This document shows positions 1 through 64,000 of a stretch of 64,000 nucleotides of DNA, one piece after another. A program made the translations under genes and the position numbers. The notes under the pieces are model-generated. The model saw nothing but the letters and a program-made list of their open reading frames with translations. It was not told where the DNA came from and searched no databases. The stretch covers positions 480,001 through 544,000 of the forward strand of contig CAWCNY010000001.1 of the NCBI GenBank assembly GCA_963797095.1. Direction: 5' to 3'. Each line of letters opens with the position of its first letter. Within the stretch, counting starts at the first letter, position 1. The DNA is from an uncultured Chloroflexia bacterium. GTDB taxonomy: Bacteria > Chloroflexota > Chloroflexia > QHBQ01 > JADMIH01.

Positions 1-618
1 GGGATCGGTTGCTTTTGCTTCTGCGACGTAACGCTGGACGTCAGATCCCCACTGCACCTTCGAACCCAGTTCCTTCAGGGTGGTGAGCGTATAAGCAACG
101 TCGTCAGCCGTGAACGGCTGGCCGTCGCTCCAGGTTACGTTGGGGCGGATCTTGATTGTCAGAGACTTGTAGTCAGGGCCATACTTGTAGCTCTCCGCCA
201 GCCAAAGTATCTCCTGATCCGAGAAAGCGCTGTAGTAGGCGAGTGGCTCATAAACCACATTGTCGCCGAAGCCGGGGAACGCACCGATGGAGTAGGGATT
301 CCAGTTGTTGTAGTCGGCCCACTTGTTCTCGGGGCCATTCTGGACATCGATCAGGGTCCGGTTTCGGGGCACATCTTTGAGTTGGCCCGACGACGCTGCC
401 TGCGTGGCTGCGGGTGTGTCAGTGACGGCTGGCGCGGGCGCCGTAGTGGCAGCCGATGCGGCAGTAGGCGCTGATACCGCTGCAGCGGTATCGGTGGGGT
501 TGGGCAGCACAGGCGTCGGGGTGGCTACAGTGGTTCCAAGATCGCAGCCAGCCAGCAAAGTGACAACCAAGAACGAAAGGAGTACCAGAAGCCGATTTCT
601 ACGTTGCGCGCGAGACAT
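1..618 (-). CDS. ABC transporter substrate-binding lipoprotein, family 5 (N-terminal part; runs off window edge)
   Basis: Manual translation from ATG 618 (RBS AGGAG): MSRAQRRNRLLVLLSFLVVTLLAGC lipobox, Ala/Thr/Pro linker, then VPRNRTL...WLAESY...IRPNVTWSDGQPFTADDVAYT, the family 5 signature. Absent from the ORF track because it has no stop in the window. Confidence 0.9.
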   Translation of the reverse strand, partial: MSRAQRRNRLLVLLSFLVVTLLAGCDLGTTVATPTPVLPNPTDTAAAVSAPTAASAATTAPAPAVTDTPAATQAASSGQLKDVPRNRTLIDVQNGPENKWADYNNWNPYSIGAFPGFGDNVVYEPLAYYSAFSDQEILWLAESYKYGPDYKSLTIKIRPNVTWSDGQPFTADDVAYTLTTLKELGSKVQWGSDVQRYVAEAKATDP

Positions 619-861
619 AGCAACTCTCCTCGCCAGTCTATCGTGGCATCAAAGACAGACTGACAATAACCTCCGGGCCTGCCTCGATCTTAAACGACTG
701 CGAACCAGTCATAAGCTCACGTCGTCCAGATAAATACCTAACTCAGCTGGCCGAGGTGCAGAAACCTGACGTTATAGGAGGGGCCCAAGCGCTTGGTGCT
801 CTCCATTGAACGCCAGCGAAGTCACAGGTCCATCCGGCGAGTTTGGACGGAGACACTCACC

Positions 862-914
862 GTGAACGTTACCGTGAACGTTCACATCATACTACTGGAC
901 GGCTTGCATGTCAA
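862..914 (-). promoter_or_regulatory. Sigma70 promoter with tandem palindromic operator
   Basis: TTGACA (914-909), 17 bp spacer, TATGAT (891-886), then GTGAACGTTCAC (perfect palindrome, 874-885) and a second copy GTGAACGTTAC (862-872). Confidence 0.8.
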
Positions 915-1263
915 GGGCTTACCAGACGAAAGGTGCCGAGAGATCTGGGCTTACCTCCATATCGAGCAAGAGAGTTCCGTTATCTCGTTGGCTTTCAGAT
1001 TAACCCGGTCGACTGCTCGGTAGGATAGTTATCTCGTGCGCTTGTACCTTCGCATTCGTAACCTCTTCTGGCGTTCGCCTGTGTGCCCTCGTACCATCGT
1101 CGCTGAGCACTTGCCCACTCTGGTTGCCCCAATGCCCGTCGCACCCTTCGTCAGAGGGAAATCGTGCGATTAGTTGGATTGGCGGTGGTGTGCTTATGGG
1201 TAGTGGTCTGGCTGAGCGACTGTAGCTGCTTGTAAGCCCATCTGTAAAGCACAGAATTATCTG

Positions 1264-2085
1264 GGATCTCCCGCGCTTTTGGTGAAGCAGCATGGCGGGC
1301 CTCAAACATTGTAGAATCTAGTGAGCAGCCTTCCAAATTTAATCCCCACTAATCCTCTGCTGCTCCTGGAAGACTATGCCGTGCTTGCTCAATTCTTATT
1401 GCCAGCGCCAGGAACCCTCGATTTGCGGGCCATCTTTGCTGATGCCACTGGCCTCACCCTCGTGGTGGCTACAACTGCCGCCCACGTATCTTGTCCTACT
1501 TGCGAGGAACCGACCACTCGCCGCCACAGCCACTATCAGCGCATGCTTGCTGATGTTCCCTGGGCCGCCCTTGCCGTCCGTCTGCACCTGCAGACCCGCC
1601 GCTTCTTCTGTCCCAATCCCTTCTGCCCACAGCGTATCTTCACTGAACGCTTTCCGGCGCTCGCTGCCCCTTCTGCCCGCCGTACCGCTCGCCTGACCAC
1701 CCTCTTGCACAGCGTGGGTCAGGCACTTGGTGGCGAACCCGGCGCTCGCCTCAGCCAACAGCTGAGCCTGCTTACAAACTTGCGCAGGAACTTGGGGCGA
1801 TAGTGCGCGAGCACAAGCGGATGGAGTTTGATGGTTGGCTCCAACAAGCACTAGACAGTGGAGTGGAGGAGATGGTACGATTCGCCCGTGGATTGCGGGG
1901 GGACTATGCAGCGGTAGCCGCAGCAATTGAACTGGCTTTTAGCAATGGACCGACGGAAGGCCACGTCAATCGCCTGAAAGCCGTCAAACGGACCATGTTC
2001 GGGCGGGCTAAGTTCGACTTACTACGCAAGAGGGTGCTCTATGCCAGTTGACAGCAGGTCCATTCACCAAAAGCGCGGGAGATCC
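1264..2085 (+). mobile_element. Internally deleted ISL3-family element
   Basis: Perfect 23-bp IRs GGATCTCCCGCGCTTTTGGTGAA (1264-1286 / 2063-2085). N-terminal zinc finger (CPTC...RRFFCPNPFC) is joined out of frame at about 1767 to the C-terminal SNGPTEGHVNRLKAVKR motif. Confidence 0.9.
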
Positions 2086-2596
2086 TGTGTGCTTTTTTGC
2101 GGACAATTCCGGCGCGCCCTGTATGATTTCTTAGGGCTTGGTGTCAGCTTTTTTATGATTGCCGGGCCTACAGCCGCGCGGTTAGAAGGCCAAATCAAAG
2201 GCTTGGCCTACAAGCTACTTCCTGCCTTGAGCATAGATTCGGTCTTGAGCCGCAAAAGGAGAAACATGAAGGGAAATGGGCCTCTATTCGGGCGTCCCGT
2301 CGCGCTCTCTTCTTTGAGCGAGGTGCTGTAGTTGCCAATCATGCACGCCGGCCAGCCAATCCTTGTCGAACGTGGCCGATGGCCCGATCCTTGGGTCGCC
2401 AGAGCCTCGAGCACTCGCAGCTGCGTGTCCGACAGCCGACCTCGGACAATAGCTGCACACAGGAGTGACGATGAACCGGTCAGAAGGGTGAAGTTCAAAC
2501 AGTGCCTCTGCTTTCATCATGATATACTTTGTGTCTGGATGAGCAGTAAGCCCAGCCATATATAGCTTAACCAAAAATCAGAAGAGGAAGGTCAGC

Positions 2597-3298
2597 ATGC
2601 TAGCGAAAAATCGCGCTGTCCACAATGACGACCTGAGCAAATTACCGCTATTCGAAGGGCTGAGCCACGCGGACCTGGCAACTGTCAACAATATGCTCCA
2701 CCGCAAGATATCTCCAGAAGGCACCAACTTTATAAGCTCCGATCAGCCGGGCGAAGTCGTCTACCTAATCGAGCACGGCACTGTAAAAGTGCATGCTGAG
2801 CAGGCAGACGGCACCGACGTCATAATCGCTATTCTGGGGCAAGGAGAAATAGTGGGCGAGATAGCCATCCTGGAAAAGACACCCCGCACCGCCAGCGTCG
2901 TAACGCTCGAGCGAACGCAGCTTCTATGGATGTCGGGTGCCGACTTCCTCCAATGTCTCAATACTATGCCTCTGATGTCCATAAACCTTCTGCGTATGCT
3001 CGCGAAAAGGCTACGCTTGTCGAGTGCGCAGATACAGTCACTGGCAGCCCATGACGTGTACGGGCGGGTAGCACGCCAGATATTGGCGTTTGCCCAGGAA
3101 TACGGTGACACAGCACCTAATGGAGACATTGTGATACCCCTGCGTATTACACAGAGCGAGATAGCAGAGCTGGTAGGGGCATCAAGAGTGCGCGTCAACC
3201 AGGTACTCGTCTACTATAAGCAGCAGAAGTATATCTCGGTGGACCAGCACCATCGGATAAGCGTTCGAAATTACCAGGCGTTGGCTCAACGACAATAG
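2597..3298 (+). CDS. Crp/Fnr-family transcriptional regulator
   Basis: cNMP-binding cassette GEIAILEKTPRTASV and C-terminal HTH ITQSEIAELVGASRVRVNQ. Confidence 0.93.
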   Translation: MLAKNRAVHNDDLSKLPLFEGLSHADLATVNNMLHRKISPEGTNFISSDQPGEVVYLIEHGTVKVHAEQADGTDVIIAILGQGEIVGEIAILEKTPRTASVVTLERTQLLWMSGADFLQCLNTMPLMSINLLRMLAKRLRLSSAQIQSLAAHDVYGRVARQILAFAQEYGDTAPNGDIVIPLRITQSEIAELVGASRVRVNQVLVYYKQQKYISVDQHHRISVRNYQALAQRQ

Positions 3299-3900
3299 GC
3301 ACACTATATAGGAGGAGCCGCAAGGTTTTCGAGGAGCCGGACAACAGCGAGCAAATCACGAACGTGGTGTGTGGCCTTGGCATCGTCACGCGCCACAAAG
3401 GCAACAACAGAAAAGCCCGCGATTTGTTCGGCCTGGATCTGGCAACAGCGCCACTAGAGTGCTGCCATCTCCAATTCTCTGCACCTCATCGACTTCCCAA
3501 TTCACTCACTCGTTAGACTTTGACGCAGCCCGGAGCGGGCGTTCCTTGGTACTTGACGAGAGAGCAAACTCATGATAGTGTTTGCTATCCGGCGCTGCTG
3601 GAGGCGGGCTGCGTTTGCTGCCACACCTTTGAGACAGCCGTTATTCGTATTGCATGGTCGGATGGCGCAACGGTGAGCAGTTCTATGACGAGCTATTCAG
3701 CCCCTGGTCACCGCTGTATCTTCGAGGCCGCCCCAGCGTGGGGACTGTAGCATATTTGACTCCGGGAATATCAATCATTTGGCTGTAAGGGTTATGCCGC
3801 GCATCTATAATGACCTTGTAGGAAAGAGGTTCAGCATAACGTAGCGACCTCTAAGTGTTGTCAGGTCAGCAAAGAAGCATAAGACGAAAGGAGAAATGAA

Positions 3901-4260
3901 ATGGAGAAGAACGCCACCGATCAGAAAGTGCTGTTGCTTACAGACGAATCGGGGAGCCACTATGCGATCCCATTCGAGGCTCTCGAGCGATACCGAGTAA
4001 GTGATGAGCAAAGGTCCGAGATAGAAGGTCTGCTCGGCCCTGACGTCTCTGGCTACGGAATGTTTGAGCAGTCTGTGGCCGAGCACAGGGCTGCCCAGTA
4101 CCAGGCAGACAGGCAGGACGAGGCCGCCCGCGAGAGGCTTCTGAAATCGGCTGGAGAGAGTGCAGATGTTGAGGCAGGGTCGTTGCCGGGGCGTGGGTTC
4201 TTCACCGGGGTGGTGGCCACCTTGCGCTCTATGTCGCGTGTTGTACCCGAACAGGCGTAG
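3901..4260 (+). CDS. Small acidic hypothetical protein (possible peptide precursor)
   Basis: RBS AAAGGAG, TATAAT at 3806-3811, 119 aa. Contains LLLTDESGSHYAIP, DVSGY and DVEAG motifs. Confidence 0.7.
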   Translation: MEKNATDQKVLLLTDESGSHYAIPFEALERYRVSDEQRSEIEGLLGPDVSGYGMFEQSVAEHRAAQYQADRQDEAARERLLKSAGESADVEAGSLPGRGFFTGVVATLRSMSRVVPEQA

Positions 4261-4542
4261 CTTATCACAAGGTTCTCTTTCTGGTTAGTCCCCGGTTGTT
4301 TCCTAGCTCTCTCGTAAAATAGGCGGCGGGTGTAGTCCATCCGCATCACTGTAGCGACGTAGAGGATAGGACGAAACGCTGCGAGCACTCCCCCCAGGCG
4401 ATTAGTGCTTCCCTGTCCCCCACGATGACCTTCTCCGCGCTGCCTTCGAAGCCAATGGCGATATGTCCTTAAGACGGTGGGCGATGCTTTCTGTACTGCT
4501 TTTCCCACAGCCCCTCAACTCGACTGATCTGAAAATCGTGGC

Positions 4543-6023
4543 TCAAGCTGCCTCAACCACGGGGGCCAGTGTCACCTGGAAGCCGAGTTTTTCAATCTGC
4601 TTCGCCAACCTTCTTGCGGTGGCCTCTGGTCTGCGCTTCTCGAAGTAATCAGCTCCCAACTCTCGATAGGGCTCCTTACGAAGGATAACATGGTAAGCTA
4701 TCACCAAAATCGAATGAGCTACCGCCACCAAAGCCCGCTTGTCCCCACGTCTGGTGACCAACCGCCGGTACTGGGCCGCCAGGTACGTCCCTCTGGTGCG
4801 TACCGCCGCCCGTGCTGCTTGCACAAGTCCCACCCGAAGCCACGCGTCTCCTTTGCGCGTCTTGCCCGACCGCCTCTTACCCGCACTCTCGTTGTTCCCA
4901 GGTGCCACTCCCGCCCAGGCTGCCAGGTGTCCGGCCGTCGGGAAACGGGTCATGTCCGTCCCGATCTCGGCCACCAACATCTCAGCCACCAACATCTCAG
5001 CCACCAACATCTCAGCCACCAACATCTCAGCCACCAACATCTCAGCCACCAACATCTCAGCCACCAACATCTCAGCCACCAACATCTCAGCCACCAACAT
5101 CTCAGCCACCAACATCTCAGCCACCAACATCTCAGCCACCAACATCTCAGCCACCAACATCTCAGCCACCAACATCTCAGCCACCAACATCTCAGCCAAC
5201 TCCCGCCCTACACCCGGGATTGTATCAAGCAAGCTGATCACCTCTTCGTTCCCATCAGCCTGACACGCTGCGCGGATCTCGTCATCAAAGTGGTCAATCG
5301 TTTCGTCCAGAGAGTCGATCTGGCACAACAACTCGGTCAACAGGAAGCGGTGATGAGGTCGCACTCTGCTTCTCAAGGCCCCTTCCAATTCGGAGCGTTT
5401 GCTGCGCAGCCTCCCCACCGCCAAACTGGCAAGCACTTTGGCATCGGTTTCGCCACTGATGATGGCCGTAAGGATCGCCCGCCCCGACACACCCATCACA
5501 TTGGTAGCTACATCGCCCAGCTTGAGGTTAGCTCCCTCACGTCCTTCGTCCTCAGCACTTTCTGCACACGGTTCACCAACGTAGCTCGCTGGCGCACGAA
5601 GTTGGTGCGCTCACGGGTCAAGTCTCGCAAGTCACGCTGAGATTGTGGTGGGATGAAGGAGGGCTGCACTAAACCATGACGCAGCAAATCAGCCAACCAC
5701 TCGGCGTCTTTGACATCTATCTTGCGGCCAGGCAGCTTCTTTACGTGCTGGGCATTGAGTACCCAGACAGTGAAATTGCCTTCCAACAGGTTGAAGATGG
5801 GTTTCCAATAGACCCCGGTGCTTTCGAGGGCTACATGTGTCACTCCCCCCTCGCTCAACCAGTCACTGAGATGCAGCAATTCGGGGATGGTGGTGCCAAA
5901 GGAGCGGGTCTGGGTCTCGCTGTGAGGCGACACAGTGGACCCTGCAAGCATTCGACACGCTACCACACTTTGTTTATGCACGTCCAATCCAGCGCAGCGC
6001 TCAAACATTACGTTCATCGCCAA
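4543..6023 (-). pseudogene. IS110 DEDD recombinase, frameshifted and repeat-expanded
   Basis: GLDVHK and ALESTGVYW (RuvC-like DEDD) plus PGNNESAGK (catalytic Ser). A ~14-nt insertion near 5540-5554 breaks VL|EGANLKLG. Confidence 0.9.
4964..5197. repeat. 15-bp tandem repeat x15 (EMLVA) inside the IS110 recombinase
   Basis: ATCTCAGCCACCAAC, 15 full copies plus a partial, in frame. Confidence 0.95.
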
Positions 6024-6085
6024 TACCTCCTGAGTTCATTGAGCTCAACAAGGGCGAGTTGTCGAGGCTGGATATCGGCGGGGAG

Positions 6086-6257
6086 GAGGATACCCGATGG
6101 ATCAGAAACTGATCTACGCGCTTCCAGCTTCCATTGCACAGAGTGGGCCGTGGAAAACGGAGCAGCAAATGGTGGTGCTTGCGGGTATCCGGGTCAGTCT
6201 TTGTATCAGGCTCATAGCACCAAGTCGAGGCGACCGCATGGTTCGCCGAATCCATCC
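6086..6257 (-). ncRNA. Predicted IS110 bridge RNA (about 170 nt)
   Basis: -10-like TATGCT (6269-6264). 5' hairpin ATGGATTCGGCGAACCAT. Target loop 6235-6191 carries CTCGACT and TACAAAG, matching the insertion site. Second loop closed by GGATACCCG/CGGGTATCC contains AGATCAG, matching the element end. Confidence 0.8.
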
Positions 6258-6851
6258 ATTGCTAGCATACATCTATACACCCATTTTCATCCGGGGTGGT
6301 GACCGTGACCCGGGGGTCATGGCGTCTTTGTACACTTTCAGTATTGCGGCCAAACACGAACTTCGATATCTTCATTCGCACGCGCGAGAGTTTTCAACAT
6401 CCCCCCTTCGCGTGATGCGTGAAAAAGCCTCGAACGAGTACTCGAGTACTGGTGCCCGCACGAACCATGCCCCTCAGTAAGCTGCAAAAGTGTACAAAGT
6501 CGAGCTCAGGCTCTGCAAGCTGCCTTCAATGCCCGGTACTCGCCCCATTCAGAGCAGTGGCCTTCGGAAACCGGGCATATGAAGGTGCGCATGGCGCTAT
6601 TTGTACGGGCAGCCACGAAGCGAAGAGGGGATTACTTCAGCCAACCTGTCAATCGCTTGGCTGGCCTCCTTTCTGCCGGGCGCGGCGGGCAGGGGCTCTT
6701 GTTCTTGTCCGATCCCGCATATCAATAGCCTCCCGTTGCAGCCTACTCCATGGACAGGCAGAGAAAAGGAGATGGCTGCTATTGAGATTCTGCTGTTTGG
6801 GGCATGGGGCAGCCGAGGCGATGTAATTGCCGGCAATGGAGGGTCGTCCAT

Positions 6852-7757
6852 ATGGATAATGAACCTAGAATGGCGTCCTATGACGAGGCTGAGCACGCGC
6901 AGAGGACGATTGAGCAGCAGGCCCGGGAGATAGAGCACCTGCGACGCCGCCTTGCCGACGAGCAGGTGGCGACCCAACTTCGACAAGCTCTGGCACTAGT
7001 CTCGATGACCGGCACAATAGCCTCGCCAGTCAGTCACAATCATCTTCTCGAGATGATCGTCGAGACAGCTGCTCAGGTCATCGAGGCAAGTGCCGCCTCC
7101 CTCTTCCTCACAGATCACGAGAGCCAGCAACTCGTGTTCGAAGTGGCGCTGGGTGAGAAGGGCCAAGAGGTAAAGAAGTTCACCGTTCCGATGGGCCATG
7201 GTATCGCTGGCCTGGTGGCGGTGAGCGGCCAACCCATGGCTATCTCCAACGCCCAACAAGACCCTCGTCAAGCGGCAGACATAGCTAAGAGTGTTGGCTA
7301 TATGCCCGAGAGCATCCTCTGCGTGCCCCTCTTCTACAACGAGGAGATAATCGGCGTGCTCGAGTTGCTCGACAAAAAAGGTGCGCCGTCCTTTGATGCT
7401 GCCGATATGCACCTGCTAGGTGTCTTTGCGAGACAGGCCGCCGTCGCTATCGAGCAATCGCTTACTCACCACAACTTGGCTGCCCTCGTAGCCGAGGTGC
7501 TGGCCTCGCTCGGCAACGTGCCCGAGCAGCAAAAGAAGTCATTGCAGGCGAGCATCAGGACCTTCGTGGGCAACATGGAAGCCGATCTGACTTACCGCCA
7601 GGCGCTGGAGCTTGCCCGGCTCGTGCAGGAGATAGCCACACAAGGCAATGGTGAGTTGAAGGCTTGCCGCGCCATCCTTGAAAGCTTTGCGGAATACCTG
7701 CGCTCGCGCCCAGCTATTCTCAGCGAGAGCGACGAAGCAGGAGGGGTGTGGGGATGA
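6852..7757 (+). CDS. GAF-domain protein with no output domain
   Basis: N-terminal coiled coil, GAF (GHGIAGLVA...SILCVPL...IGVLELLDKKGAPSFDAAD), helical tail; RBS GGAGG. Confidence 0.88.
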   Translation: MDNEPRMASYDEAEHAQRTIEQQAREIEHLRRRLADEQVATQLRQALALVSMTGTIASPVSHNHLLEMIVETAAQVIEASAASLFLTDHESQQLVFEVALGEKGQEVKKFTVPMGHGIAGLVAVSGQPMAISNAQQDPRQAADIAKSVGYMPESILCVPLFYNEEIIGVLELLDKKGAPSFDAADMHLLGVFARQAAVAIEQSLTHHNLAALVAEVLASLGNVPEQQKKSLQASIRTFVGNMEADLTYRQALELARLVQEIATQGNGELKACRAILESFAEYLRSRPAILSESDEAGGVWG

Positions 7758-8593
7758 TTCGTCCTGCCTGGAGCCAGCAGTTCGTCGCGGATGCTCTCAA
7801 GGAACTCAGCCCGATCCTGCCTATTGATAACGTTACAGCCGAATGGGCCTGGGGAGGCAGCACGGGCAAGGGCGTGAAGGTTGCCATCATCGATAGCGGC
7901 ATCGAGGCTTCCCATCCTGCCATAGGCGGCAGGGTCAGGGGGTACGTTTCCATCGCCGAAGGTCCGGATGGCCCTGTTTACAACACCGAAGCACATGAGG
8001 ACGCCTATGGGCATGGAACCGCCTGTGCCGGCATCGTGCGCACGTTGGCTCCTGATTGCGATCTTTATAGCGTGCAGGTGCTGGGACCGGCGCTGACTGG
8101 GCGCGGCGCTATTTATGTTGCAGGGCTGCGCTGGGCTGTCCAGCACGGCATGAATGTGTGCAACATGAGCCTGGGCACCACCAAGAAGGAGTTCTACGCG
8201 GCGCTGCACGAGCTTGCTGACCTTGCTTCTTTTCGCAATACGATGCTGGTCACAGCGGCCAATAACATGCCTATCCCGAGCTTCCCCTCCATGTTTGCCT
8301 CCGTCATCTCGGTCGCCGCCCACGACCTGAAAGAACCGGGAGTCTTCTTCTATAACCCACAGCCTCCTGTCGAGTTTGGCGCGCCGGGTATCGACGTGCA
8401 GGTGCCCTGGCGAGGCGGCGGTTGGATTACAGCCACAGGCAATAGCTTTGCCGCGCCGCACATGGCAGGCCTGGTCACGCGAATACTCGCCAAGCACCCA
8501 GATCTTACCGTCTTTCAGATGAAGGTGATCTTGCGTGCCCTTGCCGCAAACATGTTCCACCAGGAAGACGAACGAGCACGTAGAACAGGCTGA
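7754..8593 (+). CDS. S8 subtilisin-like serine peptidase, no signal peptide
   Basis: Triad AIIDSG, GHGTAC, GNSFAAP and oxyanion AANN. ATGA overlap with the GAF gene. Confidence 0.93.
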   Translation: MIRPAWSQQFVADALKELSPILPIDNVTAEWAWGGSTGKGVKVAIIDSGIEASHPAIGGRVRGYVSIAEGPDGPVYNTEAHEDAYGHGTACAGIVRTLAPDCDLYSVQVLGPALTGRGAIYVAGLRWAVQHGMNVCNMSLGTTKKEFYAALHELADLASFRNTMLVTAANNMPIPSFPSMFASVISVAAHDLKEPGVFFYNPQPPVEFGAPGIDVQVPWRGGGWITATGNSFAAPHMAGLVTRILAKHPDLTVFQMKVILRALAANMFHQEDERARRTG

Positions 8594-9177
8594 CATGAAT
8601 GATGGCTGAATTGCGGCGCTGCCGATTGTGCCATACCTCGATATGGTCGAGGATCGACCGGTGTGCTTGAGCCCTCCATGCGTAAGCGCCGGTCGCATAC
8701 TCAGCCTTGAGGGTTGATCAAAAGCTCTCGACTATTGTGTTTACTGCGTTGTCGTGACAATCCCCCTTCCCGCTCATGCTCAGGTCCATGTGGTGCGCGC
8801 GGAGCAACTGCTGGTAGCCGCGCGAAGCGTACTGACTATCTCCACCAGTTCATTCGGATGACTCTGGGCTTGGCAGTCCTGGTGCTTGGGAAGGCTTGCT
8901 CCAGGTTACCCCCTCCTTATTGAGTACCTCCTCCCACGGGTGCAGTTACCCTTGGTACAGACCCGGTTCTCGTTCCAACTCAGTCTTGGTTTTGCCGCTG
9001 CTTTTCAGCAACCACAGTGCCTCTAACTTGAACTCGTTGCTGTATACTTTCTTCAGTGGCCTTGCTGGCCTTGCTGGCCTTGCTGGTCCTGTCGGTTGGA
9101 TGGATTGGGACTTGTCAGGTATCATTTAGTGGTCCCTCCATATTGTGGGCCTGAGTCTTTCTCAGCCCACAATATGG
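8590..9177 (-). pseudogene. Degenerate, internally deleted IS3-family remnant
   Basis: Manual translation: OrfA KKVYSNEFKLEAL...SGKTKTELERE (9125-8946, stop) and Orf[13 protein letters not shown]...[12 protein letters not shown]...ESF*STLKAE...IEVWHNRQRRNS. Confidence 0.8.
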
Positions 9178-9179
9178 GG

Positions 9180-9308
9180 AAGCTCGGTTGCGCTCGCACG
9201 CTGGGTGGTAATATGCAGAAGAAGTTTGAGAAAGCAAGGACAGACGGGAGCGTCATGAGCATGGAGGAGGCTGTTGCCTACTCGTTGGAGGACACAAGCG
9301 GTGAGTGA
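9180..9308 (+). pseudogene. C-terminal remnant of a paralogous STAND-TPR gene
   Basis: FEKARTDGSVMSMEEAVAYSLE resembles the tail YEKAWQEGQAMSMEQTIEYALR of the downstream gene. Confidence 0.65.
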
Positions 9309-12300
9309 GCGTCCCACTGGCACCGTCACATTCCTGTTCACTGATATCGAGGGCTCAACCAAGCGCTGGGAAGTTCACCCTGATGCAATGCGCTCCGCCC
9401 TCGCTCGCCATAATGCCATCCTTCGGGGTGCCATAGAGGCATACGGTGGCTACATCTTCAAGACTGTGGGTGACGCTTACTGTGCCGCGTTCTCTTCTCC
9501 GCACAATGCCTTGAGCGCTGCACTCTCCACCCAACACGCTCTGCAAGAGGAAACCTGGCCGGAGGAGACAGGCTCAATCGCCGTCAGGATGGCTCTGCAC
9601 ACGGGTGCTGTGGAAGAGCAGGAGGGAGATTACTTCGGCCAGCCTCTCAACCGTGTTGCTCGCCTCGTCTCCGCAGGGTATGGAGGGCAGGTGCTCCTCA
9701 CCCGCGCAAGCGCGGAGCTTGTGAGGGACAGCCTTCCCGGGGTCAATCTCCTCGACATGGGAGAGCATCGGCTCAAGGATCTAATCAGTCCCGAGCACAT
9801 CTTCCAGGCGGTGGAGAGTGGCTTACCTTCACACTTCCCACCCCTCAAGACGCTGGATAACCGGCCCAATAACCTCCATCTACAGATCACCCCCCTCATT
9901 GGCAGGGAGAGAGAGCTCACCCAGTTGAAGGAGGTGCTGAGTTATGAGGATGTCAGGCTCGTGACCTTGACCGGGCCGGGTGGCATGGGTAAGACCCGCC
10001 TCGCTTTGCAGGTAGCCTCCGATCTGCTGGACGAATTCCCTGATGGAGTGTGGTTGGTGGAGCTTGCTGCCCTGACGGAGCCTAAGCTGGTGGTGACTAC
10101 CGTCGCTGCGGTGCTAGGTGTGAAGGAAGTGGGCAGTATCCCAATCATTGACACGCTCAAGGAGTACCTCAGAGACAAGAACCTGTTGTTGGTGCTGGAT
10201 AACTTCGAGCAGGTGGTGGAAGCAGGCAGGGAGGTGAGCTTGTTGATAGCGGCCTGCCCCAACCTCAAGGTGCTGACTACTAGCCGCATACCCCTCCATA
10301 TAAGGGGAGAAAAGGAGTATTCGGTGCCATCTCTTTCCACTCCAGATATAGGTTATCTGCGCCCTCTTCCGCCCCTGGAAAGCCTCACTCAGTATGAAGC
10401 AGTGCGGCTATTCATCGAGCGGGCCACAGATGTCAAGCCCGATTTCCTGTTGACCAACAACAATGCCCAAGCAGTGGTGGAGATATGCGCCCGCTTGGAC
10501 GGGCTGCCATTAGCCATAGAGCTGGCAGCAGCTCGCACGAAGCTCTTCCCGCCGCAGGCCCTCCTCTCCAGGCTATCCTCCACCTTATCAGGTCGCCTCA
10601 ATCTGCTGACCGGAGGAGCCAGAGACCTACCCGCCCGCCATCAAACCTTGCGCCGCACGATAGAGTGGAGTTACGACCTCCTCTCAGAGGGAGAGAAGCA
10701 GCTCTTTTGGAGAATGGCTCCCTTCAGCGGGGGGCGCACTTTGGAAGCGTTGGAAGAGGTATGCAATTACGACAGGAAGCTGCAGATGGACTTATTCGAT
10801 GGTGCCCAATCTCTCATAGACAATAGCCTGCTGCTGCAGAGGGAAGGGCAAGACGGAGAGCCAAGGTTTTGGATGCTGGAGACGATACACGAGTACGCAA
10901 TGGAGAAGCTAGAGGAGAGTGGGGAAGGAGAGGCACTGCACAAGGAGCACGCCCTCTATATGATGAGACTGGCGGAGGAGGCTGAGCATCATCTTGTGGG
11001 AGCTAAGCAGCAAGAATGGTTGGACCACCTGGAGGCAGAGCACGACAACATCAGGGCTGCTCTGCGCTGGACAATGGAGAGCAAGGAGGGACGGCACAAG
11101 GAAGCACAGCCCGGAGAAGATGAAGACGACGAGGCTGCACCCATCCATATCGGCCTAAGAATAGGTGGAGCGGTTGGGCGCTTCTGGTCTGTACGTGGTC
11201 ACTTCAGCGAGGGGCGAGCGCAGTTGAATGAATTGTTGGAGATGGAGAAAGTGCGGGGCGCACAAGCAGCAAAAGCCAACATGGTAGAATCAAGCGCGAA
11301 TGAACGGCAGACACGGGAAGCATACACAAAACGCAAGGCAATCAGTGCCAAGGTTCTCGATTGGGCAGGCATGCTAGCTTCGCAGCAAGGGGAACCGGCT
11401 CGCGCACGCTCCCTCTTTGAGGAGAGCCTGGCTATCGGACGGGAGTTGGGAGACAAGCGGGGCATTGCCTCATCGCTCCACAATCTGGGGAATTTGGTGT
11501 GGGATCAGGGGGACTACGCTTTGGCTCGCTCCATATCTGAGGAGAGCCTGGCTATCGGACGGGAATTGGGAGACAAGCGGGGCATTGCCTCATCGCTCCA
11601 CAATCTGGGGAATGTGGTCGCCGATCAGGGGGACTACGCTTCAGCCCGTGCGCTGTTTGAGGAGAGCCTGGCTATTCGGCGGGAACTGGGAGACAAGCGG
11701 GGCATTGCTATTTCACTCAACAATCTGGGAGCTGTGGCCTTGGATCAGCAAGATTACACGTCCGCGTGCTCCCTCTTTGAGGAGAGCCTGGCTATTCGGC
11801 GGGAACTGGGAGACAAGCGGGGCATCGGCTTATTGCTCAGCAATTTGGGAGCTGTGGCCTTGGCTCAGGGGGACTACGCTTCGGCTCGTGCGCTGTTTGA
11901 GGAGAGTTCTGACTATTCGGCGGGAACTGGGAGATAAATCGGGGATCGCCAATTCACTATCTGATCTGGGAGATGTGGCCTTGGCTCAGGGGGACTACGC
12001 TTCGGCTCGTTCGCATTACGAGGAATGCCTGGTTACGATGCGGGAACTGGGAAATAGGCTGGGCATCGCCGTATCGCTGGCCGGGCTTGGTGGTCTGGAG
12101 GTATCTATCGCGGGCAGTGCAAGCGGAGTGAGAGTGGCAACTGCACAAAGCAATGCAACATCTGAGACAAAAGTAGCGGACAAGCTAAAGAGGGGTGCCA
12201 AGCTGTTCGGGTCTGTGGATATACTGTTGGAGAGTACCCACATGGTGCTACCTTCAGATGACCGCCTGCCGTACGAGCACGGAATAGCCATCGCTCGGGA

Positions 12301-12394
12301 GCAACTTGGCGTTGAAGAATACGAGAAGGCATGGCAGGAGGGGCAGGCTATGAGTATGGAGCAGACTATCGAGTATGCCCTACGAGGGAGCTAG
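9301..12394 (+). pseudogene. Class III adenylate cyclase-STAND NTPase-TPR protein with +1 frameshift near 11907
   Basis: FLFTDIEGST, KTVGDA, DYFGQPLNRVAR; Walker A GPGGMGKT, LVLDNFEQ, GLPLAIELAA; TPRs. An extra T (GAGAGTTCTGACT versus repeat consensus GAGAGCCTGGCT) moves the C-terminus into the 11417..12394 frame. Confidence 0.88.
11416..12015 (+). repeat. Five near-identical 120-bp TPR-coding repeats
   Basis: TGAGGAGAG...GGGAGA(C/T)AA recurs every 120 bp from about 11416. Confidence 0.9.
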
Positions 12395-12449
12395 CGAAAA
12401 GCATGTCAAACGATCGCCAACATATCTGCGTCGGCTGTATTGCAACAAC

Positions 12450-12590
12450 CGAAGCAACTACTTTGATGAGCGAGAACGGCAGATGGTAGAGAAGCGGGCA
12501 GTCCGTCGCTTGGAGAGCCTTGGATACCAGGTGCAGCTTGTGCCTATTCAACAGGTTCAACAAGTGGCCTAACTCTTATTTTCAGAGGAG
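12450..12590 (+). mobile_element. 3' remnant of a second IS110-family element
   Basis: NYFDERERQMVEKRAVRRLESLGYQVQL resembles the first element's DYFEKRRPEATARRLAKQIEKLGFQVTL. Followed by ATTTTCAGAGG-AG end. Confidence 0.8.
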
Positions 12591-14777
12591 TTACGCTCGA
12601 TACGTCTAGCATTTAGGGAATATGGGATTGCCCAACGGGCCGAGAGGCCCAGGGTAACGGAGCCTCCGTAGTACTCAGAGGACGGGAAAGCCGTCCACAT
12701 TGACCAGGGTACGTCCACGTGAAACCACGTGAGGATTTCATGTTGAACGTAACCAGGCGGGGAAGGGAGGCAGGTGCTTTGAAACCCAGCAAGAGAGGTA
12801 CTCGAGATGAGAAACGCCGAAACTGTACTGGGGATAATCCAGGATCGCGGCAGGAGAGGACTGCTGCTAGAAGATGTCTATCGACAACTGTTCAACCCGC
12901 AACTGTACCTGCTCGCCTATGGCAAGATTTACCGAAACAAAGGAGCGACGACACCGGGAACGACACCGGAAACTGTGGATGGAATGTCCATGATGAAAAT
13001 CGATGCCATCATCGAAGCCTTACGCTTCGAGAGATACAGATGAACACCGGTGAGGCGTATCTACATCGAGAAAAAGCACTCCAAAGGGAAGCCCCAGAGG
13101 AAGTCTCAAGGAAAAGCAATCTCGAAAAAGAAGCGCCCCCTCGGAATACCCGCATGGTCAGACAAACTGTTGGCGGAGGTAATACGCCTCATCCTTGAAG
13201 CATACTACGAACCGCAATTCAGCCCATCTTCCCACGGTTTTCGCCCTGACCGAGGTTGCCACACAGCGCTACGGGAAATCTACCATAAATGGGTGGGCAC
13301 AAAGTGGTTCGTGGAGGGCGACATTTCCGACTGTTTTGGCTCGCTGGATCACACCATCATGATGTCAATACTCAGGGAAAAGCTCCACGATAACCGCTTT
13401 CTGCGCTTGATTGAAGGTTTGCTCAAGGCCGGATATTTGGAAGGGTGGAGATACAACGCCACGCTCAGTGGTAGTGCACAAGGCTCGGTACTTAGCCCCA
13501 TCCTCGCCAATATCTACCTTGCCAAACTGGATAAGTATGTCGAGACGACGCTCTTGTCAACCTACAACCAAGGGAACCGACGCAAGATCAACCCGGAGTA
13601 TCTCCGGCTACGCGCCAGTGTCACGAGGCTAAAACGGATGGGGAAAAAAGAGCAAGCACACAAGTTGCGTCGTCAGATGCAGCAGCTACCCTCCCTTGAC
13701 CCCAACGACCCAGCCTACAGACGGTTGCGCTACATACGGTATGCAGACGATGTGCTTGTGGGTTTCAGCGGCCCACGTAAGGAAGCTGAAGAAATCAAGC
13801 AACTCCTCAAAGAGTTTTTGGGTGATGAACTCAAGCTGACCCTCTCAGAGGAGAAAACGTTGATCACCCATGCACGGAGCAAAGCTGCACGCTTTCTGGG
13901 TTATGAGGTCGTAGTGCTCAACAACGACCACAAACTGGACCGGCGTGGACATCGGAGCATCAACGGCCAGATCGGGCTGAAAGTACCCTCGGACGTAGTA
14001 CGTGCGAAATCTACTGGCTACCTGCACAACGGCAAACCGATACACCGAACGGAACTTATCCACGACAGCGTGTACAGCATCATGGCACAGTACCAGGCGG
14101 AGTACCGGGGCATTGTGGAGTACTATCGGCTGGCTTACAACCTGCACCAACTCAACCGGCTGAGGTGGGTGATGGAACGGTCGCTAACTCAAACACTGGC
14201 ACACAAGCTACGCATCAGCGTGAGCAAAATCTACCACCGTTACCAAACCAACATTCAGACAGAAGCGGGTCCACGTGTTGGCCTGCAAGTGGCGGTTGAG
14301 CGCGGAGAGGGAAAGAAGCCACTGATAGCGAAGTGGGGCGGTATTACTCTCGCACGGAATATGAAAGCAGTCCTCAACGACCAACCTACACGTGTTTGGG
14401 GATCACACTCACACACAGAGCTAGAAAAACGGTTCCTGGCAGACACTTGTGAGCTATGCGGCTCACGTGAAGATGTCGAGGTACACCATATTCGAGCACT
14501 AAAAGACCTCAAACGAAAGGGACGTGCTGATAGACCTGAATGGGTGAAAGTGATGGCGGCACGCCAACGCAAGACGCTGGTGGTCTGCCGAGCATGTCAC
14601 GATGAAATCCACAGAGGGAAACTAACACAGCATACACTACCACGAGTACAACACGAAGCCGCTAATGGAAATGGAGAAGCACTGGAGAGCCGGGTACTCC
14701 GAAAGGCGTAAGCCCGGTTTGGGGAGGGGCGGACAGAAAAGTATCGGTAACGACAACTCGCTGGCCGCCTACTCTAC
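12591..14777 (+). mobile_element. Group II intron (inner), 5'-truncated
   Basis: DIII-like GAGGACGGGAAAGCCGTCCAC...GGGGAAGGG, DV GAGCCGGGTACTCCGAAAGGCGTAAGCCCGGTTT (about 14687-14720), DVI ending CTACTCTAC. No GTGCG 5' end found. Confidence 0.88.
12807..14711 (+). pseudogene. LtrA-like RT/maturase/HNH protein with in-frame stop
   Basis: RPLGIP, SHGFRP, EGDISDCF, RYADD, HNH CELC...HH...CRACH. TGA at 13041-13043 replaces a likely Trp; PQG reads AQG. Confidence 0.9.
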
Positions 14778-15757
14778 TTCGTGGTCATGCACGAGAAATT
14801 GGAGGTTATTGAGCGATGTCAACAAATCGTGACAGAATGGCTCAAGGGCATGGGGTTGGAACTGAAACCCAGTAAAACCCGTATCACGCACACACTACAC
14901 ACCTACCAGGGAAACACCGGGTTCGACTTTCTCGGTTTCTCGGTCCGACAATTTCCAGTGGGCAAGACCCACACAGGAAAGAACGGACAGGGCCGAAAGC
15001 TAGGGTTCAAGACCATCATCAGACCAAGCGAAGAAGCTCAGAAACGACACGCCAAAGCACTTGGTGATATCATCCGGAAGATGCGAGGGATCAGTCAGAT
15101 CGACCTGATAACTCTGCTAAATCCAAAGATACGAGGGTGGTGTAATTATCACTCCACCGTCATATCCGGGAAGGTATTCAGCAAGATGAGTGACGTGCTG
15201 TACCATCAGCTAAGACGCTGGGCACAACGCCGTCACCCCAAGAAATCCAAAAGATGGATTGCCAACTGCTACTGGCACCCAAATGAGGGCAAATGGGATT
15301 TTGCATGCAAAGAAGGAAGGCTAATCCAACATAGGGAGATACCTATCAGAAGGCATGTGAAAGTACAGGGTGTCAAAAGCCCTTATGACGGAGATTGGGC
15401 CTACTGGGGCCGAAGGCTACAGCGCTACCCTGGATTGCACCCGATGGTAGCACAGCTACTAAAGAGGCAGGAAGGGAAATGCGCCTGGTGTGGATTGCAA
15501 TTGAGAAGTGAAGAAATCATGGAGCGTGACCATGACGTCCCAATCGTACTGGGAGGTGGACATGGTATCACAAACCGTAGACTACTTCACGGGTATTGTC
15601 ACGACGCAAAGACAGCTCAGGATGGTTCTTCAACCTCTAGAGTTGTCAGAAGTTCCAAAGTTAGGGACCGTAGGACTGAGGAGCCGGATGAGGCGAACAG
15701 TCTCATGTCCGGTTTTGTAGGCGGGCGGGAGGCAGTGATGCCTCTCGCCTAGCCAGC
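14778..15757 (+). mobile_element. 3' half of a second (outer) group II intron: RT C-terminus, X, HNH, DV, DVI
   Basis: Begins FVVMHEK...GLELKPSKTRITH...GFDFLGF, LNPKIRGWCNY, CAWC...DH...H..CHD. DV GAGCCGGATGAGGCGAACAGTCTCATGTCCGGTTT starts at 15681. Confidence 0.88.
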
Positions 15758-15870
15758 GCAGCAAACCTTCTCTGCGACAACCTAATATATGGCGAGTTGA
15801 GCTTTAGATACTTTAGCGGGGCGAAACGCGCTTCCCGGTCGCGCACTGCTCACCATTTTTGGGCGTGGCC

Positions 15871-16129
15871 TTAATACTGTCGCCTGGGAAGGTCCTGGGC
15901 AGCGGTGTCCTGGCGAAAGATATCCTCTTTGGACCTGACCCACTTTTCGACCGGCTCGTTGTTCGCCGGCTTCAGCGCGGTCTCGAAGAACTGCGGCCCG
16001 AGCAGCGGGTTGCACTCAATAGTCGCGTTCAGCTTGCCCGCGATCATCGCCTCGAAGGCGGCGCGTTCGGCATCGACCGACACGATTTTGATGTCGACGC
16101 CGGGTTTGAGGCCATATTCTTCCAGGGCC
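15871..16129 (-). pseudogene. C-terminal fragment of a sugar ABC binding protein (YtfQ-like)
   Basis: ALEEYGLKPGVDIKIVSVDA...GKLNATIECNPLLGPQ...RQY; 5' part replaced by an IS end. Confidence 0.75.
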
Positions 16130-16607
16130 TGTTCTGGCTACATACCTCATCCGTGCCTGAGAGCCACACATCAAACTCGAGAAGCTGTGCGTCTTCAGAT
16201 TTTCCATTGGCATAGCGAGTGCGCAACGATTAGAATCTTTCCGTCGTCCTTCGCTGGACAATTCCTGTTTGGGAGAAGCACCGCAATTGGTCGAGTTCGT
16301 TCAGTTCCTCATGCTCCTTGTCATCCCCGCATTCTGGCAGAATATTGTTAGCCGGGTTTGGAAAAGACCAACAGCTGACTCGTCTCTCACAGGCGTAGTG
16401 GCTGGCGCTATGGCAGGAGCGATCATGGACCTTTGCCGCAGTAAGCGAGAACTCATAGTGGAGAATGCCTTGCTACGCCAGCAGTTGGTCGTTTTGCGCC
16501 GCCAGGTCAACCGACCTCAACTCACCACTACTGACAGAACTCTGCTGGTGCTGTTGGCTGGTAGGCTTCGAATGTGGAAGAGCGCCTTGCTCATCGTCGG
16601 CCCTTGA
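16130..16607 (+). pseudogene. 5' fragment of an rve (integrase-core) IS
   Basis: ELIVENALLRQQLVVLRRQVNRPQLT...LLIV, same family as the element at 37894-39823; truncated. Confidence 0.7.
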
Positions 16608-16924
16608 GTAGCAACGGAACAGGATTGTACGCCGGGTGTGGGTCAGAATTCGTATCCCTTGTTCACCCAATAGTGCCAATCCTCTATCGCCTGTTGGGTC
16701 TCCTCGTCTACCTCGATCCCTTCCAATTGGGACAGCGGCACGGCAAGCTCTCGCCCCGACCACTTGATCATGACGAACATCTCGTGCTCGCACTCCTCTT
16801 CGGCAGGCATCCCGACCACCTCCACTTCCTCGCTTACCCGTAGCGGCGATATGCGCCTCTCCACTACACATTTGGCGCGAAACGGGAGCTGGAGTCTTTC
16901 CTCCAGATAGTAGTACCAGCTTAG

Positions 16925-18676
16925 CTTATGATTTAACCAGGAGGGTGGCAATTGGCAGGTAAGGTGGTCATTTTGCGAGAGAGGGAGCGTACTGGATTCG
17001 CTATGGAATCCAACGCTCTGTACTCTCTTGATGCTTTGGCTACATTTCGCGCTTCCCTCTATGCTTGTTTTTCCAAACGAGCCGATGCTCTGTTTGAGCT
17101 TACCGATGCTATCATAACGGGCGGGCCTCTGCCATCTCCGGTGCAACTGAGCCTTGAGCCAGTGCATCGGCGGGGCTGGGGTAGCCTGTACGCGGCCCTC
17201 TCCGAAGGTCAAATCGATGTTGATCGCCTCAGAACCCTGCTTGCTGAGCACCCACTGCACCCTTTGGACATGGATAACTCAAACTCTAGAACAGTCTACG
17301 CAGTAGATGTCAGCGTATGGCCGCGGTGTGATGCCGAAGCAAGCCCAGATCGAGGCTTCTACTACCACCCCTCTCGCCACTCGGCCGGTCAGCCCATCGT
17401 GGCTGGTTGGGCTTATCAATGGATCGCTCAGCTCGGTTTTACCCGCGATAGCTGGACTGCGCCTCTCGATGTGCGTCGTGTTCACCCCAATGAGAACCTC
17501 CACGTGGTTGCTGTACAGCAGATCGGGCAAATGCTTGCTTCGCTCGGTCCGGAGCTGGACACAGATCAACAAGCTGCCTCTCCAACCGCTCTAACACCTC
17601 TATTCGCATTTGATGCCGGGTACGATCCGGTGCAACTGGCTGAAGAGCTTGCCAACTCTGATAACCCTGACTTGGCGGCTTCTGTTTCTATCCTGGTTAG
17701 GTTGCGCTGTGGTCGTTGCTTCTATGCAGACCCCCTTTCCCCTGCTGAGTGTGGCACTGGACGGGGCACTTTGGGTGGTCGCCCACGTCGGCATGGTCGC
17801 AAGTTCGAGTGCTACAACCCGGCCACCTGGCCCACTCCCACCCTTGAGCATTGATGCGAGGATAGTCAATACGGAAGTGTGAGGGTGCGAGCGTGGTGTG
17901 GCTTGCACCCCAAGACCCAAAACCACCCCACTCATGGCACCCGCCAACCCCGCCAACCCCGCCAACCCCGACCTATATCTAAGGGCATGTTGGTGCTGGT
18001 TGAAGTCTCTCGGCTGCCCAGAAAGACGCGAGAGCCACAGGTGCTTTGGTTGTGGTACTCAGGCCCTGACGCAAATGAGCCAGGCTTGGATCTGTTAGAT
18101 ATGCTCTGGCGTTCCTATGTCAGACGCTTCGTCTTGGAACACACCTTCATCTTCATCTTCATCTTGGAACACACCTTCCGCTTCATCTTCATCTTGGAAC
18201 ACACCTTCCGCTTCATCTTCATCTTGGAACACACCTTCCGCTTCATCAAACAAACCCTCAACTGGACGGTGCCTCGCGTTCGACTACCTCAGCAAGCCGA
18301 CCGTTGGAGCTGGCTTATTATCGCCGCTTACACTCAACTGCGTCTTGCCAGAAGCTGCGTGACTGACCAACGTCTGCCCTGGGAGAGACCACTTGAGGCA
18401 GGCAAGCTGACTCCTTACCGAGTGAGGCGGAGGTTTTGGACACTTCTGCTAGAGGTGGGTACTCCGGCGAAGTTGCCAAAACCGTGTGGACGCTCGCCTG
18501 GCAGACCCAAGGGACGACGTTCAGGGCCCGCTCGACGCTATCCAGCCATCAAAAAGGCTGCATGAGCGTACATGAGCGGGCCATCGGTGGCAATTTGAGC
18601 GTTTGGTAGTTGGTTGTTAAGGTATCGGCAAAAGTCGATCAAGCTCTTGCCGGTTTCGTGACGGTTAAATCATAAG
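16925..18676 (+). mobile_element. IS701-like DDE element; transposase 17003-18565 with in-frame stop
   Basis: 14-bp perfect IR CTTATGATTTAACC, 5-bp TSD CTTAG (16920-16924 / 18677-18681). Motifs AVDVSVWPR, FDAGYD, EHTFRFIKQ; TGA at 17852-17854. Confidence 0.88.
18127..18246. repeat. 30-bp tandem repeat x4 across the catalytic Glu motif
   Basis: CTTCATCTTGGAACACACCTTCCGCTTCAT (FILEHTFRFI), first copy slightly divergent. Confidence 0.92.
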
Positions 18677-18927
18677 CTTAGAGCACGTTCTTCTTCCCCA
18701 TACGCGTCAACTACTATCTCCATTTCAATTCGCTCTTCTCGCTCCTCGTCACTCTTGCCTTTGGGCATTTCATTCCCCCGTCGCTATCGCCGATATTGCC
18801 AAGCGAGTATTCTCCCTGACAAACGTCTCACAATGTATGGCAGTGCATACTGCATACACGCTCAAAAGCGCGTTGCTGCCTTGGAACCACGTGACCCCGC
18901 TGTCACCACCCCAACCACCCCGACCGG

Positions 18928-19242
18928 CTACGCTTCGCCTTCGCTCCCTTCGGCTTCCTCGCCGAATTGTTCGCGCATCCAGTTTGCCAGCCCTTCCTCC
19001 AGATCATGCAGCATGTCATCCATCGACGCGTACTCACTCTGCTCCTGTCCCTCCCACACCATTCCACCGCCATCCAACGCTCCTACAAACGAGTGGCTGT
19101 ATTCATCCTTTCCTATCTCAATCCAGCCATACCTCTTCACCCAGCGAGTGAGCCGAGGGTATAACTCCTCCAAGGATCGCTCCGACTGCTTAGGTTGCTT
19201 AGGTTGCTCAGACGGCCCGGATTGCTTGGACCGCTCGTGCAT
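18928..19242 (-). CDS. Hypothetical protein (passenger gene)
   Basis: 104 aa, co-oriented with the TA genes; protein-like core YPRLTRWV...GWIEIG...GGMVWEG. Confidence 0.7.
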   Translation of the reverse strand: MHERSKQSGPSEQPKQPKQSERSLEELYPRLTRWVKRYGWIEIGKDEYSHSFVGALDGGGMVWEGQEQSEYASMDDMLHDLEEGLANWMREQFGEEAEGSEGEA

Positions 19243-19299
19243 TGGCTTGTCCTTGGGTTTAGTCTTGCGGGTTGGTATAGAGGCATACCTGCCAGGTTG

Positions 19300-19821
19300 C
19301 TAGGGTACGACAGTTACGGTGCCAAACTGCCGGAAATGGTGGTCGAAGGAGAAAGCATGTGTGAGGCCTAGCTTCTCAATCACGACTTTGCTCGTGCAGT
19401 CTGTGAAACTCCATTCCTTATCCTCATACTGCCTGAAGACTTGCCATGCTGCCCCGATATCTTCAGGTGTGAGATAATACAGCCTCACGGCGCTGTTGCC
19501 CTTGCCATCACCATCGCCCCCCGTGGCACCACTACTCCCGGTGGCTTCATTGCCTGCGGCTCCGGCGGAACCAGCCTCGCCAACGCGGGCTTCGCCAGTG
19601 CGATCCTCGACAATATGGATGCCACCAAACAGCAGCGAACCCAATTGCCGAGCACGAGCCGGTTCACCACGGGTCTTCAGCAGTGTCAACAACTCGTCGA
19701 GCACGTAGTCGGTGGTCACAAGTATCTGCCTGTTGCTGCGCATCCAGGGTTCAGCCTGCGGATGATACTCGTCATCGGGCGAGACATAGCCAACCCACCC
19801 GCCAGTGTCCACGAAGATCAA
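19300..19821 (-). CDS. PIN-domain (VapC-like) toxin
   Basis: MIFVDTGGW, TTDYVLDE, SFTDCTS, FSFDHHF; about 35-aa Gly/Ala-rich insert. Confidence 0.9.
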   Translation of the reverse strand: MIFVDTGGWVGYVSPDDEYHPQAEPWMRSNRQILVTTDYVLDELLTLLKTRGEPARARQLGSLLFGGIHIVEDRTGEARVGEAGSAGAAGNEATGSSGATGGDGDGKGNSAVRLYYLTPEDIGAAWQVFRQYEDKEWSFTDCTSKVVIEKLGLTHAFSFDHHFRQFGTVTVVP

Positions 19822-20189
19822 GGCATTTTCCCCTGCTTGGGATACAAGATGGCGTCATGGTTGCGTACCGTGTGCGGTTGTCTAGCACTCTGTAGCGGCA
19901 GGGCAGCAATACTGTTCAGTTCATTGAGGAACGCCGCGTACGAAGTCTCGTCGACTTCTCTCGCCTCCCTAGCTTCCTCCGGTTGCTCTTGTTCGGTTGA
20001 GGGGGAAGAGGGGGTAGCAGGAGTAGAGGGGGTAGCGGTTCCAGCGGCGTCTATCGCCCCAATTACAGTGGTTAGGGTCACTTCGAGGCGTGTCCCTTCT
20101 TCCAAATCCAGTGGATGCACGGGACGAAGAACACCCTTCTCATACACCACTTCTATCTGTTCAGCTTCAATAGGTTCGATGGGTGGCAT
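19818..20189 (-). CDS. DUF104/AF2212-like antitoxin
   Basis: IEVVYEKGVLRPVHPLDLEEG; 4-bp overlap with the PIN gene. Confidence 0.82.
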   Translation of the reverse strand: MPPIEPIEAEQIEVVYEKGVLRPVHPLDLEEGTRLEVTLTTVIGAIDAAGTATPSTPATPSSPSTEQEQPEEAREAREVDETSYAAFLNELNSIAALPLQSARQPHTVRNHDAILYPKQGKMP

Positions 20190-20290
20190 TGATACCCTCC
20201 TGTCCTAACCGTTGGCTTCTAACCATGATAGTGTTCATATGCTTGTCCCTGTTCCCATTTCCTGCCTCTTCACCTACCTGTTACCTGCGC

Positions 20291-20600
20291 TCACCTGTGA
20301 TCCTGCCGTCGACGCCAGGCGCGGATCTCTGCATCTGCCACTGTATCTGTTTGCTCTGCGTAGCGCAAGGTCGTTTGGAGGTTCTTGTGCCCCAGCCGCA
20401 AGCGGCTGGTAGTTAAGCTTACTCCATCGTTGACCAACTCGGTGGCATGGGTGTGTCGAAGTTGGTGCAAAGTGCATCCAATTCCTGCTTTTGCACAGTA
20501 GCCTGCCCACCGCTCCTGGACCGATTGGTAGCGCAGCAGTCCACCCCGCCCGTTCTTCTCCGCACGGAACAACGGTCCATGCTTGTATCCTGCCTGCTTG
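20291..20600 (-). pseudogene. Tyrosine recombinase C-terminal fragment
   Basis: LHQLRHTHATEL...LGHKNLQTTLRY; the N-terminal half is absent. Confidence 0.85.
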
Positions 20601-20750
20601 AGATAGGCGCGGAGTTGCTTTACCGGCCTGTTGGGGTGGTTGGTTTTGTTGGTTCCGAGAGGACGGAGGCGTCGAAGGGGACGAAGACGGTGGCGGTGGT
20701 TGCGCGGGTTGAGGGGGCGTAGTCATCAGAACATCAACTCCGCCACCCGG

Positions 20751-21875
20751 TTACGCCCCAGCGTACTCGGCATACACCCTCGCCGCCTTAATGGCCTCTC
20801 GCAGCCGTCCGGCACGGATAACTTGCGCTGGCGCATGGAAGTCGAGATACGGGTTGGTGTTGGTAAACCAGTTCTTTATGACCGAGGGCCTTTCTTCCTG
20901 CTGTAGGATCAGCAAGCACGTAAGGGCTGCTCGAAGCCTGCTGGCCGCTTCCGGACGGGCCTGCTCGACTGACCCCGCCAACCAGTTGCGTACCGTCCTG
21001 GTGGAGGCGTTTGCCATGTATGCGAGCTCTTTAGTAGGGAACAACTCGCGTAGACGGGCCACTACCTCCCGTAGTTCCAGGGCGTTAGCCTCCCGGTAGG
21101 TGGCCAGGAGCTGTGGGTGCTCCGCCCGAAGCGCCTCTTCCAAGGCAGCGTCGGCTTGCGCACCTGCTGCTCCCGATATGTCTGTAGAAGTTATAGGGCC
21201 TGTAGGGGTAGGGAAGGCAACATCCCCTGGCGCCGCTGGAGAAGTCGTAGATGCTAGCTCAAGCGCAGGTACAAGACCATGCGCCATAGCGTTCCGTAGC
21301 TGCTCCTGTTCAACAAGCCACTCTACCAGTTCCGTAACCCCGTTGATTATCCGAGCCTGTGCTTCCCTGGAGAGCGCGAGTTTCCAGAACTCAGCGCCAG
21401 CTACCGGTCGACCCTCATACAACAGCTCTATCCCGTCGGGGGAAGGCATATCCGCAAGCACGGCGGAGAGGTCTATGAGGCTGGGTAGTTTCTGCATCTC
21501 CACAGCCCCCATTTGTCCGGACCATATTTGCCCATGTAAGTCGCCCTGTATATCCACCTCTTGCACTCCAGGCACATAGGTTCGCCGATGGAATGAACCC
21601 GGCAGCGCCAGTTCGCTTACACCCCGCTGAGCAAACTCGAACGAGTAAAGCGCCTCCCGCATGCTATCTTGGCTCAAGATCAATTCCCCACCCTGCCAGG
21701 GGCGGGGCGCAGGCGTTAGCACTGGATGCGCAGTGATCCCACCCCGTATACGTCTAGCCGTACGGAATACGTAGTGCTGCCCGGTACCGGGGCTATCATG
21801 CTCCTCACCTCGTGCTGCACGACCAACAGGTACGCCCTCAGTTGTGGATCTCAACTTCGCCACCCCACTCTCCAA
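20751..21875 (-). CDS. Hypothetical protein with C-terminal HTH and Xre/MbcA/ParS-like domain
   Basis: ELAYMANASTRTVRNW HTH, then VIKNWFTNTNPYLDFHAPAQVIR. N-terminal 250 aa not recognised. Confidence 0.6.
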   Translation of the reverse strand: MESGVAKLRSTTEGVPVGRAARGEEHDSPGTGQHYVFRTARRIRGGITAHPVLTPAPRPWQGGELILSQDSMREALYSFEFAQRGVSELALPGSFHRRTYVPGVQEVDIQGDLHGQIWSGQMGAVEMQKLPSLIDLSAVLADMPSPDGIELLYEGRPVAGAEFWKLALSREAQARIINGVTELVEWLVEQEQLRNAMAHGLVPALELASTTSPAAPGDVAFPTPTGPITSTDISGAAGAQADAALEEALRAEHPQLLATYREANALELREVVARLRELFPTKELAYMANASTRTVRNWLAGSVEQARPEAASRLRAALTCLLILQQEERPSVIKNWFTNTNPYLDFHAPAQVIRAGRLREAIKAARVYAEYAGA

Positions 21876-22182
21876 TGCTATATCCCTCGTCTATTGCCGC
21901 CTAATTTCCGCTTCGTTTCCATAGTATGGCATTAGAGCCCTTTCCTGTCAAGACCTGCGGGCGGTCTCATAGAGCCCCAAGGGTCGCCCAGTCGCCCACT
22001 GTTGCCCGCTGGAGTGCTAGAACGGAGCATCCTCACAGGGCAGTGCACATACCGAACGCACGTGCTATAATAAGGCAATAAGACATGGTCATCGATCTCG
22101 AGAGAGTCGGATATTCCGGCCAGGGAATAGGAGAGATATGGAGCTACAAGGCGCCGCAGCAGAGGCGCAGCAGAACCCGCTA

Positions 22183-23523
22183 GTACAGCTTGGCTCAAGT
22201 GAGGCCACAGTTATGCCACCAAAGCCTTGCCACGGTAGGTCCAGGCAAACGGCTTTGCCATCGTCTTGTTGTAGTAATCTATGAACTCCATCACTTTAGC
22301 TTCTAATTCCTCGACCGTGCGGAAGCTGCCTCGTTTCAGCAGCTTGCGCACCAATATGCTCAGCCATATCTCGATCTGGTTCAGCCATGAACTGTGCTTG
22401 GGGGTGTAGTGAAACACGATCTTGTGACTGCCTTCGCTCAGAAACGCTGCTCTCGAAAGGCGGTTGTGGCGGTTGTGCAGGATGCCGCTCTTGCCTTTCT
22501 CCCCCAGGTCCATCTCCTCCAGCCCACTTACCCTGGCTACCAAACGCACCAGCGTCTCGGAGCGGTGCGTGTCGAGGTTGTCCACCACAAAGTGCCATTT
22601 CCTAACCAAAGGCTCCCTCTCCACACTGCGCTGCACATGGGCCGCAAAGTCGGCCTCGTTGCGCGTGGGGCCACTCGAGGTGTTGCCAATCCCCCCAGTT
22701 GCCACGTCCAAGTCGATGATGAACGAACGGGTGCCATGACGAATGTACTCGAACTCTCGCCTCTCCACCTTGCCAGGCTTCATCGGCAGGGTGGGGTGGC
22801 AGCGCTCCAGGGCTTGTACTCCGGTCATCTCATCACTACTCAGCACCCTCTCTCCTCTCCTGCCCTGGTCAACTCCTGTGCCATACGGTAAAGAGAGCAT
22901 ACGTCCGAAACCTTCTCATCGAAGCGCTCCTCTCGCTCATAAGAGGGTGGGGTCAGCCAGTAACGGCTCAGGTGCGGTTTGAGATCCCCCTTTTGAGCAG
23001 GCGGGCTGCATGGCGAGGTGATATCTGCTCAACGATGCCGCGATTCTTCACCTCATCGGCAATCTCACGACTGCTCCACTGGCTGATAGGACGCCCACTC
23101 TGTGCAGGAGCTTCACATGCCAGAGCCACAATCTGGCACACAGCCTCAGCACTGATGCGGGCAGGCGCACCCGACCGGGGCACATCAGTCAGGCGCTCTG
23201 GGGCGCTCAAGTCATCCGCTGACACGGCTTGCAGATCGAGCCAGCGCCTCCGCCACAGTTGGGCCATATCACGGCTAACCCCTAGCTCTCGGACAATCTG
23301 GCCGTTGTTGAGGCCGTCGGCTGCGGCTAGCACGATGCGGGCACGCAAGGTCAGTTGCTGTGGTGTCGAGTGGCGGCGCAGCAGGTTGTTCAGTTCCTGG
23401 CGCTCTATGCTGGTGAGTTCAATCATCGGCGGTTTAGGTCCTCTAGGTCCACGCATTGGCTGTTACCTCTCCCTTGGTGTTTCAGCCATTATATACTGGG
23501 GTCTCATTTGAGCCAACCTGTAC
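22183..23523 (-). mobile_element. IS630-family element, inactivated transposase
   Basis: IRs GTACAG(C/G)TTGGCTCAA flanked by TA. HTH ORF 22968-23456, slippery AAAAGGGGG (22994-22986), DDE ORF (DEMT, VDNL, SWLNQIE). An extra 5-bp duplication at 22851-22860 causes a second shift. Confidence 0.9.
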
Positions 23524-23557
23524 TAGGAACCAGGAACCATAATCTGACTACCAACTA

Positions 23558-24349
23558 CTACAGACTGCTCTTCACGATGCCGCCATCGATCTGTATTGTG
23601 GTGCCCGTTATGTAGGCAGCTTTGTCCGAGGCCAGGAACGCCACGAGATAGCCCATTTCTTCAGGTGCGCCATACCTGCCTAACGGGATCTGGCTGAGCG
23701 ACAGCTTCTTCGACTCCTCGTCAGATACGCCCAGCGAGCGGGCACGGCCCGCATCCAATTGGCGGATGCGCTCTGTATCAAACCTGCCTGTGGCAATAGT
23801 GTTGACCGTGATCTGATTGGGTGCTAGCTCCTGCGATAAGGTCTTGGCGAGGCCCACCACCGCCGACCTGATCGAATTGGATAAGATCAAGCCTGGAATC
23901 GGCTCTTTTACCGCCGTGCTGGTCAAATTGATGATGCGCCCCCTGCCGCTCTTCTGAAGGTGAGGCAGAGCCTGGTGGATCATGCGCACTGTGCTCATCA
24001 GGTTCAACTCAAATGCTTTCTGCCAGGCCACATCGTCGTGCTTGATGAACTCGCCGGGAGGTGGGCCACCTGCATTTGTGACCAGAATATCCAGCCTGCC
24101 CAGCCGCTCGACCGTCAGGGCAATCGCGGCCTCTATATCGCCGGGGTTGGTAACGTCGGCCACCACGGGCAGCACTGTCGCCCCGGTCGCCTGGCGCACC
24201 CTCTCAGCAGCCGCTTCGATAGCATCCTGCCTGCGGGCGCACATAGCCACCGACGCACCCTCCCGTGCCAGCTCCAATGCTATAGCCTCTCCCAGCCCCT
24301 GGCTGGCCGCCGCCACGAACGCCACCGTCCCACGCAAACCCATATCCAT
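23558..24349 (-). CDS. SDR-family oxidoreductase
   Basis: AASQGLG, VTNAGG, YITGTTIQIDGG. Confidence 0.93.
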   Translation of the reverse strand: MDMGLRGTVAFVAAASQGLGEAIALELAREGASVAMCARRQDAIEAAAERVRQATGATVLPVVADVTNPGDIEAAIALTVERLGRLDILVTNAGGPPPGEFIKHDDVAWQKAFELNLMSTVRMIHQALPHLQKSGRGRIINLTSTAVKEPIPGLILSNSIRSAVVGLAKTLSQELAPNQITVNTIATGRFDTERIRQLDAGRARSLGVSDEESKKLSLSQIPLGRYGAPEEMGYLVAFLASDKAAYITGTTIQIDGGIVKSSL

Positions 24350-24370
24350 AGCTCGCTCCTGCCGGGACGT

Positions 24371-24412
24371 AGGAGGAAAGACGAAGGCAGTATGACCTTT
24401 GTCTTTCCTCCT
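24371..24412. terminator. Hairpin between sodA and the SDR gene
   Basis: AGGAGGAAAGACGAAGG-8 nt-CCTTTGTCTTTCCTCCT. Confidence 0.55.
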
Positions 24413-24431
24413 TCGTTCTTCGTCGCTAACT

Positions 24432-25046
24432 TTACCTGTTCGCCGCTTCGAAGCGCCGTGCGACTTCGTTCCAGTTGACCACGTTCCACCAGGCCGCTAG
24501 ATATTCGGGCCTGCGGTTCTGGTACTTCAGGTAATACGCATGCTCCCATACGTCGTTGCCCATGATCGGGAACTGCCCGTCCGAGATCGGGCTGTCCTGG
24601 TTGGCCGTGCTGACGAGCTTCAACTCGCCCGCTGATGTGCGCACCAGCCACACCCAACCGCTGCCGAATCGTTTCGCGCCCGCGTCCTGGAATGCCGACT
24701 TGAAGCCGTCAAAGCTGCCGAATGTCCTCACAATCGCCTGTCCAAGCTCACCCTGAGGATCGCCACCGCCATCCTGGCTCATGATCTCCCAGAACATGGT
24801 GTGGTTGACATGTCCGCCGCCGTTGTTACGGACAGCCGTGCGGATATCCTCCGGTATGCTGTTCAGGTCTCCAACCAATTGTTCGACACTCTTGTCTTGC
24901 AAATCAGGGTAATTGGCGAGAGCGGCGTTCAGGTTGTTAATATACGCCTGGTGGTGCTTGTCGTGATGCAAATGCATGGTCTCTTCGTCAATGTAGGGCT
25001 CCAGTGCATCGTACCCATAAGGCAGAGGGGGAAGTTCGAATGCCAT
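24432..25046 (-). CDS. sodA: Superoxide dismutase, Mn-type signatures
   Basis: [31 protein letters not shown]. Confidence 0.95.
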
Positions 25047-25130
25047 TGTTATTATCCTCCTGTAATTCGTGCGATTCTTCTATCATTTGATATTTGTTGT
25101 GCGCGCCGAGCACAGTCCGGTGGCAGTGTA

Positions 25131-25158
25131 ATTGTACTCAGGCTGGGATTTACGTCAA
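25131..25158 (-). promoter_or_regulatory. Sigma70 promoter of sodA
   Basis: TTGACG, 16 bp spacer, TACAAT. Confidence 0.65.
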
Positions 25159-25192
25159 GGAAAATGACGCGCTAATAGAACTCCTGCATTTA

Positions 25193-26398
25193 TCATGCCA
25201 GGCCCGCCATGGAGGGCTGTGTGTACACCTGCATCGCCGCCTGCAGGCCAACCCCCGGCTCGACATTGTGGCCCCTCCCCGACAGCACTATCTCAAGCGA
25301 TGCCAGCAGTTGGAGCACATACTCCTGCTGCGATCCATAGCCCATCAGCCCCACGCGCAGTAACCGTCCTTTGAGGGGTCCCAAACCGCCTCCGATTTCG
25401 ATGTCATACTCTTTGAGCAAGGTGCTTCTGATCTGCATTTCGTCCAGGCCATCGGGCACCTGTATCGCGTTCAGAGGCCACAAGCTATAATCTTCAACGG
25501 GTAGGAAGTTGAGGCCCATCGCTTCAACCCCCCCGCGGAAGGCAAGGTGGTTGTGCCTGTGTCTCTCCCACCTTGCCTCCAGTCCCTCCCTATGGAGCAG
25601 CGATAGCGCCGCGTGGAGAGAGTAGATCAGGGGGGCTGAAATCGTGTGGTGGTACTGCCTATCCTCCCAGTATTTGCTCAAGAGGATGGCGTCCAGGTAG
25701 AAGCTATGGACCGGCTCCTTTCTGCCCTTGATCCTCTCTATGGCCCTGCTGTTGAAGGTGATCGGGGAGAGGCCCGACGGCGCACCCAGGCACTTCTGGC
25801 TGCCGCTGTAACACACATCAACGGCCCAGTCGTCAACTAGCAGCGGTTGCCCGCCGAGCGACGTAACGGCGTCCACCACCAGCAGCGCGCCAACTCCATG
25901 CGCCGCCTCCGCTATCCCGCGCAGGTCCTGGCAGACCCCGGTGGACGTTTCTGCGTGCACCAGGCATACCACTCGCGGTTCGACCTCGCGGATCGCTGCG
26001 ACCAATTTCTCGGTATCAACAGGCGTGCCCCATTGCGCTTCCACCCGGTGGACTTCGCCCCCGGCGCGCCTGGCGATCTCACACATACGCTCACCGAAGT
26101 AGCCCATCACACCCACCAGCACTTTATCGCCCGGCTCTATCGTATTGAGAAGCGCCGATTCCATCCCCGACGTGCCCGTACCGGAGAGGGCAAGGGTCAA
26201 GTCGTTACCGGTGCGAAACGCGCTCCTGAGCATACCCTGCAACTCGCCCATAAGCTCCAACAGGGCGGGGTCAAGGTGCCCAAGAGGCGGAAGAGTCATC
26301 GCCCGTAGCACCTCCGGATCAACCTCGCTTGGGCCGGGGCCGAGCAAGAGCCGCCGAGGCACCATGCCATACTCGCTGTCACTGGATCGTTCTGCCAT
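25193..26398 (-). CDS. Alanine-glyoxylate aminotransferase family (class V PLP enzyme)
   Basis: LLGPGPS, HAETSTG, DAVTSLGG, SGSQKCL. Start placed at ATG 26398 after GGAGG. Confidence 0.93.
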   Translation of the reverse strand: MAERSSDSEYGMVPRRLLLGPGPSEVDPEVLRAMTLPPLGHLDPALLELMGELQGMLRSAFRTGNDLTLALSGTGTSGMESALLNTIEPGDKVLVGVMGYFGERMCEIARRAGGEVHRVEAQWGTPVDTEKLVAAIREVEPRVVCLVHAETSTGVCQDLRGIAEAAHGVGALLVVDAVTSLGGQPLLVDDWAVDVCYSGSQKCLGAPSGLSPITFNSRAIERIKGRKEPVHSFYLDAILLSKYWEDRQYHHTISAPLIYSLHAALSLLHREGLEARWERHRHNHLAFRGGVEAMGLNFLPVEDYSLWPLNAIQVPDGLDEMQIRSTLLKEYDIEIGGGLGPLKGRLLRVGLMGYGSQQEYVLQLLASLEIVLSGRGHNVEPGVGLQAAMQVYTQPSMAGLA

Positions 26399-26659
26399 TG
26401 CTTCGATATCCTCCAATCTGCCGCGTCTTTTGTACTCCAACATTCCTATTATAATCCCACATTCTCTTATCATGGTTTTGAGGGAGGTTATTCTTGCCCT
26501 CATTAACTATATGGCAAAGGTGGGACAAAACTGGACAGGTTTTGGGGTGTACTTTGGTACAGTCTTTTTTGGTTCGGGGGCTATAGCCAAACCCCACCCA
26601 AAAATGCTAATATAGGTGAAGCACAGTTCATCGTCACATATCACCCGGCAAGAGATCGC

Positions 26660-27538
26660 ATGAACGACACGCAACCATATCGCAAGAACTTACTCCGCGC
26701 TGCAGGGCTGACCAAGCGCTTCGGCGAGTTGGTGGCCGTAGGTGGGGTGGACTTCGATATCCCGCGCCACGGGATCGTGAGCTTGATAGGGCCTAACGGC
26801 GCGGGCAAAACGGTCTTCTTCAACATGCTGACCGGACTGATCAAACCGGATAGCGGTGATATCTGGTTCAACGGCGAGCGGATCACCGGCCAACCGCCCG
26901 ACCGCGTCACACACCTGGGCATAGCCCGGACATTCCAGGGCATACGTCTCTTCAAGAACATGACCGTGCTGGAGAACGTGATGGTGGGCCAGCACACACG
27001 CATGAGCAGAGGCTTGCTGGAGGTAGTGCTCCGCAGCCCTGAGATGAAGCAGGAGGAGAGGGCTGCCCACCTTAAGAGCCTTGAGTTGCTCGATTTTGTC
27101 GGGCTGCGCCACCTCGCCGATGAGAACGCCAAAAACCTTCCTTTTGGCATCCAACGCCGCATCGAAATAGCCCGCGCCCTGGCAACCACGCCCCATCTGC
27201 TGCTGCTGGACGAGCCGACAGCAGGCATGAACCCCAGCGAAACCGCCTCTGTGATCAACCTCATATCGCGCCTTGACAATGAGTTAGGGCTTGCGGTGCT
27301 GCTAATCGAGCATGATATGAAGGTGGTTATGCGTATCTCGGCACGCGTCTCCGTGCTGGATTATGGCCTGAAGATAGCCGAGGGCACGCCCGAAGAGATC
27401 AGGCATGACGCCCGCGTGATCGAGGCCTACCTGGGCCGCAGCGCCGGTGCCGAGCGCGAGCTAAACCCGCCAGAGCAAGAACCTGAGACCCGTTCAACCG
27501 AGGGGCTTCAAATAAGGCCGGAGCCTGCCACAAGCTGA
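26660..27538 (+). CDS. Branched-chain amino acid ABC ATPase (LivG-like), orphan
   Basis: GPNGAGKT, ARTFQ, LLDEPTAG, IEHDM, VIEAYLG. Confidence 0.9.
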   Translation: MNDTQPYRKNLLRAAGLTKRFGELVAVGGVDFDIPRHGIVSLIGPNGAGKTVFFNMLTGLIKPDSGDIWFNGERITGQPPDRVTHLGIARTFQGIRLFKNMTVLENVMVGQHTRMSRGLLEVVLRSPEMKQEERAAHLKSLELLDFVGLRHLADENAKNLPFGIQRRIEIARALATTPHLLLLDEPTAGMNPSETASVINLISRLDNELGLAVLLIEHDMKVVMRISARVSVLDYGLKIAEGTPEEIRHDARVIEAYLGRSAGAERELNPPEQEPETRSTEGLQIRPEPATS

Positions 27539-27595
27539 TCAGGCAAACTTATTGCGACAGCATTTTGGTTGAACACTGGCTTTTTAGGGGGGTCT

Positions 27596-30496
27596 ATGAG
27601 AACCCTCTTCAGTATATGGCTGCGAGACCAAAGCGAAAAACTGGGGCTTTCAAATGAAAGCCTGGCAGAAAGTGCGAACTGCTCGCTCGATCTCCTGAAC
27701 GCTATCGAGTCGGGCACAGGACACCCTGATAGGGCGCTGGCCGAAAAACTGGCACGCATCTTCGACGTGCCGGAGGACCAGCACCCGAACTTCATCCTCT
27801 TTGCCGTCTCCGACCTGGACGCGCCAACTGCGGGCTATGATCACAGGGCAGTGTCTGCCGACATAGATAGAGAGCTACCCTGGCGCACTCATGTGCATCC
27901 CCCAACCAACCTTCCGGCACAGCTTACGACCTTCGTCGGGCGCGATGAGATCGTTGAGAACCTGAGCGCGCTCCTGGCCGGACCGAACGTGCGCCTGCTC
28001 ACGCTGCTTGGGCCGCCCGGCATTGGCAAGACTCGTTTGAGTATTCAGGTGGCTACCAGGCTCCTGGACGACTTTGAAGACGGGGTTTTCTTCATACCTT
28101 TGGCCCCGGTCACCGATCACACGCATGTGGCGGAAGCGATAGCCCAATCGCTGGGGATCAAAGAGACCTCCAACCGCTCTGCATCCGAACTTGTCACGGA
28201 TTTCCTAAGCCCGAAGCAGATGATCCTGGTACTGGACAACTTCGAGCAGGTGGTAGAGGCCGGGCCGTTCGTGACAGAACTTCTGGTGGCCTCTCCTTTA
28301 CTCAAGGTACTGGTGACGAGTCGCTTTGACCTTCACCTGTATGGAGAGCATGTATATCGCTTGCCGCCGCTCGTACTGCCGCAAAGCGGGCCGGACCTGA
28401 CCGCCGATACATTGTCCGTTTCAGAGGCTTCCCAACTTTTCGTGCAGCGCGCTCAGTCGGCCCAACCCGACTTCAGGGTGGACGGTGAGACGGCGGCGGC
28501 GATAGCCGCTATTTGCCGTAAGCTGGATGGCCTGCCTCTCGCTATCGAGCTTGCAGCAGCCCGTACCAACGTACTCTCACCGGCGGGCATCCTGGCGCGG
28601 TTGGACCACCGTCTTCAACTGCTGACGGCCGGACCCCGCAACCTTCCTCCACGCCAACAGACCTTGCGGGGCGCGCTTGATTGGAGCTACGACTTACTGA
28701 GCGAGAAAGAAAAAACCCTCTTCCGGCTTCTGTCGGTATTCGTGGGGGGTTGCACGATGGAGGCGGTGGAGCGTATTTGGGAAATGAGCCAACAGGCAAA
28801 TCCCGCCTTCCAATACTCACCATCCGAGCAACTGGACCTGATCACTTCCCTGCTCGATAAGAGCCTGCTGAGGCACGAGATCGGCCCGCAGGGTGAGCCT
28901 CGCTTTGTGCTACTCGAAACGATCCGGGAATACGGGCTGGAAAAGCTTGAGGAGGCCGGGAATGAGCAGGCAGTAAGGCGAATACATACCGCGTATATGA
29001 TCGAGCGTGCCGAACAAGCTGAGCCGCACCTTACCGCCGCCGACCGCGACCCGTGGCTCCTGGTCCTGGACGCCGAGTTGGACAACTTCCGCGCGGCCCT
29101 TGCCTGGTCATTGAGTGATAGCGGAGACCGAGAATACGGGCTGCGACTTGCCGGGGCGCTAAACTGGTTCTGGTATTTCAGCAACCACGTGCGGGAAGGC
29201 CACAAATGGCTCACCGAGCTGCTTTCGCCCCCGGACACTCCTTCGGCGGTCGAGATACGAGCCAAAGCGCTGTACGCCGCAGGTTGGATGACACGCTTCC
29301 TGGGCGACCTGGAAGGCGCTATCTCTTTACTTGAAGAAAGCGTGTCACTCCGGCGTAATACCTCAGATAGGAGGGTGCTGGCTTACGCGCTTGCGGAGCT
29401 GGGGTTGGCGGAAGCGATAAGTCGCAAGCCATCGGCAACCGCCTTTAGCAGCGAGAGTGTAAGTCTGTTCCGGCAGGTAGGAGACATCTGGGGGCTGGCG
29501 CTTGCCCTCGATTATCAAGGGGATGTAGAGAACTTGTCGGGCAACCCCACAAGGGGCGACGAGTTGTACTCGGAAAGCCTGGTGCTGTTTCGCGAATTGA
29601 AGGACAAGTGGGGCATCGCAGCCGAATTGGGGCAGCTTGGCAACGCGGCCTTGAGATCGGGGGATTATGAAGCAGCGCAAAACTGTATCAATGAAGCGCT
29701 GGCAATAGAGCGTGTCAAGCGGGACAAGTGGAATGTTGCCCACTTGTTGCGCAGCCTGGGCATGATCCTCCAGCATCAAGGAGAGTACGCGAAGGCTATC
29801 AATCTCTACGAGGAGAGCCTTGCCGCCTATAGAGAGATTGGCGATAGGAAGAACATGGCTGCCGCCCTTCTGAGCCTGGGAAACCTGGCTCAGATTCAAG
29901 GGCACTACCAGCGCGCGGTTGCTTTATACCAGGAAGCCATCACTCTACCCGGGAGATACGAGGGCAACAAAACCGTGGGGTTGTGCTGCGCGGGGTTAGC
30001 CAGGATCGCGTCCATACACAATCAATGGGAGCAGGCGGTACTGCTCTTTGCCGCAGCCGATACGTTGTCCAAAGATTTCCTCAAGGATGTAACCCAGGTA
30101 AACGCATATCTCAAATACAGCCGTTTTCTGGCGAGAGCACGGGCTCGCCTGGGAAAAACAGCTTCCGGAGTGGCCTGGGCGAAAGGGCACGCCATGAATC
30201 TTGAGCAAATCAAGGCGATGGCCCTCAAATTCGATGTTGCACTGAAGCAGACAAAGAGGCCGAGCCGTGTATCTGCGGCGAATGAGCCTTCGAGCATACA
30301 GCATACAGACCTGAGCAAGCGAGAGCTTGAACTGCTGCGACTGACCGCGCAAGGGCTGAGCAACATAGAGATCGCCGAACGCCTCCTGCTCAGCCCGAAT
30401 ACAGTGCGAGCACACCTATACTCGATCTACGCCAAGATAGATGTCACATCCCGTGCGGCTGCCACGCATTTCGCTATCAAAAATAAGCTTCTATAG
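27596..30496 (+). CDS. XRE HTH-STAND NTPase-TPR-LuxR HTH regulator
   Basis: N-terminal HTH, GPPGIGKT, LDNFEQ, GLPLAIELAA, TPRs, C-terminal LSKRELE...GLSNIEIAERL...TVRAH. Confidence 0.92.
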   Translation: MRTLFSIWLRDQSEKLGLSNESLAESANCSLDLLNAIESGTGHPDRALAEKLARIFDVPEDQHPNFILFAVSDLDAPTAGYDHRAVSADIDRELPWRTHVHPPTNLPAQLTTFVGRDEIVENLSALLAGPNVRLLTLLGPPGIGKTRLSIQVATRLLDDFEDGVFFIPLAPVTDHTHVAEAIAQSLGIKETSNRSASELVTDFLSPKQMILVLDNFEQVVEAGPFVTELLVASPLLKVLVTSRFDLHLYGEHVYRLPPLVLPQSGPDLTADTLSVSEASQLFVQRAQSAQPDFRVDGETAAAIAAICRKLDGLPLAIELAAARTNVLSPAGILARLDHRLQLLTAGPRNLPPRQQTLRGALDWSYDLLSEKEKTLFRLLSVFVGGCTMEAVERIWEMSQQANPAFQYSPSEQLDLITSLLDKSLLRHEIGPQGEPRFVLLETIREYGLEKLEEAGNEQAVRRIHTAYMIERAEQAEPHLTAADRDPWLLVLDAELDNFRAALAWSLSDSGDREYGLRLAGALNWFWYFSNHVREGHKWLTELLSPPDTPSAVEIRAKALYAAGWMTRFLGDLEGAISLLEESVSLRRNTSDRRVLAYALAELGLAEAISRKPSATAFSSESVSLFRQVGDIWGLALALDYQGDVENLSGNPTRGDELYSESLVLFRELKDKWGIAAELGQLGNAALRSGDYEAAQNCINEALAIERVKRDKWNVAHLLRSLGMILQHQGEYAKAINLYEESLAAYREIGDRKNMAAALLSLGNLAQIQGHYQRAVALYQEAITLPGRYEGNKTVGLCCAGLARIASIHNQWEQAVLLFAAADTLSKDFLKDVTQVNAYLKYSRFLARARARLGKTASGVAWAKGHAMNLEQIKAMALKFDVALKQTKRPSRVSAANEPSSIQHTDLSKRELELLRLTAQGLSNIEIAERLLLSPNTVRAHLYSIYAKIDVTSRAAATHFAIKNKLL

Positions 30497-30508
30497 CGAG
30501 CCTATGTA

Positions 30509-30537
30509 TTGACACCGGAAGCAGACGGGTTCATAAT
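30509..30537 (+). promoter_or_regulatory. Sigma70 promoter
   Basis: TTGACA, 17 bp spacer, CATAAT. Confidence 0.7.
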
Positions 30538-30701
30538 GATGAGAACCTGGAGCCTATTCTTGTTGGTGCTGTTATCTCTAGTGCGCCGCGTGTAGCGTTG
30601 GGATGGCGAACATACAACCACCCATAACCACGTGGCGCGACGAGTATTTGTGGGAGAAATGAAATCCACCCAGCGTGACGATTATCATCAGGAGGAAAGC
30701 A

Positions 30702-31025
30702 ATGTCGAAGAGTCAAGCTTTGCAAGATAGAGCCCCCGCTGCCCTTAGCGAGGGCAACAAATCGATTGCGCAGCGGGATTTCCTGTGGGGAGATATTTTT
30801 GATGAATATTACTCTGCCTCGGATTTCCACGGGTTCTTCATAGTGCGGGCAGCCAATAGCACCGACCTGTGCGAAGGTAGCAATGTCTTTCCATGTGGCG
30901 AACAACCGGATAAGACCAAGACGTCCGATGCAGCCTGCCAACCACCTCCAGCGAACCCGACGCCGCCACCGCCTCCACCCGCAGATGAAACGGATAAGAG
31001 TGACGCGGGCCAGCCACACGGATAA
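30702..31025 (+). CDS. Small Pro-rich hypothetical protein
   Basis: RBS AGGAGG and upstream promoter; the stop lies inside the second 28-bp repeat. Confidence 0.55.
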   Translation: MSKSQALQDRAPAALSEGNKSIAQRDFLWGDIFDEYYSASDFHGFFIVRAANSTDLCEGSNVFPCGEQPDKTKTSDAACQPPPANPTPPPPPPADETDKSDAGQPHG

Positions 31026-31073
31026 GAGTGACGCGGGCCAGCCACACGGATAAGAGTGACGCGGGCCAGCCAC
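30990..31073. repeat. 28-bp tandem repeat x3
   Basis: ACGGATAAGAGTGACGCGGGCCAGCCAC, no spacers. Confidence 0.95.
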
Positions 31074-31132
31074 AAGGTACGGACTTAAAGAAGCAGGCAA
31101 CTCTGCCGCTCCTGCTTCTCAGGGCGATTTTG

Positions 31133-34100
31133 CTATCTGGCGGGCGAGCACTCCGGGAAGAAGGTGTTCGCCACGATTTTCGATGCCTGACCGCGGGTAG
31201 TGGTGTTGTTGGGGCGGAAGTATGGACGGTTGTCGGGCGGCACGCATGGCTCGCCCGGACTGCCGCACGGATAGCCTTGTATGGTGGCTTGGCCTGCCAG
31301 CCTCTGCACGAATTCGTAGAACGTAGACCCCGGCAGCACGTCCTCGAATAACTGTGCACCTGGAGGGTCTGTGAACCCGGCAGCGTTGCTCACTATTTTG
31401 GAGATCTGACCCCTCGTAGCGTTATTGTTGGGACGGAAGTAGGGGCCGTTGTCGGGCGGCACACATGGCTCGCCCGGACTGCCGCACGGATAGCCGCTTA
31501 TGTACCCCCTGGAGGCCAACTGCTGAATATATGTGTAGAAGGTTGAACCGGGTGGCACGTCCTCGAATAGTTGGCCGCCGGGTGGGTCGTCGTAGCCCGC
31601 CGATAGGGAGACTATCTTCGATAGTTGGCCTCTGGTGACATTATCGCCCAGCCTGAAGTAAGGGTCGTTATTGGGATCGCAAGGCTCGCCCACGCCACCG
31701 CATGGGTAGCCGTTGATGATGCCCCGGCAGGCCATGCACTGGATGTAGGGGTAGAAGGTTGAGCCGGAGGGCACATCCTCGAAGGCGATGGTGCAGGCTG
31801 CGGGCGTGCCGGTGGGGATGGTAGGTGTGGCCGTTGCCGTGCTGGTGAGGCTAACGGTGGATATGGGACTGCTGGTGGCCGTTGCCGTGCCGCTGGCTAC
31901 AGGGGTATCTGTGGAGGTGTTGGCAGCTATGCCGGTGGGGGTATTGGTGACTGTGGAGGTGTCGGTGACTGTGGGAGGTGTGCCCGTTACCGTTCCGGTG
32001 GGTGTGCCGGTGGATACGGGGCTGTTGGTTGCGGTTGCCAAAGGCGTACCTGTAGGGGTGCCTGTGGCTGTGCCGGTAGGAGTAATAGTGGGAGTATTGG
32101 TCGCCAACGCTGTTGGAGTAGAGCAAGGGCTACTGTAATGTTCGGTCAGCGTGCGGTACACATCATTGTGGAGACCCACCGCCCACACATCGTTGTAGGA
32201 GATGGCTGCTACCCCTAGCAGCCAGTTGAGGCCCCCTGTACTCGGGCTGGAAACCACGCTCCATACGCTGCCGTCCCAATGCTCGGTCAGCGTTTGATCC
32301 TCCGCAAACTCATCATGGTACTCCCCCCCGGCCCAAATATCGCTGGACGAGAGGGCTGCTACCCCATTCAGGGTGTTGGACTCGCTACCCACATCAGGAC
32401 TGGGAACTACATTCCACGTAACGCCGTCCCAGTGCTCGGTCAGCGTATGCTCCAAACGAGTGCCGCCACTGTACTCGACATACTTGCCCACAGCCCATAC
32501 ATCATTGGAGGCTATGGCTGTAACGGCATACAGATCGTTGTCGGCTGTGCCCATGTTGGGGACGGCAACCACATCCCACCCGTCTCCGTCCCAGTGCATA
32601 GCTAGCGCGTTATCTTTGCTGGTGTGGTAGAGACCTACCGCCCATACATCGTCGGAGGAGGCGGCTGTGACGCCATACAGGTACGTAAAATCACTCGGGT
32701 TGGGGCTTGGAATCACACTCCATGCAGTGCCGTCCCAATGCTCGGTTATCGTATGATCGATCTCGTTTACCCCGTCGTAATCCTGGAGGAACCCCACAGC
32801 CCACACATCGTTGTGTGAGATTGCGGTCACACCCAGCAGCCGGTTGTTCTGCGGATCAGGGTCGACACTGGGAACCACGCTCCAAGAGATACCGTCCCAA
32901 TGTATGGTCATCGTCTCTGAAGGATCGTCCAAATCGGGACCTTTGTAGTAGCCCACGGCCCACACATCGTCGGAGGAGATGGCTGCTGCGCCCTGCAGGA
33001 AGTTGAGGTAGGTAGTCAGGTTAGGGCTGGGAACCACGTTCCATGCAGTGCCATCCCACTGTTCGGTCAACGTCTGAAACCCCACCGTGTTATCGCCGTA
33101 GTAGCCCACGGCCCAGATATCGTCGGAGGAGATCGCAGCCAGGGCACGCAGTTCGTTGTCGTACGAACCCACGCTGGGGCTATCCACCACAGCCCACCGC
33201 GGGACGCACTCGGTGGGCACTGGCGTGGGAGTGATTACCGTCGTGGGGGTCGCGGTAGCGGTTCTCGTGGGCAAGGGTGTGCCGGGCGTGGGAGTATCTG
33301 TAGCCGAACACGGCTCATATCGTACCACGAGGGTTTGTTGGTCCCCACCACTACTGTAACCACCCACAGCCCACGCCTCGCTTGCGGATAGCACGGCTAC
33401 CCCGTACAGATCGTTGTCGGTTGACCCCACCGCGGAACTGGAGCTTGCGCTCCAGGCGCTGCCGTTCCAGTGCAGCACGAGGGCCTGGTTATTGGAAGAG
33501 TTATCCTCATAATTCCCTACGGCCCACACGTCGTTCGCTGATGCTACTGCCACCGCCCTGAGTATGTGAGATATGCCTGGATTGGGGCTGGGGATAACAC
33601 TCCAGGCGCTACCGTTCCAGTGCAGAATCAGCGTCTGGCCGAGGGCACCGGCGTAGTAGAATCCCACCGCCCATATGTCGTCTGTGGAAACCGCGTCTAC
33701 GCTGAAGAGGAGGTTGGTCTCGGTGCCGACGCTGGGGCTGGGCACGATGCTCCACGCCGTGCCGTCCCAGTGCATGGTCAGTGTTCGGTCGTCGGTCGAG
33801 GAATTGCTTTCGAGCCCGACTACCCACACGTCATCGGAGGAGATGGCTGTTACCCCTCTGAGAAGGCTGTTAGTTGTGCCTGGATTGGGGCTTGGAATGA
33901 TGCTCCAGGCGCTGCCGTCCCAGTGCATGGTCAGTGTTTGGCCGTGACCATTCTGCACATAGTAACCCACCGCCCACACATCATCAGTGGACACTGCCGC
34001 TACTGTGCTCAGGAAGTTGAAGCTTGATCCCACACCGGGGTTGGGGACGATGCTCCAGGCGCTGCCGTCCCAGTGCAGTATGAGGGTCTCGGATGAGCTG

Positions 34101-34555
34101 GTGCCGACCCCATAGTAACCCACCGCCCACACGTCGTCTGCAGATACCGCTACTACCCCGTTGAGATAGTTGTTGCCGCTCCCCACATTGGGGCTGGGAA
34201 CCACGCTCCACGAGCTACCGTGCCAGTGCAGAACAAGCGTTTGATCGAGGGAAGAATTCTCGTAGTAACCCACAGCCCAAGCATCATCAGCCGATACCGC
34301 AGCTACTCCACTCAAAGTGGCGACGCCGGTACCTGGATCGGGGCTTGGTACCGGGATCCAATCGGGATTACAGGTGGGTATATCGGCGTGTGGTTTAGGA
34401 GCACCAATCGCTGATGCTTCTGCGAGAAGCGATGGTGGCACAGCAGCCTGGACCGCGCCGGCGGTCAAGATGGCTGCAACCATCAAAAAGAAAAGGAGAG
34501 ATGCCGATAGAATGCCTGGAACCTGCCCTCCGAGGTGTTGTCTGGTATTATCCAT
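31133..34555 (-). CDS. Secreted beta-propeller repeat protein with C-terminal SLH domains
   Basis: Signal peptide, two arrays of about 50-aa DDVWAVG...HWDG..WS repeats, Thr/Pro linkers, three FEDV...GYPCG...TRGQ SLH repeats. Confidence 0.88.
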   Translation of the reverse strand: MDNTRQHLGGQVPGILSASLLFFLMVAAILTAGAVQAAVPPSLLAEASAIGAPKPHADIPTCNPDWIPVPSPDPGTGVATLSGVAAVSADDAWAVGYYENSSLDQTLVLHWHGSSWSVVPSPNVGSGNNYLNGVVAVSADDVWAVGYYGVGTSSSETLILHWDGSAWSIVPNPGVGSSFNFLSTVAAVSTDDVWAVGYYVQNGHGQTLTMHWDGSAWSIIPSPNPGTTNSLLRGVTAISSDDVWVVGLESNSSTDDRTLTMHWDGTAWSIVPSPSVGTETNLLFSVDAVSTDDIWAVGFYYAGALGQTLILHWNGSAWSVIPSPNPGISHILRAVAVASANDVWAVGNYEDNSSNNQALVLHWNGSAWSASSSSAVGSTDNDLYGVAVLSASEAWAVGGYSSGGDQQTLVVRYEPCSATDTPTPGTPLPTRTATATPTTVITPTPVPTECVPRWAVVDSPSVGSYDNELRALAAISSDDIWAVGYYGDNTVGFQTLTEQWDGTAWNVVPSPNLTTYLNFLQGAAAISSDDVWAVGYYKGPDLDDPSETMTIHWDGISWSVVPSVDPDPQNNRLLGVTAISHNDVWAVGFLQDYDGVNEIDHTITEHWDGTAWSVIPSPNPSDFTYLYGVTAASSDDVWAVGLYHTSKDNALAMHWDGDGWDVVAVPNMGTADNDLYAVTAIASNDVWAVGKYVEYSGGTRLEHTLTEHWDGVTWNVVPSPDVGSESNTLNGVAALSSSDIWAGGEYHDEFAEDQTLTEHWDGSVWSVVSSPSTGGLNWLLGVAAISYNDVWAVGLHNDVYRTLTEHYSSPCSTPTALATNTPTITPTGTATGTPTGTPLATATNSPVSTGTPTGTVTGTPPTVTDTSTVTNTPTGIAANTSTDTPVASGTATATSSPISTVSLTSTATATPTIPTGTPAACTIAFEDVPSGSTFYPYIQCMACRGIINGYPCGGVGEPCDPNNDPYFRLGDNVTRGQLSKIVSLSAGYDDPPGGQLFEDVPPGSTFYTYIQQLASRGYISGYPCGSPGEPCVPPDNGPYFRPNNNATRGQISKIVSNAAGFTDPPGAQLFEDVLPGSTFYEFVQRLAGQATIQGYPCGSPGEPCVPPDNRPYFRPNNTTTRGQASKIVANTFFPECSPAR

Positions 34556-34794
34556 ACTGGTACGACGCTCCTCTCTTGCTGGGTGCAAAACGATGGATGA
34601 TGCGCAGCCCTCTTTTCGGGCATGGAATTAGTTCGAAGTCTCGTTCGGCGCATCATTTCGGGTATGAAAGCAGGTAGGATAAATATCGATCGATGTTGCC
34701 AACTTAGCACACTTTAGTGACAAAAGCAGGCCGAATAATTACAGGAAGCTTACATCTTGGCACTTCCAGACTTGTAAAGTTGGGAATTAAATGG

Positions 34795-34969
34795 GTAACC
34801 CATCACACGCTCCTGCACAAGGTCTGGGGGCCGGAATACGTCAGCGAAAGCCAATCGCCGCGGGTGTAACACAGGCCACCTCCGAGCCAGGGTTGAGGAG
34901 CGCCCCGAGCGGCCAACGTACATTGTGACCGGGCCAGGCGTCGGCTACCGGTTTCGGGACAGTGTTTGA
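34795..34969 (+). pseudogene. C-terminal fragment of an OmpR/KdpE-type response regulator
   Basis: Manual translation VTHHTLLHKVWGPEY...RV/TGHLRARVEERPERPTYIVTGPGVGYRF with one frameshift. Confidence 0.75.
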
Positions 34970-34987
34970 TAAGGAAACGCCAATACA

Positions 34988-35845
34988 ATGCTGCACATGA
35001 ATAGCATCACCCAGGTGGAGAAGGGAACGATCGAATACCGCGTCATCGGCAAAGGATCGGCGGGATCGGCTGCGCTCGTGCTCAATGGAGGACATACCAA
35101 TTGCAACTCCCCCTTTGGACATGAGCAGTTCTTCCTGGAAGAGGGGTATCGGCTTATCATTCCCTCAAGACCTGGCTACGGAAAGACGCCGTCTGGCACA
35201 GGCAGAACAGCTGAAGCATGTGCTGATGCGCTCGTCGGTCTTCTGGACCACCTGCACCTTGAGCAGGTCATCGTAGTTGGGATTTCGGGAGCCGGGCCGA
35301 CCGCCTTGCAGTTAGCGGGTCGTCACCCCGAACGGGTAAATAAGCTCATCCTGCAAAACGCCGTTACTGCCGGACGATTTCCCGCTCCCATGGTTCGGCT
35401 AGGCGCCTATCTCATATTCAACCGGTGGGTAGAACGATGGACCTGGGCGGCATTTCGTGCGTTCGCACGAGTTGCACCGGCGAACGCGTTGCAACTGATG
35501 ATGGGAAGTCTTACCTCGCTAGATCCTGCTCAAGTGGTCGCTGCAATGAGCCAACAACAGAGACAGGCGGCACTTGCTCTGGTGGTGGCTTCGCGGTCAG
35601 GACCAGGAAATGGATTTCTGCATGACTTACACCACCATTGTGGCGACCTTCGGCGCATCACAGCTCCGACCCTGGTGATCAGGAGCAAATACGACGGGTC
35701 GATGAGCGCATCTCATGCGATGTATGCGGCAGACCATATTCCCAGTGCAAAACTCTTTGTCTCTCCGGCAGAGAGCCATCTGCTGTGGTTCAGCGAGCAT
35801 AACGCCGCCGTCGAAGAGAGAATGCGCGCGTTCTTACAAGGTTAG
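34988..35845 (+). CDS. Alpha/beta hydrolase
   Basis: SRPGYGKT, GISGAG nucleophile elbow, PTLVI...D, ESH. Confidence 0.9.
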   Translation: MLHMNSITQVEKGTIEYRVIGKGSAGSAALVLNGGHTNCNSPFGHEQFFLEEGYRLIIPSRPGYGKTPSGTGRTAEACADALVGLLDHLHLEQVIVVGISGAGPTALQLAGRHPERVNKLILQNAVTAGRFPAPMVRLGAYLIFNRWVERWTWAAFRAFARVAPANALQLMMGSLTSLDPAQVVAAMSQQQRQAALALVVASRSGPGNGFLHDLHHHCGDLRRITAPTLVIRSKYDGSMSASHAMYAADHIPSAKLFVSPAESHLLWFSEHNAAVEERMRAFLQG

Positions 35846-35980
35846 TACGGTAGGCCACCGCCCGCAGCCTGCTGCGGTGGGCCTCAAATTGGGCCGCCAG
35901 CCATTCCTGCCGGCCGCCGCTCCGGTCAGTCCGGCCCACAATCTCTCCCATCAGTTACATCCTTGCCTTTCCTTCTTACC

Positions 35981-36019
35981 TTACCCTGTCACATTACCCT
36001 GTCACATTACCCTGTCACA
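35981..36019. repeat. 13-bp tandem repeat x3
   Basis: TTACCCTGTCACA, intergenic. Confidence 0.85.
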
Positions 36020-36243
36020 TTTGCTCTGCGCGTTCTGTCATTATATTGACGTGCCAAACCCGGCCGGTGTGACATTGTAACGTAACATCGGGACATGTGA
36101 CCGGGAGCCTCTAGAGATTGTTATGAGCTTGCTCGCTGACAGCTGTGGGGCGTTGAGAACCAGGGAGCAGGCAGTAGAGGCACATGCACCCCTGATGACC
36201 GAAAAGGAGGTTGAAACCATGAGAACCGAACACACCCAGAACA

Positions 36244-37893
36244 GGGTGCGCGCCATCGTTTAGGCGACTTTTCTGAGAGGGCGAGTTTTGGGCCAGCATT
36301 GCTCCCACCTCTCACTGAGCAGTTCGGCTCTCAGTGTCAGCACCCCTTGTGCTCCTGGTTTGCTCCAACACATGCCTGCTCCCTTGAGACGGGCACCAAT
36401 CAGCCGCTTGCATGCACTCTCCACCGTGCCTGAACCAACTGGGAAGCCCAATGCCCGGTACTCGGAGTAGCGCATCCTCTCTTTGTTCGTCTGGAAGTAA
36501 TGAATCTGCTCTCGTGCCGCTTCTCCCGCCTCCCCTTCACGTTTGCTCTCTCTGTGTAGAGCCACAATGACTGCTTCTACCCTTCCCTCCCATAATTCCT
36601 TCTCCCAACGCTTCACCCATCTTGCGGCGTCTGGTGTGCCCTGCCCGAAGATACCATTACCTGCTTGCCACAGGTGCTCCATGGCGTGATACCAGTCGAG
36701 TACCTCTACCCTGTTGGCAAAGTGCTCATCGAACTGTATCCAGTTGGTGGGTGCCCCATCTCCCAGACATACAACCTGCTCCTCAGGACCTATCCCTCTC
36801 CTCCATGCTTCAGCACTCAACCGCTTTCCTGCCCGCTCCATCGAGCCGACCTCCGCCACATAGCTCTGATGGGTGGCTCTTGCCCCCTCTATCTCTCCTG
36901 CTTCGTTGTATGCAGGCTCGGCCCAAAACACCACTCCCGCTTTAGCGTCATGCCACCCATCTTCGTAGCGCACCTTGCCAGCGTCCAGCGTCGCCGCCCA
37001 TGTGCCCAAGCCCAATGCTCCATCTGCAACCTTTGAACCTTTCTGAGAGGTGGGACTTGCCCCTAGCGTTTGATCTTCTGCTTGCAAGCTCTCCTCTCCT
37101 CTTGCAAGCTCTCCTCTTGCAAGCTCTCCTCTTGCAAGCTCTCCTCTTGCAAGCTCTCCTCTCCTCTTGCAAGCTCTCCTCTTGCAAGCTCTCCTCTTGC
37201 AAGCTCTCCTCTCCTCTTGCAAGCTCTCCTCTAATGTAAGCCCCCTCCTCTAATGTAAGCCCCCTCTGTTCAGTCATGCGCTCGGCTTCTCTTGGAGAGA
37301 CCGACATGCCAGTGAGTACCTCCACTGCATGTGCAGCCTGCTCGAAAGGCATCTGCACACCCAGCAGGCACACTCCTTGTTGCACTCCGTCCGAGAAGTG
37401 TTCCCGTGCGGGTATGCCTAGAGCCTCATCCAGCGGGTAGCGTCCGGTGCCACACCCTTTACAGTAGAAGTAACCTCTCTCCAATGTGACCGTGCCTACC
37501 CATGTTTGCACAGTGCGCCGCTGCTTACCCTTGTACTGGGGTGTCTGCCCGCAGTCACACTGCTTGTGCCCAAGCAGCCATTCTTCCTCTATCATGGCAC
37601 GATGCAGTTGGGCTGCGGCTTCTAAGGCTGAGGCGAAACAGTCCGAGCGCAGTTGACGTGCTCTTTCTTCGAGACTGCTCAAAGTAGCATCCGGGTTGCG
37701 TTGAGCATATATCCAAAGTTGTTTGACGAGCCCCTCAAATTCCTTCACAATACTAGTGAGGGCAGGTGACAGGTCGCAAACGGCCTGAAACTCGCTACTC
37801 TGCATGATACCCTCCAGGATTTCGGCCTTAGCCGGGATGTCTTCACCTAGAGGGTATCATTTTTCTTTCCTTCCTAAAAGATGGCGCGCACCC
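36244..37893 (-). mobile_element. ISKra4-family element; transposase 36260-37805 frameshifted by repeat expansion
   Basis: IRs GGGTGCGCGCCATC(G/T)TTTAGG; motifs GDGA, LDWYHA, GSGTVESACK. Confidence 0.88.
37081..37265. repeat. Compound tandem repeat: 15-mer x9, three 5-mers, 19-mer x2
   Basis: CTTGCAAGCTCTCCT units. Collapsing the 154 extra nt restores QRGLTLEESLQAED in frame. Confidence 0.9.
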
Positions 37894-38919
37894 CCCCTCG
37901 TATCTCCCGTTGGGAGAAGCTTGGTCTGGCAGTCCTTGCTGCTAGGCTCACCGCCATTGGACATGAGGGCCGCGCCCGCTTGAGCAAGGTGTCCCTCCTT
38001 TTCAAGCCTGATACCTTGCTCCGTTGGCACCGCCAGTTGGTCCGGCGCAAGTGGACTTTCAAACGGCAATCCTTGCTCCCTCGTCGCGCATCGGATCCAG
38101 AGTTGGTCAACTTGCTCCTACGCTTGGCTAGGGAAAACCCGAGTTGGGGTTATAGCAAGTTGCATGGCGAACTGATCAAGTTGGGCTACCAGATTGGGCG
38201 CTCCACTGTCAGGGACATTCTGAAACGCCAGCATATGCCTCCTGCTCCTGAGCGAGCGAGGAAAGGGAGCAGTTGGCGGCAGTTCCTGAGCCATTATCGG
38301 GGGCAATTCGTCGCGTGCGACTTCTTCACGGTTGAGACAGCCTGGCTCAAGACACTCTACGTACTATTCTTCATCGAACTCGGTAGTCGGCGCGTTCATT
38401 TTGCCGGTTGCACTCCTCATCCGACAGGGAAGTGGGTGGCCCAACAAGCACGGCAATTGACTTGGAAGCTTGAGGACGAAAGGGAAGAGGGGGGTGAGCT
38501 ATTACAGGCGTTACACATCCGGTTCCTGATCCATGACCGCGATGCGAAATTCACGGAGGGCTTCGACGCTGTGTTTGAGGCTGAAGGGATAGAAATAATC
38601 CAGACACCCTATCGAGCACCACGAGCCAACGCATTTGCTGAACGCTGGATCCGCTCAGCAAGAGAGGAGTGCCTCGACCGCCTATTGATCGTGAGTGAAG
38701 CACATCTGAGACATGTAATGAAGGAATACGTGGACTATTACAACCAAGCGCGTCCACACCAGGGTATCGAGCAGCGCTGCCCTATTCCAATACCAATGGA
38801 GCAAGCCCATAAAGAAGGCCCGGTGAAATGCCGTGACGTGCTGAGTGGTATCATCCACAACTATTATCGGGAGGCCGCCTGACCCAAGTTGAGCACAGAT
38901 GACCTGCCCGCACACTACA
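37894..38919 (+). mobile_element. rve-type IS, C-terminal part and right end
   Basis: KPDTLLRWHR, ACDFFTV, HDRDAKF, NAFAERW; end CCGCACACTACA. Confidence 0.88.
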
Positions 38920-39560
38920 GGCAAGAGCCACCCATCAGAGCTATGTGGCGGAGGTCGGCTCGATGGAGCGGGCAGGAAAGCGGTTGAGTGCTGAAGCATG
39001 GAGGAGAGGGATAGGCCCTGAGGAGCAGGTTGTATGTCTGGGAGATGGGGCACCCACCAACTGGATACAGTTCGATGAGCACTTTGCCAACAGGGTAGAG
39101 GTACTCGACTGGTATCACGCCATGGAGCACCTGTGGCAAGCAGGTAATGGTATCTTCGGGCAGGGCACACCAGACGCCGCAAGATGGGTGAAGCGTTGGG
39201 AGAAGGAATTATGGGAGGGAAGGGTAGAAGCAGTCATTGTGGCTCTACACAGAGAGAGCAAACGTGAAGGGGAGGCGGGAGAAGCGGCACGAGAGCAGAT
39301 TCATTACTTCCAGACGAACAAAGAGAGGATGCGCTACTCCGAGTACCGGGCATTGGGCTTCCCAGTTGGTTCAGGCACGGTGGAGAGTGCATGCAAGCGG
39401 CTGATTGGTGCCCGTCTCAAGGGAGCAGGCATGTGTTGGAGCAAACCAGGAGCACAAGGGGTGCTGACACTGAGAGCCGAACTGCTCAGTGAGAGGTGGG
39501 AGCAATGCTGGCCCAAAACTCGCCCTCTCAGAAAAGTCGCCTAAACGATGGCGCGCACCC
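38920..39560 (+). mobile_element. Inverted 3' copy of the ISKra4 element
   Basis: Near-identical reverse complement of 36244-36884; same protein C-terminus and IR. Confidence 0.92.
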
Positions 39561-39823
39561 CACGAGGGGTGGCAGGTTGACGGCGTTGAAGGATCCGCAA
39601 TTGTTGACGCAGAAGCAGGATCTGGAGATCTTTGTGGCGCTCAGAGCAGCGGCTGACAGTGAACAGGTCAAGGAACATCGAAACGAGTTGAGCGATTAGC
39701 ATGAAAATCATACTAAAGCATACTGTAGGAAGTACAGAAGTCCTGTCGACCTCTGAGCCACGCAGCCTTCAGCTATGGATCTGAGCGGGTTGCAGAGCCC
39801 GGACGCCAAAACCGCACACTACA
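39561..39823 (-). mobile_element. rve-type IS, left end and N-terminal part
   Basis: End TGTAGTGTGCGG at 39823. From ATG 39711: MIFMLIAQLVSMFLDLF...KDLQILLLRQQLRILQRRQPATPR, which continues into PRISRW at 37894. Confidence 0.85.
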
Positions 39824-40925
39824 GGGTGAGCACAGCGACGTTGTCTGCGCAGGTAGCACGGGTAGCTGATAGGGCAGAGAGCGAGCTAGGCGAGGAGCAG
39901 CCGATGTTCGTCGAAGGGTGCCCAGCCATGTGGGCTGCCTTGCCGGAACCAGATGCACCGATCACGGTCGGACTGGATGGCGGATACGTGCATGCACGCG
40001 AAGGCAAGAACCGCAAAGCCGGTTGCTTCGAGGTGATCGTGGGCAAGAGCATGCCTGGGGACGCAGAGGGGCCAAATCGTCGTTTTGGGTACGTGAATGG
40101 TGAAGACAGGAAACCGAAGCGGCGTTTGTATGAGTTGTTGAAGGCGCAAGGCATGCAAGAGAACCAGCAAATGATCTTTATCTCGGACGGAGGGGACACG
40201 GTTCGTGACTTACCGATGTATCTGAACCCACACTCTGAGCACCTACTTGACTGGTTTCATGTCGCGATGCGCATAACGGTGCTCGGGCAGTTGGCGAAGG
40301 GCATTCCTAAACACGTTCCTGAACAGCCTCCCAAGCACATTTCCAAGGGCGTACCCTATAAGCAGAAGGAGCCATGCAACAGGGCAGCCTGGGATGCTCA
40401 GGATGAAGACGAAGAGGAAGGTGCAGGTCGGACGCCACAGGAATTGACCGAGCAGTTGGAAAGGGTGAAATGGTACTTGTGGCATGGGAACGTGTTCATG
40501 GCATTGCAGTTGATAGAAGAGTTGGAAGAAGATGCCGAGGTGTTGGCGGACAGGAGTGTAACAAGGGTAGCAGGGAAGAAGCTGGCGAAAGCAGTGAGTG
40601 AATTCTGGGGCTACATCAGTGCCAACCGGGCATTCATTGTGAATTACGGTGATCGCTACCGAAATGGAGAGAGGATCTCATCAGCCTTCGTAGAGTCGAC
40701 GGTCAACGAGGTGATAAGCACACGATTTGAGAAGAAGCAATCGATGAGGTGGACGAAGCGGGGAGCTCACGACCTGTTGCAAGTACGGGTGCGAGTGCTG
40801 GACGGTGAATGGAGGCGAAGCTATGAGCGATGGTATCCAAGCATGAGGGAGGCGAGCCAGGTGGTAGAGGAGCAGCGCGCCGCATGATCGCCTGCACGAC
40901 CTGCCCCCGATTTTGAATGGGTTCC
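39824..40925 (+). mobile_element. 5'-truncated ISKra4-family element (different subfamily)
   Basis: VGLDGGYV, SDGG, LDWFHV, ISSAFVESTVNEV. Confidence 0.85.
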
Positions 40926-41025
40926 AGATAGTTGGACAGATGCCATCCAGGCTCACTTTCAGGTGGTGAATGGTAGTCCTTTCAGGCGTTGGCTCGTGCG
41001 TTGGCTCGGGTGTCTTCTTAGGCAT
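40926..41025 (-). pseudogene. N-terminus of a pRiA4b ORF-3-like protein, truncated by ISKra4
   Basis: TIHHLKVSLDGICPTIW resembles the family N-terminal YQLKITL.GI.PPIWR. Confidence 0.6.
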
Positions 41026-41067
41026 TAATCCCCTATCCCCCCTACCTTGTGGAGTTCAGCTTTCGCT

Positions 41068-42300
41068 CTAGTCCTCGGAAGGTGTCTCTGGTCTTTCCCC
41101 CTCTCCGTCTGCCTCTCCCCGTTCCATTTCCCCTCCAAGCTCAGACTCAAGCTCCTCCAGTTCCGCCACTGTGGGGAGGCTACTGCTCAGTGGGGCGGGC
41201 AGTTCGGGTAGGAGATTGAGCAAGTACTCGGACACGCTAATGGGTTTAGTCATGTCCCTCAGTGCGTATTCGACGATGAGACGATCGCGACTCTTGCACA
41301 GAATGATACCGATGCTGGGTCCATCGGTTGGGTTGCGGAGTTGGTCGTCCACCGCCGACAGGTAGAAGTTCATCTTTCCGGCGTACTCAGGCTCGAACTC
41401 CCCCGGCTTCAGTTCTATTACGACAAAGCAGCGCAGGTGCAGGTGATAGAAAAGGATGTCCAGCCTATACTCACGGCCCTGGACCTCGAGCGGATACTCG
41501 CTGCCCACATAAGCGAACCCCTTGCCCAGTTCCAGCAAGAATTCGCGGATGTGAGCGATCAGTCCACGGTGCAATTCACGCTCCTGCGCCCGTTGGGTCA
41601 GGGTCAGGAAGTCAAAGTTGTAGGGGTCTTTGAGAAGCTGGCGTGTCAGATCGGAGTCAGGCGGCGGCAACACAGAGGCGAAGTTGTCGAGGGCTTTGCC
41701 CTGGCGGTGGTAGAGTCCGCTCTCTATTTGATGCATCAGTATATTGCGGCTCCAACCATTCTCGATAGTCTTGCGGATGTACCAGGCTCGCTCGGCCGGG
41801 TCTTTGACGGCGTCGAGTAAGGAGACATTGTGGCCCCAGGGAATTTGTGCAACGGCCTCTTGCACAAATGCCTCATCCGGGTAGGCATCGGCCAGAGCGC
41901 GCATGTAGTGAAGGTTGCGGCGCGAAAAGCCACTCATTCCGGGGAAAGATCGGCGTAGATCTGCGGCCAGCTGATCGATCACCTTGCCGCCCCAACCTCG
42001 TTCCTGCTGCCGGTGAAGAACATCGCGCCCTATATGCCAGTAAAGGAGCACCAGTTCACGATTTACGGAAAGCGCCGCCCGAATCTGCGCCTCCTGAATC
42101 CGTTGCTTGATCTCGACCAGGAACTCCTGATAGCCGCTGGCCGCTAGCTCTTTCTCTAGCTTTCTCTCCATCTCTGGCACATTCGCCGCCATCAGGGACA
42201 GATTGTTTTCTCTGTCTTTCCTGTCTTCTCTGCGCTTGCTCCTTGCCTCATGCCTGAGATTGGGATTGGGTTCGGGCTTGGAGTTGCCGTCGGGCATCAT
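41068..42300 (-). CDS. DUF1016 / YhcG PD-(D/E)XK nuclease-domain protein
   Basis: VNRELVLLYWHIG, GFSRRNLHYM, KDPYNFDFL, DILFYH...VIELK. Confidence 0.92.
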   Translation of the reverse strand: MMPDGNSKPEPNPNLRHEARSKRREDRKDRENNLSLMAANVPEMERKLEKELAASGYQEFLVEIKQRIQEAQIRAALSVNRELVLLYWHIGRDVLHRQQERGWGGKVIDQLAADLRRSFPGMSGFSRRNLHYMRALADAYPDEAFVQEAVAQIPWGHNVSLLDAVKDPAERAWYIRKTIENGWSRNILMHQIESGLYHRQGKALDNFASVLPPPDSDLTRQLLKDPYNFDFLTLTQRAQERELHRGLIAHIREFLLELGKGFAYVGSEYPLEVQGREYRLDILFYHLHLRCFVVIELKPGEFEPEYAGKMNFYLSAVDDQLRNPTDGPSIGIILCKSRDRLIVEYALRDMTKPISVSEYLLNLLPELPAPLSSSLPTVAELEELESELGGEMERGEADGEGERPETPSED

Positions 42301-42555
42301 TATCTTCCCTCTTTCTCTGCTGTCTATCTATCTCGGCAGGATTACAGTATATCGCAGGTTTGGACAGAGCCAGGGCATAATACCCAACGCACAGGATACC
42401 AGGATAGACCTGCGAGCGAAAGGAGACCCACCTCACATGAACTCGTGGGGTGGGAGGCGCGCTTCAGGAGAGCTTTGCCGTTTCGAGCTAGAGATCTCGC
42501 CGGATACCTCAGACCCTTATGTCTTCTCCATCGTCGTACATTACCTAACTTCGCC

Positions 42556-43680
42556 TTATCTTGTTATTTCACCCGCTGCTTTTCTGACTGCCTTCTCGAG
42601 GTCTCGAAGGCTTGGTCTGGTGTATATCCTGGTGGTGTCCAGGCTCTCGTGCCCAAGGAGTGTAGCCACTTGGTCGAGAGGGATGCCTGCATCAACCAGG
42701 TTCTTGGCGAACGTATGGCGAAGGGTGTGAGCGGTGCAGTTCTCCAGACGAGCTTGATATGCGTACTTCCTCACCAGGTAGTCTATGCCTCGCTCGTTGA
42801 GCGGCCCTCTTTGTCCTACGAAGAGTGGACCTTTGGGCTGCTGGCTTCTGGCTTTACTGGAATTACCTGAAGGTCGCTTACGTCCGGACAACTGTTGCTC
42901 AGGCATTTGCTCAGGGAGTCGGAGTTGCTTTTTGCGTTTCTCGATGTAGCGAAGGAGTGCGGATCGCGTTCGGTTATCCAGGGGCACAACCCTGCTCTTG
43001 CCGCCTTTGCCCTCCCTGACCCGCACTAGCCCCTTGCGCTCGGTGACCTCCACATCTTCAATCCTGAGATTGGCAAGCTCAGAGATGCGAAGCCCTGTGC
43101 CAAGCAGGGTTTGAATGACGGCCAGATCTCGTATCGCGCTACTGATATTACTACCAGTATTGTCATCGCCCCTCTCGCTCCCGCCGCCGTTATCACTACC
43201 CTGATTGGCGCCGGTATGCTTGCCAGCCTGGCCAGATTGGCCAATCTGCTCAGTTTGACTCCCCTTACGCACGGCGCGCAGCAACGCAAGCTGTTCATTA
43301 GCGTCCAGCCATCTTGGGGCGACCTCTTGCTGGCCTTGTTCTCTGACGTAAACCCGCTCCAGCATTTCGAAAGGGCTCTCGTCAACCAGCTTCTGGTGGT
43401 GAGCCCATTTGAAGAAGCGGCGCAGCGAGATCAGCCTGCGGTTTACGGTCGCCGGGCTGACACCTGTTCGCAGCAGGTATCCTCGATACTCGGTAATGTC
43501 TCGCGGATCTACGGCCCGAGGAGAGATGTCCTCGCCGTTCGACGTGCGAAACCAGGCAGCGAAACTCTGTAGGTCTAGAAGATAGGCTCTGGTAGTGTGG
43601 TTGCTCTTGCCCGCAGTTTGCAGATACTCTCGATACTCATCGTACCCTTCAAACCTATGGTTCATATTCGCAGTCATCAC
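42556..43680 (-). CDS. Tyrosine recombinase (Xer/TnpI-like)
   Basis: SAM-like N-domain, TGLRISE, GKGGKSR, HTLRH, LGH, TTRIY. Confidence 0.93.
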   Translation of the reverse strand: MMTANMNHRFEGYDEYREYLQTAGKSNHTTRAYLLDLQSFAAWFRTSNGEDISPRAVDPRDITEYRGYLLRTGVSPATVNRRLISLRRFFKWAHHQKLVDESPFEMLERVYVREQGQQEVAPRWLDANEQLALLRAVRKGSQTEQIGQSGQAGKHTGANQGSDNGGGSERGDDNTGSNISSAIRDLAVIQTLLGTGLRISELANLRIEDVEVTERKGLVRVREGKGGKSRVVPLDNRTRSALLRYIEKRKKQLRLPEQMPEQQLSGRKRPSGNSSKARSQQPKGPLFVGQRGPLNERGIDYLVRKYAYQARLENCTAHTLRHTFAKNLVDAGIPLDQVATLLGHESLDTTRIYTRPSLRDLEKAVRKAAGEITR

Positions 43681-43736
43681 CCTCGTCCTACGCTCAGGTT
43701 AAAGGGTTGGCATCGTCTCGTTTCGAGCCCTGAAGA

Positions 43737-43862
43737 ATTATCTACACAGTTTTTCGGGCGATAGGTGTCGGTTGACGCCAGCCTTCACGCAGAGGATTTT
43801 ACCACACTTGGGAGGAACTGTGCAGATAACGTATCTTATCTGCTGGCATTATCTACATAGTT
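43737..43862. promoter_or_regulatory. Putative dif-like recombination site with accessory repeats
   Basis: TGTGCAGATAA-CGTATC-TTATCTGCTGG (43819-43846) flanked by ATTATCTACA(C/T)AGTT at 43737 and 43848. Confidence 0.7.
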
Positions 43863-44022
43863 CACGGGCTATCCCGAAATGAATTCCAAGCCCTATCAAA
43901 GTGACAGCGATGAACTTGGCACGTTGATGTACTCGCAATCATAGGTAGCCGGGTTTTCCCGAAGGAGGGTACGCACTTCAAAAGGCTGAGTCAGTACCTC
44001 AGAGGTAGTCATCAAGGGATCG

Positions 44023-45114
44023 TCATCGCGCATCCCAAACCCATAAGGTATCGCCAGTACTCGTCGATGCTAAGTACTTTCCATCGGGCGACCAAGCCAT
44101 GCTTGTCAGGGGCGCGTCGTGAGCAAGGGATAGGAGCAGTGCTCCGCTGCCAACCTCCCAGACACTTATTGTGCCGACCTCTCCGACAGCACCAGCCTGC
44201 CCAGCGCCAGCCAAGCGCTTACTATTGGGCGACCACCCAACTGCGATTATATTCCCCACCTGAGTAATATTCCTGGAAATCTGACCGCTGTTCGGATCTA
44301 TGACTACCACGCTATCTTCGCCTGTTGACACTGCAATTGCTTTACCGTCAGGTGACCAACTTACGTCTGGAGCACTTCCGGCAAGTGTGTTGCCCAGTGA
44401 GTTCACTTTGTCGTTCGCCACGTCCCAGGTCACTACTCGTGACTCCTTTAGATCTCCAGTAGTTGAGGCAAAAGCCAGCCGGCTACTATCTGGTGCCCAA
44501 GAAATAGAACCGACAAAGTTGGTATAGGTTATGGTAGCGGTCGGTATCCAAGAGGTAGGATCGTATAGGTATATTGCTCCGCCATCAACTGCAAAGTTCT
44601 GATCTTTGATACGTCCACTCATGGCTACTGCGAGCTGTTTTCCATCCGGTGACCATGCCACTTCTGTTGCGCCGCTACCAGGGTTATCACTAAATACCTT
44701 GCTCTTATTCCTAACGTCCCAGATTTGCAGCTTGTCCGTTGGCTGTAAGGCGGCAACGGCCAGGTATTTTCCATCAGGAGACCACGAGACGCCATGTTTG
44801 TCCGCCTTGAGTGGAAGACTAGCCACAAGGCGTTGTCCCCGAACGTCCCAGATCTGCAATGGGGCGAAGCTGGATGCTACAGCAATTTCGCTGCTGTCAG
44901 GTGACCATGCTAGGGTATTTGGAGATGGACTCTGGCCATCAATCCGAGCAATGAGTTTTTGGCTGGTGGGAGTAGCCATGGGCAGGGTTGTTGCTGTTGT
45001 TACTATGGGCACCGTTGCCGGAGAAATGCTCGCACAGCCTACCAAGAGAATTGCTGCCATTAGGCAAAGGGCTACTTGAAGGAGCACAATTTGGACCGGC
45101 TTCAATCTTATCAT
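44023..45114 (-). CDS. WD40 beta-propeller lipoprotein
   Basis: Lipobox ILLVGC, seven W(S/A)P(D/N) blades. Confidence 0.88.
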   Translation of the reverse strand: MIRLKPVQIVLLQVALCLMAAILLVGCASISPATVPIVTTATTLPMATPTSQKLIARIDGQSPSPNTLAWSPDSSEIAVASSFAPLQIWDVRGQRLVASLPLKADKHGVSWSPDGKYLAVAALQPTDKLQIWDVRNKSKVFSDNPGSGATEVAWSPDGKQLAVAMSGRIKDQNFAVDGGAIYLYDPTSWIPTATITYTNFVGSISWAPDSSRLAFASTTGDLKESRVVTWDVANDKVNSLGNTLAGSAPDVSWSPDGKAIAVSTGEDSVVVIDPNSGQISRNITQVGNIIAVGWSPNSKRLAGAGQAGAVGEVGTISVWEVGSGALLLSLAHDAPLTSMAWSPDGKYLASTSTGDTLWVWDAR

Positions 45115-45340
45115 AGGATGCGTTCCCTTCTCTTACTATCCGCCACAAAGGAATCAGAACCGAGCCGAGCGAGTTACTCAAGACTATGTACTGCAAGCTT
45201 CACGTGGTAAAAATCATGGGCCAGAAACGCCAATCATTCTCGTCCAAATCATGTTTGTGGGTGGGCAGATGCTCAGTGATTAGGATTCACGTAGGGATCG
45301 ACCAGGCATCCGAGTGGGTTCACTGTACAATAACCTTCCA

Positions 45341-46028
45341 TTATCTGTGCTTCTGCTGACAAAGCCAAGGCATGGAAACCTCCCTAATCGTTGGATCTGT
45401 TAAAGGGGTTCTGATCCCCTTCATTTGCAGCAGCCTCACTTGATCAGAAACTCCTCGGAAGAACGTCATTACCAATGCTTCTCGATCATTCATGTAGCTT
45501 CTTCGGGCATCCGCATAATTCGTACCGAAGGTTTCACCCAATTGTTCGGCTACACCGTGAGCTTTCAACAATAGTCCACCATGAGCGTCAAAATTGCCTC
45601 CAAGTTGGTCGTATAACTTGAAAGTTAACGACCATGCGTTTGCCGCTGAATTTAGCATTTGCTGTTCGCTCTTGGAGCCTCCAACCAATGCGACATGCTG
45701 TCCATGGCTTGTAAGGTCGCCCGCTTGAATTGCAAACAGAACGCCAGCGTCCGCCAGTGACGCCCAACTAATACCGTGCGTTCCATTTAGGTCAACAACC
45801 CTTGAATCCCGGAAATACTCTATAACTCCTAGAATAGAGTTGAACATATCTCCAAGCTTCATATATTTCGCAAACGCCTCAAGCCAAGCTATTCGTTCAT
45901 CAGCGGTCATATTGTCAAAATCACTTGTAGTACAGTCAAGGTCCTTATCACTCTCAACCTTACTACTGCAGTGGCCAGTTGGGTCCTTGCGCGTGAGCGG
46001 TGCGTTTACTACATAACTATAACGATAT
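45341..46028 (-). pseudogene. Orphan Rhs C-terminal (toxin-tip) module
   Basis: In frame upstream of the 189-aa ORF: YRYSYVVNAPLTRKDPTGH, the Rhs core-end DPxG motif. Confidence 0.72.
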
Positions 46029-46040
46029 TATGGCTCCTAG

Positions 46041-46437
46041 TACCTTACCAACTAAACATCAACAGTTTTTGACTGAAGGGGATACAAGCGCCTAAGCTTG
46101 ATGCGAGCATCAGCAGTAGTGAAGTGCCACCTGACGGTGGTGTGGGCGTCGTTACGCGACTGCTCCCATGCTCGGGCTTCGCTGACCAGTGTCTCCTTAT
46201 CGGGTATGCGCCGCGAGAGACACTGCAACTGCAATACCGATAGCTCTATCTCAGCCATATTCAGCCAGGAGCCATGCTCAGGTGTGTAGTGCCACTCAAT
46301 TCGTGTGGCGATACGCTCTGCTTCTTCAGGTGCAAACGCTTCGTACAGCACCCAAGGGCCATGCGTGTTGAGGTTGTCTACCACTAGCACAATTACCTCA
46401 GCGTCTGGATAGCGTTCATCCACCATGATGCGTAGCT
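46041..46437 (-). mobile_element. 3' remnant of an IS630-family element
   Basis: [33 protein letters not shown]; cut at the Tn3 IR. Confidence 0.88.
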
Positions 46438-46481
46438 GGGGGTTTTTGCATATCCCCCCAAAACGGTGCATTTGGCTCCGG

Positions 46482-49400
46482 CTATTCCTCTTCCCCTTCC
46501 ACTTCCTCTACTGCAATGATTGGGCGATCGGCAAGTTCTTGCACAACCGCGTCGAGGTCAATGGATTGCGGGCTGGTGGTGAACTCATAGCGTCCATGGA
46601 AATTGATGTGCTGCCACGCCACTGGGGAGATCTGAGCGACCAACTCGGCGCCCGCCATATTCCCAGCAGCTTCTTTGTGTGTCCACAACCCCGATAGAAT
46701 GCTTGTGTTGTAGAAGATGATGCAGTTGGTTATCAATCGACTGCACTCGTGCCACAGCCCTTGATCTTCTGTGGTCCTAAAGCGTAGCTTCCCAAAGTTG
46801 GCGTAGGAGACCGCTCGGCGCAACTGATGATAATTCTCGCCCCGGTTCAGTGCCTTCTGCACGTTCTTGCGTATGAGCGGCGAGTCCACAAAGTCGAGCA
46901 GATACAGACTGCTGATGATATTGTCGTATTCCCACAGAGCCTGGCGAGTTTTGTTTCTCCGAGCGTACGCGTTGAGTTTGCCCACGATGATACTCTGCGT
47001 AGTCGTTTTCAGTGCCAATGAAACGAAGATCCTCCGCAGGTTGTCCCATTCCGCCAGGATCAACTCTGTATTCAGCTTGCGGACCGGTTTGAGGATCACG
47101 TCGCTGTATTGGCTGGGATGCGCAAAGCCATACAATGAGGTGCGCACCTTTTCCTCGATTCCAGCATAGCGCGGAGCAAACTGGTAGCCGAAAATGGAGA
47201 GCAGAGCGAAATTCACCTGGTTGGTCCCGTGGGTATCTGTGGAATGTACTTCGGGCTGAATGTCCGTTGTGTTGTTGAAGAGCAGATCGAAGACATAACG
47301 GCTCTCATGGTCGTGAGCGCCTATCATGTCTGCATTCACCGGCACATGGTTGGCAATCAGCGTGTAGGCAACCACCCCCTTTTTGAGGCCGAAGTACTTT
47401 GGCGAATGACGGGCATTGAATGTAGGCACAGCTGTCTCAAACTTCTGCCCGTCGCTACTCGAATGGACTACACCGCCCAGATCATACTGCCGAAAGATAG
47501 GGAGGGCCGCGATGGCGTTTGCCACACAATCGTTGGCAGCTTTCAAAGTTTCGAGGCGTAGAAAGTTCTCCGAGGTGCGTGCGAGCGTGTAGAAGCCAAT
47601 GTCGGAGATTTCGCCCATCCGCCCCAGGCCCATGTTGGTCCCCCATGCTACAAGGCAGGCACTGATCACGTGGGTGATACGATCATCAACCTCTTGTTTG
47701 CTATAACGCCCGAGAACATGCTCAAAGCAGTCCATGAAGTGGCAATGGCAGTCAACGAAATGGAGCAGACTGGCAATATTGACCTGGCCTAGCGTGTCGA
47801 ACACAGGGTGGTTGATAGGCTCGGTGCTTTTGGGATACTGCAGGGTCCAGCGCGTCCGGGGCGTGCGGCTGCCTCCTCCCTTATCCCTGCTCTTGCCCTT
47901 GATCTGAAAGTGGCTGTTCTCCCCGGCACTGATGCGCGCGTTGACAGCGGCAATACGCTCCTCCAACTGACATTCGAGGTCAGCAAGATGCTCCTGGATG
48001 GGTTGTAACAGAGAGGACAAGCCCGTTTCGGTGAGTAAGGTGGCCTTGTTTTGTTGCCATTCCTGTTCATCAATGAGATCATCCTCAAAACTGCGGAACC
48101 GCACGCTGGTGGGGCAATAGAGATCGCCGGCCTCCAACCCATTGCGTAGTAGCCGATAGACAAGAAACTCGTAGCGGTCAGGGTTGAGTTGTTTGTGGCC
48201 AGTAGCGCCGGTGCCGTTACGGTCGCGATCACGCTGATCGCGGGTATGACGGTGATAGAGGCAGCGTTTGTCTCGAACCGGCATGAAGTGGGTAGGGAAG
48301 TCCACTGCATCTATCTGCCGGAGGGAGCGGTCTTTTTGAAAGGCCATCTTGAGAAACTCTCCTGCCTCCAGAATGGGGGCATTAGCACGGGTGGCCTCAA
48401 GATCGACCGCTCGTAGGATGGGACGTAAATGCTGCTTGAAGCGCCGAGCCATCAGGTCAAGATGCGCCCATTGAAGGTCGGTTTCGTCAAAGCTCGCCTC
48501 CCCTGCAATGTAGTCCGCAACCGCAGCCAAGCGCATACGGTCAAGCATGGTAAAGGCTGTGGCTTGGACATCCCTGAATGAGGTTTCCGGCGCGTAATCG
48601 GTCGTGAAGAGCTTGAGAACCTGGCCGGCCCTGGGCAAGTCCCGGTTGTTTAGCACCCTTTGCTGATAGACCGCTTCCTTGGCGGCAGTTTTGGCTTCAT
48701 CATTGTACTGCTTCACCAGATGAATGAAGCAGGTGAGCAGATTGTCCGAGAAGCACTGATATCGATGGACGATAAAACAGAGCAGATACAAGTACACCAT
48801 CCATGGGTCCAGTTGCTTGAGCCGGAAGACGGAATAGTACGAGACCAAGGAAGAGTAGTAGGTAATGGCTTCGTTGGAGATGCCCAACTGCGGCACGATC
48901 TGCATGGCCAGATGGTATAGCGGAGCGAGTTGCTCGCCGCAGGTTATTTCACGGCGCATTTCTCCCAGGCTGAAGTCTCTGGGCTGATGTTTCAGCAGCG
49001 TGATGGCATAGAGCCCCTCGGTTTCGGCGAGAGCGACGAGTTGGTCGAGCGCTACACACACAGTGGGAGACAACTTTGTCTGAAGCATGGTCATCAAGCG
49101 CTTGGCTTCCGCAGTTAGCGCCTTGCCGACGATCTCCTCCTGGAGTACGGTATAGCCGGGGCTGACAATGCGCTGTTCGGTCAGATAGTGAAGTATCTCG
49201 CGAAAGACATAGACAGGTTTGCTGCTGATGCGAGCGGCCTGTTGGGCACGAAGGAACAAGCGCTTGCGGTCCGTAGGCGTGCAGAGCCGATACTGGAACA
49301 GTTCCAGGATACGCTGCCGCTGTTTGAGGATGGTGCGTTTATTGAGAGGGCGCAGTTTTGGCTGTGGTTCATGTTGGCCATCAGTGCCACTCGACCCACC

Positions 49401-49757
49401 TGGCCTATCTGGCCCAAGTGGGTCGAGTGGCACCCCAGGGAAATAGCGTTGGAGGAGGTGCGTCACATCGTTAGCAACGTCATGAAAGGTAAAGGTGAAG
49501 AAAAGCTGTTTGGCTTTGAAGTAGCCCAGTTGGAGGATGAAGTATAGCTGGACGTGAATGGGTGAAAAGGAAGCGAGTAGGTCCTTCTCGGACTGGGTGA
49601 GCATGAAAGCTTGGATTCTATCGTCTTCAGTGAAGAGCGGTCTAGCGTAGAGGGCCTCGATTTCCTGGTCATCGAGGATGTATAGCCGCTTTGGTGTCTT
49701 GCTGGGCTCGCTGGCCTTGGCCTCACCCACTTCCAGGTTTGTCACAAGATTGGTCAC
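46482..49757 (-). CDS. tnpA: Tn3-family transposase
   Basis: 1091 aa; [20 protein letters not shown]. Confidence 0.93.
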
Positions 49758-49838
49758 ACTGCTCCTTCGTTATGAGAGGACAATCGTGTCAGCGCCCAAA
49801 GTCTCAAAAAGTATACAATTAAATCCCGTCCAGATCCC

Positions 49839-51305
49839 GTAAGTGTTCAGACTAATGGTGTAGAGGGTTGAACCAAGAGGAGCATACATTCTGAGAAGGG
49901 ATTGAGACCCTTAGCACGCCAGGTGCCAAACAAGGAGGCCAACGTCATGCGAGTGCGTGAGCCGCGCTCGGATTGAGAGCCGCCTGATACCTTACGCATC
50001 ACCACCACAGGACGTACCGAGCGCTCGGCCAGGTTGTTGTCAGCCGACAAGCCCTCTTGTAGCACGAACTGAAACAGGCTGTCCTGGTGCAGCATCAATC
50101 GTTTGGACAATGTGTGGCATGGGTGAGCACCATGTTCTTTGGCATTTGAGTACCGCCCTGCCAGTTGTGCCACACCTTCAACCAGTTCTATGTAGAGCAC
50201 TTCTCGTTGTTGCTGGGTGGGAGGCCATCGTCCCCAACGACCCTTACCTTTCAAGGCGTTTTGAGCCTGGTCGTACAGCTTGCGTAACTGAGCAGCCCAA
50301 CCCAGCACTGCCTCGTTATCCGGACCCTCTTTGTGCTCTTCTTTCAGCTTATGTAAGTCTCTCAGCAGATGCACCCAGCAGCGTTGGTGCTCACATGGCA
50401 AGTCGTTGTACGCTACATAGAAGTCGGTCACAAGGGTGCCTTTGAACTCTGAGCCGAGTATCCGTTTGACTACAGCCCCTGCTCGTGAGTGGTCATACTC
50501 GTAGTATCGCTCACCATCGGGTGTACAAAAGCACCAGATGTAGCCGTTGTGTCCCCCTTCTCGCCACCCTGTTTCATCGCCATGCACGATAGCACTCTTT
50601 CTCACCCGTTCCTTGATTGACTGGGTAGCCGCTTGCACCTTTTCAGCCCCTGCCACTCGATGCAGCAACTCCACTATCTCTCCAGTGGAGATGGTCAGAT
50701 TGTGCAGGCTCAACAGGTACTCCCTGATGAGGCGGACCGGCATTCTCAATGTGGTACGTAGGTAAGCTATGAGGGAGGCAATGCGTACTCCCATTCTGCT
50801 TTGTCCGATTACCTGTGTGCTCAGGTCAACGTGCGCCTGATGCCACTTCTCACAACGAGGGCACCAACTCTTGTACAACTGGTGCTCGGTAACTTCTACA
50901 GGAAGGGGAGGAGGCAGTTCTATCACCTGACGGCGCTGGGCGATTTGGGGGTGTTGCAGAGGGTAGGCGCAGGTGGGACACTGCTGCACTGTATGCTGTA
51001 TCGTTTGGGTGGGGTTTTGCTCCCGACGACGAGCACCGTTTTGGTCTTTGGCTCGTTTGCGGCGGGGCTGCTTTTGGGCTTTGTCTTTGGGTTTGGCACT
51101 GTTGGGCTTGACGAAGGAAGGTGGTTTGCTCTTGTTCTCTCTGTACTTGTCCAGTTCTGCACGTAGTTGAGCAATCACAGCCAATGCTTGCTCAAGCTGT
51201 TCACGTAGCTGCCTATTCTCTTCCCTCAGCTGGGCAACTTCTTCTTCAACAGTCATGCCCATAGCATATAGTGGAAATTGCTCCACCTCAAGTCTGAACA
51301 CTTAC
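49839..51305 (-). mobile_element. Intact single-ORF IS66-family element (transposase 49847-51301)
   Basis: 15-bp IR GTAAGTGTTCAGACT, 8-bp TSD CAGATCCC; HGDETGW, QRCWVHL, DNNLAERSVR. Confidence 0.95.
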
Positions 51306-51462
51306 CAGATCCCAGCGTCTTGACGCGTCTCATAACATGTCTCATAATCCGATTATCATAGCTTCTTAAGGTTTCTGAGACGACCCCCCTCAGACAATAG
51401 GATAGACAACAGGAGAATCGAAACAACAAAATAGACAGTAGCCCAGAGAACGGGAGCATGTG

Positions 51463-52023
51463 ATGGCGCTGATTGGCTATGCGCGGGTTAGCTCGGCGGG
51501 GCAGAGTCTCGAGGTCCAACAAGATACGCTGAAGCACTGCGACAAGCTCTTTGAAGAGAAGCGCAGTGGTAGTGGCACATCTGATAAACGTCCGCGCCTG
51601 GTAGCCTGCCTGGAATACGTCCGCGAAGGTGATACACTCGTCGTTACCCGACTGGACCGCCTGGCGCGTTCAACGCTGCACCTGTGCCAGATCGCTGAGC
51701 AACTTGCGCGTAAGGGGGTTCAGTTGCAGGTGCTGGATCAGCAAATCAACACCAACGACGCCACCGGACGGCTACTATTTAATATGTTGGGGGCAATTGG
51801 CCAATTCGAGACGGAGATCCGTGCTGAACGTCAAATGGATGGCATTGCGAAGGCCAAAGCGAAGGGCGTGCCGTTTGGTAGGCACAAGAGCCTGACGGAC
51901 CAGCAGATTGCTGATATACGGACCAAACGACAGCAGGGAACGACCATACGAACCTTGATGAAAGAATATGGCGTCTCAAAAGCGACGGTCTACCGCTACC
52001 TTCAGGATCCCGCGATCCCGTGA
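51463..52023 (+). CDS. tnpR: Serine resolvase
   Basis: GYARVSS, VTRLDRLARS, C-terminal HTH. Confidence 0.93.
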   Translation: MALIGYARVSSAGQSLEVQQDTLKHCDKLFEEKRSGSGTSDKRPRLVACLEYVREGDTLVVTRLDRLARSTLHLCQIAEQLARKGVQLQVLDQQINTNDATGRLLFNMLGAIGQFETEIRAERQMDGIAKAKAKGVPFGRHKSLTDQQIADIRTKRQQGTTIRTLMKEYGVSKATVYRYLQDPAIP

Positions 52024-52131
52024 ACCCTAAAATGCACCGTTTTGGGGGGATATGCAAAAACCTCCATATAGCACACGAGCGGATGGGAGTTTCTCGGCTC
52101 ACGATAAATAAGAGATAGAAGGGGGGATTGG

Positions 52132-53421
52132 ATGTCTACTTTGCGGGTAGTACACACGGCCGACCTGCATTTCGGGGTGGAGAACTACGGCCATATGGAT
52201 CCTGATACAGGCCTGTCGACGCGTCTAAGCGACTTCATTCGCACGTTCAACGAGACGATCGACTGGGCTATCGACAAAAAGGTCCATCTCTTCGTGATCG
52301 CGGGAGACCTTTTCAAGAATCGCGAGCCGAACCCTACCGTGCAGCGGGAACTGTCGCGCTGCATTCGTAGACTCTCCAGAGTTGGGATACCTACCTTCAT
52401 TATCACCGGAAACCATGACGTGCCGCATGCCTGGCAGCGAGCCAATCCCATGGAGATTTACTCAATGCTCGAGGTACCGTATGTGACGATTGCGTGGAAG
52501 CCGGGATTACACACCATCGAGACTAAAGCTGGGCCTGTGCAGGTTGTTGCTCTGCCCTGGGTGGCGAGGTCACAACTCACGCTCGACGGAGCAGCGAGAA
52601 ACCTGACGCCGGACGAACTGTCGCACCTAGCCGTGCTACTGATCGAGGATTTCGTCACCAAGATGTCGGCGCAGATCAACAGGTCGCTGCCGGCGATCAT
52701 GGTGGCGCACTGCGCCGTGTCTGAAGCTACCACGTCCACCGAGAGATCAATGATGCTCGGCAATGAGCCGTCAATACCCCGCTCCGTGCTGCTCAACGAG
52801 GCATTCGATTATGTTGCACTGGGGCACGTGCACAAGTACCAGGTTTTAGGGCATGGCAGGCCGATGATGGCCTATCCGGGATCTCTGGAGCGTATCGACT
52901 TTGGTGAAGAGAAAGACAAGAAGGGATTCATCTCGGTCGAGATCGATAAGGTGGGTCAGGGGAGCGGCGACGAGCGGAAGGTGGAACTGGAGTTCCACGA
53001 GGTACAGGCAAGGCGCTTCGTGACACTGGCGATAACAGTCGATAAAGAGGAGCCGACCGAGCAGATCCTGCGCTACCTGGAATCTCATGGAGCCGACCTG
53101 AAGGACGCGGTAGTGCGGCTGATCATAACCGTTCCCAGTGAGGCTGCTTACTCGCTCCGCCGCAACGATGTATACCGGGCGATGCGAGAGCTCGGAGCCT
53201 CGTACCAGGTTGTGAATTTCGATGTGGAGCGGACGTCTCGAACTCGGCTTGGCAATGTTGCCATGTCAAACATGAGCCGGGAGGATCTGCTGAGGTGGTA
53301 TCTGGACACCAAGGGCGCGTCGAAGCAATATGCCGAAGAGGTAGTTACCGAGTACAACGTGCTGTCAGGAGTGCTCGATGAAGAAAGAAGCTGGGCGGCG
53401 CTGACGCCGGCACATCAATAG
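52132..53421 (+). CDS. sbcD: SbcD/Mre11 nuclease
   Basis: HTADLH, AGDLF, GNHD, ALGHVH, YPGS. Confidence 0.93.
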   Translation: MSTLRVVHTADLHFGVENYGHMDPDTGLSTRLSDFIRTFNETIDWAIDKKVHLFVIAGDLFKNREPNPTVQRELSRCIRRLSRVGIPTFIITGNHDVPHAWQRANPMEIYSMLEVPYVTIAWKPGLHTIETKAGPVQVVALPWVARSQLTLDGAARNLTPDELSHLAVLLIEDFVTKMSAQINRSLPAIMVAHCAVSEATTSTERSMMLGNEPSIPRSVLLNEAFDYVALGHVHKYQVLGHGRPMMAYPGSLERIDFGEEKDKKGFISVEIDKVGQGSGDERKVELEFHEVQARRFVTLAITVDKEEPTEQILRYLESHGADLKDAVVRLIITVPSEAAYSLRRNDVYRAMRELGASYQVVNFDVERTSRTRLGNVAMSNMSREDLLRWYLDTKGASKQYAEEVVTEYNVLSGVLDEERSWAALTPAHQ

Positions 53422-53576
53422 TAGACATTAGTAGACATTGGGGAATCGGGGCACGAGGTACTAAGCACGAGCAGTCGGAAGCGAGTTGTGTAGACAGCCG
53501 GGATGTGTGCGTTCCAGACGTGACGCAGCCCCATATAGTTGCGTAGGCAAGGGAAAAAGGAGAAAGGGAGAGAGCC

Positions 53577-56189
53577 ATGATACCAATTAGCCTCCAGATG
53601 AGAAACTTCATGTGCTACCGCGAGGTGGCACCGATCGATTTCAGAAACGTGCACCTGGCGTGCCTGAGCGGGGAGAACGGAGCCGGCAAGTCGGCCGTCA
53701 TTGACGCGATGACCTGGGCACTCTGGGGAGAGGCCAGGGGCAATGCATCGGACGAAGATCTGATGTGTAAGGGCACTCTCGAGATGGAAGTTGAGTTCCA
53801 GTTCGTTCTGAACGAGCAGTACTTCCTGGTTATGCGCAAACGCCAGAAGAAAGGCAAGTCAGCAGTACCAATGCTTGATCTGCACACAAGCCCTACTGGC
53901 GAGGAAGGAACCTGGCACAGCCTTACCGAGGCCAACATAACGCTTACCCAGAAGCGGATCGACGAGTTCCTGAAGATCAACTACGCCACGTTCGTCAACT
54001 CAGCGTTCATCATGCAGGGGAAGGCTAACTCGTTCTCGGTGGCAGACCCGAGGATGCGTAAGAAGCTCCTTTCCGAGATCCTGGGGCTCGACAGTTACGA
54101 GGAGTACGAGAAGCGAGCCAAGCAGACCCTGAACGATCTGAAGAGCGAGGGGAGACAACTGGAGGAGGAAGTCGTCCGTATCAACGAATTCCTCAGGGGA
54201 AGACCTGAGTATGAAACCGATTTGAGGGTTGTACTGGCTGCCTTGCAAATAGAGGCGCAACAGCTTGGGGTGCTCAGGCCGGAACTGTCAGGGATGGAGA
54301 AGGATCAGGCCAAGCTTCAGGAGAGCGGGCAGAGGGTAACCGAGCTCACGCAGCTGATTCAGAAGTCCATCGCGGAACGCGAATTGTGGCGACTGCAGAT
54401 CAGCGATGGCGAGAAGCGAGTAGCCGAGTTGGGAACTCTGCTTGGGAGCCGCGAGGATATCGAGCAGCAATACATGGAGTTGCAGAAGGCAAAGGAGACG
54501 GAGCAGACGCTAACCGAGGCGCTGGGCCGCGTGCGCACGTTGGAGAATCGCCAGGCACTTATAGCTGGGATGATCGATAAGGAGAAGACGCGGCTTGAGG
54601 GCGAGGCGAATACCCAGAGGCAGTTAGCCGAGAGCGAGAAAGCAGAACTCGAGAAGCGGTCGGGCTGGGAAACCGAGCTCGCTGTCATACTTCAGGAGAT
54701 TACAGCCCTGGGCACAGTCGAGGACGAGCTAAAGCAAGAGCAGCAGCGGCAAAGCGAGTTGGAAACCGAGTCAAAGAGGGCCCGCTCCGACCAGAACTCG
54801 AAATTGCAGGAACGCAGCAAGATAGAAGACAAGTTGCGACAGTTGAAGGCACTGCACGTGGAGCACACAGGTGAAGCAGAGTGCCCATTATGCGGGTCGG
54901 AACTAACCGAGGAGGCGCTGCTCATCGTCGAGCAGAACTGGCAAAGCGAAATCGAGGGTCTGGTCTCGCAGTATGACAAGCTAGTTCAGGAAGCGGCGGC
55001 GAGGGATGTGAAGCTTGCGGAGTGCAGGAAAGCGTCCGAAATACTGGTGGGCAAGGTACAGGAGCTAAGGAGGCTGACCCGCAGCGAAGCAGAGCTGCGC
55101 CAGAAACTGGAGGGGCTAGTCGACAGGCAGCGGCGGTATGACGAGGCGGTGGCCAATAGAGAAAAGATTGAGACAACGCTCGCCTCAGGGGAGTACGCGG
55201 TAGAGAGCCGAGCGGAGTTGGCGAAGATCGTCGAAGGCATCTCCACACTCGGGTACAGCGATGAGCAACACAAGGAAGTTGCAGAGCGACGGCGCAAATT
55301 AGAAGCGGGCGGGTATGAGGAACTGTACCATAAGTTGCAGAGTGCGACCGAAGATCTACCACGTCAAGAGCAGACGTTGAACAATGCGCGGGTGCGAGTT
55401 GAGAAGATACAGCGCGAACAAGAGGACGCGGAGAAAGAAACGGAGAGCCTTCGACCAAGAGCCGAAGAGCTAAAGGCGCTGAATGAGAGCATAAGCACGC
55501 ACAAGGCGAAGATAGAGCTCCTGGAAAGCGAGGAGCGGTTAGGACTGCAGAGGCAAGGCACGCTGCAGCAACTGCTGAAGGATTGCGACTCCAGAGAGGA
55601 GGCGCGTAAGGAGAAAGTAAGCGAGCACGAAAGGGTATCGCACCGGCAAAAGCTCTACAGCGATCTGGCCACCGCGTTCGGCCGCAACGGGATCCCGGCG
55701 ATCATAATCGAGAACGTGATACCCGAATTGGAGGACGAAGCGAACGAATTGCTCGGGAGGATGACCGACGGCCGGATGAGCGTACAGTTAATAACGCAGA
55801 AGGAACTGAAGACAAGAGAGGGCCTGGTCGAAACCCTGGAAGTTATCATCTCTGATGAGTTAGGTACGCGACCATACGGCCTCTACTCGGGCGGCGAGTC
55901 GTTCAGGGTGAACTTCGCGTTGAGAGTAGCGCTCAGCAAGCTTCTAGCCAGGCGAGCGGGGACCCACTTGCAGATGCTGGTTGTGGACGAGGGCTTCGGG
56001 TCGCAGGACGCGAGTGGTCGAGAGCGGATGGTGTCGGCGATTCAGTCTATACAGGACGATTTCGCGACCATCCTGGTTATCACGCACATTGAGGAGTTGA
56101 AAGAGGAGTTCTCGACGCGGATCATGATCAGCAAGACACCAAACGGCTCGCGTATTAGCATGAGCGGAGCTGGTGTTGCATTTGCATGA
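53577..56189 (+). CDS. sbcC: SbcC/Rad50 SMC ATPase
   Basis: GENGAGKS, coiled coil, CPLC hook, YSGGE, VVDEGF, ITH. Confidence 0.93.
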   Translation: MIPISLQMRNFMCYREVAPIDFRNVHLACLSGENGAGKSAVIDAMTWALWGEARGNASDEDLMCKGTLEMEVEFQFVLNEQYFLVMRKRQKKGKSAVPMLDLHTSPTGEEGTWHSLTEANITLTQKRIDEFLKINYATFVNSAFIMQGKANSFSVADPRMRKKLLSEILGLDSYEEYEKRAKQTLNDLKSEGRQLEEEVVRINEFLRGRPEYETDLRVVLAALQIEAQQLGVLRPELSGMEKDQAKLQESGQRVTELTQLIQKSIAERELWRLQISDGEKRVAELGTLLGSREDIEQQYMELQKAKETEQTLTEALGRVRTLENRQALIAGMIDKEKTRLEGEANTQRQLAESEKAELEKRSGWETELAVILQEITALGTVEDELKQEQQRQSELETESKRARSDQNSKLQERSKIEDKLRQLKALHVEHTGEAECPLCGSELTEEALLIVEQNWQSEIEGLVSQYDKLVQEAAARDVKLAECRKASEILVGKVQELRRLTRSEAELRQKLEGLVDRQRRYDEAVANREKIETTLASGEYAVESRAELAKIVEGISTLGYSDEQHKEVAERRRKLEAGGYEELYHKLQSATEDLPRQEQTLNNARVRVEKIQREQEDAEKETESLRPRAEELKALNESISTHKAKIELLESEERLGLQRQGTLQQLLKDCDSREEARKEKVSEHERVSHRQKLYSDLATAFGRNGIPAIIIENVIPELEDEANELLGRMTDGRMSVQLITQKELKTREGLVETLEVIISDELGTRPYGLYSGGESFRVNFALRVALSKLLARRAGTHLQMLVVDEGFGSQDASGRERMVSAIQSIQDDFATILVITHIEELKEEFSTRIMISKTPNGSRISMSGAGVAFA

Positions 56190-56411
56190 ATATGTCTGTA
56201 GGGGCCACAGGTGCAAATGGACCTCTGATCTGTCCTCCCATATTCTATCCAGGCTCGCGAGTGCCCTGCCGGCCAATGAGTGACCTGAATAGATGGCACT
56301 TTCGTTTCCCTCGGTTCCCTTTACGTTGACCTTGTGCGCATCGCATATAGAGTATGGCATATAGTGTAGGACCGCAATGACCGCCGGTATCATGGCTGAA
56401 GGAGTTAAAAG

Positions 56412-58301
56412 ATGATAGCCCAATCAGGTTCTAGTATTCCCGTCTCTTCGAAAGACTACACGAGGCATAGCGATTCGGTCAGAGGAAATTGCTTTCTCAT
56501 AAAAGTAAATCACCACATACAGCAGTTCAACGGCACGATCTGCAGGAACGCTGCGAACGTTCAGTGCGGCGCGTCGGATACTTTCCGGTCGCAGTACTGC
56601 GCCCGGGGCCGAGATGAATGCTATGACATGTATGAGTTCGCTCCTCAGAACCCCTATTTTAGGAGGCGCATTAACTTCGATGGCGCCGAGTTGCTGGAGA
56701 GCATAAACACCGGCGACTTGCTCATCTTTTGGACCTATCAAACTCACAACAGAGGTTTCAGCAAGCAGATAATTACGGGTGTCTACCTGGTTGATGTTAT
56801 TGATGTGGACGACAACCTTCTACCTCCGGTTTACACCTTTTACCCGAAATCAGATCAGTATGCCTATATCGATTTTCCCCTGCCTGGGGAACAGATAATC
56901 CGGCGAGCGCTTGGACCTTATGCGTGGGTGAAGCAGCTTGGCTCGAACGACATCGGCTGGGCATTGAACCTAATCCACGAGGACCTCGATAGCCAGGCTC
57001 GTCAGATGCAGGGACGGAAGAGTTATGATGAGCAGATCGACGTACTCGACGCATTGCTCAAGCAATTCGATACCGACGAGAGTTCGCCGATGTATGCCAA
57101 GCTAGCCGAGGCAGGCGTGCTGGATATGCCGGTTGCCCCATCACTGGTTGCTGCGCCTACTACCGTTACTACCGTTACTACCGTTACTCCACCGGGAGAG
57201 CCAAAGCCTGCGGCCATAGCTACCGGCTCAGCAGCCACTTCACCAGCTACTATAAATGCACCAGCACCAGCAACTGTAGACCACAAATCACCAGTCGAGC
57301 GGCTTTCAGAGACCGCAGCCAGCAATCAGCTCCATTACCCCCTCCCGCTACTCACACGCTTCCACATATCAATGGCAACCCACCCCATTGTCGTCCTGAG
57401 TGGGCATTCTGGCACCGGCAAAACGCAACTCGCCCGCATTTACGCCGAAGCCGAAGGCGCAAGCTTCGGATTGGGTAAGGTACAGCCTGACTGGGTAAGC
57501 CCATCCTACTTGTGGGGAGCTTACGACTATCTTGCAGGAGCCTTTGCCGCGACGGAGTTTGCTGCTATGGTCCGTAAAGCTGGCGACGAGTGGGAAGATG
57601 CCAGGCAGCAGGGGCGGGAGCCGACAAAGTTCGTGCTTTGCCTGGACGAGATGAACCTGGCCCGGGTCGAGTACTACCTGGCGGATGTGCTCTCTGCTTT
57701 GGAGCAGCCGCTTGGCAGTCGCTGGATCGACCTATACAGTCCGGCACTCAACGATGCACGAGGGTTTCCATCTCGACTGCAACTCACTCCGAACATAAGA
57801 TTCGTTGGAACAATCAACGTGGATGAGACTACTTACAGTCTCAGCCCGAAAGTCCTAGACCGCGCTCACATGCTCCGCCTCGACCAGGTGGACCTCTCCG
57901 CTCTAAGGGCGCTGTTGGGAAGCGAGGGAAGCATCAGCTCTGAAGTTTTGGACTTCGTCTTCTTGCATCTTGGCGAGATACACCGGCGTATGACTGATGA
58001 TCCCACGCAGCAGTTTGGTTACAGAGTCGCCCGTCAGATAGCGGAGTGGGTGGCCGTGGCCACACAGGAGCCGTACAAGATGCCTATAGAAACCGCCCTG
58101 GACGCTGAAATCGCTCAGAAGATATTGCCCAGGCTGCAAATCGATCCAGATAGCGACATGCATATGGCGATGTTTGAAAAGCTCTTCGCCTATTTCGAGC
58201 AGTTCGAGCGGATTACGCCTGGCTTCGATGAAACGTTGCGGTGGATGCATGGCAGACGTGAGCGGCTAAATCTTGCGGAGGCAGTCAGTGGACAGCAGTA
58301 A
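56412..58301 (+). CDS. McrB-family AAA+ NTPase with unrecognised N-terminal domain
   Basis: GHSGTGKT, VQPDW, LDEMNLARVEYY, GTINVDET, SPKVLDRA. Confidence 0.88.
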   Translation: MIAQSGSSIPVSSKDYTRHSDSVRGNCFLIKVNHHIQQFNGTICRNAANVQCGASDTFRSQYCARGRDECYDMYEFAPQNPYFRRRINFDGAELLESINTGDLLIFWTYQTHNRGFSKQIITGVYLVDVIDVDDNLLPPVYTFYPKSDQYAYIDFPLPGEQIIRRALGPYAWVKQLGSNDIGWALNLIHEDLDSQARQMQGRKSYDEQIDVLDALLKQFDTDESSPMYAKLAEAGVLDMPVAPSLVAAPTTVTTVTTVTPPGEPKPAAIATGSAATSPATINAPAPATVDHKSPVERLSETAASNQLHYPLPLLTRFHISMATHPIVVLSGHSGTGKTQLARIYAEAEGASFGLGKVQPDWVSPSYLWGAYDYLAGAFAATEFAAMVRKAGDEWEDARQQGREPTKFVLCLDEMNLARVEYYLADVLSALEQPLGSRWIDLYSPALNDARGFPSRLQLTPNIRFVGTINVDETTYSLSPKVLDRAHMLRLDQVDLSALRALLGSEGSISSEVLDFVFLHLGEIHRRMTDDPTQQFGYRVARQIAEWVAVATQEPYKMPIETALDAEIAQKILPRLQIDPDSDMHMAMFEKLFAYFEQFERITPGFDETLRWMHGRRERLNLAEAVSGQQ

Positions 58302-60144
58302 TCTAGAACAAACAGCTTTTGCTGCCTCTGAAGTGCCGCTTGATTGGTGGGCTGCCGTACATCTGGCGCTCGGTACGCGCGCACTTGAATGGGGCGGTGA
58401 GTACGAGGTCGACAGTACAACACCTCTGAGCCTAACACTGCGTTGGCCCGCCGTTACATCTCATTTAGGATCGCTGCTCGGGCTGCAACTTCATCTGCCT
58501 CCTGATCCTGAGGCCGAGGCGGGCTGGCGCGCCCAGGGAGCTGCCGGGATCGCCATACAAATGGATCCTGCTCGAGAGGATCACCGCACGGTCACTTCTC
58601 AGTGGCAGGCGCAATTTGCCAACCGGCGCTACACAGGTGAAACAGTGGTGTCGCTCACACTTTCCGGACAAGCCGTAGCGGGGGCAGATTGCGTGATCAT
58701 TTACCGCCTCGACACTTCTGACCAGGCTCGGTATGAGTATATGCGTCAGTGGCTTGAGAAACAGCAGGAGGGCAGGGCAGTAACAGATCAGGTGATCGCT
58801 ATCCTGGCCCAAGCATCTTTGCCGACAACGTACAGCCGTCTTGAGGCCAAGTGGGACGCGCTGCGGAAGGCCCATGAGCATCTGTCTGCTGCATTGCCAC
58901 CGATCCTTGCCAGCCCTAACGTGGTGCTCAAGCGTGCCGACCGAGTCGTCGAATGGACTGAGTGGATTGGGCGTCATGACCTTTCACGGGCGTTACCCGA
59001 ACCTGGCACCACCTGGATGCGAATGCCCTCTACGTCGGGGTTAGGTGGCGGCGAGGCCGAGGTAAAGGTGCTGCCACGCCGCCTCGTGCTGCGAAACACG
59101 GTACGCAGTTTTGATGTCTCGGCTAATCGATACGTAAGGGACACCGTCGACATGCTTGTGGACGAAGCGCGCGCAGTTGAGCGCGAGGCCGCAAAGCGTA
59201 TGACCCAACTGCAGCAGGAATCCGCGATCGCGATGCACCCACGTTGGAAGGCACGCTTCCTCAATGCCCTTGTACATTACGAAAGTCTGGCTGCGAAGGC
59301 CCGTAGCCTGCGCAAGCGCGCAAATCACCAATGGATCGTATCCAGTTTTCTGGGTGACATAGCACCCGCCCAACCGAAGGCGAGTGACCTCGTGTGGCGG
59401 GACAACACCTATTACAGGCACGTACGGACAATTCGGGCAACTCTGGAGCGCGAATTGCAGGCCGCAGAAAATGCGCTATTTATGGATCGAGTAGTGACTG
59501 GTACTGCTAGTATCAACGAAATCTTCGAGGTGTGGCTAGCTGCTATCGTGTTGCGAACGCTTACAGAGGAACTAGGGTGCCAGTTGCTAAGGAAAGGTGG
59601 CAGACCAATAGACAGAAAGAGCGACCGCCCGCCAAGTTACTTGCTCAACCGTGGTTCATCGGCGGAGCTGTTCAGTCCGATCGGGCGGCGACTGGTCGTG
59701 CGCTTCGATACCGAATATCCGGCAATTCGGTCAGAAACCGATCTATTGTGGCGTGAAAGACTGTTGAGTTATGGGGTCGATCGGCGTAGCTGGCCCGGAG
59801 CAAAAGGGAGACCCGACATTGCAATCGAGGTATGGGATGATGAGCAGCGTGTGCAAGTACCTCGAATAATCGTACTGGACGCGACCTGGAGCAGCCGCCT
59901 TGAAACGCATATTGAGAAGTTTCTGTACCGCGAAACCATTAGAGACTTCACCACAGTCGAGGCCAGTGGTAAGCCTGCCCGCCCTGTAATCGCATCATGG
60001 GTTGTCTACCCTGGGGATCCGAATGAAGTCGACCATGAAGACGATTACCGGACCGGGCGTTTGCCAATCGAGCCTGGACCGGGTTGTGAAGCCATTCTGC
60101 TTACATATTTGCAGCAATTCCTGAAGATTGCGGGTGGGTATTGA
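58273..60144 (+). CDS. McrC-like (DUF2357 / PD-(D/E)XK) partner
   Basis: Overlaps the McrB-like gene; SFDVSANRYV, NEIFEVW, RPDIAIE...VLDAT. Confidence 0.72.
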   Translation: MRRQSVDSSNLEQTAFAASEVPLDWWAAVHLALGTRALEWGGEYEVDSTTPLSLTLRWPAVTSHLGSLLGLQLHLPPDPEAEAGWRAQGAAGIAIQMDPAREDHRTVTSQWQAQFANRRYTGETVVSLTLSGQAVAGADCVIIYRLDTSDQARYEYMRQWLEKQQEGRAVTDQVIAILAQASLPTTYSRLEAKWDALRKAHEHLSAALPPILASPNVVLKRADRVVEWTEWIGRHDLSRALPEPGTTWMRMPSTSGLGGGEAEVKVLPRRLVLRNTVRSFDVSANRYVRDTVDMLVDEARAVEREAAKRMTQLQQESAIAMHPRWKARFLNALVHYESLAAKARSLRKRANHQWIVSSFLGDIAPAQPKASDLVWRDNTYYRHVRTIRATLERELQAAENALFMDRVVTGTASINEIFEVWLAAIVLRTLTEELGCQLLRKGGRPIDRKSDRPPSYLLNRGSSAELFSPIGRRLVVRFDTEYPAIRSETDLLWRERLLSYGVDRRSWPGAKGRPDIAIEVWDDEQRVQVPRIIVLDATWSSRLETHIEKFLYRETIRDFTTVEASGKPARPVIASWVVYPGDPNEVDHEDDYRTGRLPIEPGPGCEAILLTYLQQFLKIAGGY

Positions 60145-60299
60145 AATTTAGCAGACGACCTAGCCGTCTTCGCCTATCGTTCGCCCGACGATCCGCGGTT
60201 CGCAGGCATAGATCCTTTATTGAAGGGTACAACGCAACCGGAGTGCAAGCATAGAACCGCCGAAGTTTGCCTCAGAGCGCCGTCAACATAGGATAAGTA

Positions 60300-61280
60300 T
60301 CAACTTCGGCTTACCACCTCCGAATGCCGAGATGGGATACGCTTATAGCGGGTAGGAAGAAAATGGAACATCCAACGCATGAGTGTTTGCCAGGCGTAAG
60401 TTGCGTTGAACTCCGGCTGATTCCTACATGGAAGCGTCCGCAGAAAGTTGCAGACAGCCCCAAACCGCTGCAACTCAATGAGGAACTCGTCTACCGCTCT
60501 GACAATCGGCTTCTGTAGTAGTAACACGCCTATGCAGGCCTCGAATGCAGCCCGTGGCAGCCCTGACTGTACGGGAAGCTCGACAAGTTCCACTTCCGCC
60601 ACCGCCTGCGATGCCGCAGTCAACTCGTGGAGGCGCCCTGAATACGCGACATACAAGTCGGCAGGATCACGAAGCTTTGGTAGCCAACTCTCCTGAGACA
60701 CTGGTTGAAACTGCTCATTAGGGGATTCGCCTGTGACAGCAGTTTCGCCTGAAGGAGCAGGCGGAGTAGGGATGTATTGCCGTACTAACTCGACAGCAGC
60801 AACCGTGTGGTTGTAGAGGTCATCATCAACCTTTATGCAGCCTATGAACAACTCGGTTTCAAATGACTGGAGCTCTCCTGCAGACAAGGGCACTAGCAGT
60901 TCGAGGTTTGGCTGACTTGACCAACCTAATGCAGTTGCCGTGAGGTTTGCTGATCCTACTAGGCAACTATCATCGGCCCTGTAGTATTTCGCATGTAAAT
61001 CGGACCGAAGCCACAATGATGCACCGGACCGAGCCCTAAGTAATGGCCAAACCTCCAAGTCGCTAACCCCAATGGCGATCTCATCCGTTCGCCACCGCGT
61101 CACGCACTTTATCGGGAGATCATTCTCCACCAGTGCCAGTAAACGCGCTAATGTTCCTGCCTTAACGAATGGGGCGACCAGCAGTATGTTTCGTCGCCCC
61201 GCTCGGCACAGTTGCTCTAGTTGTATACCTAGCGCTGTCAATCCTCTCGTTCCAGAAACATCCTTGCCATCTTCCCCCAA
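60300..61280 (-). CDS. Single-HKD phospholipase D-family protein
   Basis: APFVK, LHAKYYRAD, VGSANLT; true start may be near 61241. Confidence 0.85.
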   Translation of the reverse strand: MGEDGKDVSGTRGLTALGIQLEQLCRAGRRNILLVAPFVKAGTLARLLALVENDLPIKCVTRWRTDEIAIGVSDLEVWPLLRARSGASLWLRSDLHAKYYRADDSCLVGSANLTATALGWSSQPNLELLVPLSAGELQSFETELFIGCIKVDDDLYNHTVAAVELVRQYIPTPPAPSGETAVTGESPNEQFQPVSQESWLPKLRDPADLYVAYSGRLHELTAASQAVAEVELVELPVQSGLPRAAFEACIGVLLLQKPIVRAVDEFLIELQRFGAVCNFLRTLPCRNQPEFNATYAWQTLMRWMFHFLPTRYKRIPSRHSEVVSRS

Positions 61281-63040
61281 TCGGAACGAGCATCCTGTGC
61301 ACGTCTCCTAGGCTGACCATCAGGTTGCTCATCTTCATACCGCGCCCATGCCGACAGCAACAGTTTAAGTCCATCAGAGGCTAGGTTCAGGCGCTCCTGC
61401 AGTTTGTCGGCGTCTATGGTGTCTTCCTCCCTCTCAAGTACCTCTACCAAGTGTTGGTAAGCAGGATGATTTGTGTTTAATATGATAACGATAGCACCGC
61501 CTCTCGGCTTAACAGTGAAAAAGGCCGGCATCTCTAGATCTGCCTGTGCGAATAGGTACTTCAGCCCATCACCCACCGTTGTTGCCGCCATCTGCTTGGC
61601 AGCCTCCTCCGGCACACCTTCATCAAGTAGTGTGCGCTCAATATCGGCTTCACGCTGCTGAGGTGACAGATTCTCGTCCTTATCACTTTCGCCTTTATAG
61701 CCCTCATGTTGGCGCTCACGAGTAGCATTTGTCGCTATAGCCTCAGGAGATGTGGGTGCATGGCGCTGCTCTTTAGTTCGCACTCCCTTCGTCTGCTGCC
61801 TCAACCATGTACGCATCTGTGAGAGGTTCGTGCGTATACGTTGTGCAATCTCCAAAAGGGGAGCGCGGGGGTCCTCATCTTCACGCATCTCTGCTATGGC
61901 TGCTGCACTTGTCTCTAACTGACTCAACTCGCTCAATTCGGCGAAGTTCCGCGCCGCTTGCTTGTTGTTCGTAACACCAAATAGCTCGTCCAATGCAGGG
62001 GGAAACTCCACCTCGATGCCCCACCAACGCTCTACTGGATCGTAGTGGATTATCCATGATTGATCGAGGTCTAGCTCTCGTGCTGCTCGCACAATCGAGA
62101 CACCAGTGTTCTTGGCTGCGTGCTTCCCGTGTGGTTGCGACCCGGGATTCTGACCTTCCCGTGCTTCCTTCTTGGCAAGAGAGAAGCGCGTCTTGACAAT
62201 GTGTTCCTGCCCACGGAAGCTTACTGTATGCGAGATCTCATAATATTCATCACTCGGCCATGGATTGAACATGGCTATATCGTGGAAAGGTGGAGGACAG
62301 GATGTGTGCTTCATTAAGTACCCTGGGTCATTTGGCAGCGCGTCCGCCTCACTTTGTTGGAAACTGGGATTGTCCGCGTCAAACGCAAGCATACGAATTC
62401 TGACCTGCTTATTATCTAGGAAGCGTCTATACATTCGGCCTATCAGGAATTCGGAGTTCTCGATAATTGCGCGAGCCGTACGCCACATGATACGGTCTAG
62501 ATCCGACCAGACTACCAATGTACCACTCTTCTCAAAGGTAGCACCAACCTGGCGCCACAGATTAGGAATCTCTACGTGCCTGGGATCGGGAATAGCTGTC
62601 TGCTTCTTGGTGCGGATTTCATTGACATCCAGGTATGTATATAGGGACGAGTCCGGACCGTCCTGCCAAGACCATACTTCTACTCGTGTGCATTGTGAGA
62701 TTGATGCGCTAGGCAGGCCCATTCCGAACTTGCCCATGCCCTGCTGTTCGGCCGGGACGAGGTGCATACCATTGCCAAACTGTAGAGCAACCTTCAGTAC
62801 ATGAGCATCCATTCCACAACCATTGTCAAGTACGGCAATCTGATGAATGCGGGAGCGCTGGCGAAGCTCAATAATTGAAGTACGCTCGGCACAGAGCAAT
62901 TCGACAACCGTTGCTCTGGCCTGAATTGAATTATCCATCAACTCAGCAATAGCATAGGCCGCGTTCTTATAGCCGTTGTCACGCATTGCCTGCACTGCAA
63001 GATGAGCAGGCACAATCTCTTCGCTCATTCTTCCCTCCAA
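61238..63040 (-). CDS. GHKL (MORC/Hsp90-like) ATPase
   Basis: AELMDNSIQA, DNGCGM, GKFGMGL, SGT. Confidence 0.9.
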   Translation of the reverse strand: MEGRMSEEIVPAHLAVQAMRDNGYKNAAYAIAELMDNSIQARATVVELLCAERTSIIELRQRSRIHQIAVLDNGCGMDAHVLKVALQFGNGMHLVPAEQQGMGKFGMGLPSASISQCTRVEVWSWQDGPDSSLYTYLDVNEIRTKKQTAIPDPRHVEIPNLWRQVGATFEKSGTLVVWSDLDRIMWRTARAIIENSEFLIGRMYRRFLDNKQVRIRMLAFDADNPSFQQSEADALPNDPGYLMKHTSCPPPFHDIAMFNPWPSDEYYEISHTVSFRGQEHIVKTRFSLAKKEAREGQNPGSQPHGKHAAKNTGVSIVRAARELDLDQSWIIHYDPVERWWGIEVEFPPALDELFGVTNNKQAARNFAELSELSQLETSAAAIAEMREDEDPRAPLLEIAQRIRTNLSQMRTWLRQQTKGVRTKEQRHAPTSPEAIATNATRERQHEGYKGESDKDENLSPQQREADIERTLLDEGVPEEAAKQMAATTVGDGLKYLFAQADLEMPAFFTVKPRGGAIVIILNTNHPAYQHLVEVLEREEDTIDADKLQERLNLASDGLKLLLSAWARYEDEQPDGQPRRRAQDARSDWGKMARMFLERED

Positions 63041-64000
63041 ACATCTTCCCAGTTGCCAAAGGCTTCAGCCATGCTGCCGAATCCTGGCAACTCAGTATCG
63101 ACAACGGTTACGACTTCCGCGTCGACGTTTCCACCTACCTTCGGCCCCCTGGTCGCTCGACCCACCATTTGACTATAAAGCACTAACGACTTCGTGGGTC
63201 GTGCTATGAGGGCCGCGCTTGTTTTAGGTGCATTAAAACCTGTGGTCAGCACGCCATAGTTGCAGATAATTCTAGGGTCATCGCCTTCCCCTTTGTAGCG
63301 CGCGAGCAGGCGACTTCTCTCAAGGGATGACGTGGTTCCTGTCACAGCGGCTGCATCGTGCCCACGCGCGCTAAGTACAGCTGCCAGTAAATGTGAGTGC
63401 TCCACTGACGCCGCAAAGATCAGCACCCGTTTATGCCTCCTGATAAGTTTCTCCACCTCCACTATGATCGCGAGATTGCGCTGATCGTCCTCAGCAAGCC
63501 GCTTTAGTATTCTTTCTGGGATATCTAGCTCCTGCCCTATCTCCTTCATGTCTGCGGAGCTCAAGCCTAAGCCGCTACCACTTGGCAGTGTTCGGTAATT
63601 GACACGGGCTAAGTAGCCCTCGGCCACGAGGTACGCAATAGGATTGGTGTAACCCTCAATCCTGAGTCCGACTTTGTGCCGACCAAAGTAGTCGGACAAC
63701 TCTGCGTCAGCACTAGGATCATTCCAGGTCCGGCCCGGTGTGGCGGTAAGCCCTAATAGGCCTGCCGCCCGACCTTGTGTCACCAGCATATCAAGCACTA
63801 ATCGGTAAGCTGGAGCAATTGCCTGATGAGCCTCGTCGATAATGACTAGCGTACATCGGCCTGCTAGCGTTCCCAATAGGGACGATCCTTGGCGACCTGC
63901 AATGAACAGCTTCGCAAGCCCAGCAATGACGATGCCATCCGATGCTCGTTCAAGCTCCAATGAATGGGGACCCCAGAATCGGTTTACATTGACTTCACGA
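63025..64000 (-). CDS. SF2 DEAH helicase, C-terminal part (runs off window edge)
   Basis: IDEAH, GLTATP, VLTTGFNAP, QMVGRATR. Confidence 0.92.
   Translation of the reverse strand, partial: REVNVNRFWGPHSLELERASDGIVIAGLAKLFIAGRQGSSLLGTLAGRCTLVIIDEAHQAIAPAYRLVLDMLVTQGRAAGLLGLTATPGRTWNDPSADAELSDYFGRHKVGLRIEGYTNPIAYLVAEGYLARVNYRTLPSGSGLGLSSADMKEIGQELDIPERILKRLAEDDQRNLAIIVEVEKLIRRHKRVLIFAASVEHSHLLAAVLSARGHDAAAVTGTTSSLERSRLLARYKGEGDDPRIICNYGVLTTGFNAPKTSAALIARPTKSLVLYSQMVGRATRGPKVGGNVDAEVVTVVDTELPGFGSMAEAFGNWEDVWREE

Follow-up and report, generated by a model that had tools for sequence, protein, structure and literature searches.

The stretch of DNA analysed here (64,000 nt from an uncultured Chloroflexia bacterium; hereafter the window) carries, on the minus strand at positions 4524-6327, what is very probably a dead RNA-guided insertion sequence of the IS110 family, with a bridge RNA located upstream of the recombinase gene and on the same strand. 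The kind of element is already known, and it is the order of the guides that is unusual for an RNA at this position within the element. In gene sense the predicted guide order is the reverse of that of IS621, and the RNA has the upstream position known from IS110-type elements, a combination that is newly described here. Bridge recombinases are under development as programmable tools for DNA insertion, excision and inversion, and their design rules have been drawn from very few elements, namely IS621, IS622, ISEc21 and ISPpu10. The large natural clade to which the window element belongs (about 100 loci) has readable guides and applies IS621-like RNA logic in the opposite polarity, and so widens this rule book. 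Its members are found in Chloroflexota, cyanobacteria, Acidobacteriota, Bacillota and others. The covariation tests described below used about 100 related loci (100-121 depending on the test), with permuted pairs as controls; the counts take in up to four loci (L006, L013, L018 and L023) of an unpublished genome, G022, and no claim depends on these alone.

The element is 1,804 bp long when the core dinucleotide is counted at both ends, as defined by alignment with a second copy in the same genome (G000:C5:324926-326564; 99.9% identity over 1,199 nt and 99.8% over 510 nt). This C5 copy aligns with the window element end to end, and the sequences part ways outside: the C5 flanks are different once TGTACAA-AG has been passed at one end and AG-TCGAG at the other. 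Since the two copies have different outer flanks, the boundaries are exact to within the shared dinucleotide. On the plus strand the junctions read CTCGA-CT (4519-4525) and CT-TTGTA (6326-6332), the core being CT on this strand and AG in gene sense. Terminal inverted repeats are absent, and insertion is site-specific with a short shared core, as is typical of the IS110 family. The Pfam domains, the second copy and the flanks all bear out the initial annotation, which had recognized an IS110-family element with a dinucleotide core. Across 100 clade loci the gene-sense terminal dinucleotides are AG (77), AA (16), AC (4) and AT (3); on the other strand these read NT, the pattern with a flexible first base that was tested for IS621 according to the text of PMC11208160.

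It had also been proposed that excision at the shared CT core rebuilds the target, and the rebuilt word is a real one: in the 6.0-Mb genome there are 11 occurrences of the 12-mer CTCGACTTTGTA, where 0.72 would be expected, and one of them is 160 bp from the element (6493-6504). From its uninterrupted copies the target can be recognized as an IS701-family terminal inverted repeat. A third, independent insertion was found on a DNA contig of a soil run, in a variant of about 97% identity whose left end runs into another IS701-like terminal repeat (the loose end of this contig, X3, falls at 6334). The two genomic copies and this metagenomic variant occupy the identical position within one target word and share the dinucleotide. 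In the window, the first 7 bases of the interrupted IS701-type repeat (CTCGA-CT, 4519-4525, plus strand) are followed beyond the element by its continuation at 6326-6338, and an intact repeat lies at 6487-6504. These two inverted repeats bound a relic of about 184 bp, the rest of which spans 6326-6504 on the plus strand and includes inverted repeat I1 and the 12-mer. No further copy of the relic interior was found in this genome, and the term MITE was rejected as an overstatement for a single-copy sequence. The identity of the target as an IS701-family terminal repeat had been missed by the initial annotation.

The recombinase gene is broken into two fragments on the minus strand. The N-terminal fragment (5508-6023, likely start ATG at 6017) contains the DEDD RuvC-like domain (PF01548 on 6023-5508, E 2.1e-28, 99.5 bits against a cut-off of 29), is 86% identical to residues 1-161 of the intact relative P0001 and retains the D, E, D and D columns that are invariant in 30 relatives. 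The C-terminal fragment (4543-5499) contains the Transposase_20 domain (PF02371, E 2.1e-21, 76.5 bits against a cut-off of 21.3) with the NESAGK motif, whose serine is assigned as catalytic in the literature consulted, and aligns to residues 169-416 of P0001 except for a 70-residue insert. The catalytic motifs are preserved in both fragments. Against the NCBIfam model NF033542 ('IS110 family RNA-guided transposase', cut-off 140) the two fragments score 125.6 and 122.4 bits, each under the cut-off because the gene is split; its intact relatives P0001 and P0034 reach 289.6 and 286.5. The best solved relative in the PDB is the IS621 transposase (E 3.1e-10). Comparison with relatives confirmed both lesions that had been named as the cause of the breakage. 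A 14-nt frameshifting insertion made of two 7-nt units (5539-5552, minus strand) is missing from 5/5 aligned relatives and identical in the C5 copy, and a 15-nt tandem array encoding repeated EMLVA (4964-5198, minus strand) has 15.7 units here, 4.7 in the C5 copy and one in intact relatives. The recombinase gene is thus predicted to be dead in both copies, and the window copy to be immobile by itself. The frameshift common to both copies would mean either movement after breakage, by help in trans or bypass, or spread of the lesion between copies. In practical terms little follows for this genome: the window copy is a pseudogene and should be annotated so.

[quoted passage not shown] The left (upstream) end, about 303 nt at 6024-6325 of the minus strand, holds the bridge RNA and is conserved in sequence and structure in relatives. 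The predicted RNA body (6075-6249, minus strand) is bounded by the two arms of the outer helix, TCGGCG (6249-6244) and CGCCGA (6080-6075), and is arranged as outer helix, target-binding loop and donor-binding domain, in this order. The target-binding loop (6192-6235, minus strand) is closed by GGTC (6235-6232) and GACC (6195-6192) and contains an inner hairpin at 6221-6209. The donor-binding domain (6088-6190, minus strand) is formed by a 9-bp stem of GGATACCCG (6190-6182) with CGGGTATCC (6096-6088) and an inner helix (6167-6160 with 6124-6117). Every motif lies on the minus strand where it had been placed before (CTCGACT, TACAAAG, GGTC/GACC, the 9-bp stem and AGATCAG). Four helices are backed by covariation, with 17 helix pairs showing double changes in the clade alignment and 85.1% of cells paired overall, compared with 78.3% in shuffles and 29-53% when slid. 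An outer helix of at least 8 bp is formed at 67/115 loci (122/1,150 permuted pairs), and a donor-domain stem of at least 8 bp at 91/115 (134/1,150 permuted). The closing stem of the target loop shows compensatory changes at all 4 pairs, with 96.6% of cells paired, and the donor inner helix is 98.6% paired with double changes in 3 pairs. RNA folding, which the initial annotation had put forward as a check, gave a divided outcome: the stems are supported by clade comparison, but the single-sequence fold is not significant (z = -1.45; 20/200 shuffles fold equally well) and does not draw the first stem, GGTC/GACC of the target loop. The predicted stems of the bridge RNA are therefore based on comparison of relatives, not on single-sequence folding. 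An Rfam scan of 4300-6700 with E up to 10 returned three chance-level matches, all far below the gathering score and none relevant.

Within the target-binding loop, the 3' target guide TACAA-AG-AC (6197-6205, minus strand; TACAAAG at 6205-6199) has the same sense as five bases of the left flank, the two core bases and element bases 1-2. The match is 9 nt long, TACAAAGAC (6205-6197), and includes the first two bases of the element, the so-called handshake. At least 7 nt of this guide are found in the left flank at 97/114 loci, compared with 69/1,140 permuted pairs, and its mutual information is 0.83-1.62 with flank positions -1 to -5 and 0.99-1.42 with element positions +1 and +2. The 5' target guide CTCGACT(T) (6222-6229, minus strand; CTCGACT at 6229-6223) is complementary to the gene-sense core and right flank AG-TCGAG (4525-4519), and matches the uninterrupted target over 8 nt, CTCGACTT. 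It is imperfect against the right flank in more than half of the loci. Exact 7-nt matching over the whole downstream region gave a weak signal (16/114 vs 57/1,140), and this test was later replaced by one anchored at the right end, in which the reverse complement of the guide matches core and right flank over at least 5 nt at 41/100 loci (144/3,000 permuted) and over at least 6 nt at 25/100 (20/3,000). Sense-strand pairing of either guide with the right flank gave no signal (6/100 vs 106/3,000 and 9/100 vs 118/3,000). In the mutual information analysis, flank -1 to -5, element +1 and +2, right end -1 to -5 and the second core base all fell on the expected RNA columns. The two target guides covary with the two flanks on opposite strands and overlap at the core, so that the guide-flank covariation whose absence was to have spoken against the initial annotation is present for both guides, above permuted pairs. 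The 'symmetric 7+7' target guides described there hold for the window copy but not as a clade rule: the rule appears to be 5 flank, 2 core and 2 element bases on the 3' side, and a weaker one of variable register, about 2 + 4-6, on the 5' side. A chance origin of these predicted guide matches is excluded by the clade-wide tests with permuted controls.

In the donor-binding domain, the 3' donor guide AGATC-AG (6109-6115, minus strand) has the same sense as the element's final 5 bases plus core (4530-4524). The exact 7-mer is found downstream of the stop codon at 104/121 loci (22/1,210 permuted). AGATCAG also takes part in a local hairpin, as one of its arms (6114-6109 with 6105-6100); such a self-hairpin (GATCAG/CTGATC) was rejected as a family feature, being present here yet only in a subset of loci (32/115 vs 173/1,150). 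The 5' strand of the donor loop, GCACCACCATT (6168-6178, minus strand), has the same sense as the subterminal segment 6302-6295 and covaries partially with element positions +16 to +28. No covariation was found with +3 to +6, so that this strand is not a canonical left-donor guide, and none was found by contiguous match, by mutual information on anchored segments or in the whole RNA alignment. Signals for reading of the left end are limited to the 2-base handshake and the subterminal same-sense match. The earlier reading of the donor-binding domain thus stands in part: AGATCAG covaries with the right end, but only this 3' guide behaves as expected. The broader claim of an upstream bridge RNA with target-binding and donor-binding loops is upheld by guides and helices that covary across the clade. 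In the relatives' alignment, the left subterminal features (6283-6319, minus strand) are the hairpin TGACCCCCGGGTCA (6319-6306), TCACCACC (6302-6295) and TGAAAAT (6289-6283), and the 17-nt right end (4526-4542, minus strand) has a conserved ATTTTCA (4536-4530) and a variable GATC before the core. TGAAAAT and ATTTTCA form a 7-bp subterminal inverted repeat conserved in the clade, with its left copy about 35 nt inside; the permutation test is uninformative for this motif because it is invariant.

For the copy and its clade, then, the element, its boundaries, its target, the RNA helices and the covariation of guides with flanks and ends are established. By analogy with IS621, ISEc21 and ISPpu10 we infer that the RNA would be produced, bound by the recombinase and used to direct recombination. 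The 5' guide CUCGACU would pair with one strand of the target half CTCGA-CT, and the 3' guide UACAA-AG with the other strand of the half CT-TTGTA; the next two bases of the 3' guide (AC) would pair with the first bases of the element itself after strand exchange. The 3' guide of the donor domain, AGAUC-AG, would read the right end of the element and the core at the circle junction. The element would then come to lie inside the IS701-family terminal inverted repeat through recombination at the shared dinucleotide.

It may be asked whether the matching words are instead features of the DNA, either sites bound by a protein or remnants of duplicated ends, with the conserved fold serving as a leader that controls translation of the recombinase. 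The outer helix stops a few bases before the ribosome-binding region, and no transcript of the RNA region was seen in RNA libraries, where no contig covers it; the sole match is an identical 203-nt contig from a soil metatranscriptome (5759-5960), inside the recombinase gene, which may be DNA carry-over, and assembled metatranscriptome contigs show neither strand nor RNA ends. A strict scan of the linear element gave no sigma-70-like promoter, and by eye no -10 element lies at the right spacing after the conserved right-end motif. However, the words differ from relative to relative in step with the flanks, compensatory changes preserve the helices around them, and duplication cannot keep a flank matched because the flank sequence lies outside the element. 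Homologous RNAs have moreover been shown, in the sources consulted for IS621, ISEc21 and ISPpu10, to guide recombination, and the DNA-level explanation is very improbable. That the element is still active, with the 14-nt insertion bypassed or the protein supplied in trans, has more in its favour, since the insertion is common to both copies despite their different sites, the catalytic motifs are intact in both fragments and the genome has other IS110-family genes with open frames. But the identity of these other genes is only 55-58%, their guide RNAs are different, and 14 extra EMLVA units lie inside the protein, so that present activity is quite unlikely.

The remaining alternatives concern the class of the element. 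IS621, for which the bridge recombinase and bridge RNA are described in Durrant 2024 (PMC11208160), Hiraizumi 2024 and PMC13626964 as far as consulted, shares with the clade a DEDD and Tnp recombinase, an RNA upstream of the gene and on the same strand, a target loop before the donor loop, the core at the 3' end of each guide, an NT core, the handshake of two bases that follow the core in the 3' target guide, the lack of terminal inverted repeats, a dinucleotide core at both ends and the motif 'guide-TGG-hairpin-CC-TG-guide-AG'. On the strength of the loop layout, the core position and this motif, one might take the window element for an ordinary IS621-type element with its 5' guide directed to the left flank and its 3' guide to the right flank, in gene sense and with a CT core. 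This is extremely improbable. The gene-sense flanks are TACAA-AG and AG-TCGAG, and pairing in the IS621-type geometry is no better in the clade than in permuted pairs (6/114 vs 55/1,140; 7/114 vs 34/1,140; 4/100 vs 84/3,000). An identical reading of IS621 in E. coli W gives a 5' guide with the sense of the left junction and a 3' guide that is antisense to the right one; this gene-sense arrangement (5' guide in left-flank sense, 3' guide antisense to the right flank, CT core) was tried for the clade, and the reverse was found. The CT-frame reading of the initial annotation is thus half right: the IS621 rule is obeyed on the plus strand, but RNA and recombinase lie on the minus strand, where the core is AG and the order reversed. 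Further differences from IS621 are a protein just 26-31% identical over two stretches in the window element, a strongly covarying donor guide on the 3' rather than the 5' side, a left-donor guide that is not found in canonical form, and, in the linear element of the window copy, no promoter found.

Seen from the RNA, all IS621 rules hold but the genes are on the opposite strand, and therefore the gene-sense guide order equals that of IS1111-type seekRNAs. In these, the complement of the top strand lies 5' of the complement of the bottom strand (Siddiquee et al., PMC11187229), and the clade matches this order, the rule being taken from the text of that paper alone. On real data the IS1111 order was sought in three K. 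pneumoniae plasmid copies, which have more than 2 kb of common context and unreadable boundaries. It is possible to see the window element as an IS1111-group member whose guide RNA has moved upstream; it also has the 7-bp subterminal inverted repeat TGAAAAT/ATTTTCA, such repeats being 7-17 bp in IS1111 elements and present in ISEc11, ISKpn4 and ISPa11 (as described in the text of PMC11187229). Against this, those elements have shorter proteins and carry their non-coding region and guide RNA downstream of the gene, whereas here the RNA lies in a long upstream region and the right end amounts to 17 nt; the protein, at about 416 residues, is longer than the roughly 340 given for IS1111s in the text of PMC11187229, and the left repeat copy is about 35 nt inside. 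IS1111 membership is thus unlikely. Somewhat less likely than not, the clade is a third architecture of the IS110 superfamily, with IS110-type upstream RNA and IS1111-type strand polarity, and perhaps an unconventional reading of the left donor arm. With this combination the genes would be antisense to the recombination core and adjoin the left donor arm. The arm would have no core-adjacent guide, and the 5' strand of the donor loop may read a segment about 20 nt back, behind the hairpin and beside the 7-bp repeat. Such a reading of the left donor arm would depart from the textbook one, and together with the opposite polarity it bears on the relation of IS110 and IS1111 types. Upstream RNA with reversed polarity was not mentioned in the running text of the literature searched.

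Repeated or mobile DNA is also the target of other RNA-guided elements. The insertion site of ISEc21 is a conserved part of IS3-family transposase genes, that of ISPpu10 lies in REP sequences, and both elements take their guide RNA from the upstream non-coding region (PMC11187229; bioRxiv 10.64898/2026.03.19.712850, as far as consulted). The strict RTG and tolerant LTG of ISPpu10 resemble the strong 3' and weak 5' guides of the clade. According to the same sources, ISEc21 and ISPpu10 differ in having the IS621 order, to which that of the clade is opposite, with a CT core, a -35 element in the right end and a -10 element in the left end. The window insertion is a clean natural case of one insertion sequence RNA-aimed at the terminal repeat of another. 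Partridge and Hall are said to have reported in 2003 that IS4321 and IS5075, of the IS1111 group, use the terminal inverted repeats of a different transposon family as insertion sites; those elements belong to another subgroup, and their target is reportedly Tn21-family rather than IS701-family repeats. Insertion into an IS701-family terminal repeat would disable the host element, and both genomic copies lie within the outermost 14 bases of such a repeat.

The IS110-family element occupies 1,804 bp on the minus strand, from window position 6327 down to 4524, and its recombinase gene is split into two frames. The first half (6023-5508, minus strand) encodes the DEDD RuvC-like domain (PF01548, E 2.1e-28), and the second half (5499-4543, minus strand) encodes PF02371 (E 2.1e-21). 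Relatives of this recombinase exceed the NF033542 cut-off, and its best solved relative is the IS621 transposase (E 3.1e-10); the element is a member of the IS110 family. Among intact relatives, the metagenome-derived P0001 (416 aa) is the closest; it shares 86% identity across residues 1-161 and aligns with the second frame from residue 169 to its end. The initial annotation described the protein as broken with identifiable lesions, and two lesions indeed set the window copy apart from an intact gene. One is a frame-shifting 14-nt insertion (5552-5539, minus strand), missing in 5/5 aligned relatives. The other is an in-frame 15-nt tandem array (4964-5198, minus strand) that repeats EMLVA in 15.7 units with 99% identity. 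Apart from these, the catalytic-motif columns are preserved.

At C5:324926-326564, the source genome (6.0 Mb in 8 contigs) has a second copy. Over its whole length, this copy differs from that in the window only by a few substitutions and a shorter array, and it shares the 14-nt insertion. The array differs in length between copies of the same genome (15.7 units in the window, 4.7 on C5), intact relatives having a single unit; it may be a minisatellite that changes fast, or the difference may stem from assembly. Read in gene sense, each copy has TGTACAA-AG as its left flank and AG-TCGAG as its right flank; farther out, the flanks of the two copies diverge. Therefore, the element sits between two copies of one dinucleotide, the core. 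It had been proposed that excision rebuilds the target, and removal of the element does leave CTCGA-CT-TTGTACA on the plus strand.

The 303 nt from the left boundary to the start codon are conserved among relatives. In all, 175 full-length recombinase matches came from two collection scans and from searching related genomes, and 149 of them have at least 300 nt upstream; 121 of these 149 contain the motif marking the inner hairpin of the first loop. The consensus RNA starts with an outer helix and a 4-bp stem (GGTC/GACC in the window copy). The first loop then consists of about nine variable nucleotides, a hairpin GGTGC...GAGCC, YG, six variable nucleotides, AG, three nucleotides and the closure of the stem, and is followed by a 9-bp stem around a second domain, which contains an inner helix and a variable hairpin. 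Applied to 51 sequences, RNAalifold predicted the first stem together with the hairpin and the inner helix, and 9/16 pairs show compensatory changes. In the structure that we specified ourselves, the share of paired cells is 85.1%, compared with 78.3% in shuffles (0/500 reach 85.1%) and 29-53% when the partners are slid, and 17 pairs show changes on both sides. Because the 51-sequence alignment blurs the 9-bp stem (61.7% paired), this stem was tested without alignment: at least 8 bp form in 91/115 loci, compared with 134/1,150 cross-locus pairs. The outer helix forms in 67/115 loci vs 122/1,150 cross-locus pairs. Folding of the window RNA as a single sequence gave no significance, and no Rfam family matches it.

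Three guides had been read in this RNA, and their positions hold in the window sequence. On the minus strand, the first loop carries the 5′ target guide CTCGACT(T) at 6229-6222 and the 3′ target guide TACAAAGAC, which contains TACAAAG, at 6205-6197; the second domain carries the donor guide AGATCAG at 6115-6109. Covariation of the two target guides with their flanks had been suggested as a check among homologous loci; across relatives, all three guides covary with flanks or ends. For the 3′ target guide, the upstream flank contains a same-sense exact match of at least 7 nt in 97 of 114 distinct loci, against 69/1,140 when guides are dealt to other loci. The 7-mer at the AGATCAG position has an exact match downstream of the stop codon in 104/121 loci (22/1,210 permuted) and marks the right end, whose conserved form is ATTTTCA, five variable bases and the core. 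With the right end so placed, the 5′ target guide, taken as its reverse complement, matches the core plus right flank over at least 5 nt in 41/100 loci (144/3,000 permuted) and over at least 6 nt in 25/100 (20/3,000 permuted). In every test that sequence permits, the RNA behaves as a bridge RNA would.

Mutual information (MI) over 68 distinct loci was used to map DNA positions onto RNA columns. Left-flank positions -1 to -5 map to the five pre-core bases of the 3′ target guide (MI 0.83-1.62), and element positions +1 and +2 map to its two post-core bases (MI 0.99-1.42); this match after the core is the clade's handshake, which is likewise present in IS621. The second core base maps to both 3′ guides. 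Right-end positions -1 to -5 map to the donor guide, a circular result since that guide had placed the right end, so that the unbiased support is the 104/121 vs 22/1,210 count. The 5′ target guide shows a weak anti-diagonal only (MI 0.27-0.37), and its register varies by one or two bases among loci. This weak and shifting signal arises in part because natural targets are degenerate repeats. For example, five copies of one clade member in genome G026 (L005, L012, L016, L020, L025) all lie in one repeat, whose site reads ...CCCTTGTCATCCTG-AG-CCGCAGGCGAAGGATCTCC..., and the 5′ guide fits its right half only with a 4-7-nt offset.

The polarity of these guides was compared with that of IS621. According to the rule published for IS621, the left end is joined to the left target, and the core at either boundary is CT (PMC11208160; PMC13626964). 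As a control, E. coli W (NC_017635.1) has four copies, three of them identical and the fourth nearly so, with the left junction ...ATCAGGC-CT-TGTAT... and the right junction ...ACAGTAT-CT-ACG.... In the left end of these copies, the 5′ target guide has left-junction sense, the 3′ target guide is reverse-complementary to the right junction, two element bases included, and the 5′ donor guide has right-end sense. In the clade, the roughly 100 related loci, each of these three guide relations falls on the opposite side of its loop, and the IS621 arrangement gave no signal (6/114 vs 55/1,140; 7/114 vs 34/1,140; 4/100 vs 84/3,000). Seen from the RNA, nothing differs from IS621: every guide has the core at its end, in the 3′ target guide the core is followed by the handshake, and on the strand that the RNA treats as top, the core is NT (CT 77, TT 16, GT 4, AT 3 of 100 clade loci). 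Unlike in IS621, however, the RNA and recombinase genes of the clade are on the other strand relative to the core. Thus, the clade departs from the IS621-type layout in one defining feature, guide order in gene sense. According to Siddiquee et al. (PMC11187229), the complement of the top strand precedes that of the bottom strand in IS1111-type seekRNAs, and the order is reversed in ISEc21, of the IS110 type. By this description, the clade has the IS1111 guide order together with an upstream non-coding region as in the IS110 type. This combination is not mentioned in the texts searched; published figures or supplements may already show elements with an upstream RNA and reversed order.

The IS621 rule also expects the 5′ strand of the donor loop to match the left end beside the core, and no such match was found: element positions +3 to +6 have no covarying RNA column, and contiguous matches are not above chance. 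This strand (consensus GGCACC plus five bases) instead partially covaries, in the same sense, with left-end positions +16 to +28, matching over at least 8 nt in 13/68 loci vs 23/680 permuted. Over the five bases after CACC, identity declines (0.77 to 0.42), as does MI (0.78 to 0.24). The segment lies after a short covarying hairpin (6319-6306) and before TGAAAAT (6289-6283), the inverted copy of the right-end ATTTTCA (4536-4530). This 7-bp inverted repeat and the hairpin are subterminal features throughout the clade (window 6283-6319 and 4530-4536).

The target itself belongs to another mobile element. CTCGACTTTGTA occurs 11 times in the genome vs 0.72 expected by chance, and 8/11 sites are both ends of four near-identical 1,477-bp elements (L197; C2:258010-259486, C8:55499-56975, C6:88172-89648, C6:831727-833202). 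Their sole gene encodes an IS701-family transposase of 475 aa (NF049999 333.8 bits, cut-off 170; PF13546), their terminal repeat starts CTCGACTTTGTACA, and they are flanked by 5-bp duplicates such as CTTAG. At each of the eight ends, the target site of the IS110 element is uninterrupted. The C5 copy lies within a diverged IS701 copy that has an internal deletion (C5:326560-327538), seven bases from its end. The window copy has the same position in a relic of about 184 bp with two inverted IS701-type terminal repeats of 16-18 nt (4519-4525 continued at 6326-6338, and 6487-6504), the interior of which is single copy in the genome. A DNA contig from a soil run holds an approximately 97% variant of the left end, continuing into another IS701-like terminal repeat. 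So all three insertions lie at the same position in the same type of target, which is the tip of a different insertion sequence.

As for expression, a strict scan found no sigma-70-like promoter in the linear element. By eye, ATGAAAAT is followed in relatives by words resembling TGCTATAAA, and these would be compatible with an extended -10 within the left end. One soil metatranscriptome run (X9) gave a 203-nt contig identical to window 5759-5960, within the broken recombinase gene, and no coverage of the RNA region; its contigs are uninformative on strand or ends, and this one may derive from DNA carry-over. Since both copies share the frameshift, either the last move came after the lesion, by help in trans or bypass, or the lesion spread between copies.

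Nearby genes encode a Crp-type regulator, a GAF protein, a subtilase and an adenylate cyclase-NB-ARC-TPR protein, an ordinary context for a soil bacterium, and no resistance genes were found near the element. The plus strand of the window encodes an 887-aa protein (9274-11937) that combines TPR repeats with an adenylate/guanylate cyclase domain and an NB-ARC/AAA ATPase domain, and a group II intron-type reverse transcriptase with maturase and HNH domains (13050-14711; PF00078, PF01348, PF21368). Elsewhere, K. pneumoniae plasmid NZ_CP062998.1 (L199-L203) has three identical IS110-family copies with a 341-aa product. The identical context that they share exceeds 2 kb and lies next to IS5-family genes; each of the three may sit in a copy of one mobile element. 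On one contig of another genome (G035:C409:907-6434; L002/L009/L022), three different elements of the clade are arranged head to tail, the right flank of the first continuing directly into the left end of the next.
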